A DNA stretch of 64,000 nucleotides, counting the filler, from Octopus bimaculoides (taxonomy: Eukaryota): NCBI RefSeq assembly GCF_001194135.2. It is 5 parts of 4 records of this genome, joined end to end, with 100 filler letters (N's around TTAATTAATTAA, not from the genome) between each part and the next. Parts side by side here need not be neighbours in the genome. Positions count along the whole stretch, not along the records: positions 31,048 to 57,879 come from NC_068982.1; 4 more parts are not named here. One strand, 5' to 3'. Under the pieces are notes generated by a model. That model did no database searches. It saw only the letters and a list, made by a program, of their open reading frames with translations, and was not told where the DNA came from. Of this stretch, positions 1-64,000 are shown piece after piece. Each line of letters begins with the position of its first letter. Position 1 is the first letter of the stretch. Made by a program: the position numbers and the translations under genes.

Positions 1-180
1 GTAAAAGCACCCACTACACTCTCTGAGTGGTTGGCGTTAGGAAGGGCATCCAGCTGTAGAAACTCTGCCAAATCAGACTGGAGCCTGGTGTTGCCATCCG
101 GTTTCACCAGTCCTCAGTCAAATCGTCCAACCCATGCTAGCATGGAAAGCGGACGTTAAACGATGATGATGATGATGATG
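1..180 (+). mobile_element. 3' end of RTE-type LINE/SINE with (GAT)n tail
   Basis: Near-identical reverse complement of 3519-3700, which is the 3' UTR of the RTE LINE below; ends in aaacgatgatgatgat. Confidence 0.8.
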
Positions 181-224
181 ATTAGAAGAAATCAAACTAA
201 AAGCAGAAAATGATGAATTTACTT

Positions 225-1720
225 AAAAATTAAGGGAACTGTGAGTGCTGAAAAAATAATAAGATGCATTTTGCAAAATGAACACAAATTCAAACCTGTT
301 CTCAATTTGTGACAATGTGCTAATGTATGCACAAAGAGTGGTAGTACCGACCACACTACAGAAACAAATGCTGAAAGAGTTTCACATTGGTCACCCAGAG
401 ATTTCAAGAATGAAATCGTTGATGAGAAGCTGTGTATTGGCCAAGAATGGACTGAGAGATAGATGAATTAGTGAAAGCATACAAAGAGTATGCTCTAGCA
501 ACAAAATAACCTACCGCAAAATGGCAATCGTAGCCTAAAACAGATACCCCATGGTTCAGATTGCATGTTGATTTCGCAGGTCCACTTAACGGTTCACATT
601 ACCTTGTTGTGGTAGATAGTTTTTCTAAGTGGCCTGAAGTACTTAAGTATAAAAAAACCAACATCCTCAGTTACAGTAAGTAAAAAAACCAACATCCTCA
701 GTTACAGTAAGTACAAATTGTTCACCAGATATGATATTCCTGATACCACTGTCTGACAATGGAACTCAGTTTACTGCAGATGAGTTCAAGAAATTCTGTA
801 AAATGTTCTCTATCAAACATGTGACAACTCTGCCATATCATCCTAGGTCAAATGGACAAGCAGAGTATTTTGTCAATACATTTAAGGGGGCTTTAAAGGA
901 AGTGAACAAGAAAATAATGAATGTCCTAGCATTTTAACAGTTTTTTAGGGTATATCAAGTGACACCGAATCCCAATACCCCATATGGAATGTCACCTGTG
1001 GAATTAATGTTCACTAGAAAGATTAGATCATTGTTTGACAAGTTGTTACCAGGTAACAACAAATATAATACAAAATTTTTCAAAATTGGTGGCAAAGTTT
1101 TAAAATGTATAAAACAGTAAAGAAATGTGGGAAGATGGAATGATTACTAAACATTGGGAAAGTGTTATTTTTGGTAAAAGTACGCAACCACTAACATAAG
1201 AGACATATAAATCAACTAAAAAAAGGTTTACTGAGGAAATGGTCACAAGAAACAAAATTCTGTTTGAAGTCTTTTATGATATGTTTGATGTATCAACAGC
1301 TAAACAAATTGTGGAAACAACATGTTCAATTTTGAGAAAAAGAAAGCAAACAGAAGTACTTGAAATAGACCCTAAATGCAAAAGATTTTAAGCTCCAGGC
1401 AGAGTTAAATTCTCAAAAAGGGAAGATGTTATGGGAAAATCCTGAACACCATGTATCTGAAGGTGAACTAACTGATTACAATAAATAAGAACTGAATGAA
1501 CTGTCAAGGGCGTAGTTGACGGTGTTAGTTCAACTATATTGGTTAACCATGTTAGTTTAATATGTGTTGGTTTAACAGTCGGTAGTTGAACAGTGAATAC
1601 TGAGCATCATACCTACATTCGAGTAGTATGGAATGCATTCTGTGTTGACATATTTCTACGATAGGTTATTTTTAGATAACCACAACCAACTATTTATTTG
1701 TGTAATATCATTTTATGCCA
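225..1720 (+). mobile_element. Degenerate Ty3/Gypsy LTR retrotransposon: integrase, polypurine tract and start of 3' LTR
   Basis: Integrase peptides DNVLMYAQRVVVPTTLQKQMLKEFHIGHPEISRMKSLMRS, WFRLHVDFAGP and [16 protein letters not shown]...[11 protein letters not shown], with stops and frameshifts. Purine tract aaaaagggaaga (1415-1426) is immediately followed by TGTTAT at 1427. LTR right end uncertain. Confidence 0.8.
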
Positions 1721-2104
1721 GATGAGTATTACTTTAGAGTCTACTTTTTCAGATATATGAACTGCTGACAATAACAGTGTCTAAAATATACAGCCCTATA
1801 TGGTTGCATATGTCCATGCTGTTGTGAGCTCCATTGCTACACCAAAAGAGCCCTCTGGGTCAATTTGCTTGACCCAGACCAACATTTATTAAACAGCAGC
1901 ATTTATATGACATGCATAATTATATCACTGTCTCTGTTACTAATGTCAGTGAAGCCTGTAGCAATAGTAAGTACCTTTACCAGCAGCCCTTTTGATAAAG
2001 ACGGGTAAAAATCAACTATATTGAATTGGGTGAACATTGCCCTGATTGGTTTTAAACCATGAAATCATTGTAAAATACTCTGCAACTGGGGTACATAATA
2101 AATC

Positions 2105-3468
2105 ATCAGTAGTTCATATATCTGAAAAAGAAGCACACTCTAAAGCATTAGAGCAGTAATATATTTTTAGGAGGTCATCAGTTATGACCTGTCATAGAGT
2201 GATCATTAGTTTTGCACCTATAAAGTGCTTAGCAGTATAGGCAAACTGTCAGATTCAAATGGCTAAAGGCACATAATCTCTCTACAATTAGAGGAAGAAA
2301 TACATAATGGTCAGTTGATTTGTAAACAAAAAATACACAAGAAATAAATGTCCATGGTACAGGCAACACAGGGTTATCCCCCATACATCGGCTCTATTTG
2401 ATATTTGAAGGCGCTCTGGTGGGCCTATTCAATGAATGGGAAATTCTAAGTTTGTTGTAGGAAACGTTTTAGATGTGAGCATTGACTGAATACTTCTCTC
2501 CTTAAGTTTATAAAGGGCCTCAGCTTGAGCAAGTTTCTTAAGATTCTTGCACTCTCTGCCAAGCAAAACTTATATCATTTGCTCCCATTTATATAAGTCC
2601 AGAGTTGTTCAAGGAGCTTCCGGGTGCCAGTCATTGAATTTGGTTCAGTTTCGATCTCACTTGCCCCAACAGGTCTTCGCAAGCTGAGTTTAGTGTCCAA
2701 TGAAGGAAGGTTGGCATGGGTGCCAGTCAACTAGTTTGGTTCAATTTTTGATTTCAATTTCAATTTCACTTGCATAAGTTGTTCAAGGAGCTTCCATTGT
2801 ATGGGGTTCCTTCCTCTTTAAAGTACCATATGTGGCTGGCCAGAGATGTGATGTATTTTTCCAGTAGCCTGAAAGAGGGCTTATGGTTGTTCAGACATTG
2901 CTTAGATGGGACCGCAGTTGAACTGACATATTTTTGTGTCTGTGTACTGGATGTGCTTACCACCTCTGATGTTTCTTTGTTGTTGCTTGAGTTGCTGCCA
3001 GTGCTGATATTCCTGGATGTGATTCTGTTGGTTCCATTGCTGCTGACATAGCAGCTATTTCTAGATGCTATATTGGTGTTGTTGCTGCGATCGTAATTGT
3101 TGGTATTGTTGTTTGTGTTACTTGATGCACTGCTGTTGTTAGCACCACCACCACTGTCGTTGTTGTTGTTGTCAGCAGATGTGTCATTGCTGCTTTGGCT
3201 GTTACTCTGGCTGTTGTGGTGGCCACCCCCTCAGCCTCATACACAACCCCTTCAGCTTTGCATTAGTCTTCCCTCCACACTGAGAAGTCATTGTATACCC
3301 TACATGAGCATTCTGCCTCTGCTCGCGGTTTAGAGGTGTTCACTAAATTTTTCTTAATGTTTTTGTGCACAACTAAAGGATGCCCTCTGTGATCAGCCAT
3401 AACTTTTGACTTCCTAAAAAATATATTACTTTAGAGTGTACTTCTTTTTCAGATATATGAACTGCTGG

Positions 3469-3473
<5 letters not shown>
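2105..3473 (-). mobile_element. Penelope-like element remnant (GIY-YIG endonuclease) with inverted termini
   Basis: Minus-strand peptides KYVSSTAVPSKQCLNNHKPSFRLLEKYITSLASHIWYFKEEGTPY and YINGSK*YKFCLAE...NLRREVFSQCSHLKRFL match the PLE GIY-YIG C-terminus and the second copy at 42.3-43.2 kb. 2105-2230 and 3345-3470 are inverted relatives. Confidence 0.7.
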
Positions 3474-3508
<35 letters not shown>

Positions 3509-3518
3509 GTATATACAA

Positions 3519-5393
3519 CATCATCATCATTTAACGTTCATTTTCCATGCTAGCATGGGTTGGACGATTTGACTGGGGACTAGCGAACCAGATGGCTACA
3601 CCAGACTCCAATCTGATCTGGCAGAGTTTCTACAGCTGGATGCTCTTCCTAACACCAACCACTCCAAGAGTGTAGTGGGTACTTTTTACGTGCCACCGGC
3701 ACGAGGGCCAGTCTGGCAATACTGGCAACGGCCACGTTCAAATGGTGTTTTTTATGTGCAACCTGCACAGGAGTCCAATGTTTTGTTCACATGCCACTGG
3801 CATGAGTGCCAGTAAGGCGAAGCTGGAAACAATCGCACTCAAATGGTGCTTTTTACGTGCCACTGGCACGGAAGCAAGACCGCTGCTCTGGCAGTGATCT
3901 CACTCGGATGGTGCTGTTAGCACTCCACTGGCACGGGTGCCAGTCATTGAATTTGGTTCAGTTTCGATCTCACTTGCCCCAACAGGTCTTCGTAAGCTGA
4001 GTTTAGTGTCCAATGAAGGAAGGTTGGCATGGGTGCCAGTCAACTAGTTTGGTTCAATTTTTGATTTCAATTTCACTTGCCTCAACAGGTCTTAGCAAAC
4101 AGGGTTTTGTGTCCAAAGAAGGAAAGGTATGCATAAGTGGGCTGGCTACACCCCTGGTAAAGGCCACAGGTTGTGGTCTCACTTGTCTTGCCCCGGTCTT
4201 CTCACGCACAGCATATTTCCAAAGGTCTCGGTCACAAGGCTATTCTTATTCTAGCAGCTACACTTTCAGTGCAGCCTCCCCAGCTACAAACTTGGTCACC
4301 TAGGTAGCGGAAGCTATCAACTATTTCTAGTTTTTCTCCCTGGAGTGTGGCAAAGGTTGTTTTCTGCACATTGTCAGTGTTTATTGCTCCTGAGCATCTG
4401 CCACACACAAAAACTATCTTGCTAGTTAGCCTTCCTTTGATATTGCTACACCTCATATGTGTCTATAGCTTACACTGGATACATCTTATAGAGTTTCTAC
4501 CTACACTTTTTCTACAGATCGAGCAGGGCTATCTACTTGAAGGGGTTTGTGGTTTGTCTACCTTTCTACTTAGTAGGACTTTGGTTTTAGCTAGGTTGAC
4601 TCTAAGGCCCTTCGATTCTAATCCTTGCTTCCACACCTGAAACTTCTCTAGTTCTGGTAATGACTCAGCAATTAGAGCAAGGTCATCAGCATAGAGGAGC
4701 TCCCAGGGGCATCCCGTCTTGAATTCCTGTGTTATTGCCTGGAGGACTATGATAAATAGGAAGGGGGCTGAGGACTGAACCTTGGTGGACCCCTACCTCT
4801 ACCCAGAATTCTTCACTGTACTCATTGCCAACCCTCACCTTACTGACAGCGTCCCTGTACATGGCTCGCACAGCTCTCACTAATCATTCATCAATCCCTA
4901 GTTTCCTCATTGACCTCCAGGTATTGGATCGAAGGACGCTGTCGAAGGCTTTCTCCATGTCAACGAAAGCCAGGTACAGAGGTTTATCTTTCACTAAGTA
5001 TTTCTCCTGCAGCTGTCTTACCAGAAATATAGCATCAGTGGTGCTTTTCCCAGGCACGAATCCAAACTGCATCTTATCTAAGCTGACTCTCTCCCTAATT
5101 AGTTGAGCTATGACCCTCTCGGTGACCTTCATTACCTGGTCCAACAACTTGATACTTCTGTAATTGTTTGTGTCTAAAGCGTCACCTTTACCTTTGTAGC
5201 AGTTGATTAAGGTGCTGCTACACCAGTCATTGGATATGACTCCTTCGTGTATCACCTGATTAACTATACGGGTGATTAGGCTATAGCCAACACTGCCAGA
5301 TATTTTGAGCATCTCTGCAGTGATTCCTGATAGGCCGGGGGCTTTCCCTGTCTTCATATTCTTGATCGCTTTATCTACCAAGATACTGTTGAT
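3519..5393 (-). mobile_element. 5'-truncated RTE-clade non-LTR retrotransposon (RT remnant, 3' UTR, (GAT)n tail)
   Basis: RT peptides KAPGLSGITAEMLK...NYRSIKLLDQVMKVTER...QFGFVPGKSTTDAIFLVRQLQEKY...AFVDMEKAFD, VGVHQGSVLSP and LLYADDL; continues into a subrepeated UTR and a catcatcat tail at 3519. Confidence 0.9.
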
Positions 5394-5454
5394 TATACAT
5401 ATATATATATAAAATATGAGAAAAAAAGAAAATGGAATTCACGGTAAATTACAA

Positions 5455-5675
5455 GGTTGTCAAGTGGTGGTGGGGGACATACACAGACACAAAGACACAC
5501 TCATGCATATATAGACAGCAGGCTTCTTTTAGCTTCTGTCCACCAAATTCACTCACAAGGCTTTGGTCGGCTTGAGATTAATGTGAAACATACTGCCCAA
5601 GGTGCCACACAGTGGAACTGAACCCAGAATTGTAGTTGGAAAGCAAGCTTCTTGCTACACAGCCATGCCTGCGCC

Positions 5676-5676
<1 letters not shown>
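5455..5676 (-). mobile_element. tRNA-headed SINE (family A)
   Basis: Homologous to copies at 25455-25910, 46668-46832 and 57668-57830; head has A-box-like tggctgtg and B-box-like ggttcagt motifs. Confidence 0.75.
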
Positions 5677-5708
<32 letters not shown>

Positions 5709-5711
5709 ATC

Positions 5712-6970
5712 GGTGTGGGGGTACCCAGAAGTAACCGGAAACATTCTCTGTGGAACAAGCCCATTATCGTTCAGGCTTCTGCCACTAGAAGTCATTTGAT
5801 GCAGCCCTCGAGCATCAGTCTGCCAACCAGTGGTGTTGACTGAAGTCGTACTGCCAAGTGGTGTGTCTTTGTTTTACAGTGCTTCTCCCCTATTTGTCGA
5901 TTTTTGCAATGGCTGAAACAAAGGAACAGTGTGCTTCCATGAAATTCTGTTTTCTGCTGGAGAAAACAGCAGCCAAAACAGTTGTCATGCTTCAAACAGC
6001 TTACAAGGACACTGCCATGAGCAAAACATAAATTCACAAGTGGTTTTCGCACTTTAGAAATGGTCACTTGTTGCCTGAAGACCAACCTCATTCAGGGCAA
6101 CTATCAACCTGAACAAATGAAAACATTACAAAAATTCATGAACTGATCTTGGAAGACCATCACCAAACAATTGACAAACTTGTTGATATGACTAGTGTAT
6201 CCTCAATCTCCTGCCAATGAATTTTGAGTGAGGAATTATGAAGGAAAAGTGTTGCAGCGAAATTTGTGCCTCGCTTGCTCACAGAAGATCAAAAGCAGTC
6301 AGGACTGAATGTGAGTCAAGAACTGGAAGAACAGTCAGAAGTTGATCTAAACCTTTTTCCAAAGGTCATCACTGGTGATGAAAGCTGGTGCTACAGTTAC
6401 GACCCAGAAACAAAGTAGCAATCAAGTCAGTGAAAGCATTCAATGTCACCACACCCCCATAAAGCACATCAAGTGAATTCCAATGTCAAGATGATGCTGA
6501 TTTGTTTCTCCTGGTCAAACTGTTAACCAAACATTTTACTTGACAGTTTTGAAGTGTTTGCGAGACGCGGTAAGACAAAAATGCCTCAACATGTGGAAAA
6601 GTAGAGAGTGGTGGTTTCTTCACAACAATGCACCTGTGCACAATGCCTTGAGTGTGAGACAGTTTTTGCCAAAAATGGCATGACCTTGCTTACCCACCCT
6701 CTCTATTCACCCAGTCTTGCTCCTTGTGACTTTTTTCTGTTCCCCCAAATGAAAAAAATCCTTAAAAGAAAACATTTTGCAGATGTGGAAAGGGTGAAGA
6801 AAAAATGATAGAAGTGTTAAAAGGCATCACTTTGCAAGAGTTCCAGGACTGCTTTGAACAGTGGAAAACGCGCCTGGACTAATGCATTGCTTCAAATGGA
6901 GAATACTTTGAAGGCAATAAAAATGTAAACATGTAAAACTAAGTGAATAAAATTAATATTGCGAAATTCC
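5712..6970 (+). mobile_element. Near full-length degenerate mariner transposon
   Basis: MAETKEQCASMKFCFLLEKT (HTH), KFVPRLLT, KVITGDESWCYSYDPETK and HPLYSPSLAPCDFFLFP motifs with several stops. Left end gggtacccagaagtaaccggaa; right end runs into an N gap. Confidence 0.9.
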
Positions 6971-7429
6971 NNNNNNNNNNCACACACACACACACATACA
7001 TACATACTATAAATTAACTGCAAAGATATTAATTTAAATGATGTAAGCACTACCACAAAAATAGCAGACTTTCAAGACTTGAACCTTGTATTTATTATTA
7101 TATTTTTGGCAATTGCATTACACTTCATTACACCTAAGGTCACTCTCTTATATATTGGTTAAGCACTAAGCATACTTGACCCAACAAAATGTTGGGCCGA
7201 GAAACAAGTCTTGACTATAATTCCATAACCTCACCATGCATTAGAAAAATCAATTAAAAATTTTTTTTAAATTTCCATTAACTTTCTTAAATTTGGTTAA
7301 ATTGCATATACTTTGTTAAAATATTCATTGTGTTATAACAATTATTTTCATATAAGTTTTATAGCATAATAATTAATAATTATAATAATAATAAAATATT
7401 TTTAACATTTTCTCAAGAACCTCTTCATA

Positions 7430-8270
7430 TTCACATTTCAGTTTTTTTCTACTCTTACTTATCCTCTCCCACTCTTTTCTTTCTATGTTTGTTTACTCTC
7501 TCTCCTACTTATTCTCTTTCTATCAGTATATATATATATATTTGTCTATCTCTTTCTGTCTGTCTATCTTTTCTGCTTGCTTTTCTGTCTCCCACTCTTC
7601 CTCTATGTTTACTTTCCTTTCCTTTCTGTCGATTCTCTTTCAATCCTCCTATCTATTTATGAGTCCACCTCTCCTACTGTTCTTCTTTCTGTTTGTTTAC
7701 TCTCTCTCTCCTACATATTCTCCTTCCCTTTCTATCAGTCATTCTCTCTTCATATATCTGTCTATTTTTCTCTCTCTCTTCCCCTCTGTCTCTTCTGTTT
7801 GCTTTTCTCTCTCTCACTCTTCCTCTTATGTTTGTTTACTCTCTTTTCAACTTATTCTCTTTCCCTTTCTGTCAATTCTCTATCAATTCTCTTGTCTATC
7901 TGTAAGTCCTCCCCTCTCTCTATATCTATCTTTCTGTCTCTCTCTCTCTCTATATATATCTCAATCTTTCCCTCTCTTTCTCTGCTTTTTCATTTGCATT
8001 TCCCTCTTACACTCTTCTTCCTCCTACTACTGTAACTTCCTTCTCTATCTCCTGAACATGCTGTTTGCTCTAACTATTCCACTCTACCTCAGAACACTAG
8101 AGAACACTACCTCAAAACACTAGAGAAGTCATGTCTTCTCTCTGGTTATGTCCTGTCTCTTCTATCCAGTGATCATCGCCAGGTCATATTTAATTAACAC
8201 TATATCTGAATTCTCATTAATTCATTGAATTAGTACTTTTTTTTCCTGTCTCTCTCTCTCTATATATATA
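7430..8270. repeat. Pyrimidine-rich low-complexity tract with degenerate subrepeats
   Basis: Recurring gtttgtttactctc...tttctatcagt units at about 7487, 7690 and 7830; the ORFs here are compositional artefacts. Confidence 0.8.
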
Positions 8271-8284
8271 AAAAGTAATCTTAA

Positions 8285-9100
8285 AAAACAAGAGATTTTA
8301 ATGGAAAATATTTCCTGATTTACAGAAAAAGGGTTCGCCAAAATGTTTAAACTTTAATTTTTTTTTTTAAATTGTTGTTTTACAGAGAAAGGTTGAATAA
8401 AATGTAAGAAACTAGAATTGAAAAAATAAAAAAAAATTAATTGGCATTTGATTGCACTTTTTGAAATGCTCATCTCATTAACAAACATCTTATTTTCAAA
8501 GGTGCAATCCCCTTCAATCCCCTTCTATTAACAAATGAAGATTAACTATATCATTTCTTTTAGGAGCACAAATAGAAGAATATGATGGGGGATTAAGGAC
8601 AGAAGGAGACAAATGATGGAATGGAGGAAAGAAAAGAAAAAGGAGGAGTAGAGGAGAGGAGAAACATGAAACAAAGGCAGTTCCAGGGAGAAGGATAATG
8701 AGCTATTCAAAGAGGAAAGATTGAAGGAGGTGAATGATGGAATGAAAGAGAGAAAAGAAAAAGAAAGAAAAGAGAAAAGGAAAAGAAGAGAGAAGAAGCA
8801 GGAAAGCGAGATAGGTCTGGGAAGAAGGGTAATGACCCAAATGAAGAGAAAAGATTGAAAAATGGAATAGAGAGAAAAGGAAAAGAAAGAGGAGGAAGAG
8901 ATGGAAAGAGTTTATTATTAAAACTATTATTGGCAACAAAATGCGAATTAGAATTTAAAAATTTTTTCTCTCAATTCCAGTTTCTAACTTTTGAAGGTTC
9001 AACATTTTATTAAACCTTTTTCTATAAAACAATTTTTTTTTTTAGAAAAATTTAAAGTTTAAACATTTTGTTGAACCCTTTTTCTGTAAAACATATATTT
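8285..9100. repeat. Fold-back element: ~150-bp inverted arms around a purine-rich spacer
   Basis: 8300-8440 (cagaaaaagggttcgccaaaatgtttaaacttt...) is the reverse complement of 8955-9098 (...aaagtttaaacattttgttgaaccctttttctg). Confidence 0.65.
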
Positions 9101-9101
9101 A

Positions 9102-10830
9102 TTAGGGTGTCCTGTTTTCATGGTCAAAATTTTTTCTGACTCCACCATTGTCTTGTATGGTGTCAATGGATGAAAAAATGAGGTATACAAAGTGACAGGA
9201 CTCTAAAACTATTTTTGTGAATACATGAGCCTCCTGAAGTTGAAAAAAATGTGTTTGGGTTGCAAAATTAGCCATTTTCATTGAAAGGTATCTGTTTAAT
9301 GTTTGTTTCATTAGTCTCATGTGGATCTAAATTATGCTAGAAAATTATGGTGCAAATGTAAAATACATTTCTAATGACTTTATAACAAGCACAAAGTTAC
9401 GGTTGGCTAAAAATCTTAAAATCTTATAATCACATCTACTAGATGTTAAACACTCATAAATAGGAGGGAACAAAGAGAAGGGGGATCAGGTCAGTGGGTG
9501 TCATAATATTTTTGGTAAAAGCAACATAACATTAATTTGGGTATCTTTTATTTGAGATCTAGAAAGAAAATATAGGTAGAATATAGTAAGAGTGTTCAGT
9601 GATAATTGAAATCAATTCTGCATTTAATGAATGGTTGTTGCTTTTGTCATAGAATTTTGATTTTTTTTGTGGTGGTAGGACACTGATTTTTGTTTAAAGT
9701 GATATATACAACTAACTGCACAGTGATAAGATGCTGACTTTTTAAAACTTATATTCAAGTGATATATACAATTGAAATAAGATGGCAAAAACAAGATCAA
9801 GCAAAGAAATATTTCTTATTAGTAAAACACTTTCAGATATAAAAAAACAGTCAACTGCCTACAAACAAAGAAATTCTGCAATATTTCTACTACATGAAGA
9901 CAAACAATCCTAAAATGCAAGAAAAACACATTGTTTGTTGTGGTGTAAGACATCATCACCAACTGAAATGTGATAGTGACTGTTGTTTGTTGAATAAGAT
10001 TGTTTCAATACATAACAAAGTAGGAATAGATCAAGTGAAGAAGAAAGTTTTAGATTTACTACAGATGCATAAAAAGCTGGTGTCTCTAAAAAGTAGAAAA
10101 AGTTTAAAAGAGCAACAGAAACGAGAGGGCTTCACTGAAAAGCTGCTACCTGATCTTTTTGACATAATTCCCAAAGATGTAGAGAACATCATCAAAAAAG
10201 ACAAGGAAGGAACTGAGAAAGACAAACATGGAGACATCATGTTCATACAGGATTGAAGGGGTCCCAGAAAATGTATAATTGGCAGAAATGATTCAAATTA
10301 TACTAAAGCTGTTGGGAGACAGGAAAAGCAAAAGGAAAGATTATTTAACATAGAAAATCAGTAAGTGCTAAGTGAACAATGAACATCTATTCATTTTTCT
10401 TGTTAAATATCAGCTGAATAGTTATGTACTGGGGATTCTTTTTATGGTACAACTTGTATTATATACTTTAAAAGTATATTAAAAAATGTATTTTGGAAGT
10501 TTGATTTAGAATTAAAAAAAATTTGCCAACCATGTTACATTGTACTTGTCATAAAATCATTAAAAATAAATTATGCACCTGCACCTTAATTTTCTAGCAC
10601 AAATTAGATCCACATGAGACTTATAAAACAAATATTAAACAAATACCTTTCAATTTGACATTACACAAGCACAATAAAAATGGCCAATTTTCAACTTCAG
10701 GAGGTTTGTGTACTCACAGAAATGGTTAGAGCCCTGTCATTTTGTATACTTCATTTTTTCATCTGCTTGCACCACACAAGACAATGGGGCAGTCAAAAAA
10801 AATTTTGACCCTGGAAACAGGACACCCCAA
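9102..10830 (+). mobile_element. Internally deleted DNA transposon with ~310-bp terminal inverted repeats and an N-terminal transposase remnant
   Basis: ttagggtgtcctgtttt...(9102-9418) versus ...aaacaggacaccccaa (10515-10830). Remnant peptide MAKTRSSKEIFLI...QLPTNKEILQYFYYM...KKVLDL...KREGFTEKLLPDLFDI...FIQD*RGPRK. Superfamily not established. Confidence 0.75.
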
Positions 10831-11747
10831 TCAAGGGCCCGGGAACTGGGGGTGCAGCGGGTGCACCCACACCCCCTAGAATTTTCAGGGGGTGCAAGAT
10901 CAAAATAAAGCCCCTTCAGAATTCTTTCAATACAAAACGACCATTATTTGCTTGACCACTGCCTGAGTAAGTGCCTTTTTTTTCAACTCCAACTTTAGTC
11001 TTGATTCACCTTTTCATTCAATCTTTACTTTCCTTTTTGTCTTTATTCCTCTCTATCTGCTCTTTTTATCCTTCTCTTGAGTTCCTTAGGAAATAGTTTC
11101 CTTTTAGCGTTACTACTAACAAATCATATCTTAAAGACGTAGTTTAGGCAGAATGCCTTATATATAGACAACTTTCATATTTTTATCTTGCCTTAATTCT
11201 GTCATATTATTAACCAAAAGTCTTCCTGCCTATATATAAAATAGTATCTGCGTCATATCTGTTTCCGATAGTGTCCTGCTTTTTCGTTTTATATAGAAAA
11301 CGTTGGTTTAATTAGTTTGATAAGTACCTCTGCATGAAACTCTCGAACCTTCAGTCACTATATAACTTTCTCTGATGAATAAATCTATACTTATTGAGAC
11401 TGACTCAACATAAGTTCTATTTTTCTTGTTTGAACCACTACGCCTCTGATGAGAACCCGATAATGTTCGGAAATCGATTAAAGTTGTTCATCTTTTGTTT
11501 TCAATCTACGGAGAAATGGCTAAACTTGCCCTCTTTATAAATATACGATATATATATAAATATAAATAGACCTCGATAATTGGCTCAAGAATCTCCCAAT
11601 GACTTTACAAAGGTCACTTGGGGCCCCAGTTTGCCGTGAAACCATTTGGTAGCTGGTATCATTATGAGGTCTATTTATATTTACCCACTTCTCTAATTGT
11701 AGTGTAAGCTCTCCTCCGGTTATATAGTTTTACCGTATATTATCACA

Positions 11748-11795
<48 letters not shown>

Positions 11796-12272
11796 GTAGG
11801 TAGGTACATATGCAAGCACACATACACGCATGCATATACATACGAATGTATGTATTTGTGTGTCTGTATGTCACCTCACCATCGCCTGATAACTAATGTT
11901 GATGCGATTATGCCCCTGTAACTTGCCGGTTCGAAAAAAGAGGCGATAGAATTAATACGAGGCTTCCAAAGAATGATTCCTGGCGTTGATTTCTTCAAAT
12001 AAAAGACGGTACTCTAGTATGGCCTATCGTCTTTTGAAGCATATTGGATGGGAGGTCATGTTGCTGGTTTTGCCAATAAAAGCACAAGCACTATTTATGT
12101 GATGTTCGCTATTTGTTTTTCAGGTTTTTGTTCGACCAGAGTTCTTTCGTTACAATTCAGTGTCCTTATACGNNNNNNNNNNNNNNNNNNNNNNNNNNNN
12201 NNNNNNNNNNNNNNNNTTAATTAATTAANNNNNNNNNNNNNNNNNNNNNNNNNNNNNNNNNNNNNNNNNNNN

Positions 12273-12374
<102 letters not shown>

Positions 12375-13340
12375 TAGGATGATGAGTCTGAATTTAGTTA
12401 TGATAACAATAGTAATAGTTGTTATTAGTCGTATATGAGTTAAATTTACAGTCACTATCTTTCAACGTGTCTCTTGTACTGTTTCATCATATGATTCGTG
12501 GCACTAGTGCCAGGGAAGATGAGGGACGTACCACCCGGTTTACTTTATCAATCTGAGCTAAGTTTTAAAAATTAGGCATACACCTCCACAAGCTTTACAC
12601 CAACTGAATGTATCTTCCTTACATTGGCGAGGACTATGTCTAATTATTCTTTTGATAGCATAAGAAAACCTAATCCACTTTTGGCAACAAAAAGATAGTT
12701 AACCTTCATTTTACCTTGCTTTTGGATGCAGAATTTCATTAAGAGCAGGCTGGTTCGTTAAGCGAAGCAGATTTCTTCTCGGCCAGTTGTTTCATGTTTC
12801 GTGTCTACCTGTCGTTAAAGGGGTTGGAGTATCATAATAAACCGCGCAACTTTTTTTCAACGTTTTATTCATTTGGTAATGTTGTGCTTTGCTATTGCTG
12901 TCATAGTTGTTTGCTGTATCGTTGTGAATGTTCGAGTTAAAGTCACCTTTTACAGTAAAAAAAAAAAAAAATCATTATTTTTTTTCCTTGTTTACGTTCT
13001 GCTGAGTAATTTAATTTACATTCTCTTTTTGCTTGTTTGTTTTCTGTGCAGTTGAATTTCGTTAAATTTCTCTGTGGGCGTTTTCTTTCTAGCTGGTGGC
13101 CATCTTAGGTTGAATGTAAACACAATAAAACTATATTTAATATGTTCAAAATGACAAACTTTGCTTCTCTCATGACATCAGAGAAACGTCCATAATTGTT
13201 TTAGTTGAAAATATTTTAAGATATTTTTTCGTTATTATGTTTGTTAAAAATCTAAAATTTAATATCTAAAAACAGTCGTATATCCGCTTACGTTAGACAG
13301 CAGCTGCAGCAGCAGTAACAACAACAACTAATAATAATAA

Positions 13341-13779
13341 TCGATTCTACTACAGGCACAAGGCTTGAAAATTTTGGGGATGGAGCTGGTCGATTACATC
13401 AACTGGTACTTATTTTATTGACCCCGAAAGGATGAAAGGCAAAGACGACCTCGTCGGAATTTGAATTCAGAACAAAAGACGGATGAAATGCTGCTAAGTA
13501 TTTTGGCCAGCGAGCTAACGATTCGGCCAGTTCACCGCCTTAATGATAGTAATAATCTTTTCTACTATAGGCGCAAGGCCTGAAATTTGGGGGAAGGGGA
13601 TAGTCGATTACATCGGCCCCAGTGTTTCACTGGTACTTAATTTATCGAAAGGATGAAAGGCAAAGTCGACCTCAGTGGAATTTGAACTCAGGACGTAGCG
13701 ACGGGCGAAATACCGATAACCATTTCGTCCAGCGTGCTAACGATTCGGGAGCACGCGTTTGAATTATAATAATGATATC

Positions 13780-13830
<51 letters not shown>

Positions 13831-14377
13831 CCTTTCTACACAAATCACAAAGCCAGAAATCTATGGGAGGGTATAATATATTACAACGACCCCAGTACTT
13901 GACTGGTACTTAATTTATCGACCTCGAAAGGATGAAAGGCAAAGTCGTCGGCGGTGGAATTTGAAATCAGAATGTAAAAACGGGCGAAATGCCGCTAAGC
14001 ATTTCGTCCGACGTGATAACGATTTTACCAGCTTGCCGCCTTAATAGTTATGATGATGATGATGATGATGATGATGACGACGACGACAATAATGATGATG
14101 ACGATTGGAAGAAAGAAGTTTAGTTGTAGTAGCAGCAGCAGGAGCTGTAGTAGTAGTAGTAGTAGTATAATGATGAGGATATTCTTAACAGACCTTTCTT
14201 ATCTTGGTACAAAAACAGCAATTTTGAGGGAAGGGGCAAGTCAACTCCAATACTCGGCTGGTAATTTATTTTATGGACCCCGAAAGAATGAAAGGCAAAG
14301 TTAGCCTCAGGGGAATTTAGAATGTAAAGAATCGAAAGAAATGCCATTGAAGATTCTGTCCGACCCACAAACAAATC
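13341..14377 (-). mobile_element. Four tandem copies of a tRNA-derived SINE (family C) separated by (TAA)/(TGA)n
   Basis: Copies at about 13341-13541, 13556-13758, 13831-14042 and 14193-14377 share ggtacttaatttatcgaccccgaaaggatgaaaggcaaagtcgacctcgg and the head aaggcggcgagctggcagaa on the minus strand. Confidence 0.85.
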
Positions 14378-14441
<64 letters not shown>

Positions 14442-14447
14442 TAATAG

Positions 14448-17400
14448 GAATAGCCCCGCGCTGAATAACATGGACGTGCTACACCGGGCTCCCCATTCAA
14501 GAACAAATCTAATCCAATAACATCGACGGAATTGGATAAAGGAACCCGTGGAAGACTTGAANNNNNNNNNNNNNNNNNNNNNNNNNNNNNNNNNNNNNNN
14601 NNNNNNNNNNNNNNNNNNNNNNNNNNNNNNNNNNNNNNNNNNNNNNNNNNNNNNNNNNNNNNNNNNNNNNNNNNNNNNNNNNNNNNNNNNNNNNNNNNNN
14701 NNNNNNNNNNNNNNNNNNNNNNNNNNNNNNNNNNNNNNNNNNNNNNNNNNNNNNNNNNNNNNNNNNNNNNNNNNNNNNNNNNNNNNNNNNNNNNNNNNNN
14801 NNNNNNNNNNNNNNNNNNNNNNNNNNNNNNNNNNNNNNNNNNNNNNNNNNNNNNNNNNNNNNNNNNNNNNNNNNNNNNNNNNNNNNNNNNNNNNNNNNNN
14901 NNNNNNNNNNNNNNNNNNNNNNNNNNNNNNNNNNAAAACAAATATTTTATTTTTTTATTTTTTATTTTTCGAATTAACACAGACAGAGTGAACTATTCAT
15001 AAGTTAAAAACACCACAAAAAGTATGCTCGGACATAAACCTATAAAAAAGAAAAAAATACAGACGAATACAAATCTGTTAGTCTTAAGAAGCTACGGTAC
15101 GAGCAATGTTTACACGCAGAGAACTCGGAGACGGTCTTGTCTCAAAAAATTAACCCTAAACAGACAGATCCGTCCCCTAATGTCAACGTCGAAGCTCGTC
15201 ATGCCTCACTGTAAACAAAGCAAAATACAAACCGGAATGGTCATCGACCGAATTACAAAAGACCACGTACTCGATTAAGGAACCAGATTCGAGACGAAAA
15301 AACCAGCTACTGATTCAAATCTTTCCGACACACAGGAGCTGGAAGTACCCCCACGACCGGAATATTCCAACAGATGGCCATCCATTCTCGTCATCAAACA
15401 ACCAAAAGAAAAAGAATGAAAAATGGTCTAGGGAAGATAATAAAGAAGTTCTTACGGCCTTCTACCATTCCATATATTTCCCCACAAATAAATCTAATAC
15501 TGTACAAACCTACTTAAACTGGAGACAGAAACGCCTTGAAGTAAGACCCTACATAAGCAGTAACAAACTTGCCAACGTCAGAAGAAACATGAAAAAAAAT
15601 TACTAACTGAAGTAGAGATTGACCAAATTAAACAAGCAGTAATGGATAAAAGGAACGAAGCTGCCGCTAAAGATACTACACAGGAAATAATTATAGACCG
15701 GCCCAGGGCTGATGAAAATGCAGTAATGATTGATAGAGTTGGCAAAGTCAACTACTCTCCGAACCAACCATAAACACTAAGGCAGATGAAAATCAAATAG
15801 ATGAAGAAAGTCACAAAGAAATTGACCCAACAGAACTACATGATCAAAAAAACCAAATCATGATTGAATGGCTGAAAATTAAAGAAACCAGTATGAATGA
15901 ACGTGACACTCTCCCCAAAATTCGGAATTCTAACCAAAGCCTGAAAATAATTAGTAAAATCCGCCTTGCACTTAAGGATATAATTTCAGATCTCAACCAC
16001 CTGTACTATGCATCCGCTAAAATCTCAACGATTCTATGTGGTGAAAAGATTAGAAAACGACAACATTCCCACAAAAAGCTTTCTTGGCAAGAGCGTATTC
16101 AACACCAAATTAAGCTACTTAGGTCTGACATAGAATGTTTAAAAAACCTTAAGCTTGACAAGACTATCAAACCTACAAAAACCCGAAAATTAAAGGAAAA
16201 ATATAAAATGAAAACCATACTTGACATTGATGACACCACAGAAACAATAAAGCAAAAGGCATGTGCTAAAGTTGCCTGCAGAGCAAGGTATAAAAAGCGC
16301 GTTAGATTCTTCAAGGACAACATGTTCAAAAATAACCCCCAAAATTTTTACAGGAAGATAGGGAAAATACCAGTTATAGTAAAGTCTGTCCCATCAAAAG
16401 AAGTGCAGGAATTTTGGAATAAAATTTGGGCAGAAGAAAAAAACGCACAATGAAAAGGCCCCTTGGATTGATAGAATATCTACAGACTCGTTAGAGGAGC
16501 ACAAGTGGGAGGGTGTCAAGTAGAAAATATAAGATCTGCTCTCAGGAGGTCAAGCAAATGGAAGTCTCCAGGAAAGGATAAAATTCTTAACTTCTGGCTG
16601 AATGCCTTCCCAGAGAGCCATGAACAACTAACAAAACTTTACAACGATGTTTTGCAACATCCTAGTATGATTCCCTCTTGGCTAGTTAATGGTTTAACAT
16701 TCCTACTTCCAAACAATAAAGAAACAAATGAACCAAAAACTTATTGACCCATAATCTGCTTAACAACAATGTACAAAACGTTAACATCTGTCCTGACTGA
16801 ATATACCTATAGTTTTTTAATAGAAAGTAGCATATTCCCAAATGAGCAAAAAGGATGTAAACTTGGATCTTATGGTTGTAAAGATCAGCTACTCATCAAT
16901 AAGTTGATCTTAAAAGATTGTCACAAACGACACAAAAACTTGTCAATAGCCTGAATAGACTATAAAAAAGATTTTGATAGCCTACCACATAACTGGATTA
17001 AGAAATGTCTGGAAATGTATAAAATAGCACCTACTCGGCGAAATGTCTTCTCTGTAAATGTGAGATCATGAAGAACCACACTGACTTTGAACAGTGACAA
17101 ATAATCTCTAAATGCTGGAGATGTAAGAATTTCATGTGGCATTTTCCAGGGTGACTCACTATCACCAATCTTCTTTTGTCTAGCTTTAATACTTCTCTCG
17201 AAATTGCTCAATGATGCACAGTACGGTTATAAAATATTTGACAAAAATATAAATCATCTCATTTACAATGGATGATTTAAAGCTATTTGCAAAAAATGAC
17301 CAACAACTCAAGGGCTTACTATCGATTGTTAAACAATTCAGGGATGCCATCAGTATGCAATTTGGCTTCAATAAATGTGCAAAAGCTACCTTTATCAAAG

Positions 17401-18994
17401 GAGAAATTACAGAAACATCTAACGTTAACCTTAGGCAGCAGAACGTCATAAAAGAGTTAGAACCAGCGGAAAGCTGCAGATACCTAGGTTAATTGAAGGG
17501 GACAGAATCAAACATTCAGTGATGAGGGAAAGGATCAAAAGAGAATGAGAATGAGTGATGAGGGAAAGGATCAGAAGAGAATCAGGGTGAGAGCAATACT
17601 GGAGACAGAGCTAAATGCAAGAAACAGGATGGAAGCAATCAATACTTTAGCCATACCAGTCGTGACTTACAGTTTCAATATCATTAACTGATCAATTACA
17701 GAAATATGTAATCTTGACAGAAAAATACGAAAATTGTTGACAATGCATAGAATGCACCACCCTAAGGCAGATATAGAACGACTTTATCTGCTAAGAAAAG
17801 AAGGAGGCCGTGGACTTTTACAACTGGCATTAACAATGAAGGTTACCACAATTGGCCTAGACACCTACCTGAAAAACTCTGACGGCTGGATGTTAAATCT
17901 TGTCTCAAAACATGAAAGCAAGAAAGCATCTTACTCAGTAACAAAATAGGCAAAGGAATATTTAAGTGTATTCCGAATACAACAAATTCCAGAATTAGAC
18001 GTACTAGAAACAAGCGCAGAAAAAGCTAAGCGTATGAAAACCCGTGCTAAAACTGCTGTTTTAGATATTCTTACTGATAAATGGCAAGAAAAACCTCTTA
18101 ATGGCAAATACCCAAAGAGAGCTATTAATGTTGATATTGACAAAACCCTTACCCATCAATTGCTAATGGCTTCTGGTTTAAAATCTGAAACAGAAGGGTT
18201 TATCATAGCAGCCCAAGATCAATGCCTACCTACAAAGAACTATCAGGCCAACACATTAAAGAACGGCAGCTCCCAATATGTCGTGTATGTCAACAACAAA
18301 ATGAGACCATTGATTCTGTTGTCTCCATGTGCAGTTTTCTTGCGCCTACAGAGTATCTCAGCAGGCATGATAGAGCTGCACAATATATTCACTGGGTAAT
18401 TTGCAAAAACCTGGACTTGCCCCATGATAAAAACTGGTCGGAACACAAACCACCTCCAGTGCTTGAAAATGATCACATCACTCTCTGGAACTTCACCATT
18501 CAAACTGACAGAAAGATAGATGCAAATAGGTCAAACATCATATTGAAAGACTTCAGACATAAATCATGCCTTCTTATTGATTGATATGACTGTTCCAATC
18601 GATATAACATATCTGTCAAGACCTACCCAAAACTGAGCAAGTATAAAGATCTTGAAATAGGAATTAGCAAAATGTGGAACCTGAAGACTAAAACAATACC
18701 TGTTGTCATAGGTTCCCTACGAATGATAGCAAAAGGGGCTGATTGCTACCTAGCTCAGATACCAGGAAAACCCAAAATGGCAGAAATTCAAAAGATTGTG
18801 CTCATGGGAACGTAAAATACTGTCTATGTAATCTCAAATTTTAAAGCAAACACATAATTTTCTCTAGAACAACGCTATGTACAAAACCAAATATGTACAA
18901 AACCAACATGAACTTCTAACTTGTTGTCTCTTGAGATCTCTGGGTGAGACATGGAGCCAACTTGTACAAATGCAAAGCAAAAGTCAAGCATAAA

Positions 18995-18998
<4 letters not shown>
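14448..18998 (+). mobile_element. Apparently full-length but mutated R4/Dong-type non-LTR retrotransposon (RT, CCHC knuckle, RLE)
   Basis: KWSREDNKEVLTAFY N-terminus; RT motifs KWKSPGKDKILNFWL, EQKGCKLGSYGCKDQLLINK, DYKKDFDSLPH, GIFQGDSLSP and MDDLKLFA; CRVCQQQNETIDSVVSMC...RHDRAAQYIHW; LWNFTIQTDRKIDANRSNII. (TAA)n on both sides; about 370 N inside the 5' UTR. Confidence 0.9.
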
Positions 18999-19046
<48 letters not shown>

Positions 19047-19069
19047 TGATGATGATGATGATAATAATA

Positions 19070-19269
19070 TCCTGGCTAAGAAGGAATATATTCACAGACA
19101 CGACAGAGCTGGGACCTATATACACTGGAAGCTATGCCAACATTATGGAATCGCAACAGAAAAAAGATGGTATAAACACACGCCAGAAAAGGTCACAGAA
19201 AACGAGAAAGCAACCATACTCTGGGATATGCCAATACACACAGATAGAGAAATTAAGGCAAATAGACCA
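19070..19269 (+). mobile_element. Dong-type RLE fragment, cut by a gap
   Basis: YIHRHDRAGTYIHWKLCQHYGI...WYKHTPEKVTENEKATILWDMPIHTDREIKANRP in a frame other than the tracked ORF. Confidence 0.85.
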
Positions 19270-19929
19270 NNNNNNNNNNNNNNNNNNNNNNNNNNNNNNN
19301 NNNNNNNNNNNNNNNNNNNNNNNNNNNNNNNNNNNNNNNNNNNNNNNNNNNNNNNNNNNNNNNNNNNNNNNNNNNNNNNNNNNNNNNNNNNNNNNNNNNN
19401 NNNNNNNNNNNNNNNNNNNNNNNNNNNNNNNNNNNNNNNNNNNNNNNNNNNNNNNNNNNNNNNNNNNNNNNNNNNNNNNNNNNNNNNNNNNNNNNNNNNN
19501 NNNNNNNNNNNNNNNNNNNNNNNNNNNNNNNNNNNNNNNNNNNNNNNNNNNNNNNNNNNNNNNNNNNNNNNNNNNNNNNNNNNNNNNNNNNNNNNNNNNN
19601 NNNNNNNNNNNNNNNNNNNNNNNNNNNNNNNNNNNNNNNNNNNNNNNNNNNNNNNNNNNNNNNNNNNNNNNNNNNNNNNNNNNNNNNNNNNNNNNNNNNN
19701 NNNNNNNNNNNNNNNNNNNNNNNNNNNNNNNNNNNNNNNNNNNNNNNNNNNNNNNNNNNNNNNNNNNNNNNNNNNNNNNNNNNNNNNNNNNNNNNNNNNC
19801 TACTGAATAATAATAATAATAATAATAATAATGATGATGATGATGATGATGATGATGATAATGATAATAATAATAATAATAATGATAATGATGATGATGA
19901 TGATGATGATAATAATAATAATAATGATG

Positions 19930-19997
<68 letters not shown>

Positions 19998-19998
<1 letters not shown>

Positions 19999-21494
19999 GA
20001 AGGCTCTGGTATCCAACATGCAAGCATGAAAGAGAAGATTAGGAAGGAATGTTATAGAAGAGTTCGAGCAATTCTGAAGTCTGAGCTGAATGCATATAAT
20101 AAGGTGTTAGCCATAAATTCCTTAGTAGTCCCAGCTGTTGTTCATAGCGTCAATGTGCTTAACTGGAATACCGGTGAAATAATGAAAATTGGTAGAAAAA
20201 TCCGCAAGCTACTGACTTGTAATAAGATGGACCATCCAAAGGCAGACGTGGATCGCCTTTACCTTCCTAGAGCAGTTCAAGGAGGTCGATGCTTGATACA
20301 GCTTGAACTTATATACAAAACCACCACAATCGGAATGGTCAAATACCTTGAAACAACCAACGATTGGATGCTAAAACTTGTTGAAAAACATGAAAGACCG
20401 AAAAAACCTCACTCTATTCTGAAAGAGAGCAAAACATTCGCTACTGATCTCTTAGAAACCTACCAGTTTGATCAGGTTGAAGGAAATGCGCCAACTGTCA
20501 CTGCAAAGAAAATCAAATTAATTGCAAAGACAAAAGCACATGAAAAATTAGCTAGCAGATGGGAACAGAAACCTCTGTATGGCAAGTATGTGGCCCGTAG
20601 CAAACAAGCTGATGTCGACCAGAAACACACACGTCAATGGATACGAAGCTCAGGGCTAAAAGCAGAGAGTGATGGTTTCATATTAACTGCTCAAGACCAA
20701 AGTTTATTAACCCGGAACTACCAAGCCAATGGGATAAAAAATGGAGCTGACCCAAAATGCCGATTCTGTAACGATGAGATTGAAACTATAGACCACCTAA
20801 TCTCAGGGTGTAGAGTGTTGGTACCTGTAGAATATAAAGCAAGACATGACAGTGTCGGCCAGTATTGACACTGGACAATATGTCGGCATTATAAAATCAA
20901 AACCGCTGACAAATGATATAAACACCATCCTGAAGCTATGACTGAGGGAGAAAATGTGTCGATTCTCTGGGACTTCCCAGTACATATCGACAAAACTATA
21001 AAAGCTAATAAACCGGATATTATTATAATAGATCAGACAAAAAAGATGGTTTATTAATTGACATGAGTATTCCTTGCGATCATAATATAGCGGCGAAAGA
21101 ATTTGACAAGATCAGTAAATATAAAGACTTGCTAATAGAAGAAAATGTGGCACCTCAAGGCGACTACCGTACCAGTGATTGTAGGATCTCTAAGAATGAT
21201 AAAAAAAGGTACTGAAACCTATTTGAAAATGATATCAGGCTTACCATCCCTACAGGAAGTGCAAAAAATCGTGTTAACTGGAACGACTCATGTACTGAGA
21301 AGAGCATTATCACTGTGAAAACAACATCCATTCATGAATTTATTTATAAATTTTTTACATACATATTTTACCTGTGAACTTGCGTGTGTAAATTGGGAAT
21401 GCATACAATGAGCTTCTTCTGCCCTAGGCATACGGAAAACACTCGGCGAGAAATGGAAGAAAATTTGAAGAAAGAAGAAAAAGAAGAACAACAA
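19998..21494 (+). mobile_element. 5'-truncated R4/Dong-type LINE (second subfamily)
   Basis: KEKIRKECYRRVRAILKSELN...HPKADVDRLYLPR...GLKAESDGFILTAQDQSL...CRFCNDEIETIDHLISGC...ILWDFPVHIDKTIKANKPDI...VLTGTTHVLRRALSL*, followed by a UTR and (TAA)n at 21495-21590. Confidence 0.9.
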
Positions 21495-21519
21495 CATAAT
21501 AATAATAATAACAATAATG

Positions 21520-21591
<72 letters not shown>

Positions 21592-22039
21592 GAAGCCCTG
21601 ATGCAGTACCAGGCAGTGGCTCTCATAGCTTCTGATCTTAACTGATTGTAAGTGTTATCATGTACATTGTTTTATCTTGGTATAAAAGATGGGCTACAGC
21701 AAATATTCTGCTCAATACCACAGATTTGCTTGTCAGTTGTTTGACCTTAACCAGTTGAGCATGTCACTTAGTGGCTGACGATATGTGCATTTCTGATCAC
21801 GAGCAGAAGTAGTGGGTGAGCTTTATAGCCATGTGTTGAAAGGAATTCTTTGGAGTTTGGATAATTCACCTTTGGAAGATGGGCTACTCAACCCGAAGAA
21901 AATTCTAACTGGGTTTCCTCCTGCAAGGTCATGCGCTGTTTATCTTGATATGAGATCACTATGTCGCGTACATATGGTTGTGATGCATGTGCTTGGTGTA
22001 CCCTTATGAGACGGGGAGGGGGGAAGGGTTGTCATAATG

Positions 22040-22810
22040 GGTATACTGGGTTTCGTACATTTTGCCTCAGTGTCATTTTTTGGCATGCTCTCTCACTCAA
22101 TAATGATAATAACGGCTCTAAACAAAAGCGGGACTCATGAAAACCAAATCCATCCCCATTCGAAGAGAAATATTCCAAAGAGACACGCTCTCTCTACTCC
22201 TTTTCTGCTTACTGGCACCTTTATCTGACATGCTATTCAGAACTGGATGTGGTTATAACTGTTACGGCAAAACAATCAGCCACCTCTTATATATGGATGA
22301 TCTAAAACTGTACGCTACAAATGACAAACAGCTGGAAACATTACTACAGACAGTACATGCATTTATCAAAGAAATAAACATGAAATTTGGCTCAGGAAAA
22401 TGTACCAAAGCAACGTTGAAAAGAGGAAAACTAGTTACAACCATACTCTGGGATATGTCAATTCACACATATAGAGAAATTAAGGCCAATAGGCCGGATA
22501 TAGTTGTCAGAGATCATCAAGAAAAAGAATGTTTTCTAATTGATGTATCAATACCAACAGATGACAATGTTTCTCTAAAAGAAACGGAGAAACTTTCAAA
22601 TTACAAAGATCTGGAAATAGTAGTAACTCGAATGTGGAGTCAAAAACAGAAACAATTCCTGTCATAGTAGGCGTATTAGATATGATAAAAAATATTCAGG
22701 CAAATATATAACAAAATCACCAGATCTAACAAATATATATAACATTCAGAAAATAACATTACACGGCACCGCACACATCCTACGCAAAACACTTTCAATG
22801 CAGTAAAAAT
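22040..22810 (+). mobile_element. Internally deleted Dong-type LINE (RT joined directly to RLE)
   Basis: IPIRREIFQRDTLSLLLFC...HLLYMDDLKLYA...KCTKATLKRGKLV joined to TTILWDMSIHTYREIKANRPDIVV...FLIDVSIP. Confidence 0.85.
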
Positions 22811-23014
22811 AAGAGCACCACGACATTATTTGCTACTGTGATGAACCTAAAATGGACATTATTTGATAAAAGTGGAACACACAAAAATATATGCATATAC
22901 CATACAAGAATTCACAAATATACATACAATCTACAATAATAGCCCCTAGTCAGTTTAGTAAATATTCAATGAAAGACAGTCTTTCGTAGCATCTGTAATA
23001 CAACTCTCAGAACT

Positions 23015-23218
23015 GATATTGGTTTCATATTTTGGCATCAGACCAGCAAATTCAGAAGAGGAGACTAGTTGATTACATTGACCTCAGTCCTTGATTGGTA
23101 CTTATCATCTCCTAAAGAGATGAAAGATAAAGTCGACCGCGGCGGAATCTGAACTCAGGATGTAGAGACGGACGAATTGCAGCTAAGCATGCTAATGATT
23201 CTACAGACTCGGCGCCTT
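23015..23218 (-). mobile_element. SINE family C copy
   Basis: Same core as the 13.3-14.4 kb copies; head ...cggcgcctt at 23210-23218. Confidence 0.75.
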
Positions 23219-23379
23219 AAAATCTCAGAGCGCATACTATACGCAATCACCGGCCAAAACTACAACATAATATTCTATACATTCACCTCTCGATACTATA
23301 ACATGACTTATGTAACAAATGTTTTACACTCTGGCCTCTCATTATCATAACTCATACATCAAACATCCTACACCACAAA

Positions 23380-23705
23380 AAGCGCGTGGCTTAGTGGTTA
23401 GGGCTCCCCATCGTAAGGTCACCATTGTAAGATCGTGAGTTCGATTCCCGGTGGTGCATTGTATCCTTGAGCAAGACTCTTTATTTCACGTTGCTCTAGT
23501 CCACTCAGCAGACAAAAATGAGTTGTACCTGTAATTCAAAGGGTTGGCCTTGTCATATTCTGTGTCATGATGAATGTCCCTAAGAACTATGCTAAGGGTA
23601 CACGCGTCTGTGGAGTGTTCTGCCACTTGCACGTTAATCTCATGAGCTGGCTGTTCCTTTGATCGGATCAACAGGGACCCTCGTCGCAAACGACAGAATA
23701 CCAGT
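23380..23705 (+). mobile_element. tRNA-headed SINE with a conserved-type central domain (family D)
   Basis: A box tggcttagtgg, B box gttcgattcc, then gtatccttgagcaagac (CORE/Deu/Meta-SINE-like core). Confidence 0.7.
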
Positions 23706-23794
23706 TTACACCATCTCCTAGCATCGTTACACAACTCGCACAATATATACGAAGCAAAATGATCTGAGGAGAATGAAATGGAAGGCCTATTTTT

Positions 23795-23836
<42 letters not shown>

Positions 23837-24899
23837 NNNNNNNNNNNNNNNNNNNNNNNNNNNNNNNNNNNNNNNNNNNNNNNNNNNNNNNNNNNNNNNN
23901 NNNNNNNNNNNNNNNNNNNNNNNNNNNNNNNNNNNNNNNNNNNNNNNNNNNNNNNNNNNNNNNNNNNNNNNNNNNNNNNNNNNNNNNNNNNNNNNNNNNN
24001 NNNNNNNNNNNNNNNNNNNNNNNNNNNNNNNNNNNNNNNNNNNNNNNNNNNNNNNNNNNNNNNNNNNNNNNNNNNNNNNNNNNNNNNNNNNNNNNNNNNN
24101 NNNNNNNNNNNNNNNNNNNNNNNNNNNNNNNNNNNNNNNNNNNNNNNNNNNNNNNNNNNNNNNNNNNNNNNNNNNNNNNNNNNNNNNNNNNNNNNNNNNN
24201 NNNNNNNNNNNNNNNNNNNNNNNNNNNNNNNNNNNNNNNNNNNNNNNNNNNNNNNNNNNNNNNNNNNNNNNNNNNNNNNNNNNNNNNNNNNNNNNNNNNN
24301 NNNNNNNNNNNNNNNNNNNNNNNNNNNNNNNNNNNNNNNNNNNNNNNNNNNNNNNNNNNNNNNNNNNNNNNNNNNNNNNNNNNNNNNNNNNNNNNNNNNN
24401 NNNNNNNNNNNNNNNNNNNNNNNNNNNNNNNNNNNNNNNNNNNNNNNNNNNNNNNNNNNNNNNNNNNNNNNNNNNNNNNNNNNNNNNNNNNNNNNNNNNN
24501 NNNNNNNNNNNNNNNNNNNNNNNNNNNNNNNNNNNNNNNNNNNNNNNNNNNNNNNNNNNNNNNNNNNNNNNNNNNNNNNNNNNNNNNNNNNNNNNNNNNN
24601 NNNNNNNNNNNNNNNNNNNNNNNNNNNNNNNNNNNNNNNNNNNNNNNNNNNNNNNNNNNNNNNNNNNNNNNNNNNNNNNNNNNNNNNNNNNNNNNNNNNN
24701 NNNNNNNNNNNNNNNNNNNNNNNNNNNNNNNNNNNNNNNNNNNNNNNNNNNNNNNNNNNNNNNNTACTAATGATTCTTAATATAACATGTTTTTATATTT
24801 AAATTTTGAATAGGGCTGACGGAGCAACTGGCAGTCATTTTATTTTTTACTAAAAGGAAAACGAAAGCAAAGCGTGGTTGATGAATCATTATTATTATG

Positions 24900-24947
<48 letters not shown>

Positions 24948-25454
24948 CTGACCAAGTTACTGAAGCAAGGTGAAATTTTTTGACACTTTCTCGTTTATAC
25001 ACTCACTTATCCGGTATTAAAATCATTGAAACTATCAAGCAACAGACATGCAGAAAATAAAAAAGAAAGAAATGTGTTGTTATTTAGAGTCAAGTAAATG
25101 TGTGCTAATTTGTGTTAAATAGTCATTAAAAGAAAGTTTTTACTGTATCTAAAATGGGTCGTTACTTCTCAAAGTACACTACAATACTTTGTTTTATTGC
25201 ATTTACAGTTAGTGCATTTTATTACGTTAATAAAATTTGTTCTTTACTTAAATTCCATTTCTACTATTGACAAAATATTAATAATAATACTGATGTATAT
25301 ATAGACTTTAATGAATTTTGTAAGATGCTATGGTAATTAAAAAGTGATGATCAGATATCTGGAAAATTCAGTTGTCCGGCAATTTTCCGGTCCCAGTGGT
25401 GCCGGATAGGAAGCAGTTTAACATTTACAGAATGAATGAATACACCGATATATT

Positions 25455-25658
25455 ACTCTTTTACTCTTTTACTTGTTTCAGTCCTTTGACTGCGTCCATA
25501 CTGGAGCACCGCCCTTTAGTCGAGCAAATCGACCCCAGTACTTATTCTTTGTAAGCCTAGTATTTATTCTATCGGTCTCTTAGGCCGAACCGCTAAGTGA
25601 CAGGGACGTACACACCACCATCGGTTGTCAAGCGATATTGGGGGGACAAACAGACACA

Positions 25659-25716
<58 letters not shown>

Positions 25717-25721
25717 TACAT

Positions 25722-25752
<31 letters not shown>

Positions 25753-25910
25753 CATATATACGACGGGCTTCTTTCAGTTTCCGTCTACCAAATCCACTCA
25801 AGGCTTTGGTCGGCCCAAGGTTATAGTACAAGACACTTACCCAAGGTGCCACGCAATGGGACTGAACCCGGAACCATGTTATCGTAAGCAAGCTACTTAC
25901 CACACAGCCA
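25455..25910 (-). mobile_element. Full-length SINE family A with an internal (CA)/(TA) microsatellite
   Basis: Head at 25910, microsatellite at 25650-25760, and (TTTTAC)-like tail at 25455-25475; homologous pieces occur elsewhere in the window. Confidence 0.85.
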
Positions 25911-26570
25911 CTTGTTGTTGTTGTGTTGTTGATAATGATGATTAACCTAAGGTGAAAGCTAACCAAGCACACTTATCAAAGACCGTCTTTTTAGGGCTAT
26001 ATAGGAAGGACTACATTTTCCTTTGAATTCTACTTTGATAAGATGGTAGACGTGATTAACTGGAGACTCGACTACTTTTTCTGTCAGTTCGAATAAGTGC
26101 GTAGAGACTTTCTCACTGGTTTGTTGACATATGTGTATTTAAAAATGGCTGCCTTGACTTCTCCATGGTGCAATTATTCCAGTTTCTACAAACCCTCTTG
26201 GGTCAACTCATTTGTTAAAACATGTATGGCTGTGTAGTTAAGAAGCTCGTTTCGCTTTATGTGGTTTGGTTCAATCTGACAGCGCAGCGTTTTAAGCAAG
26301 TGTCTTCTGTCATGACTCCCGAGTCGGCCAAAGCGTTTTGAATGAAATTTCGTGGACGGAATCTGTGTTGAAGCATGTTTGAAAGACCGTCTGTGTTCTT
26401 GAGTCGTATACTTAATCCAGTATCTGGTTTAATACTACATATCCTTCGAAACATTCCAGTCCAAGGGTTCCAGTCTGAAAATAACATACTTCATTTTCCT
26501 CCACCTGTCTCGGGTAGTCTGAAAGAGGTTAGTGATATTGCTAGCTATCCTCCTCCGAGAACTCATGTTA

Positions 26571-26601
<31 letters not shown>

Positions 26602-26804
26602 ATATTATTTAAAACAATTCGAGAAAACAATCAAAGTATCTTCGACAGTGCTAATTAATCATCGATTAAATTCTTCCTAATTTCAGTAAGATTTTAGCAG
26701 AACCAGTTTACTAGAGCAGGCACTCAATCAAGCAAGCCAGTAAACATGACAAAAACAATGGTTTTTCATTTCTTGTTGATTGGTTATGAGGAATAGGTAG
26801 GATA

Positions 26805-28735
26805 GGGAGTGCTAAGAAATCATTATCGCTACTTCCGGTCCAATTACCTTGTGGCAGACTTAGGCTGAAGTCTGGCAGTCAGCCAGTTTGCCATGTAGAA
26901 TAAAATGGACACATTTACAATTTTATTTAAATACTTGATACTAGACTACGACGACTACTAAAGTTTTTAGATTTATTTAGTTACAACTTTCAATGCCGTC
27001 TCCTTTCTATGGAACAAATTCAAACATTATTAAATCCCACTTTCAAATTGCAAATAAGATATCTAGATGTTATTCATCAGCTTAATGTTTAAATTATCTG
27101 TGTTTCTCGATCACCTTTTCTCTTATTTGAGACCCACAAGACGTTGAAGCCGATGCTTCGGGAACTACTATTTTTAACTGAACTTACTCTGTATATATAA
27201 TAAACTGTTGCTTGCTTCTCCAGAAATTTTTTCTCGCTCTGGACGAACTTTCATTTATCAAAAAAGAAAGTTATGACTATCACAGAAAGTGTTAAGATAT
27301 AACGAATTTTATTATCTTGAGGCTATTTTATATTTTACACTGATCAATAAGACATCTCATTCATATTTAGTTATAAAAGTTGACGAAAAACTACGAACAA
27401 TTGTTTTACGTTGGCGTGTTTAATTATTGCTCTCCAATTATTACATCCGATATATGACTGGTAAAGACAGCTGCTGAAGCTCTAATCAGTGGTTCCTTTA
27501 TAACATCTGCTGCAACCACAGATTTACATCAGCTTATGGCTATATATCAGATCTAAGAATTTTACATTTTCTTCGAAAGATGTTTAAAACCGTGTGGCAA
27601 ATGTATCACATGCTCTGGATTGAAACCACAATTCTATCATCCTCTTCATATCAAACTTAACAAGTCCACACCATCGTCTGAACAGTATCTCTGTTGACTT
27701 TATACGATTGTCTAACATAACTATTTGTTTATGATTATAGATAACCACTCAACGTTTCTCTGTACGTGTACGCGTTCAGATATGATAGCTCCTACAGTAT
27801 TTGATTGTCTTCAATATGTATTCTTGGTTGTACTCCAGCTTTAATCCACTGAAACTAAGGGTCATAATTCATGTCTCGAGAAGTTTGTATTTTTTTGAGA
27901 CGGATAATATTATTCAAACTAAAATAATTCTATAATATCCAACGAGAAGCAGTCAAATACGCTCAAATGAAAACAATAATACTTGCTTTTTATTCAAGAA
28001 AGCAGCCAGAGTAAAAAAAAACAACAAACAAACAAAAAAGAACAAAACAAAGTGTGTGACAATTTAGGGGAATTGCTTAATGCGATGATAATGCGTTTGC
28101 ACTTATGACTAACGCAAAGCCTCTTGAAGGCTAACCAACTTTCACTATCGCACGTCAACGAGACAGTCTTTAACGTTGGTGACTCTGAACCGGGAGAAAT
28201 TTTGCTTACATGATTCAATCCTTAAAAAAAAAAAAGCGGGGTAAAGGTTGATATTATTGATGATATTAAACAAATTAAAGCTGCTCGTTACTGCGCTTCT
28301 ATCAAACATCCAGATGGTCGTATTGGAACTACATCAATTGAAAGTATAGCACCATTTGGAAGACCGAGTTCAACCGAAAATCGATCAAATTCTGATTCCA
28401 TTGAAGATAGATCCACTGATGATTGTCATGATGTCAGCTTTTTGAAGACTCCTACCGAAGCAAATTTTGGTTCTGTTAATAGATAGTGATTTACTGAGAA
28501 GTCGGGCTCCACAAGGATGTGAGAGACAGAACACCGCCGATCAGCGTATCGAAGTAGAAATTACGGACTCATTCAAATTCCTCGTCGCTTAAAGATCCGG
28601 AAAGACGAAAATCTTTGAAATGCCAGTGAACGCTATGAAATAATTATTGCTACTTCCGGTCCAGGTGCAATAAGGTTTGCTTTGGTCGATGGCTGGCAGC
28701 TAGCCATTTACAATAAAAACCAACTTGTTAACACT
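26805..28735 (+). mobile_element. Highly degenerate Gypsy remnant (RNase H and integrase) between two ~110-bp direct repeats
   Basis: Hand translation gives VEADASGTTIF, TVACFSRN, ESVKI*RILLS*GYFIFYTDQ, LRWRV*...YIRYMTGKD, CGKCITCSGLKPQFY, SVDF and KVDIIDD...IKHPDGRIGTTSIESIAPFG. The repeat ttat(c/t)gctacttccggtcca...tggcag...aataaa occurs at 26823 and 28644. Confidence 0.65.
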
Positions 28736-28919
28736 CCTGCTGCGAATACTGAAGCTGAAAATTTTAACGGAATAAAACGATTTTATTCACAGCAACTGTT
28801 TCATGCCACAATCAAGGGAAAGATGATATGATACAGAAAAAATAATACCAGCTTTATTTCATTTTCTGGCCAATGTAATGCTCTTAATGTGGAATATACA
28901 TACATTACACACATACTTA

Positions 28920-29023
<104 letters not shown>

Positions 29024-29129
29024 ATATGGATATATATATTATGGTCACTCTACCTGCAAGAAATACCAGCCAAATTATACACTACCATCTTAAAAAAGAA
29101 AGAGCATATTGTAATAATGTAATTTAGTG

Positions 29130-29290
29130 CAGCCAGCGTTGATGTGTTTACATCCTCGTAACTTAGCGGTAAGAGGTTGACAGAATAAGTCAGGCTTAAT
29201 AAGTACCGAGGTCGATTCATTTGACTGAAATTCTTCAAGGCTGTGCCCCAGCATGGCCTCAGTGTAATGACAGAAACAAGTAAAAGATAG
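29130..29290 (+). mobile_element. SINE family A, 3' half
   Basis: taacttagcggt...agaataagt...ggtcgattc...ccagcatggcc...tgacagaaacaagtaaaaga matches the reverse complement of 25455-25620. Confidence 0.7.
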
Positions 29291-32200
29291 AACACAAATA
29301 TAAAAACAGCAACAACAACAACATATAACACCAATAGACACATAACAATACGTGCACATATACACGTACGCGCGCACATATGTACGTCAGCATATACGCG
29401 AAACACGCTAACGCAGTAAACATACGCATATACATACAGAAGGACAAAAGCATACCTAAACATACACTAAAACACACACTTAACACTCACACAGATACAC
29501 AAAAATTTGCGCACAAACACACTGCACACATGTACATACGTAACGTATACGCGTGTACACATATACATACACATATACGTGCGCGCACGCATACTCAGAC
29601 ATGCACTAATACACCTACGCACGAACACATTCAAATACATACATGCATACATTCATACATACATACATACAAACACCACACACACATACATACATACATA
29701 CATACATACATACATACATACATACATACATACGGACACTGATATCCACATACACCCACATACACACGTGAATAAACATGCGCGCGCATCCGCAACAGTT
29801 AAACGCCAAAATGAAATATATTTTTCTGTAAATATACACCACAAAAATTAATAATAAAATAATTAATATAATTCTTCTATTTAAAAGCCACGATTCTCGC
29901 CCATTTACAGGAAAATTCTCTCGACTAAAACCTGAATTAATTAGAAATATATATTTCTTGGCGAAAATTGTCCAGTTTTTAATGAAATAATGGGGAAATT
30001 GAGAATTTGGTTGGGGGACATGATGGGAGAAATCGGTGGGGGTGGGGGTGACATTAATAGAGTGAATGGCGTTTACGGTTTGGAAAGAAAGTGGGAGGAA
30101 AATCACGTGGTTTAATTTTGCATGGCTGGCTTCATTTTCTTAAGTGGTCCATGTATATGTATGCATATATGTATACACGCATATACGTATATTACATATA
30201 TATACATACNNNNNNNNNNACACACATACATACATACATACATACATACATACATACAAACACCACACATACTCTCAAAAACTTAAAGGAGATCATAAAC
30301 ACATCGCACAGACAAACAGAGACACAAACACCCAACACACCATACATACACACATACGCACACGCCCACATACACATGTATACATAGGTACATATGTACA
30401 AAACATGTCTCTGAATATAAAAGCCAAACTACAAGCTACATATAATCGAGACATCCATGTTTATTCATATTTAATGGCGGAGATTTACGTTTGTAAGTGC
30501 ATCACAGCCTATGTAGAGAGAAATACCTAATTTAATAGCTTAACAGTCCGTTGTTGAAGAGCATTGTTCCCTTTCTCCAGTTTGTCCTCCCCCACCGCTA
30601 TCACCAACTTGTATCCAACCTCTTTAAATCACATTCCTTACTGATGTTCGCTTGTTTCCTTTTCATTTCTGCTTACTTTTTCTTTCTTTTCGCTATTCTT
30701 TTTTTTCCATTGAGCAGACGATACTGAGAATCCATGTGCTTCCGTTTAGTCTGCTTTTAAACCTCTGCATCAGCAACAACAGTGACAATAGCAGTAGCAG
30801 CAGCAATGCTCTTTCCTCTCCCCTCCCCTCTCTCTACAGATGTGCATGTGTGTGTGTATACATACATACATACACACACACATATATATTATATATATAT
30901 ATTTTTATATATATTATATATGTATATATATATATGTATATATATATNNNNNNNNNNNNNNNNNNNNNNNNNNNNNNNNNNNNNNNNNNNNTTAATTAAT
31001 TAANNNNNNNNNNNNNNNNNNNNNNNNNNNNNNNNNNNNNNNNNNNNAGACGACGTATGAGGGACCATGTCAAATGTCGAAATGATCGCAGAGCAATGTG
31101 AAATGAAGTATTTTGCTCAAGAACACAACGCAACACCTAGACAACTGCAGTTCGAAACAATGAGAATTAAACGAAATATTTAACGCTTTGGGGATGAGAA
31201 AGTGATCAATTTTGTTTGATATAAAGGTAAATGGATATGTCTAGATACTAGTTGAGACTACGTAGTTGAGAATGGCAAACAGGTACCGTTGTAGAGTGGA
31301 TGAAAAGATAGAGAGAGAACGAGAGAGAAAAAATATTCTTTGATACAGTGGATGTTGAGTAACTGATTATTTTTTTGTTTGTGTGTAGCATTGACTCTAT
31401 CTAGATATGTAAGTGGCACTCTAACGTAGTGCACACTTGAGTTTTGTTGACGGGCAGCCACTGGTTAAGACTGAATTAGTTTCTGAATTTGAATATGAAA
31501 TCTTTATGATAAAGTTTCGGTAATGCTGTAAATGTTATTGATTAAGCTAGGGACATATATTACCGAGGATTGGCGTATCTGTATATATAAACTGACCAAG
31601 CATATACACGCACTCATACATACACGAACGCGCGTGCACACACGCACACATACACACACAAATGGTCTATTTGTAGTATGTTTTTAATTGGTAAAATATT
31701 TGAGCCAATATTTCTGACAAATCAAAGGACGGGGGTTCTGCTCATTATTTTTGCATATCTTCCTCGATTAGTGAAATTCGTGCAGTTGTTCAGTTTGAAG
31801 ATGTGTACGTGTATGCGTGTGTGCGTATGAACATGCGTGCGTGCGTGCGTGAGTGTGTGTGTGCGCGCGCCTGTGCGTGTGTATGTATAGGAAAAACGTG
31901 GTCAATGTAGAAACACATTACCTCCTCGATGAACTCCGCATAAAACAAACGGAAGTTCGATCAATTAGTTGACTGGAAGTACCAGAACAAGCATCGGTAG
32001 GGGCCGTGTGCAAGAGAAAGATGAGGGAATGATCACATAGTGGTTCCGATGGGCGCATAAATTATGATAATTCTCAAACGAGAAAGAGTGTACGGATAGG
32101 TGTTGGTACTTATTGGTGCAGACTATTGAAAATAGCAAACGACCCCTTTTATACATTAGAAGCATCAGTGCCGGATGATTGACAGAGAGCGAAATCGAGT

Positions 32201-33074
32201 TTATACGTTGAACTCACCGAGATGTCCTCGCTGGTGAACCAAATTTGGAGGTCAGTAAAAAACAGCAGATGAATTTAAAGGAGTAAAAAAGAGATCCTTC
32301 GAGTCAAACTAACTGATGATAGCTTGGTGAGAGAGAGAGATATTTTAGGGAAAGTAGGTTATACATTGGCGTAAATATCATCTTTCAGAGCAAAGTTGGA
32401 ATATAAAATATAACATATACAGCAGATATAGCTTAAAAATGAAAGATGAGCGTTTTGTGAGTCAGAGAGGAGGTTAGTATTCGCGGGGAAGCCTCTCGAA
32501 ATCCTATGCTCACTGGAGCACCATTCACAAATATTTATGATTTTATTCATTATAAATTTGCCAGTCTTGACATGGATTACTCTTCTGAGAACGAATTTTT
32601 ATCATACAAATAACGAATATTCAATTATGATATAATCTACTGTCAAAACCTCGATGAGACGGTGCATAAATATGAAATGACACAAAACTGGATTATTCAA
32701 GTCTTTCTCTGCTATCTTTCATTACATGTTGAATAAGTCGACACGATTGCAATACGTTTCAGAAGATTTCTAACGTCGCTCGTTTAATAAAACTTGTTAA
32801 TCGTTTATTTTCTCTCGTTATTAGTAACACTGGAGTGAGATTACAAGAGATACATAAATAAAAGAAAGAAAGAAAAAAAAAAGAAAGAAAGAAAGAAAAG
32901 GAAAAAAAGGAAGAAAGCTTCAAAATGATTTATTCAACCGAAAGGAATGCTCTAAGATAATTTTTGCTGTGGAAAATATAGTTTTCGGCCATCATAAAAA
33001 TAACTCCAATTTCAGCTTCAATGTGACTTGCTATTACGCTGGAAGAGATAAACTGCATCTGCTGAATTGATGTT

Positions 33075-33138
<64 letters not shown>

Positions 33139-33916
33139 TGTGCACGTGTATCTGCGCGCGCGCGTGTGTGCAAAACAAAACAAAACGATATCACAGTTAA
33201 CTTGGAATGAAAGTTAGTTTGATATCAAAAGATATTTTTTCACAACAAAAATTATTGCGAGAACTCTGGTTGGGTTACAAATTTTGAAAGGCATTGCCTA
33301 TTTGTGTAAAAACAATAATTCCGGTGTCAAAAAGAGAAGGCGAAAATAAACGGTAAACATAAACTTTATAACATTTGTCGTATTTCCGGCCCCATTTTCT
33401 ACCCGAATCTTACCGTAATCAATCGTCGAAGGAATAGTACACTTTCACCCCTATTAAACAGTTGCTCTCTTAAGTACAGAGAAGCAGCATGATAAACAGT
33501 ACAGCGGAAACTGCTAATTTTGTTTGTGACACCTTTCTCTCTCCGTATCATTTATAACTGTCTAGCAACATTAATGATACTTCTGTCTCGGCGCTCATGA
33601 CATTCAGTTTCGCCGCCGCCGCCGCCTCACAGCAGTAGCAACAACAACAACAATTTTTTTTCCAGTTCTTAAGATTCATGACTATAGGTTCCAAATTTGA
33701 AGTAGCATTGTTAAGATAAGGAGAAGAAAAGAGCCGAGGACTGAAAATTGCTGCGGGATGAAATACAAAATACGAAAGAGTGACAAAAGAAAAAGGGAAT
33801 GAAAGAGGGAGAGAGAAAGGAACGGAGGGGGAGTCAGAGAAAGAGAGGAGAGGGGAGAGAGAGAAAGAGAGAGAGAATGAGTGAGAGAGAAAGAGTGAGT
33901 GAGTAAGAAAGAGAAA

Positions 33917-33955
<39 letters not shown>

Positions 33956-34468
33956 CGTGTGAGAGAAATTGTGTTTGTGTAGCCCCAAGTCAGGTCTGAT
34001 TGAGCAGACAAAGTACGCAGAGATGGGCGCATTAAACTTGGTCAGAGCGGGAAAGTTACTGTCTCCTGTTGTTACCCATCACAGTGCTTAAGGTTAATAA
34101 TGAAGCTCTTGAGGTTGTAGCTATTTGTGAGTGTATGTGTGTGTGTTTTATTTAAACATATTTGCCTATACCGAGTAAGAGAAAGAGATAGGTGTTTTAG
34201 TAATTTTATTATAATAGTGTTCGTGGTGTTACATATACACAACAGAAAGTATTCAGGCTAACCTGAATGTCACGTAGGAGGTAATCAATAGTTGCATGTA
34301 TTATTACATAATGTTGTAAGATCGATTATATTGAACAAAGACGAAACAGTTGAACTTGTAACACATAATACAGATCTATATTTAAGAGATGAGGAATTAT
34401 GTACATTATTTACATTATTTACATTTGATGGATATTTGCCCTCATCTTGATTGTTAACACAACGTTTC

Positions 34469-34540
34469 GGCATATGGCGTAGTGGTTACTAGAGCGCGAG
34501 CTACTAACCCCAAGATTCCAAGTTCGATTCCAAGCAGTGA

Positions 34541-34591
<51 letters not shown>

Positions 34592-34618
34592 TAATAATAA
34601 TAATAATGACAATAACAA
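34469..34618 (+). mobile_element. Minimal tRNA-derived SINE: 76-bp tRNA-like head followed directly by (AAT)n
   Basis: A box TGGCGTAGTGG (34475-85) and B box GTTCGATTC (34522-30). No convincing acceptor stem, so not called as a tRNA gene. Confidence 0.7.
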
Positions 34619-34912
34619 GAACATTCTTTTCATAGAAAGAATAACAAACGAGTTTGACAGGCGACAGAATAGAATGAGAATACGGCTGACATGACTTGCG
34701 AAAGAAATGAAGAAAATGAAGAAAAAGGAATTTAAAGGAGAATGAGAAAACTTATAATTCTAAATAGCATCGTGAATTGAAGGTCATCTAAATAAATCAG
34801 CATCCTTTTATTGNNNNNNNNNNNNNNNNNNNNNNNNNNNNNNNNNNNNNNNNNNNNNNNNNNNNNNNNNNNNNNNNNNNNNNNNNNNNNNNNNNNNNNN
34901 NNNNNNNNNNNN

Positions 34913-35850
34913 NGTCAACTGAATGGTGGTGGAATGGAGATATTGTATGTAAATGGGTACATTTTTGAAATGGGCTGCAATGGGAGACATTAACGGGAAA
35001 GTGAACTGTTGAAAGAGGTTGAGGAGAAGCTGGTCGTGCTGGAAATCTTACCTTACCGCCTGAGCAGCACATGCCACTAGTTTCATTTGGAAATTTGAAA
35101 GCTTTGCAGAAACAACAATTTGAGTGTAGCACACCAATTTGTACATGATTATCGTTTTTATAAGAATGGGATAGATCATATCTGAGAGCAACTCCTGGTG
35201 TTGTGAAGAACGAATTTGCATGTGGTCTATTTGAGAGCTATTATATTGAACCTCTGTTTAATCTGGCGTGCTAAACGTTGTCCTAATGACTCAGCATTAA
35301 GTACTGCAGTATGCCTTAGTTGATCTTGGGAAAGTCTCATCTCCCTTCTTTCTTGAAACTCCATTTGACGTACTGCAGCATGCCTCTGCTGATCTTGAGA
35401 AAGTCTCATCTCCTTTCTCTGTTGAGACACTCGCCTTCGGTTTTCTGCAATCGTCCTCGCTTTATACAGGTTTCTGGAAAGATTACGTCTTTTCTTTGGT
35501 GGCATATTTTTTCAATATTGTAAAGAAAAAATTATGAACAGAGAAAAAAATATACATTAATCTCTATTTTTGTAAGAGTTGTATGTATAAAATATGTCCA
35601 TATTTTTGTATGCAGTGTAAATTAACGAAATATAAACAAATGAACGAAATAGCACGTATATGGAACTGCTAATTTAACGGTAAATGCTACAATAATTATT
35701 ACAGAGAGACAAAGAATTTTATATTTTACCTTGCAACTGCTGCGATAATTATTAACTGGTAATGGAACAATAAATGTGTATTCTTTTAAAGGAAATGAAA
35801 ATAAAATTTCGCATTGACACTGGCCAGACCGCACTTCGTGCACGTCAGTC
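34913..35850 (-). mobile_element. Helitron 5' remnant (N-terminus of Rep/helicase ORF)
   Basis: MPPKKRRNLSR...RLSQDQQRHAAVR (R/Q/E-rich repeats), then CCFCKAFKFPNETSGMCCSGGKVRFPARPASPQPL, a Cys motif typical of Helitron RepHel N-termini; cut by a gap. Confidence 0.7.
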
Positions 35851-36159
35851 GTCCACTGAGTATATAACACAAGCAACACACATCAAGGAGAAAGAGACAA
35901 AAATAAAATAACACATGTTAAAATTCGTTTTTCTAAAAACATTCCATGACGTTAACTGGAGTGTGGGGTTCGAGTAAACGTCATTCCACCTTTTCATTTA
36001 TCATTACTATTCTTTTCATTGGATTTTATTTTTTACTCACTTATGTGTTTTGTCTGTCCCTGTGCTGTCCCCTCTGTGGTTAACAAATAAATCAAGTCGT
36101 CAGGTACGTATTTGTATGTATAGATGTGTGTATGTTTAATAACGTACTGTATATAGTAT

Positions 36160-36353
36160 GTCTGTATTTTTGTATGCAGTGTAAATTAACGAAATAGAAG
36201 CACGTATACAGAGAGACAAAGAGTTTTATATTTTACCTTGCAATTGCTGCAATAACTATTAACTGGTAATGGAACAGTAAATGTATGTGTACTGTTTTAA
36301 AGGAAATGAAAATAAAATTTCGTATTGACACTTCACGCATGTCAGTCGTCAGA
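36160..36353 (-). mobile_element. Second, internally deleted copy of the Helitron 5' non-coding end
   Basis: Aligns to 35600-35850; the minus strand begins A|TC (tctgacgactgac) at 36353. Confidence 0.55.
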
Positions 36354-36366
36354 TATGTATGTGTAG

Positions 36367-36403
<37 letters not shown>

Positions 36404-37334
36404 CGTGCGTGTGCGTGCGTGCTCGTGTTTAATAACGTACCANNNNNNNNNNNNNNNNNNNNNNNNNNNNNNNNNNNNNNNNNNNNNNNNNNNNNNNNNN
36501 NNNNNNNNNNNNNNNNNNNNNNNNNNNNNNNNNNNNNNNNNNNNNNNNNNNNNNNNNNNNNNNNNNNNNNNNNNNNNNNNNNNNNNNNNNNNNNNNNNNN
36601 NNNNNNNNNNNNNNNNNNNNNNNNNNNNNNNNNNNNNNNNNNNNNNNNNNNNNNNNNNNNNNNNNNNNNNNNNNNNNNNNNNNNNNNNNNNNNNNNNNNN
36701 NNNNNNNNNNNNNNNNNNNNNNNNNNNNNNNNNNNNNNNNNNNNNNNNNNNNNNNNNNNNNNNNNNNNNNNNNNNNNNNNNNNNNNNNNNNNNNNNNNNN
36801 NNNNNNNNNNNNNNNNNNNNNNNNNNNNNNNNNNNNNNNNNNNNNNNNNNNNNNNNNNNNNNNNNNNNNNNNNNNNNNNNNNNNNNNNNNNNNNNNNNNN
36901 NNNNNNNNNNNNNNNNNNNNNNNNNNNNNNNNNNNNNNNNNNNNNNNNNNNNNNNNNNNNNNNNNNNNNNNNNNNNNNNNNNNNNNNNNNNNNNNNNNNN
37001 NNNNNNNNNNNNNNNNNNNNNNNNNNNNNNNNNNNNNNNNNNNNNNNNNNNNNNNNNNNNNNNNNNNNNNNNNNNNNNNNNNNNNNNNNNNNNNNNNNNN
37101 NNNNNNNNNNNNNNNNNNNNNNNNNNNNNNNNNNNNNNNNNNNNNNNNNNNNNNNNNNNNNNNNNNNNNNNNNNNNNNNNNNNNNNNNNNNNNNNNNNNN
37201 NNNNNNNNNNNNNNNNNNNNNNNNNNNNNNNNNNNNNNNNNNNNNNNNNNNNNNNNNNNNNNNNNNNNNNNNNNNNNNNNNNNNNNNNNNNNNNNNNNNN
37301 NNNNNNNNNNNNNNNNNNNNNNNNNNNNNNNNNN

Positions 37335-37497
37335 CGAAGAATTCTTGCAGTTCCAAACAATGCTGATTTTTGTAGGTGTTCTACCTTCACAGTTGCACCA
37401 ATCTTTTTCAGCCATGTTGGTATTTAAATGCTGATACTTCCAAGTGCACCAATTACTACTGGTATCACGTCTACTCTCTTCATTGAGGACAACCTTC

Positions 37498-37498
<1 letters not shown>
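37335..37498 (-). mobile_element. Dong-type LINE C-terminal fragment
   Basis: RVDVIPVVIGALGS...KIGATVKVEHLQKSALFGTARILR, adjoining an (ATT)n tract. Confidence 0.8.
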
Positions 37499-37555
<57 letters not shown>

Positions 37556-38730
37556 GCTGTTGTTGTTGTTATTATTATTATTATTATATAATCAGAGCTT
37601 TATATACACGTTACGATGTTTCGAGTTTCATGTGCTGGCTGGCAGAAACTTTAAGATTTGGTGTTTACTGCTTCAACAAACTGTCAACTGTTCGCATGAT
37701 CAGAGTCTACATCATTTTCAGAGTTTTTGTTTCGATGTATAACTGGTATAAGTACAGCCTGTAACGATGCATAATGTGGTGTTTTGTGTACTTTGTAGCA
37801 GGCTGTGATATGATATGGAAAGATGAAGGGGAGCGGGTAGGGCTGGTGTAATTCACAATTCAATAAGAAACGTCATTCAGGAAAATGTGTTCGTGTGTGT
37901 GTGCGTGCGTGTGTGTGTATGTGTGTTTGTGTACGTACGTATGTATGTATGTATGTATGTATGTATGTATGTATGTATGTATGTTTGAATGTATGTATTT
38001 ATTTTTGTATGTATAGGCGTATGTATGCTTGCATGAATGTATGTTTGTGTATAATTAAAATAAGCAAAAACACCTTAAAAATGGACCTGGAGGATTTTAA
38101 ATCGCGAAACCTTCAAGGAAATAGAATACATTATAATAAACAAAATAAGTCATTGTTCGGAATATTGAAACAATTAACGAGATCAAAGGCAGCGGTTATA
38201 GAATGTTGAGAGGCAAACTCCAAATAGATAGAAAGAAACTATTCCATTTGAAGAACAAACCAATCAGAAGCATCAAAAGCCAAATCGATCTTCTCCCAGC
38301 TGACTTAACAACGCAATAACTAAGCAAACAAAAGGTCAATGACATTGAAACTTTAAATCACAATCTTGCCAAATGACTTAATGAAACAGCTGAATACTAC
38401 AGGAAAACAAAGAAATATTCGATATGATGAAGAAACAAAATATTTAAAAAAAACCTTTAAACTCAGCTAGAGACAAGAGACAAACAATGTTACTGCATGA
38501 ACAAGTAAGTAGAAAAATTGAGAAAACAATAGATACATGAACATCATAGAAACAACAACGCTGAGGAGATTTCACAAGATCAAAAACCTGTACTTATTTT
38601 TTTTCCAGTTGGCTTTAAAGACCATATCCAATCTAATCTGAATTGTCCATATTGTCCAGAACCTTCGATCGATTTATAGTATTGGAATTATTTTCTTCGC
38701 TCTTTGTTTTTAGATTTTAAACATCCTAAA

Positions 38731-40500
38731 GTAGTGGTCCTTAACCTGGGTTCGATCGAACTCCAGGGTTTCCTTGAGTCAATCTCAGGGTTCGACAGGG
38801 GTCAAAACACACACACACAGTATAGCTCGGTTCACACTAGCAATGTCGGGCCGTTTTTGTTGGCCGTCAAAAAATCGGCTACCGACAATTTGGCAACATG
38901 CAATTTTTCTTTGCCGAATTATATTACAATAAAAATTTGTTACACGAAATAAATTTCCATGATAAACTAGTTTATTAAAAGGTAAATTAGGATAACAAAA
39001 TTAAATTTAATCTAAAAATATTAATTTATAAATAAATAAAAATTTAAAAAAACCTTTTGAACAAAGCAAAAGATCGGCCCAGGCTTATGTGTGTGTCCGT
39101 TCCGTTCAGCCCACTCGTATTATTCGTGACGTCACGCTTCGCTTGGTCATCAATGGCTTCAGCTAACCAGGCCACATCGCTTGGCTTTGATATCTGTGCT
39201 GCAGGGAACACGGTGCGCTCAGTAGTCGACTTGTGGTTGTTGTGATTGTACGTCATATGTGATTTTTTTTAATCTTTCAAACCCTTTATAGTATGTCAAT
39301 CAAAAAACAGAAAGTGGTTGGACGATTATTTGCAATACGAATTCACGTGTGTAAAGGAACTTGATGGGAGTCAGCGTCTTCAATGCATGGTTTGCAATGG
39401 CAAGCTGAGCAATTCTAGTCTAGAGCCAGCAAAACTAAGGGAACACTTCCTAAAGCTGCACAGAGATGGTAAATACAAGAATTGAATTCAAGATGAAGAG
39501 AGCCATATTCGATGAAAAGGCTACTCTGTCTGTTCTCGGCTTTGTACCCATCGACAAACCGATCCTCGCAGCATCGTACGAAGTTTCGTACCTGATCGCA
39601 AAGCTGGTGAAACACTCGCAAAACTAGCTGCGTTGAAGATGGCGAATATCATGCTGGGAAAAGCTGTTGAAGATGTTATCCCAAATTCCTCTTTCAAATG
39701 ACACTATCATCAGCAGAATATACGACATGAGCGATGACATCTTGGCTCAAGTAATTTCAGATCTGATTTCAAGCCCAGCAAAATTCAGCCTCCAACTCGA
39801 CGAGACCGCCGACGTTTCCAATATAAGCTAGCTTGTATTCGTACGCTATGGGAAAGACGACGTGATAAAGGGAGATTTTTTATTTTGTAAGCCTCCTACA
39901 GCAACAACCAAGGCAGCTGATGTGAAGAAATTCGTGGATAACTTCTTTAGAGACAACGGGCTTTCGTGGAATATGGTTTCTGCAGTTTGTTTCGGATGGA
40001 GCTCCAGCTATGCTGGGACGACTCTCTGGTTTTGGAGCGCTGGTGAAATCCGATGCACCACACATCATTGTTACACACTGTATTCTGTACAAGCATGCGC
40101 TGGTAACAAAAACCTTGCCTCCAAAACTGGCAGAAGTATTAAAAATTGTAGTCGAATGTGTGAACTACGTGCGAAATAGTGCTATGAAGCATCGCGTCTT
40201 CAATGTGCTGTGTAATGAAATGCGCTCTGAATTCGAAATATTTCTGTACCATTCTAACGTTCGGTGGTTATCCCGAGGAAAGGTGCTGAATCGTGCTTTT
40301 GCCATGCGTGTGGAATTAGCCCTGCTTTTGTGAGAGTACCAACATTGTCACGCAGATTGCTTCGGAAATTCTGAGTTCATTCTCATTTTGGCGTACATGG
40401 CCGATATCTTCGATGCTCTCAATCATCTCAATCGACAGATGCAGGGCGGTGGAGTCAACATCATCGAAGCAGAAGAAAACCTGAAGGCATTTAAAAAAAG
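38731..40500 (+). mobile_element. hAT transposon, Charlie/Buster group (ZBED5/SCAND3-like transposase), frameshifted and 3'-truncated
   Basis: Left end tagtggtccttaacctgggttcgatcgaa; BED finger QCMVCNGKLSNSSLEPAKLREHFLKLH; FSLQLDETADVSNIS, THCILYKHAL and YHSNVRWLSRGKVL motifs. Confidence 0.9.
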
Positions 40501-40814
40501 ATGGGCCTAGTAACCATTACTCCTATTCTTCATTGCAGGCTAATAAGGGCTTCCAAGTAGAAGCCTCGTACCGTCATTGAGTTTGTGACGAAGGAACGTC
40601 GAAAGCTGTCCGTCGTCCACAGAAAACTATAGGTTGTTTACAGAAACCACACCGCTGACCAGAGCAATCTTTTATCTTTCACTTGTTTCAGTCATTAGAT
40701 TACGGATATGCTGAGGCACCGCATTGAAGAATTTTATTCGAGCAAGTCAACCTTAGTACTTATTTCTTTTAAGCCTATTACTTATTCTATCGGTATCTTT
40801 TGCCGAACTTCTAT

Positions 40815-41750
40815 GTTACAGGAGTCAGAAATTTAAAAAGAAGGAGGAAACCAGTATTGAAACTGCGACCACTGACACGAATCGCCAGCGAATGGACGAA
40901 TTGATTCACGTGGACAGACGAGTAACAATCCGTAAGCTTGTTGCATAACTGGATTGTGGTTACAATCCATCACAAAAGGTGTGAAACTTTGAGCGTCGGA
41001 AAGTGTGTGTAAAGTGTGTACCGTGGCAGTTGACGACCGATTTCAAGCAGAGAAAGGTGGAAATCTGCTTTGATTTGCTGGAAGCGTTTGAAGCCAATAA
41101 AGTTACGTTTTTTCCAGTCTGGTAACAAGGGATAAAATGTGAGTGCATCTTTATGATACGGAAACAATGGCTCAGTTCATGGAACGGTGCCACACCTTTT
41201 CTCCAATATCTAAGGAGTTCAAAAGTCAGTGATTGGCACAGAAATTGATGATTGCTTTTTTGAATGACAAAAGTGCCGTTTACTTTAATTTTCTGGAACG
41301 TGGCTATACTATGAACAGCGAGTGATATATTGAGATATTCAAAAAGCTTAAGATAAGCCTTTGGGAAGAAGTGACCGAACGAGAATATGAAAACGATCAG
41401 CATTCATCATAACGTACGACCACGTATATCATTGACAACATATCAGGCAATCGGCAAATTGGACTAGTCCTTGGTTTCATATCCACTGTACAATCTGTAC
41501 CCAGCCTGTTTGGTCTAATGAAGGAAAGTCTTCTGGATAACGAGTTGATATCTCATACGAGGTGAAGAGGTAGGTACAACGGTGAACATCTGAATTTTTA
41601 CAAAGAATATTTGAGATTTGGGTTTAACGATGTGCAAATACATCACTTGCGATGAAGACTTTTGTATACCTTTGTATAGAGGAAGATTTGTTATATCAGT
41701 ATGTGCATTGCACATGTTGGCAGAGTAAACAACCTGTATCACATAAAATC
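40815..41750 (+). mobile_element. Degenerate mariner transposase remnant
   Basis: DELIHVDRRVTIRKL, KVCVKCVPWQLT, LVTRDKM*VHLYDTETMAQFME and HHNVRP motifs with many stops. Confidence 0.7.
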
Positions 41751-42011
41751 ATGCCCACCTATGCATTATTTTCGGTACAACATTTGTTTATTTGTGTGCG
41801 CATGTCTGTATGTATTACCAGTATTAATGAATATTGATAAGAAAATTCATAAAAGAAAATAACTCCCCGTTTAAGAATCCATACAATACGAGGAGAAAAC
41901 ACATTACAAAGAAGGAAGATTAAATTAACAGGATTAACTAAATTAACGAAAATTTAATTAAGAACAGTTTCAGAGATACTCACACTATTTTAAACTTTTC
42001 CAATACACGCG

Positions 42012-42044
<33 letters not shown>

Positions 42045-42369
42045 TAACTACTGTTTGCATATTTATTTTGGTGTATACTCTTCGTTGGTGACAAGTGTCT
42101 AAAGACAGTTATTACCCAATACGTGAACGCAAATGTACAAATGTTTTGTTGTTATAGCTGTTCTTGTTGTTTAGCTCCAGGGCAACCCAATTCGCAAAGG
42201 AGTCACAAGGAAAGCAGAAAAGTATTCTACTTCGTCATAAAAGAACGAAATAACGAAATACATATTTGAATGCTGCTAGTATATATAGTTAATAAAAAAC
42301 ATATATCAGAAAAGAAGCACACTCTAAAGAAAAGAGCAGTATTTGTTATAACAAAATTTTATATCTTAG

Positions 42370-42438
42370 ATATAGAGTTACCCAAGGTTTTGCATCCACA
42401 AAGCCAAAGCCTTGTGGACAGTTCGTCAGACTCTATAT
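42370..42438 (-). ncRNA. Type-I hammerhead ribozyme fold (G12A core variant)
   Basis: Minus strand reads atatagagt CTGACGA ac tgtccacaa-loop-ttgtggat gc AAAAC c-ttg-g GTA actctatat; helix I is 9 bp. Confidence 0.65.
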
Positions 42439-43130
42439 AAAAACAAAAATTTTTAATTTCTACATCGCGGACATGAGGAAACGCTCAGAAATCGAGAAAT
42501 ACGTCTTAACAAAAAACGGTAATGAGGACGGGTTATCTTCCTTGAACCAGAGGAAATAAAACAACCCTTTTAGACCCGAAGAGGCCTAACTAGCAAACGG
42601 GGAGATCCAATTTTCCAGTAAGTAGCGTTTGAAGTGGAAACATTTAGAAAACACTTCTTTACGACTATTTAATGCGCCAGGTTTCGTATAGTCCTTAAGA
42701 ATTTTGGCTCTCTCCACGATGCAGATCTTGAAACCGCCACTTCCATTAATACATAGGTCCAGATAATCAATTAATTTCCACCTGAGATCACACGGAGCCC
42801 CTTGATCTTTGAGGTGTCACACATGGTGGGCCAAGGACGTGACAAACCATCCTTATGGGACTCTGAAGGATGACTGGTGGTTAAGAAAACGTCGCTTGAA
42901 AGCGGTACTGGCAGATCCAATATATTTACAAACATGGGATGTGGCCATATTCGCACCCCTGGTAACATATGGTATGGGGCCGGTTATTCCATCGGTATCG
43001 AAGAGAATTATTTGGTCATCATCTATGCTGGTGGTACTGGAAACGCCGGATACCTCTTCCATGTTGCTGGTCCTGGATTGGTCATCATTTCTAGGTCCGC
43101 GACGTAGAAATTTTAAACTTTTGTCTGTAT

Positions 43131-43195
43131 ATAGAGTCTAACGAGCTGTCCACAATGCAATGGCTTTGTGGATGCGAAACCTTGGGTAACTCTAT
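43131..43195 (+). ncRNA. Type-I hammerhead ribozyme fold (G5A core variant)
   Basis: atagagt CTAACGA gc tgtccacaa-loop-ttgtggat gc GAAAC c-ttg-g GTA actctat; helix I is 7 bp, with the GUA triplet at 43186-88. Confidence 0.65.
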
Positions 43196-43443
43196 GTCCA
43201 AGATATAAAACTTTGCTGTATATGTATATATATATATATATNNNNNNNNNNNNNNNNNNNNNNNNNNNNNNNNNNNNNNNNNNNNNNNNNNNNNNNNNNN
43301 NNNNNNNNNNNNNNNNNNNNNNNNNNNNNNNNNNNNNNNNNNNNNNNNNNNNNNNNNNNNNNNNNNNNNNNNNNNNNNNNNNNNNNNNNNNNNNNNNNNN
43401 NNNNNNNNNNNNNNNNNNNNNNNNNNNNNNNNNNNNNNNNNNN

Positions 43444-43706
43444 AGAAATCCTTTATTTTTGACTTAATTTAGTTAGGAAGAATATAAATAAACAACCACG
43501 AATAAGTTCCTTTTCTTTTAGTCGAGCGACCTCTGATCAGAGAGCATCTATTTTTCTTTCTTCTGTCTAACATCGAACAGAAAGAAGGAAGAAGGATAGA
43601 TGCTCAGTGACAAGAGGTCGCTCGACCAAAAGAGAAGGAACTTATTTACTTCTACTTATTTATATTGTTCTTAACCAAACTAGTCAAGCTAAAACAAAGG
43701 ATTTTT
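43444..43706. repeat. Long imperfect palindrome (MITE/fold-back-like), left end cut by a gap
   Basis: aataagttccttttctttagtcgagcgacctct (from 43501) pairs with agaggtcgctcgaccaaaagagaaggaacttatt (to 43646). Pairing extends outward to aaatccttt/aaaggattt; the loop is about 43567-43576. Confidence 0.85.
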
Positions 43707-44723
43707 CGGATAACTAGCGTTCAGATAACTGAGGTTTCAGTGTACCCAACTTCAGCAATAAAGTGAAAAAAAAAAAAAAAAAAAAACTCTTGATCCAGGG
43801 AATATTATGCGAAATCAGTTGTTGAACGCAATCACCGGCACTATGCAATTAAACGGAGCAATTAACTATATTCATATAATTATATGTAATTAAAGAATAA
43901 CAATAAATTATGTTATGAAGCTGAGAGTGATGAAAAGACAGGATTGTTTCCTTTTCGTTATTTACCAATCATGAATGTTAGAGAACCTATCACTCATATT
44001 GGCATTCTCCTCCACTCTAGTTGTTCAAAAACTATTCTCATTTCTTTGTGATTAATTTTCTCCTATGTGTATTTACTGTCCTATAGTGATCTAGACATTA
44101 CTTGAGATTCCATATAACCTGTTTATGTATTTCTCACGTAAATAAAGCTGCCACGAAATTATCAGCTAATCCATAAATATCAAAACTATCGGGAACAGGT
44201 GGAAATTTCTCATCTTTTCAGCATAATATTGATTTAGAAAAATAATAATAATGATAATAATAATAATATGCGAGATATTTTTTCTTTTGTTTTTATTCAA
44301 CGATTCATGATTTTCATCACATGTCTGAATAAAACATCTTAACCATTTCTCGCAGACATATTGTAGCTAATGCATTTTTATGCTCGGTTGCGCACTCAGG
44401 TTATCCAACTTGTGTAGTTGGAAGTAAACATCTAATAATCGAACTTTTTCATTAGCTACTCTGAGTCTGTGCAGGAAATAGTGAACAAGATAGTCGAGTA
44501 GATAGCAAAGCTATTAAAACTACAAGCTTGCTACATTTATTTTCTCTCTCTAGGCAGGGTACTTATTTTAATTCTGCTTCAGTTTTACTTAACCGTATTT
44601 CATGGCATAAAAGATGTACTCCATTTTCAGCAGCGCATATTCAGAAGAATAGTGTTAGATGCTTTAAAGCATCTAATATTTAAAACAACTTCGCACATAA
44701 GACCCAGGGCGACTTTTTGCGAC

Positions 44724-45234
44724 ACCTTCTTCTTCTTCTTCTTCTTCCTCCTTCTTCTTCTCCTCCTCCTCCTCCTCCTTCATCATCATCTTCTTCTTCA
44801 TCATCATCTTCTTCTTCTTCTTCTTCTTTTTCTTCTTCTTCTTCTTCTTCTTCTTCTCCTCCTCCTTCATCATCATCTTCTTCATCATCTTTTTCTTCTT
44901 CTTCTTCTTCTCCTCCTCCTCCTCCTCCTTCTTCTTCTTCTCCTTCTTCTTCTTCTTCTTCTTCTCCTCCTCCTCCTCCTCCTTCTTCTTCTTCTTCTTC
45001 TTCTTCTTCTTCTCCTTCTTCTTCTCCTCCTCCTCCTCCTCCTCCTTCTTCTTCTTCTCCTGCTTCTTCTTCTTCTTCTTCTTCTCCTCCTCCTCCTCCT
45101 CCTTCTTCTTCTTCTTCTTCTCCTGCTTCTTCTTCTTCTTCTTCTTCTTCCTCCTTCTTCTCCTCCTTCTCCTTCTTCTTCTTCTCTTCCTCCTTCTTCT
45201 CCTCCTCCTTCTTCTTCTTTTTCTTCTTCTCCTC
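44724..45234. repeat. (CTT)/(CTC)/(CAT)n triplet low-complexity tract
   Basis: Read directly from the sequence; source of the spurious 480-610 aa ORFs. Confidence 0.95.
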
Positions 45235-46070
45235 NNNNNNNNNNNNNNNNNNNNNNNNNNNNNNNNNNNNNNNNNNNNNNNNNNNNNNNNNNNNNNNNNN
45301 NNNNNNNNNNNNNNNNNNNNNNNNNNNNNNNNNNNNNNNNNNNNNNNNNNNNNNNNNNNNNNNNNNNNNNNNNNNNNNNNNNNNNNNNNNNNNNNNNNNN
45401 NNNNNNNNNNNNNNNNNNNNNNNNNNNNNNNNNNNNNNNNNNNNNNNNNNNNNNNNNNNNNNNNNNNNNNNNNNNNNNNNNNNNNNNNNNNNNNNNNNNN
45501 NNNNNNNNNNNNNNNNNNNNNNNNNNNNNNNNNNNNNNNNNNNNNNNNNNNNNNNNNNNNNNNNNNNNNNNNNNNNNNNNNNNNNNNNNNNNNNNNNNNN
45601 NNNNNNNNNNNNNNNNNNNNNNNNNNNNNNNNNNNNNNNNNNNNNNNNNNNNNNNNNNNNNNNNNNNNNNNNNNNNNNNNNNNNNNNNNNNNNNNNNNNN
45701 NNNNNNNNNNNNNNNNNNNNNNNNNNNNNNNNNNNNNNNNNNNNNNNNNNNNNNNNNNNNNNNNNNNNNNNNNNNNNNNNNNNNNNNNNNNNNNNNNNNN
45801 NNNNNNNNNNNNNNNNNNNNNNNNNNNNNNNNNNNNNNNNNNNNNNNNNNNNNNNNNNNNNNNNNNNNNNNNNNNNNNNNNNNNNNNNNNNNNNNNNNNN
45901 NNNNNNNNNNNNNNNNNNNNNNNNNNNNNNNNNNNNNNNNNNNNNNNNNNNNNNNNNNNNNNNNNNNNNNNNNNNNNNNNNNNNNNNNNNNNNNNNNNNN
46001 NNNNNNNNNNNNNNNNNNNNNNNNNNNNNNNNNNNNNNNNNNNNNNNNNNNNNNNNNNNNNNNNNNNNNA

Positions 46071-46640
46071 AAACTCTTTTGGTTTCAAAGCGAAGAACTC
46101 TGAAATGTCAGTTTCGACCTCCTCCTGGCTTGCGAAAGTTACGTCCCCCAAATGATTCTGTAAACTACGAAACAAATGGTAGTTTGAAGGAGCAAGATCG
46201 GAAGAATAAGTTGGATGAGGAATTTTTTCCCAACCAAGCTCTTGGGGTCGCGCATTGTCCCGATGAAACATCACTCCTTTGCAATTCACTAAAGTAGGTC
46301 TTCCTTTCTTCAAAGCTTGGTTCAAATGCTCTAATTGCTGACAGTAGACTTGAGCATTGATTGTTGCATTAGGTGGTAACAATGCAAAGTGAATTACTCC
46401 TTTGCAATCCCACCAGATAGAGAGAAGAACCTTTGTCCCATGAAGTTCCCTTCTTGGTTGTGGTTGAGCTTTTCCCCGTTTTACCAAGCCACTGTTTACG
46501 ACATTTAACATTTAGATAGAAGATCCATTTTTCGTCAGCAGTCACAAGTCTATCCAAAAGAGTGAAATGAGTTCGCGAGGATGGAGAGAAGAGCAGATGT
46601 TAACTCGGGGTTTGCGGTTACTTTCGCACAATTCATGAGG
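46071..46640 (-). mobile_element. Mariner transposase catalytic-domain remnant
   Basis: LDRLVTADEKWIFY...KVLLSIWWD...FHRDNARP...HPTYSSDLAPSNYHLFRSLQNHL. Confidence 0.9.
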
Positions 46641-46667
46641 CAGAACTTATGGGATGACCTGGTATAT

Positions 46668-46832
46668 ATACGACGGGCTTCTTTCAGTTTCCGTCTACCA
46701 AATCCACTCACAAGGATTTGGTCGGTCCGAGGATATAGAAGACACTTTCCCAAAGTACCACGCAGTGGGACTGAACCCGACACTATGTGGTTGGGAAGCA
46801 AGCTTCTTACTACACACCTACGCCTGCGCCTA
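46668..46832 (-). mobile_element. SINE family A, 5' half
   Basis: Homologous to 25760-25910 and 57668-57830. Confidence 0.8.
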
Positions 46833-47333
46833 ATTTATTTACTTTTTTGATATTTAAACTGCATTCACTCAACTATAGAGTCGATGGTGATAAATTTCCT
46901 ACGAGCCATTATAGGATTATGACATTTTGACTGTAGGAGTATCAAGGGAGTGCGTGTGACTTGTTGCAGAACACATATTCCAAGTCACTTCGTTGCCAAA
47001 ACACTGCTTGTTCGATTCGCTCCTAGGTGTTTACATCCTTCGCTTTATACATAAGCGAAAGTTCACACACACACACACACACACATTGTTTATAACGAAC
47101 AAGATAAAAAGTATGCATGGTGTAGAGTATAATCATATTTATTCGGCTAATGCTGTTTGTCGTTACACGAAGTTTCACGATAATTTGATCAATCAATTGG
47201 TCATGTTTGTCTATAATGAAGACAGTTTTTTTTTTCATTGCAGACCAAAACACATACACACTCATTTATGTATACAAATACATACAATACACAACCCCCA
47301 CACATTCACACGGACACACACACTCGCTCACAC

Positions 47334-47424
<91 letters not shown>

Positions 47425-50400
47425 TATAGTTATATTTCAGGAGGTAATCCTGTCAATATATGGAAAAACAAAATATGTACGGGTTGCAGTTCATCTTTTC
47501 TTTTTTATTACTATGTATTGATTTGCCAGTCTTTCGGCATACGACAATAGCCTTTTCAATGAGTGCTCTGTAACTACCTTTCTTTCGCGAGCGTGATATC
47601 CATCCATCCATCCATCCATCCATCCATCCATCCATCCACCCAGCAACTGAGCCATTTTCTTGGAAACGTCTGATTCAACGGCAGGCAGTATTATGGCTCA
47701 ATAGTTCTCGCTCAGTGTGTTTGCGGTTGAATTCTTTAGCTACTGAGCGGTGTATTGCCTCATCTCATCTAAACATGGAAACAATTTGAACTCTTTCTTC
47801 TACTCTGAAAGATAGAAAAGATACAAAAGATAGAAAATAAATTGAATAAAATAAAATAAAATAGAAAAAATGTCTCAATTATTCTTAATGAAAACCAGAA
47901 TGGTGCGCCACTTCTGGGATACCCAGTATATGTGTGTGTGTGTATGTATGTATATGTATGTATATATGTATATATATAGTTGAAATTTACAGAAAAACAA
48001 AAGACGAAGACAGGTGTATGAACAGCAAGCAGGTGTATTAGTTTGGCGGTCGGGAATGTGAGAAAGTATTTTACGTTTCGAGTCTATGCTCTTCAACAGA
48101 AAGGAATAAGAGAAAATAAACAGAGAGAGAATAAAAAACGTATGGATTTAGCAATCAAGCATGGCTACTCTGTGTGTGTGTGTGTGTGTGTGCGTGTGTG
48201 TGTATTTCGATATTCTTTATTGTCTAGTTGCTCTCAGCTTAGCAGTTAACCATTCGGAGTGGTTTTTACTATACAACAGCACCATCGAGCTTGTTAATGC
48301 CACCATGAATACTTTCACCTGAGGATTGATATAAAACTCGAAAGTACTTGTAAAAATGTCAAAATACAAAATGAAATGTGAAAATCGGACACACACACAC
48401 ACACACACACACACACGCGTATATTCAATTTCGGCGAAACAATCAGTTTCATCTAAGCTGTTATTATGTTTGCTGAATTGATATTTAATGCACTAATCTT
48501 ATAATTCTAAAGAGAACTGACACAAGCAGGATACTACAGAACAGTAAACAATACTAAAGGACTGCTATATCTGCCATTTCTATAAATATCCTTATATTAA
48601 AATCTATATTCATTTACATAATATTGAGATTTCTATATACTTCTATTTATATGTAACATTATGTTGAATAATTTTCCAGACACACTGACACCATCAAATT
48701 ATCTTTCCTTATCAGATGACTGGTTTCGTTATACATCAGCAAATGGATATTTCATCTTGTTCACAGACAAAACATATACATACACAGACTGCTCTGTGTG
48801 TGTGTGTGTGTGTCTTCTCCCTCTCTCCTTCTCAATTATTCCCTTCTTTTCTTTTAGTTTCAAATAGCATAAATAGCTGACTTTATAATTTGTTGTGTGA
48901 AATGTTTTGAACGAGATGAAATTACTGCAACCTGAAACGAGTTGCCAATACAGCGAATGAAGAAAGTAAAATGTAATATCTCTCATGTCGAACGGTATAT
49001 ATATATAATGTATGTATGTATGTTTGGAGTCCAGGCAAATTCTACCATCAGACTGGTTCATGAATGTTCTTAAACTGATGGCAGACTTGACGAATAGTCA
49101 AATAAATAAAAAGTAGTTTTTGACAACAAACTAGGTTCAAATTCCGTTTTTAAAGGAAGCGTGGTCGTGCGGGGTGATATAGACGGTTGAATTGATCTAC
49201 AGTACTTTAGTTTTATCGATTCCCTTCCATCAGCTTAAGTATGTGAGTGATCTTTGACATGTAATAAGAGACAACTGAAAGATGTTATAGAAGTCATCTG
49301 TAACATCTATATCTCCTCGACGAGGCAGAAAGGAATCTCAGTCAGACATGGGCAACTTTTTTCCTAAGAAGCGGGCCGCATGAGGCATGGATGATCATCA
49401 GGTGGCCAGCACTACTGAAAAAAATTCGAGGTAATTCTCCGTTAGCATGCCAAATCTTTCGTATCACATCTAACAGTCTTAATAAAAGACAAGGGCCCAT
49501 TGAATAGTACAGTTTTTAGATGCTCTATCTCTGAAAAATAAAACGGAATACCAAAATATTATTGATTATAGGTTTGTTTCACCAACAATGGCCAGGGGCT
49601 AAACACAACCACCTCAAACACATCTCAATGGGCCAATTCACCTAGCTGTGTCATGAGAAAGATATATCTCATAGCAATACAGACAATATAAGCAGCAGAT
49701 ATTGCATAATGTATAAATGAAGAAGGCTTCTTTTAGTGTTAAGCTCAGATTTTCCTATCGATTGTACAATAATGGAATGTGTACAAACGTGTATCTATAA
49801 CATATTTCTTCCTTCAGTCTACTACTCCTCTTCCATCTCCTTTTTGCTATTTATATTTATGTGAATGTGGTGCATGTTATTATGTCAGACTTTACAAATA
49901 GAAACTAATATTTTTGGTTGATATTTGCTAACTCTATTTTTCAAAATTTGCCCATAAATAGTCGTTTAATTCCATGTGAATCGCAGATATCTCCCTTGAA
50001 TCATTATCATGTCCTTTAATAGAGCCAGCTAATGCAAATGATGCTTATTTGTTATTCTCCCAATCGCTAACTTCGGCAATTTGCATCTTTCGTATTACTT
50101 CGTTTGTTTTTGTAAACGCTTTTTTGTAATACGAGCTTGAATCGAAGATACTGTCTAAAACCGATATTTAAAAAAAAAATTACGTTGGCACTCATTGTTA
50201 TCGAATCTACTTGAATAAGAAGCAATTTAAGTTGGTTAGATTTTATCTCGGTTGACTATTAAACGTTCTCATATAACTGATAAATTAATCGTGGTAAAAG
50301 CAATATGGCGATTGGTGACTCCTATCAACAGAATAAATTGATGGTATAAGAATAAATTAATTCATAAATCCAATTAAAAATCGATTGAACTTATTATTCT

Positions 50401-52071
50401 GAAGATAACTACGGCTTGTTGTTGGGATTGAACTGTAATTATCAATAGCTACCATGCTGATAAACCACGTAGGGAAAACTACTAACAAACTCATTTTGCA
50501 CCAGAGATAATAGATTTAAGAATTTATAATCAGAATGTTTTGTTAGCTTTATATTCATATGTAATTTAGCTGCTGAATTAATTAATTCTGTATTAGAAAA
50601 TACATGCATTCTTGCCATAAAATAGCTGTGAAGATATAATTAACCATGAGAAGGTGTGAAAATCCAGGAATCAAAATATCACACTTAACATTTTCTGTCT
50701 TTCTATGGACTTCGATACAGTCAATGTTGCATGATGTATAGTTAGTTTCAAGACAATATATAACAGAGGATCTCTAGATGTCTTTCTTTTGAGCTTTTCT
50801 TTTCCAGTTAATTCCAGGTATTGGAAATTTTAAGAATGTCCATTGGGGTAACAACGACAAGAGATTATTTGTCTTTTTTATTTCCTACATACCAGCAAGG
50901 ATAGATTTCTTCCAATCTTATTCGCAGAATGATGCTACGAACGTTTCTGCTTTAGACACAAGGCGACTATTTTAGAAGAAGGTAGTTGGTTAGTCGATAC
51001 TATCGATTACAGTACTTGATTAGTATTATATTTTATCGACCCTGAAAGAATGAAAGGTAAATAAAAAAACATCTTTTTTATGCTCTAATGACTACGCCTC
51101 TAACGATTCCGCTAAATCAGTGTGATGCAATAACCAGAACGTGGCTTGCATACATTTTCTGATTCAGGCGCACGATCAGCAACCCTAGAAAAGGGATGTA
51201 AGTTGATAGTAGGGTGGAAGGCACCATGCATTGACATTGTCTTTCAGGTAGTGCGATCGAGTTGGTTAATCTCTGCTTGCGTCAATTTCAGGGTGAATGC
51301 ACTCTAGCGGACTACAGCAACAGCCCATATGTTGATGGCAGTTCCTTGAGTCAAACTCCTCTCGAAGTCAGAACTCAACAGGAGTGGAAATTAACCAACT
51401 CGTTCGCACTACCTGACAAACAATGACAATGTATGGTGCCCTCCACCCTAAGGCGAACGTACACAGGCTTTACATGAAAAGGTGTAAAGATGGGCGTGGG
51501 CTGGTTAGCGTACGGGAGTGCATCAGCAGTGAAAGAAGAAACATGGCAGAATATTTGGTAAATAGCAAACGAGATCTGCTACAGTATGCTACTAATGCAG
51601 AAGGATCTATCAAATATGAACTTGAGAGTGCTAATGAATTCCGATCACGAATAACCAACGAGAGAAAAGAAACTCTACTCCGCATAGAATTACATGGCCC
51701 GTTCCACCGTGAAACTAACCAGGTAGCAACATGGAGGTAGCTCAGCAAGGGTGACCCTAAGAAAAGAAGACTGAAAGCCTAACCATCGCTGCCCAGGATC
51801 AGGCAGTGAACACCAACTGAGTGAAAAGGGATATATACCATACAAATGCAAGGAACCTCTGCATAATGTATGGGAAGAGGGTCGAAAGTCTTGCGTAGAA
51901 AGAGTATAAGCGCAGACACGACAAGGTTCCCCAGAAGTATAGATGCAAGGTAACGAGTGTTTGATACCAACATACACCAGAAAAGGTAATGGGCGAAAAG
52001 GGAAAGGCAAAATCCTCTGGGACTTTGACTTCCAGACAGACAATGTATTAGGACACCGAAGGCCGGATATT

Positions 52072-52285
52072 CTTTTTTACTCTAGGCACAAGTCCCGAAA
52101 TTTTGGGGAAAGGGGGCCAGTCGATTAGATCGATCCCAGTACGCAACTGGTACTTAATTTATCGACCCCGAAAGGATGAAAGGCAAGTCGACCTCGGTGA
52201 AATTTGTACTCAGAACGTAAAGACAGACGAAATACTGCTAAGCATTTCGCCCGGCGTGCTAACGTTTCTGCCAGATCGCCGCTTT
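52072..52285 (-). mobile_element. Full-length SINE family C (3' half of the U6-SINE chimera)
   Basis: Head aaagcggcgatctggcagaaacgttagc through tail cttgtgcctagagtaaaaaag, matching the 13.3-14.4 kb copies. Confidence 0.9.
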
Positions 52286-52289
52286 TTGT

Positions 52290-52342
52290 AAAATATGGAA
52301 CGCTTCACGAATTTGCGTGTCATCCTTGTGCAGAGGCCATGT

Positions 52343-52378
<36 letters not shown>

Positions 52379-52395
52379 ACTGCTGAAGCAAGTAC
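52290..52395 (-). pseudogene. U6: Full-length (106 nt) U6 snRNA retrocopy
   Basis: Minus strand reads GTACTTGCTTCAGCAGTACATATACTAAAATTGGAACGATACAGAGAAGATTAACATGGCCTCTGCACAAGGATGACACGCAAATTCGTGAAGCGTTCCATATTTT. ACAGAGA box intact; the catalytic AGC triad reads AAC; upstream is LINE sequence rather than a U6 promoter. Confidence 0.97.
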
Positions 52396-52783
52396 ACCGA
52401 AGGCCGGATATTGTAACCTTTAGGGGGACACACAAGAGTGCCTAATAATCGACATGAAAGGAAGAGAAAAGATTGATAAATATGGAGACCTGAGAATTGG
52501 GATCGCCAAGGTGTGGCTGCTATGAGAGTCAAACATAAAAGTTGTCTTTCTTGTCATCGGAGCATTGGGTTCAATACAACCTAACCTGAAGAAACATCTG
52601 GAAATTTTAGAAATACCCTACAACCTAGGTGTATTGCAAAAATCGGAATTACTTGGAACTGCACGCATATTGCGTAAAATACTGTCTGTCTGAAGTTCTT
52701 GTGACTTGACAGACAGTACAAACCCCCGGTAGACACAATATCTTCAATCAACATCAGGATACTGGATACTGTGAGACGTCTTA

Positions 52784-52850
<67 letters not shown>

Positions 52851-53554
52851 TTTTCTTTATTAACCACTAAGGGTTCACAAAATCATTGGGGGCGGTACAG
52901 GATAATATGATGTGGGAGCACATAAAAGGCGTGCAAAAAGTAAAAAATAGTAGCATGCTCAGAGTAGGCCCGATCACTCAGACCATTCTTGCAACCTTCA
53001 CCTACCTTTTAACAAGATTGCTGGGAGGTATCATTTCCCTCTCTACCCTCATTTTCCTTTTCAAGAGAGCCATGAAAATGTTGATGAGGGCTTGGCCAAA
53101 GAGGAAAGTATCTGTTTTCAGCCCTAACTCTCGGCGCCGATTTGCTCGACTAAAGGCGGTGCTCCAGCATGGCTGCAGTCAAATGACTGAAACAAGTAAA
53201 AGAATATATATAACAAATACGTGTAACAAAATAGTGAATGGAGCTGCTATACAGATTTACTTCATCCTTCCAATATCTGCCACAAGAACCCTGGTATTAA
53301 GTGATCATTGGTAGTCCCATTTTTTATACTTCCTTGGATATTTCTTTGTCAGATATTTGACTCAGTGTGGCAGAGTATCTGAATTGCTCACTCCCAACGC
53401 TGCTTTATGATTATATTTTCTGTAGACCTTTACTTCGTTATCGTTTAACCCAGTCAGCCTTAATCAAGCAGATCAAAGGCATTCCAAGGTGATAACCCTT
53501 CCATTTTGTTTTTAAAATATTGTGTCTCCAGCAGCTTCGTTGTTACATTTTCAC

Positions 53555-54020
53555 TGGTTGGTGCATGAAAAGGTAACCCGGATTCCGTAGCATAGTGTAA
53601 ATACAGAAATAAATTTACACACATGAAAAAGCACCAGGCCCTTCGTTTGCAAGTGTCATCGTGTTATATCGCCCGCTCTTAACTGCTGAACAAAGATGGC
53701 GCACAAGTCGACTGTTTGCTACGTTATCCTCACCGCATCATCACCACATTAGTTGACTGTAAGATTGCATTGAGTGAACAACTCTAGCCTTTTCTGCTAG
53801 ATGACATACTCAATGGCAGGATGAGTGGAGATTGTGAAAGCGCGTGATAACGGGTACTCTTAAGCAAACGCATGACATTTTTGAAGTCAAATTTCCGGGT
53901 AAAAGCTTCCCGGCAAAAAACAACAATACAAATGTTAGTTAAGAAGTGGCGCGCCATGGGGTCAGTGCACACCGTCCCAAAAGAAAGAGATTCTACAGTT
54001 CGAACGCCAGAACATTCACC
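53555..54020 (+). mobile_element. Tc1/mariner-type transposase N-terminal remnant (DUF4817-like HTH)
   Basis: MTYSMAG*VEIVKA...TLKQTHDIFEVKFPGKSFPAKTTIQMLVKKWRAMGSVHTVPKERDSTVRTPE (frameshifted). Confidence 0.6.
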
Positions 54021-54629
54021 AAAAGATTACTTGAAGTTGAAAGAAGTCAATATGTAAATTGGCGTTACAGTCTCACATAAGTTGAAGCCATATCATTTCA
54101 CATGTGTACAACAACTGAAGCCTATTATATAGGGCTAACCTACAAACAATTATTGAAATACACGTCAACATGTACATTCTCAATGTAATGACTTGTTCTT
54201 TATACACTTAAGCCAATGTCGCGACCAGCTGTGCATTCCACAAAGACGAATTTTTTCAGTAATTTATGAGAACGAGTAAATGGATGTTTATAAAGAATCC
54301 TCGTCTTTGTCTTAGCTTTTGTTTTTCTTGAACTGATACTTATTACAATGCTCTCTGAAATCACATGACTATTCGCTTCCTGACCTTCCTTTATTAAGAC
54401 AGCCTGACGTTATATGAGAAAGATTTGGCTGTTAAATCTAACACATTAAGTGACCACGTAGAAGCTTCCACATTCAAAGATCACAATCTGCAGGGACATG
54501 GCTAATGAGAAGCACTGGCATAAGGGTTGCTAAATATTTCAGAAAATCATGTTTGAAAGCGAAACGTAGGCGTCCAGGATTTTTCAGTTCCCACAAATAA
54601 CTGGAAAATGTGACTTGAGTTGATTTCAT

Positions 54630-55050
54630 GCATGTTTCTGAGCTAGATTGCCATAAACAAATGACAAAATCTAGTTGTGTGGTCTGATTAAAAAAAAAGA
54701 ATCTAGGAAATTATAGAAGACGATCAAGAGAGGAAGAGGAACATATATCAGATATTGGTAGAGGATTACCGCAATAAAGGAGTTTTGCCGGCGGAAGTTG
54801 ATAATCGAACGTTTGTAGATCGTACTCTGAGTATGACCTATGGAACTTTGGAATTTCAGGAGCTCGTAGAAGAGCTATCAAGAACAACGTAGAGTCTGTT
54901 GAAAAAAGTGTCTAGATGGCTCTGGATGAAAAGCGCTTATCGACAGGGCCAGTAGAATGCCGCTTGAGCACTGGCCTAGGTCTTGATCAACCAAGGTTGG
55001 GTCACCTGGATGAAGGTTATATGTTATAAGACCCAAAACATCCAGTAACT
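54630..55050 (+). mobile_element. HERO-like RLE non-LTR retrotransposon 3' end
   Basis: QERKRNIYQILVEDYRNKG..PAEVDNRTF...GISGARRRAIKNNVESVEK.SRWLWMK, followed by UTR-like gggtcacctggatgaagg...aaagacccaaaacatcc. Confidence 0.6.
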
Positions 55051-55429
55051 TCAGGATAAAATACTAATAATGTGTCCAAGCACTGCATCCATAAATGTCT
55101 GTTGAGCTAGATATCTAAATGTCTGTGCTTATAAGAAAACAGGAGCTACTCGTGAAAAAGAAATTTGCGAATATGAGGGTTTCAGTGAGTAATGTAAGAA
55201 TGGGGACGGGAATCACTACTGATGGACTTATTGTTTGCCTCCTTCTCAATCCTCATTGAGAAGGATCTATGGTTAAAGACGTTCCAACCGTGGCCAACTC
55301 GTCTATTTTCAGACAATATAGGATTGCATTTTTTTGTTCTTTCGTCAATATTGTATATCGCACGCACACACATACACACTTGTGTAGTTATTTGTAGAAA
55401 ATGAAGAACGCGCAGGGATAACAATAAAG

Positions 55430-55575
55430 CTACATGCACTAACGCAGCTGGACGTAGGGCGGCATGGTCGTTCCGCCACGTTTGGGTCTGCTGTAAAAAT
55501 ATGTTTTTTTGTGGGGTCTGGGGCGGCAAACGGAAGGGGCGCCCCGGGCGGCACACACTCTAGCTACGCTAGTGG
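55430..55575. mobile_element. GC-rich end of a non-autonomous hAT-like element
   Basis: gggcgccccgggcggcacacactctagctacgctagtg resembles the reverse complement of a CAGTGGCGTAGCTAG-type TIR; the partner end was not found. Confidence 0.4.
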
Positions 55576-56534
55576 CTACATGTATCATTTTCCTTTTATT
55601 TCCCACGCTCTGCCAGAAAGGTGGTCCTTTTCCGGTCTAAGTGGCACTAGAATTCAAAGTAATCAAATAGCCCATATTTTTTAAAAAAGGCTAAGTATAG
55701 GTTTGAAAATGGACAGTAGATACACGAAGAGAATATTATCAAGTTTCTAAAAACAAAAACAAAAACAACAAAAAAAAGCAAAGAAAGAATTATATATAAT
55801 AAATGGCATAGGTATGTTTGTGTTTGTAAAATGAATCACGTGATTCATGTGTCGCAGAAAAATAGTGATATTTGTGTGTGTGTGTGTGTGTGTGTGCTCG
55901 TGTATTAAAGTTCCCCTTAGTTCATATGTAGTGTAAACAAGAAAAACTGCTGAGAAAATAGAAAATATTGAGAAAAGAAAATAACACACATGGTTGTAAC
56001 TTTGGGATGTACGGCAAATTTCTCTCTCATTCAGCTTAACATACCTTTTTATTATAAACAGCTGACAACGTGAGTGAACGAAAAGCTGATTTTGAGCTGC
56101 ATATTGCCTTTGCTATATCCTGGCTGAAACGAGAGTGCAAATAAAGCAGTTTGGTCATGACTGCCGAGTATTGATTACAAAAGTACAAAAATGTAAGCTC
56201 TGTTGGGTTCAGCTTTATATACCTAAAATGGTCCAGTAATTGGTTGATAAAATTAGCGAAAAAGAGTGTTTATATTTCATAGCAGTATATTTCATAGCAG
56301 TATATTTCATAGCAGTAATTGTTTTCACCTCAATAGACGTCAGTGATTGGTTGAAATTACCGAAATACGACAATTTTTTGCATGAAATAACTTCGAATAC
56401 AAAATTTTTTATCTGTTCTATAACACAAAATATACAAGTATACGAAGTTTGAAAGTGTTTCGGTACCAAAAACACTACTTAAAACATAAATGAAAAGTGG
56501 TGCCCGTCAATTCAGAAAGATCCGAGTGAAAAAC

Positions 56535-56932
56535 CAAAGCGCCATCTTCCTGCATGAAGTCGCTACACATATATACAAATAATTGAAATACATTTGTAAT
56601 ACATTTATAGTTTAGTGGCGCCTAATACCAGTCGCCATTTTGGAGGTTTATCCACGCATGCGCAGGGACTAGTCTTCCGGGAGGAATGCAGGAAGTCCCT
56701 AATGCGCATGCGTGGTCATCCAATATCCAAGCGTTCTCGCGTCTCTCTACCTCTTTTGCTCGCTGGACTTCGTGGAAGCTAGACTTCACAACAGCAGCTC
56801 TCCGTCGACTCTGCAATGGATCCACATAGATAACCAGAGAGGAGAAAAATGACTTCTAACCACGCGACTTCATTGACGGCGTCTCATCTAACCAAAAGGC
56901 GACATGCTACCGAATCCCCTCCTAGTGTGAGC
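56535..56932. promoter_or_regulatory. Housekeeping-type, possibly bidirectional promoter motif cluster with a candidate first exon
   Basis: YY1-like GCCATCTT (56541) and CGCCATTTTG (56633); NRF1-like ACGCATGCGCA (56654) and TGCGCATGCG (56703); ETS-like CTTCCGG (56674) and CAGGAAGT (56689); CCAAT (56720); locally CpG-rich. Confidence 0.45.
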
Positions 56933-57667
56933 GGAATTCTTCTGTAATAAAATATTTGTTGTGCTGTTTAGTTTAGAGTCTGCATTCCGTTTTCTTCCTT
57001 AAGAAATTTAATGTACGGAATTGGGATACACAGGATGGTGTATGTCCACTTCCCTACAATAGCATAGAGAAATCTAAGAAGAAATGTTAACTTTTAATGG
57101 AGGATAAATATTTAGGTGACATATCATCTCTCTCCGAAGAAGGATTAAGCCCGGAGTGTTAGACTTTTTCACGGTATTATATTATTGAACGAAGTGGATC
57201 TTTTCTGTTTGATTGCCAGCGTAAATTTTCTGCTCGAATTGATCAGCGTAATGATACACTTTTATAGGCTAATTAATGACGTGAAAGTAATTTTCGCTAT
57301 AAATCAATAAATAAAGAGTTATTAATAATTAAAGTTAGAACATTTTGGTAATTTTAGCCAATCGTAAGCCACAGACACATTCATGTCTGTTTCGATTGTA
57401 ACATGCGGAAACAGTAAGAACTCTTTTGCCTGTTGCTATAGTAACAGCCGTTGAAAAGTCTTTTATTTGTGAGAAGTACGTGTTGACAGCAGTCTTTGAA
57501 AAGTCTTTCATCTGCGAGGAAGCATGTTGATAAATATTTGTTTACTCGTTTCTTTTTGCCATTGAGTATTGAGGTGGTAGTGAGGTGTGCCAAAAATAAC
57601 AGCTAAATAAGATTTTTTGGATAAATCTTTTAAATTAAAGTTTATTCAGGTGTACTAAAAATAACAG

Positions 57668-57830
57668 CGTAAGAGTGGCTGTGTGGTAAGTAGCTTGCTT
57701 ACCAACCACATGGTCCTGGGTTCAGTCCCACTGCGTGGCATCTTGGGCAAGTGTCTTCTACTATAGCCTCGGGCCGACCAATGCCTTGTGAGTGGATTTG
57801 GTAGACGGAAACTGAAAGAAGCTTGTCGTA
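57668..57830 (+). mobile_element. SINE family A, 5' half
   Basis: gcgtaagagtggctgtgtggtaagtagcttgcttaccaaccacatggtcctgggttcagtcccactgcgtggcatcttgggcaagtgtc... Confidence 0.85.
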
Positions 57831-57838
57831 TATATGTA

Positions 57839-57869
<31 letters not shown>

Positions 57870-58087
57870 GTTTGTATGTNNNNNNNNNNNNNNNNNNNNN
57901 NNNNNNNNNNNNNNNNNNNNNNNTTAATTAATTAANNNNNNNNNNNNNNNNNNNNNNNNNNNNNNNNNNNNNNNNNNNNTATATATATATATATATGTAT
58001 GTATATAATATATATATATATATGTATATGATATATAGATACATATTATATGCATATAATATATATATATGTATATAATATAATATA

Positions 58088-58119
<32 letters not shown>

Positions 58120-58514
58120 ATGTATATATGTGTTTGCATATAATATACTTGTCTCTGTATATATACATACATAGAGACATACTTGCATGTTCACACACAC
58201 ACGCGCACGCACGCACACACACACACACACACACATTCCTATACAACCATATGTTTGGATAGATATTGTTGTATGTCTCTTTGTAACTATTTTCTTTTTG
58301 TAGATGTGTATTCACGTCTGAACATTGCGTCATATTTTGAGATATTATTATAATATTTTCTTACCTTACATTCATGCACAGGCAAACTGATGTTTGCGTC
58401 TGTATAGTCAACGCATATACACGCGCACACAAATATACATACATGCATGCATACATACATACATACATGCATACATGCATGCATACATATATACATATAT
58501 ACATACACACTCAT

Positions 58515-58549
<35 letters not shown>

Positions 58550-59144
58550 NNNNNNNNNNNNNNNNNNNNNNNNNNNNNNNNNNNNNNNNNNNNNNNNNNN
58601 NNNNNNNNNNNNNNNNNNNNNNNNNNNNNNNNNNNNNNNNNNNNNNNNNNNNNNNNNNNNNNNNNNNNNNNNNNNNNNNNNNNNNNNNNNNNNNNNNNNN
58701 NNNNNNNNNNNNNNNNNNNNNNNNNNNNNNNNNNNNNNNNNNNNNNNNNNNNNNNNNNNNNNNNNNNNNNNNNNNNNNNNNNNNNNNNNNNNNNNNNNNN
58801 NNNNNNNNNNNNNNNNNNNNNNNNNNNNNNNNNNNNNNNNNNNNNNNNNNNNNNNNNNNNNNNNNNNNNNNNNNNNNNNNNNNNNNNNNNNNNNNNNNNN
58901 NNNNNNNNNNNNNNNNNNNNNNNNNNNNNNNNNNNNNNNNNNNNNNNNNNNNNNNNNNNNNNNNNNNNNNNNNNNNNNNNNNNNNNNNNNNNNNNNNNNN
59001 NNNNNNNNNNNNNNNNNNNNNNNNNNNNNNNNNNNNNNNNNNNNNNNNNNNNNNNNNNNNNNNNNNNNNNNNNNNNNNNNNNNNNNNNNNNNNNNNNNNN
59101 NNNNNNNNNNNNNNNNNNNNNNNNNNNNNNNNNNNNNNNNNNNN

Positions 59145-59730
59145 CAAGACAAAAGGAAGACGGTGGAAAAAATAGCCAAAAATTCACATGTACTTACAAT
59201 GACTAGTTGGTTTTTGTTGCATGCGGAACCCATGGTCCATACTTCTGAACTTTTCCCATCGAGTGAAGATGCTTCTCTATAGCAGTGTGGGAACATTCCA
59301 TTTTCTCTGTCAGTTCCCTTGACGTTTGACGAGAATTTTCGTGCAAAAGTTGGTTTAATCGCCCTTTATCGAACTCAACTGGACGACTAGAACGAGGTGC
59401 GTCTATGAGGTCAACATTTCTATTTTTGAACTTGGCATACCAATCACGAGCGATTCTTTCAGCTATAGCAGCCTCACCCTACAGAGCCCAAATGTCGCGA
59501 GCAGCTTTTGCGGCCTTAGAACCTTGATTAACAGCAAAAAGGAGGATGTTTTGAAAATGCTCGTTTTTCTTAGCTTGACATTCCATTTTAATGATCTGAA
59601 GATAAACAAAAATTAACTAAAATAAACTAGAAACAAAAAAAACAAAATAGATTCAAAAATAGAATTCTCCAAAATATAGATTCCAAAATTTAAAAAAACC
59701 GCGGTAACTTAGTTGCTAACCCAATATATA
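59145..59730 (-). mobile_element. Mariner 5' part (TIR and HTH domain), cut by gaps
   Basis: TIR tattgggttagcaactaag (59710-59728); peptide FEHFQNILLFAVNQGSKAAKAARDI...ARDWYAKFKN...DAPRSSRP...RQTSRELTEKM...MGKVQKYGPWVPHA. Confidence 0.85.
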
Positions 59731-60403
59731 TATANNNNNNNNNNNNNNNNNNNNNNNNNNNNNNNNNNNNNNNNNNNNNNNNNNNNNNNNNNNNNNNNNN
59801 NNNNNNNNNNNNNNNNNNNNNNNNNNNNNNNNNNNNNNNNNNNNNNNNNNNNNNNNNNNNNNNNNNNNNNNNNNNNNNNNNNNNNNNNNNNNNNNNNNNN
59901 NNNNNNNNNNNNNNNNNNNNNNGTGTGTGTATTTATATATGTATATCCTTTATATATGTATAATTTTATATCAAACACTTATATACGTAGGTACGTACAC
60001 ACATTCCTGTGTAAATATATTTGTATACAAATTCCCATAAACATATGTTTATATTATTCCAGAATTACCCTTAACAGAATTTCGCTTACAATGATTGTTT
60101 CGTTCCCATTAAGTATAGTGAGGAGGTATCGAACTCAGTAGATTTTGTTTTATAAGTTCATAATTGCGTAATTATTTCTCTACATATGTTTCCTAAAAGG
60201 TAGTAACAAAATTTTGGGTATGTCGTGTAACCTGTTGTTTGAAAGATATATAAGCAGTTAAATAGATATGTGAATTTTTTTTAGATGGATTTCAGAGATA
60301 CCTAACCAACGAAGATGGATGGATCGATAGTTGGATGAACGAAAAAGTCAGATTGGATTTTTGATAAATATCAGAGGAAAGAACGTTACGCGTATGCTAG
60401 CAT

Positions 60404-60551
<148 letters not shown>

Positions 60552-60977
60552 TATATATATATATATGTATATATATACATGCGTGCGCGGAGGAGTATAT
60601 GTCCACATATATGTAATACATGTGTACATAAAGACATAAAGATTAGCAGATCTAAGCAAATCAAGGGAGGAATATAGTAAAACAAACATTTATACATACA
60701 AATACAGTAAAAGCTTATTTACTGTTGTGTGTGTCTAAAGAAACGCACGCGTATATGCTGTATGTGTGCGTGTGCGTGTGTTGTGCGTGTGAATAGATTG
60801 CATGCGTAAATTACGGCTAAAAATTTTGTCCCAGTTTTCTGTTCCACACGGCGGTATCTGTGAGAAGTTCTGGCTGGACGAATTTATAGTGAATTTGGGA
60901 ATGAACCTCAGGGACGGGAATTGTGCGGAAACGTTTTACTTCTGTATTATATGTGTTTGTGAGAGTGAGTGTTCATT

Positions 60978-61071
<94 letters not shown>

Positions 61072-61464
61072 TACAGTTTCACGTTAGTTGTTGGAGTATT
61101 TAAGCATCAATAAATTAGCGTTTCAATTGAAATAGTAGCACAGGAAGAGCATCAAGCTTAATGTAATTACTCGGTCAATTTGATCGCCAAAGTCTTTGAA
61201 GATGATGCACCAGTGTGCCGGCATGCCATTGACTGGAACAAGAAAAAGAGTAAAGAATACATACATACAAGCATGAATGTATGCATGCATCCATCCGTTC
61301 ATCCATCAATCCATCATCCATCGATCCACCCATCCATCCATCCCTCCATCCATCTATCCATCCATATATACATACATGCACACACATACACAACACACAT
61401 GCATACATATATATATTATACATACATACATACATACATACATACTTTCATACATACATACATA

Positions 61465-61920
61465 CATGATGGCTGCCCCCTCGTTATCGAGTATGGCCAT
61501 TGCACGAAGCTTGACCTAACGGTGCTATGATCGAATGTAACTTTTTTAGCCCAGCCATAGATCTACAATGTTTTGCACAGAGTTGGCATCTAAAACCTTT
61601 ACTGGCAATAGCTGGCTGTTGTTGTAATTGGGCTCCATGTACCTTTGCGTGTCGTTTAAGTCCTCCTGCTAAATCACACTCCCTTCCAAATTTCCGACAG
61701 ACACGATTAGTATGGTGTGTAGCATCATCACCAGCGGCCTGGTAGTCAATCATCGGTCTTGCTTTATGACTACGAAGATGACTCATAAGTCCAGCTTTAC
61801 ATACATACGTACATACATACATACATACATACATACATACATGCATATTGGCCAAAATCTGACAGAAGAGAGATCTAAAATCATGTACACAAACCACTGC
61901 TGCCATCGTTAAATTCTTAA
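61465..61920 (-). mobile_element. RTE-type LINE 3' end with degenerate C2H2-like fingers
   Basis: CK..AGLMSHLRSH, CRKFGRECDLAGGLKRHAKVH and CQLCAKHCRSMAGLK, followed directly by ggccatactcgataacgagggggcagccatcatgtatg, an RTE-like 3' terminus and tail. Confidence 0.65.
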
Positions 61921-62299
61921 GTCTCACAATATGTATCTAAGTAACTAAAGACAACTGTTATAAGCAACAAAGAAACATTCTGAAAGCACAGTGCATAGTA
62001 AGCTTTTCTACTTTTTTGAAACTATCGTTAAGCAAAATGCCATTATTAACAAGATTAAGAAAAATCCTACAGCTCCAATGTTGAAATGTATCGAGGATGT
62101 TGCGGGAGAGCATATGGAAATATCTGATGTTAATTACTAGAATATTAATACCTTCACATTCACAGCTGCCTTCTCTCTTAAAGAACACCTAGGAGAAATC
62201 TGCAGTATACATTTTAATAAAACTATTAAACGGAAGCTATCTAGATGGGGAGAAAAAATCTTGAGGAAAACATCAAAAATTTACGCCGCCATATTGCAT

Positions 62300-62670
62300 G
62301 AGGACCCACGATATTAAAATGTAAGCGGAAGTCTTCCTGTACTTCTGTTCATTTTGGTGTTAAATCCTTTATTATTTCTGTTACAAAGCAACTGCTAGAA
62401 ATACTAATGTAACCTATAATTTCTTTGTGGATGACCTCAAGATTTGTGCTAAAACTGTTAGCTATACAAAAAAAGGAAGAAAACAAAACGAAAGAAAAAA
62501 CATATTAACAAAATTTTCTCCTCTCTTACACAAAGAATGCTACAATTTTTAGGCATTGATGGAAACCTATCTCGAGAAGGTGCTGCGAATAAAGATAAAG
62601 CGAACCGAGAATATTATGCCAGCCTAGAAAAAATATGGCAGTCGAAACTCTCCTCTTAGAACAGGATATA
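62300..62670 (+). mobile_element. Degenerate Dong/R4-like RT fragment
   Basis: SLPVLLFILVLNPLLFLL...YNFFVDDLKICAK...EYYASLEKIWQSKLSS. Confidence 0.55.
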
Positions 62671-62679
62671 TAAGGTGTG

Positions 62680-62745
<66 letters not shown>

Positions 62746-63253
62746 AGGATAATGTACGAAAAAAGACAATAACAGACGAGGACAGGTGGTGTAAACAACA
62801 AAAGGATGTATTAGTATGACGCTCGGGAATACGGAAAGTCTTTAACGTTTCGAGCTACNNNNNNNNNNNNNNNNNNNNNNNNNNNNNNNNNNNNNNNNNN
62901 NNTTAATTAATTAANNNNNNNNNNNNNNNNNNNNNNNNNNNNNNNNNNNNNNNNNNNNAGGTGTGAGATGTACATAGAAAGATTAGAGGAAATTCAAACC
63001 GAAATAAATAGAATGAAAACGAACGAACGTAATATTGAATACTTCTATATTCATATAGAAAATAAACGAAATACCCATTTCCCTCACTTTCAATAACTCG
63101 CACTTTGATTCCAAATTTACATTCTCTCACTCTCTATCTCAGATTCTCTCACTCTCTATTGTTCTTTACCCGTCTCTCCTTTTCTCTCCTTCACTATCTC
63201 AGGCACAATGATAGCAAGCTTATGCTCTATTACACAAACAAAAGCGCTCAATA

Positions 63254-63298
<45 letters not shown>

Positions 63299-63353
63299 TA
63301 TACTATATTATATTATTTTATATTATATCATATTATATTTTATCATATTATAT

Positions 63354-63395
<42 letters not shown>

Positions 63396-63672
63396 CACAA
63401 ATATATATACACGTACCTATTTACATATATATATTTGTGTGTGTATGTGTGTGTGTATGTGTTTGTATGTGTGTGCGTGTGCGTATAGCACACACGAACC
63501 ACACATATACACGTGTAAATGTCGTTACATAAACTGACGAACTGTCGATGTGTTTGCAGACATGTGTATTAGATTGTGAATATGTATACGAATGTTTGCG
63601 TGTCCTACCTGGGTATGTTTGTGCATGTTTGTTTATGTATGTGTGTGTATGTGTGTGTGTGTATGTGTGTGT

Positions 63673-63709
<37 letters not shown>

Positions 63710-64000
63710 TTCACGCATGTTTGTGTTTGCGGTCTTGTGTGCGTGCATATATAGGTGCGTATTACTGAAAAGTATACCGGGTCAGTTAGTTATATATTTT
63801 TATCAGGACTTCTCTCAATAAATTTCCTATATAGGAGGTCCAGTGACTTTGCAAAACAAATAATAAGACAAAGCTATATACAACGAATAGAATTCTTTGC
63901 AGCGTTTTGAATATAGCTTGGTTTCAAGCTCAAGTTATTCAATATTCCGTCGAAATAGGCAATTGTGATATACATATATACATCACGCACATGTACATTC

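What the first reader, a model, noticed from the sequence alone, without database searches (positions are those of the whole stretch)
52055..52412. U6 snRNA-SINE chimeric retrogene inserted as one unit with a 17-bp TSD
Seen: accgaaggccggatatt occurs at 52055-52071 and 52396-52412. Between them, on the minus strand, are a complete 106-nt U6, a 4-nt linker (ACAA) and a complete family-C SINE, co-oriented, with no duplication between them. The insertion duplicates the HRRPDI codons of the host Dong's RLE active site. Known: 5' U6 / 3' LINE-or-SINE chimeras arise in mammals by template switching or RNA ligation during L1 retrotransposition, and snRNA-headed SINEs exist in crocodilians. I am not aware of a description in cephalopods. 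Inference: a non-L1 LINE machinery here can join U6 to SINE RNA; if multi-copy with the same junction, this is a new U6-headed composite SINE.
Basis: partly seen in the sequence, partly recalled or inferred. Interest (0 to 1): 0.8.

Follow-up and report, generated by a model that had tools for sequence, protein, structure and literature searches.

The report
U6–SINE chimeric retrocopy in octopus
A dead copy of the U6 spliceosomal RNA fused head-to-tail to a full-length octopus SINE was pasted as one 324-bp block into an old LINE; this by-product of retrotransposition is already known in platypus and lizard, so it is a tidy but ordinary example in a new animal group.

Summary
A full-length U6 (Rfam 106.6 bits, 52289-52395, minus strand) sits a few bases upstream of a co-oriented, full-length, multi-copy octopus SINE (52072-52285). 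The 324-bp block is flanked by a perfect direct repeat of 17 bp (19 bp counting a 2-nt overlap with the U6 5' end), where none is expected by chance. Neither half has a repeat of its own above chance level (6 nt). Removing the block plus one repeat restores a gap-free reading of the HRRPDIV endonuclease motif of a degraded R2/Dong-type LINE.

The best explanation is one retrotransposition event. A LINE reverse transcriptase primed on the SINE tail, reached the SINE RNA 5' end and continued on U6 snRNA. Joining of the two RNAs before reverse transcription is less likely.

The U6 part is dead: its AGC triad reads AAC and it has no promoter. Its TTTT terminator lies between U6 and the SINE, so a self-propagating U6-headed SINE family is unlikely. 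I could not test copy number, because no octopus genome DNA was reachable.

U6-SINE chimeras made by non-L1 LINEs are already published for platypus (Mon-1) and Anolis (AnolisSINE2). This is therefore a new member of a known kind, possibly the first noted in a mollusc.

The parts
52053..52071 (.). Left copy of the target-site duplication (window + strand). In element orientation it adjoins the SINE 3' tail. Its last 5 nt (52067-52071, sense AATAT) may be shared with the SINE tail as priming microhomology.
   Evidence: tail hint
52072..52285 (-). Full-length copy of a multi-copy octopus SINE (about 214 nt). It has a head with A/B-box-like motifs by eye, a conserved core, and a non-poly(A) tail ...CCTAGAGTAAAAAAG. 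The sense strand has no T4 run.
   Evidence: Related peptides occur in Octopus bimaculoides proteins XP_052828027.1, XP_052826731.1 and A0A0L8GQ56, and in Logan/ENA ORFs.
52286..52289 (-). The true length is 1-7 nt, because the SINE 5' end is known only to about 3 nt. It could be non-templated bases added at a template jump, a 3'-added A on U6, or extra 5' bases of the SINE transcript.
   Evidence: other copies conserve a sense xAR codon just before GCGG
52290..52395 (-). Full-length U6 snRNA retrocopy, 106 nt from G1 to the TTTT end (T4 at 52290-52293). It is dead: the AGC triad reads AAC, CCCCUGCGC reads CCUCUGCAC, and there is no upstream promoter.
52394..52412 (.). Right copy of the target-site duplication (17 bp at 52396-52412). 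The 19-bp exact repeat overlaps the U6 5' GT, a 2-nt microhomology at the 5' junction.
51372..52054 (+). Host, upstream part: a degraded, frameshifted copy of an RLE-type LINE (post-RT region, CCHC region, start of the endonuclease up to HRRPDI).
52413..52690 (+). Host, downstream part: the rest of the endonuclease domain (..V-TFRGDTQECLIIDM...LQKSELLGTARILRKILSV*).
52784..52849 (+). (AAT)22 microsatellite closing the host LINE 3' UTR. This fits a Dong-type element, which ends in or inserts into TAA repeats (my knowledge).

Best explanation
This is a bipartite chimeric retrocopy made in one retrotransposition event.

1. A LINE endonuclease nicked the target inside an old R2/Dong-type LINE copy.
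2. Its reverse transcriptase primed on the 3' tail of a SINE RNA (target-primed reverse transcription), possibly helped by up to 5 nt of AATAT complementarity, and copied the whole SINE.
3. At the SINE RNA 5' end it added or copied a few extra bases and jumped to the 3' oligo-U end of a U6 snRNA, which it copied to its first nucleotide.
4. The cDNA end was joined at a second nick 12-19 bp away using a 2-nt GT microhomology. This produced one target-site duplication around the 324-bp unit.

Shown: the anatomy, the single duplication, the clean restoration of the host reading frame, the full length of both halves, and the decay of U6. Inferred: the order of steps, template switching rather than prior RNA ligation, and which LINE supplied the enzyme (candidates in octopus are RTE or Dong). 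The copy was dead on arrival as a composite, because U6 brings no promoter and its TTTT terminator separates it from the SINE.
For: - The 17/19-bp perfect direct repeat sits exactly at the outer ends, with 0 expected by chance.
- No repeat longer than 6 nt surrounds either half alone.
- U6 is complete, model positions 1-105, and ends at its natural TTTT.
- SINE similarity to independent copies runs from the tail (52067-52073) to within 7 nt or less of U6 (52279-52288).
- Both halves share one orientation, with the SINE tail next to the duplication, as target-primed reverse transcription predicts.
- Deleting 52072-52412 gives a host translation ILWDFDFQTDNVLGHRRPDIVTFRG that is colinear and gap-free with 8 homologous LINE proteins.
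- The HRRPDIV motif aligns with the RKPDLI endonuclease motif of solved R2 proteins 9nl2/9nl3/9dou.
- The same architecture (U6 + SINE, TSD-flanked, non-L1 LINE) is documented in platypus and Anolis.
- RtcB ligation needs a 5'-OH partner and typically gives U6(T4) joined directly to 5'-truncated partners. A full-length Pol III SINE RNA (5'-triphosphate, my knowledge) with extra junction bases fits template jumping better.
Against: - Only one locus could be examined; there are no reads, no orthologous empty site and no second chimera.
- The SINE ends are known only from degenerate protein-level comparisons (about 3 nt either way).
- AAAAAG occurs both just 5' of GCGG/CGGCG and at the SINE 3' end, so a two-step origin is not strictly excluded.
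- The mobilising LINE is unidentified.
- Template switching cannot be separated from RNA ligation on sequence alone.
Confidence: 0.8

Rival explanations
1. Two sequential, independent insertions. In one version a U6 retropseudogene with a short A-rich tail (ACAAAAAG) inserted first, and a SINE then landed in that tail with a 6-bp duplication (AAAAAG). In the reverse version the SINE came first and U6 later.
For: AAAAAG is found both immediately 5' of CGGCGATC and at the SINE 3' end. Doucet et al. treat an extra junction base without a TSD as a hint of two events.
Against: - A 6-nt match between two 42-nt A-rich windows is chance level (about 0.3 or more expected, from the reasoning).
- Other SINE copies share the bases on both sides. 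The sense xAR codon precedes GCGG in 6 of 8 copies, and the tail reads ...GTAAA(A/C)AAG(AAT) in P0292, P0293 and the window's second copy. AAAAAG is therefore SINE sequence, not duplicated target.
- The second insertion would have had to hit a window of a few bp without disturbing the outer 17-bp repeat.
- No repeat exists for U6 alone.
- A stand-alone U6 retrocopy needs a relaxed, L1-like machinery, which is not reported as active in octopus.
Confidence: 0.1
2. The same single-event chimera, but the two RNAs were joined before reverse transcription. An RtcB-type ligase joined the U6 2',3'-cyclic phosphate end to a 5'-OH SINE RNA, and the LINE machinery then copied the fused RNA.
For: This route was demonstrated for human U6/L1 and for U6 with other RNAs (PMC6789731). 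Here U6 ends in exactly four T, as in the ligation products described there.
Against: Ligation needs a 5'-OH, and a 5'-triphosphate strongly reduces it. Here the SINE is full length, as expected of a primary Pol III transcript, and 1-7 extra bases sit at the junction, which direct ligation does not predict.
Confidence: 0.15
3. It is one member of a propagating U6-headed composite SINE family, the reader's 'if multi-copy' scenario.
For: snRNA heads have been added repeatedly to SINE 5' ends by template switching in crocodilians (SINEU, U1/U2 heads). The SINE half keeps a T4-free body.
Against: - The only T4 run in the unit is the U6 terminator, placed between U6 and the SINE. A Pol III transcript started at U6 would stop there.
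- U6 uses an upstream promoter that is not carried along (established knowledge).
- The SINE's own promoter-like boxes would start transcription downstream of U6.
- No other U6-this-SINE junction appears among 87 U6-containing ORFs or in the junction-ORF search. This is weak evidence, because octopus is barely represented there.
Confidence: 0.04
4. Assembly artefact: unrelated reads were joined at low-complexity sequence.
For: The piece comes from a gapped draft scaffold (five N runs).
Against: No gap lies within 5 kb of the element (the nearest N run ends at 46069). The 19-bp flanking repeat and the exact restoration of the host reading frame are signatures of real insertion, not of misassembly.
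Confidence: 0.02

Closest known systems
U6-SINE and U6-LINE chimeric retropseudogenes made by non-L1 LINEs in platypus (U6-L2, U6-Mon-1) and Anolis (U6-L1/L2/RTE, six U6-AnolisSINE2); Doucet et al. 2015, Mol Biol Evol, PMC4476161
   Same: U6 lies at the 5' end, a co-oriented SINE at the 3' end, and one TSD surrounds the unit. The partner SINE has a LINE-specific (non-poly(A)) tail, and the event is explained by template switching of a stringent LINE reverse transcriptase.
   Different: The host is a mollusc rather than a vertebrate. U6 here is full length, whereas nearly all platypus U6 segments are 5'-truncated. The TSD is long (12-19 bp, against 1-9 bp in platypus). The LINE partner is unidentified.
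Mammalian U6/L1 chimeric pseudogenes (Buzdin 2002/2003; Garcia-Perez 2007; Moldovan et al. 2019, PMC6789731)
   Same: A full-length U6 ending in its oligo-T is fused to the 5' end of a retrotransposed RNA, flanked by one TSD.
   Different: The partner is a complete SINE, not a 5'-truncated L1. There is no poly(A) tail and no TTTT/AA-type target. Extra junction bases are present. The RtcB ligation route is less fitting here.
SINEU of crocodilians (Kojima 2015, PMC4494074)
   Same: An snRNA sequence is added to the 5' end of a SINE-like retroposon, probably by template switching.
   Different: SINEU heads are U1/U2 (Pol II snRNAs), and SINEU are true multi-copy families with thousands of copies. 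Here the head is U6, only a single copy is known, and an internal terminator is present.
Bipartite/tripartite chimeric retrogenes of Magnaporthe (MINE/WEIRD with MGL LINE; PMC2104539)
   Same: They show that chimeras made by template jumps of LINE reverse transcriptases occur outside mammals.
   Different: The organism, the LINE and the partner RNA all differ, and no U6 is involved.

Membership tests
U6 chimeric retropseudogene (snRNA + retrotransposon, 'Group IV' of Doucet et al. 2015) | U6 sequence at the 5' end, in the same orientation as the 3' partner | tested here: met
   U6 lies at 52289-52395 (-) and the SINE at 52072-52285 (-).
U6 chimeric retropseudogene (snRNA + retrotransposon, 'Group IV' of Doucet et al. 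2015) | Fusion at the natural 3' oligo-U end of U6, directly or with very few extra bases | tested here: met
   U6 model positions 1-105 are matched and the copy ends TTTT. Then 1-7 nt follow before SINE similarity begins.
U6 chimeric retropseudogene (snRNA + retrotransposon, 'Group IV' of Doucet et al. 2015) | The 3' partner is a retrotransposed LINE/SINE/mRNA copy ending in its own tail next to the TSD | tested here: met
   The SINE is multi-copy in Octopus bimaculoides. Its tail ...GAGTAAAAAAG abuts the repeat, and the tail is shared with a second copy in the window.
U6 chimeric retropseudogene (snRNA + retrotransposon, 'Group IV' of Doucet et al. 2015) | One target-site duplication around the whole unit and none at the internal junction | tested here: met
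   The outer repeat is 19 bp and exact. Repeats around either half alone are 6 nt or less. The empty site is restored by paralogy.
U6 chimeric retropseudogene (snRNA + retrotransposon, 'Group IV' of Doucet et al. 2015) | Empty site in an allele or related species | not testable with these tools
   No cephalopod genome DNA was reachable.
Composite snRNA-headed SINE family (SINEU-like) | Many copies with the same internal junction at different loci | tested here: inconclusive
   No second junction appears in the protein-derived searches, but octopus DNA is essentially absent from the searchable collections.
Composite snRNA-headed SINE family (SINEU-like) | The unit can be transcribed as a whole | tested here: not met
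   A T4 Pol III terminator lies at 52290-52293, between U6 and the SINE. The U6 promoter is external (established knowledge), and upstream of U6 lies only TSD and LINE coding sequence.
Functional U6 snRNA gene | Invariant catalytic core (ACAGAGA box, AGC triad) intact and an upstream promoter present | tested here: not met
   ACAGAGA is intact, but AGC reads AAC and CCCCUGCGC reads CCUCUGCAC. The 5' flank is the interrupted LINE ORF.
tRNA-derived SINE | Head recognisable as a tRNA | tested here: not met
   ARAGORN finds nothing. No tRNA model hit appears at E<=10 in Rfam. Only A/B-box-like motifs are seen by eye. The element is still a SINE by copy number, size and tail.
Host: RLE-bearing LINE of the R2/R4/Dong group | PD-(D/E)xK restriction-like endonuclease C-terminal to RT, preceded by a CCHC motif | tested here: met
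   The profile of the host plus 8 homologs hits R2 structures 9nl2/9nl3/9dou (E about 2e-9), with RRPDIV aligned to RKPDLI. Homologs keep the CxxC...HxxxxC motif, which is degraded in this copy.
Host: Dong clade specifically | Phylogenetic placement of the RT; (TAA)n at the 3' end | tested here: inconclusive
   (AAT)22 lies at the 3' end, and a Dong element is reported in O. bimaculoides. No RT domain is left in this copy and no tree was made.

The most novel reading that the evidence does not exclude
U6-SINE (and U6-LINE) chimeras are recurrent in octopus genomes. They would then mark a template-jumping, currently active LINE reverse transcriptase, such as the RTE reported as expressed in octopus brain. 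In the extreme version, this particular U6-SINE junction is shared by many loci and defines the first U6-headed composite SINE.
Probability: 0.05. Interest if true: 0.6.

Novelty: new member of a known kind. Interest (0 to 1): 0.3.

Why it matters
The locus extends a well-described side product of LINE activity, U6 chimeric retrocopies, from vertebrates to a cephalopod. It indicates that whichever LINE mobilises this abundant octopus SINE can continue from the SINE onto U6. A genome-wide catalogue of such chimeras would be a cheap way to identify which octopus LINE (RTE or Dong) drives SINE expansion, and to date that activity. That bears on the debate about retrotransposon activity in octopus neurons. 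As a single decayed copy it has no functional consequence: it sits in a dead LINE.

Tried and rejected
**Searching for the junction or SINE in DNA collections**
- Exact or gapped scans for the junction and the SINE head in JGI metagenome contigs found 0 hits.
- A SINE core scan of GTDB genomes and IMG/VR gave only chance 18-mer hits in prokaryotes.

**Reaching same-species DNA through proteins**
- The junction ORF returned only the U6 half from unrelated eukaryotes.
- The host-LINE pseudo-protein had a best hit of 45-52% identity. Two ENA loci (L011, L012) hold no SINE and share no nucleotide similarity with the piece.
- The mariner fragment's best hit was Limulus.
- Ten window ORFs are not in the 15-billion-protein collection.

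**Literature and supplements**
- A full-text search for SINE sequence strings found nothing.
- The O. vulgaris transcript supplement of PMC9115989 holds no copy of the SINE head or of U6.

**Other tests**
- tRNA origin of the SINE head was not detectable.
- RNA folding of the SINE was uninformative (z = -2.1).

**Readings considered and rejected**
- A genuine U6 gene: rejected because the AGC triad is mutated, there is no promoter, and it lies inside a TSD.
- AAAAAG as a second TSD: rejected because it is shared SINE sequence and a chance-level match.

I did not look up contigs for the octopus proteins found by the representative search, because the tool restricts look-ups to other sources.
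Full report
**1. The observation**

The 17-mer ACCGAAGGCCGGATATT occurs exactly twice in the window, at 52055-52071 and 52396-52412. Even with two mismatches allowed, no shuffle of the window produced a match. Read directly, the exact repeat is 19 bp (52053-52071 and 52394-52412). Its last two bases are also the first two bases (GT) of U6.

Between the repeats, on the minus strand, Rfam finds a single, untruncated U6 (RF00026, model positions 1-105, 106.6 bits against a gathering score of 44) at 52289-52395. It is the only Rfam family hit in the whole 26.8-kb piece. U6 runs from G1, immediately next to the repeat, to its natural ...CCAUAUUUU end, followed by an A.

**2. The SINE half**

Downstream of U6, in the same orientation, lie about 214 nt ending ...CCTAGAGTAAAAAAG directly against the other repeat copy. 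My piece holds no second full copy. It does hold a diverged relative at about 50943-51082 (minus strand) that shares the core and the tail: CTTGTGTCTAAAGCAGAAACG against CTTGTGCCTAGAGTAAAAAAG.

No cephalopod DNA could be reached (see section 9), so I used the fully open 72-codon antisense frame of the element as a protein probe against 1.84 billion representative proteins. It returned 17 hits. The named ones are Octopus bimaculoides proteins: XP_052828027.1, XP_052826731.1/XP_052826730.1 and UniRef A0A0L8GQ56. The rest are ORFs on Logan/ENA contigs. The element is therefore a genuine multi-copy octopus repeat, and the window very probably comes from Octopus bimaculoides or a close relative.

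Mapping these proteins back on the window shows that similarity spans the whole element; P0293 covers 52067-52288. At the 5' end it runs to 52279-52288, that is, to within 7 nt or less of U6. The codon just beyond ..H-R is L or F in 6 of 8 copies (sense xAR before GCGG).

At the 3' end, P0293 and the second SINE in P0292 share I-F-F / I-L-V-Y-S-R, which back-translates to ...GTAAA(A/C)AAGAAT(AT). The terminal AAAAAG is therefore SINE sequence. The tail may even extend 5 nt (AATAT) into what looks like the duplication. If so, those 5 nt are priming microhomology and the true duplication is 12-14 bp. This last point rests on degenerate codons and is only suggestive.

The head shows A/B-box-like motifs by eye, but neither ARAGORN nor the Rfam tRNA model at E<=10 recognises it. 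I do not call it tRNA-derived.

**3. One insertion or two?**

A scan for direct repeats around each candidate unit gives three results:
- 19 bp for the whole unit.
- 6 nt (TTACAA) for U6 alone.
- 6 nt (AAAAAG) for the SINE alone.

Six-base matches between two 42-nt A-rich windows are expected by chance about once in three trials or more. Both AAAAAG occurrences lie in sequence shared with other SINE copies (section 2). There is thus no second duplication.

Removing 52072-52412 (the 324-bp block plus one repeat) gives a host translation ...GKILWDFDFQTDNVLGHRRPDIVTFRGDTQECLIIDM... It aligns without any gap to eight homologous LINE proteins (consensus ILWDFxIQTDRxIEHRRPDIVVV). This is an empty-site test by paralogy, and it fits a single clean insertion.

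**4. The host**

The interrupted sequence is a frameshifted, stop-ridden copy of a LINE C-terminal region: + strand 51372-52054 and 52413-52690. A profile of it and its homologs matches solved R2 retrotransposon proteins (9nl2, 9nl3, 9dou; E about 2e-9). HRRPDIV aligns to the R2 restriction-like endonuclease motif RKPDLI/YKPDLI, and the CCHC region aligns upstream.

The 3' UTR ends in (AAT)22 at 52784-52849. From my own knowledge this is typical of Dong, and a Dong element is reported in the O. bimaculoides repeat library (PMC9115989). 'RLE-type LINE' is shown. 'Dong' is plausible but not tested phylogenetically.

**5. State of the U6 copy**

Against the Rfam consensus, the invariant core carries AUUAGC changed to AUUAAC (the AGC triad) and CCCCUGCGC changed to CCUCUGCAC. 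Against the canonical metazoan U6, all seven internal differences are G>A or C>T transitions, three of them at CpG (the reference was typed from my knowledge). Two of the seven (positions 3 and 17) are compensatory in the 5' stem and may be lineage-specific.

Upstream of U6 there is only the duplicated target and LINE coding sequence, so there is no promoter. This is a decayed retrocopy, not a gene. About 3-4% decay is compatible with the perfectly preserved 17-bp repeats: about 1.3 changes are expected over 34 bases, so P(0) is about 0.25.

**6. Mechanism**

The arrangement is what target-primed reverse transcription with a template jump predicts:
- The SINE tail lies against one repeat copy.
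- A full-length SINE is followed by a few extra bases and then by a full-length U6, ending exactly at its 5' nucleotide against the other repeat copy with 2-nt microhomology.

The alternative for the joining step is RtcB ligation of the U6 2',3'-cyclic phosphate to a 5'-OH RNA. It requires a 5'-OH, is strongly reduced by a 5'-triphosphate, and typically yields U6(T4) joined directly to 5'-truncated partners (PMC6789731). A full-length Pol III SINE transcript plus extra junction bases fits that less well. I therefore favour template switching, at roughly 0.6 against 0.15. Sequence alone cannot decide.

The enzyme source is not identified. The SINE has no poly(A). In O. bimaculoides only an RTE (with evidence of recent activity) and a Dong have full-length ORFs in the repeat library. 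A non-L1 machinery is therefore likely.

**7. Could it be a new U6-headed SINE family?**

This is unlikely. The only T4 run in the 324-nt unit is the U6 terminator at 52290-52293, between the two halves, and the SINE body has none. U6 relies on an upstream promoter that is not carried along (established knowledge). Transcription from the SINE's own internal elements would start downstream of U6. The locus could at most give rise to plain SINE RNA.

The junction-spanning ORF found only the U6 half in 87 proteins from unrelated eukaryotes. None of those 87 carries this SINE in any frame. That is weak negative evidence, because octopus is barely represented there. The genome-wide count remains undone.

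**8. What is known**

Doucet et al. 2015 (PMC4476161) describe the following:
- TSD-flanked U6 chimeras with L2 and with the SINE Mon-1 in platypus.
- U6 chimeras with L1-, L2- and RTE-like LINEs in Anolis.
- Six U6 chimeras with AnolisSINE2 in Anolis.

They conclude that template switching to U6 is a general property of non-LTR retrotransposons. SINEU of crocodilians have U1/U2 heads, not U6 (PMC4494074). Chimeric retrogenes made by LINE template jumps also exist in a fungus (PMC2104539). I found no paper linking U6 chimeras to molluscs or cephalopods, but the library is partial. This locus is therefore a new member of a known kind in a new phylum.

**9. Dead ends**

- Metagenome, GTDB and IMG/VR DNA scans found nothing relevant.
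- Host-LINE and mariner protein searches reached no cephalopod contigs.
- Window ORFs are not in the protein collection.
- Sequence strings were not found in papers or in an octopus transcript supplement.

As a result I could not test the copy number of the junction, find an orthologous empty site, derive a nucleotide SINE consensus, or identify the partner LINE.

**10. Verdict**

The single-event chimera is well supported (confidence about 0.8). The composite-family extension is unlikely (about 0.04-0.05). The kind of event is already known, so interest is modest (0.3).

Noticed in passing
window 50943-51082 (minus strand): A diverged remnant of a related SINE shares the core (..CCTTTCATTCTTTCAGGGTCGATAAAATA..) and the tail (CTTGTGTCTAAAGCAGAAACG) with the SINE of the chimera, but it has a different or unrecognisable head.
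   Followed up: partly
window 51197-51273 and 51387-51463: A 77-nt inverted repeat (83% complementary) lies here. The segment 51199-51339 on the minus strand encodes the same part of the LINE protein (AINxWAVAVxR...LDRxT.KTMxMHGAxHP) as the start of the + strand host copy. The host is therefore either two head-to-head LINE copies or one copy with a twin-priming-like 5' inversion plus duplication.
   Followed up: partly
window 52784-52849: A perfect (AAT)22 microsatellite lies at the 3' end of the host LINE, about 95 bp after its stop codon. This fits a Dong-type element ending in or inserted into TAA repeats.
   Followed up: partly
window 37334-37498 (minus strand): A second copy of the C-terminus of the same LINE family (..LQKSALFGTARIL..) runs into the N gap at 36443-37334.
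   Followed up: no
window 44673-46511 (minus strand): A mariner-type transposase remnant is interrupted by an N gap and flanked by long low-complexity purine/pyrimidine runs. Its best match is a Limulus SETMAR-like protein at 73% identity, and no cephalopod hit appeared in the collection.
   Followed up: partly
window 52073-52288 (+ strand, antisense of the SINE): The antisense strand of the SINE is an uninterrupted 72-codon frame. The same SINE-derived peptide (..SIRSTPVRNWYLIYRPRKDERQ..) is built into annotated Octopus bimaculoides proteins, including the N-terminus of a 706-aa protein (A0A0L8GQ56). These are probably exonised SINEs or gene-model artefacts.
   Followed up: partly
window 52290-52395: All seven internal differences of this U6 copy from the canonical metazoan U6 are G>A or C>T transitions (three at CpG), with no transversion and no A>G. 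This fits deamination-type decay and shows no trace of the A-to-I editing for which octopus is known.
   Followed up: partly
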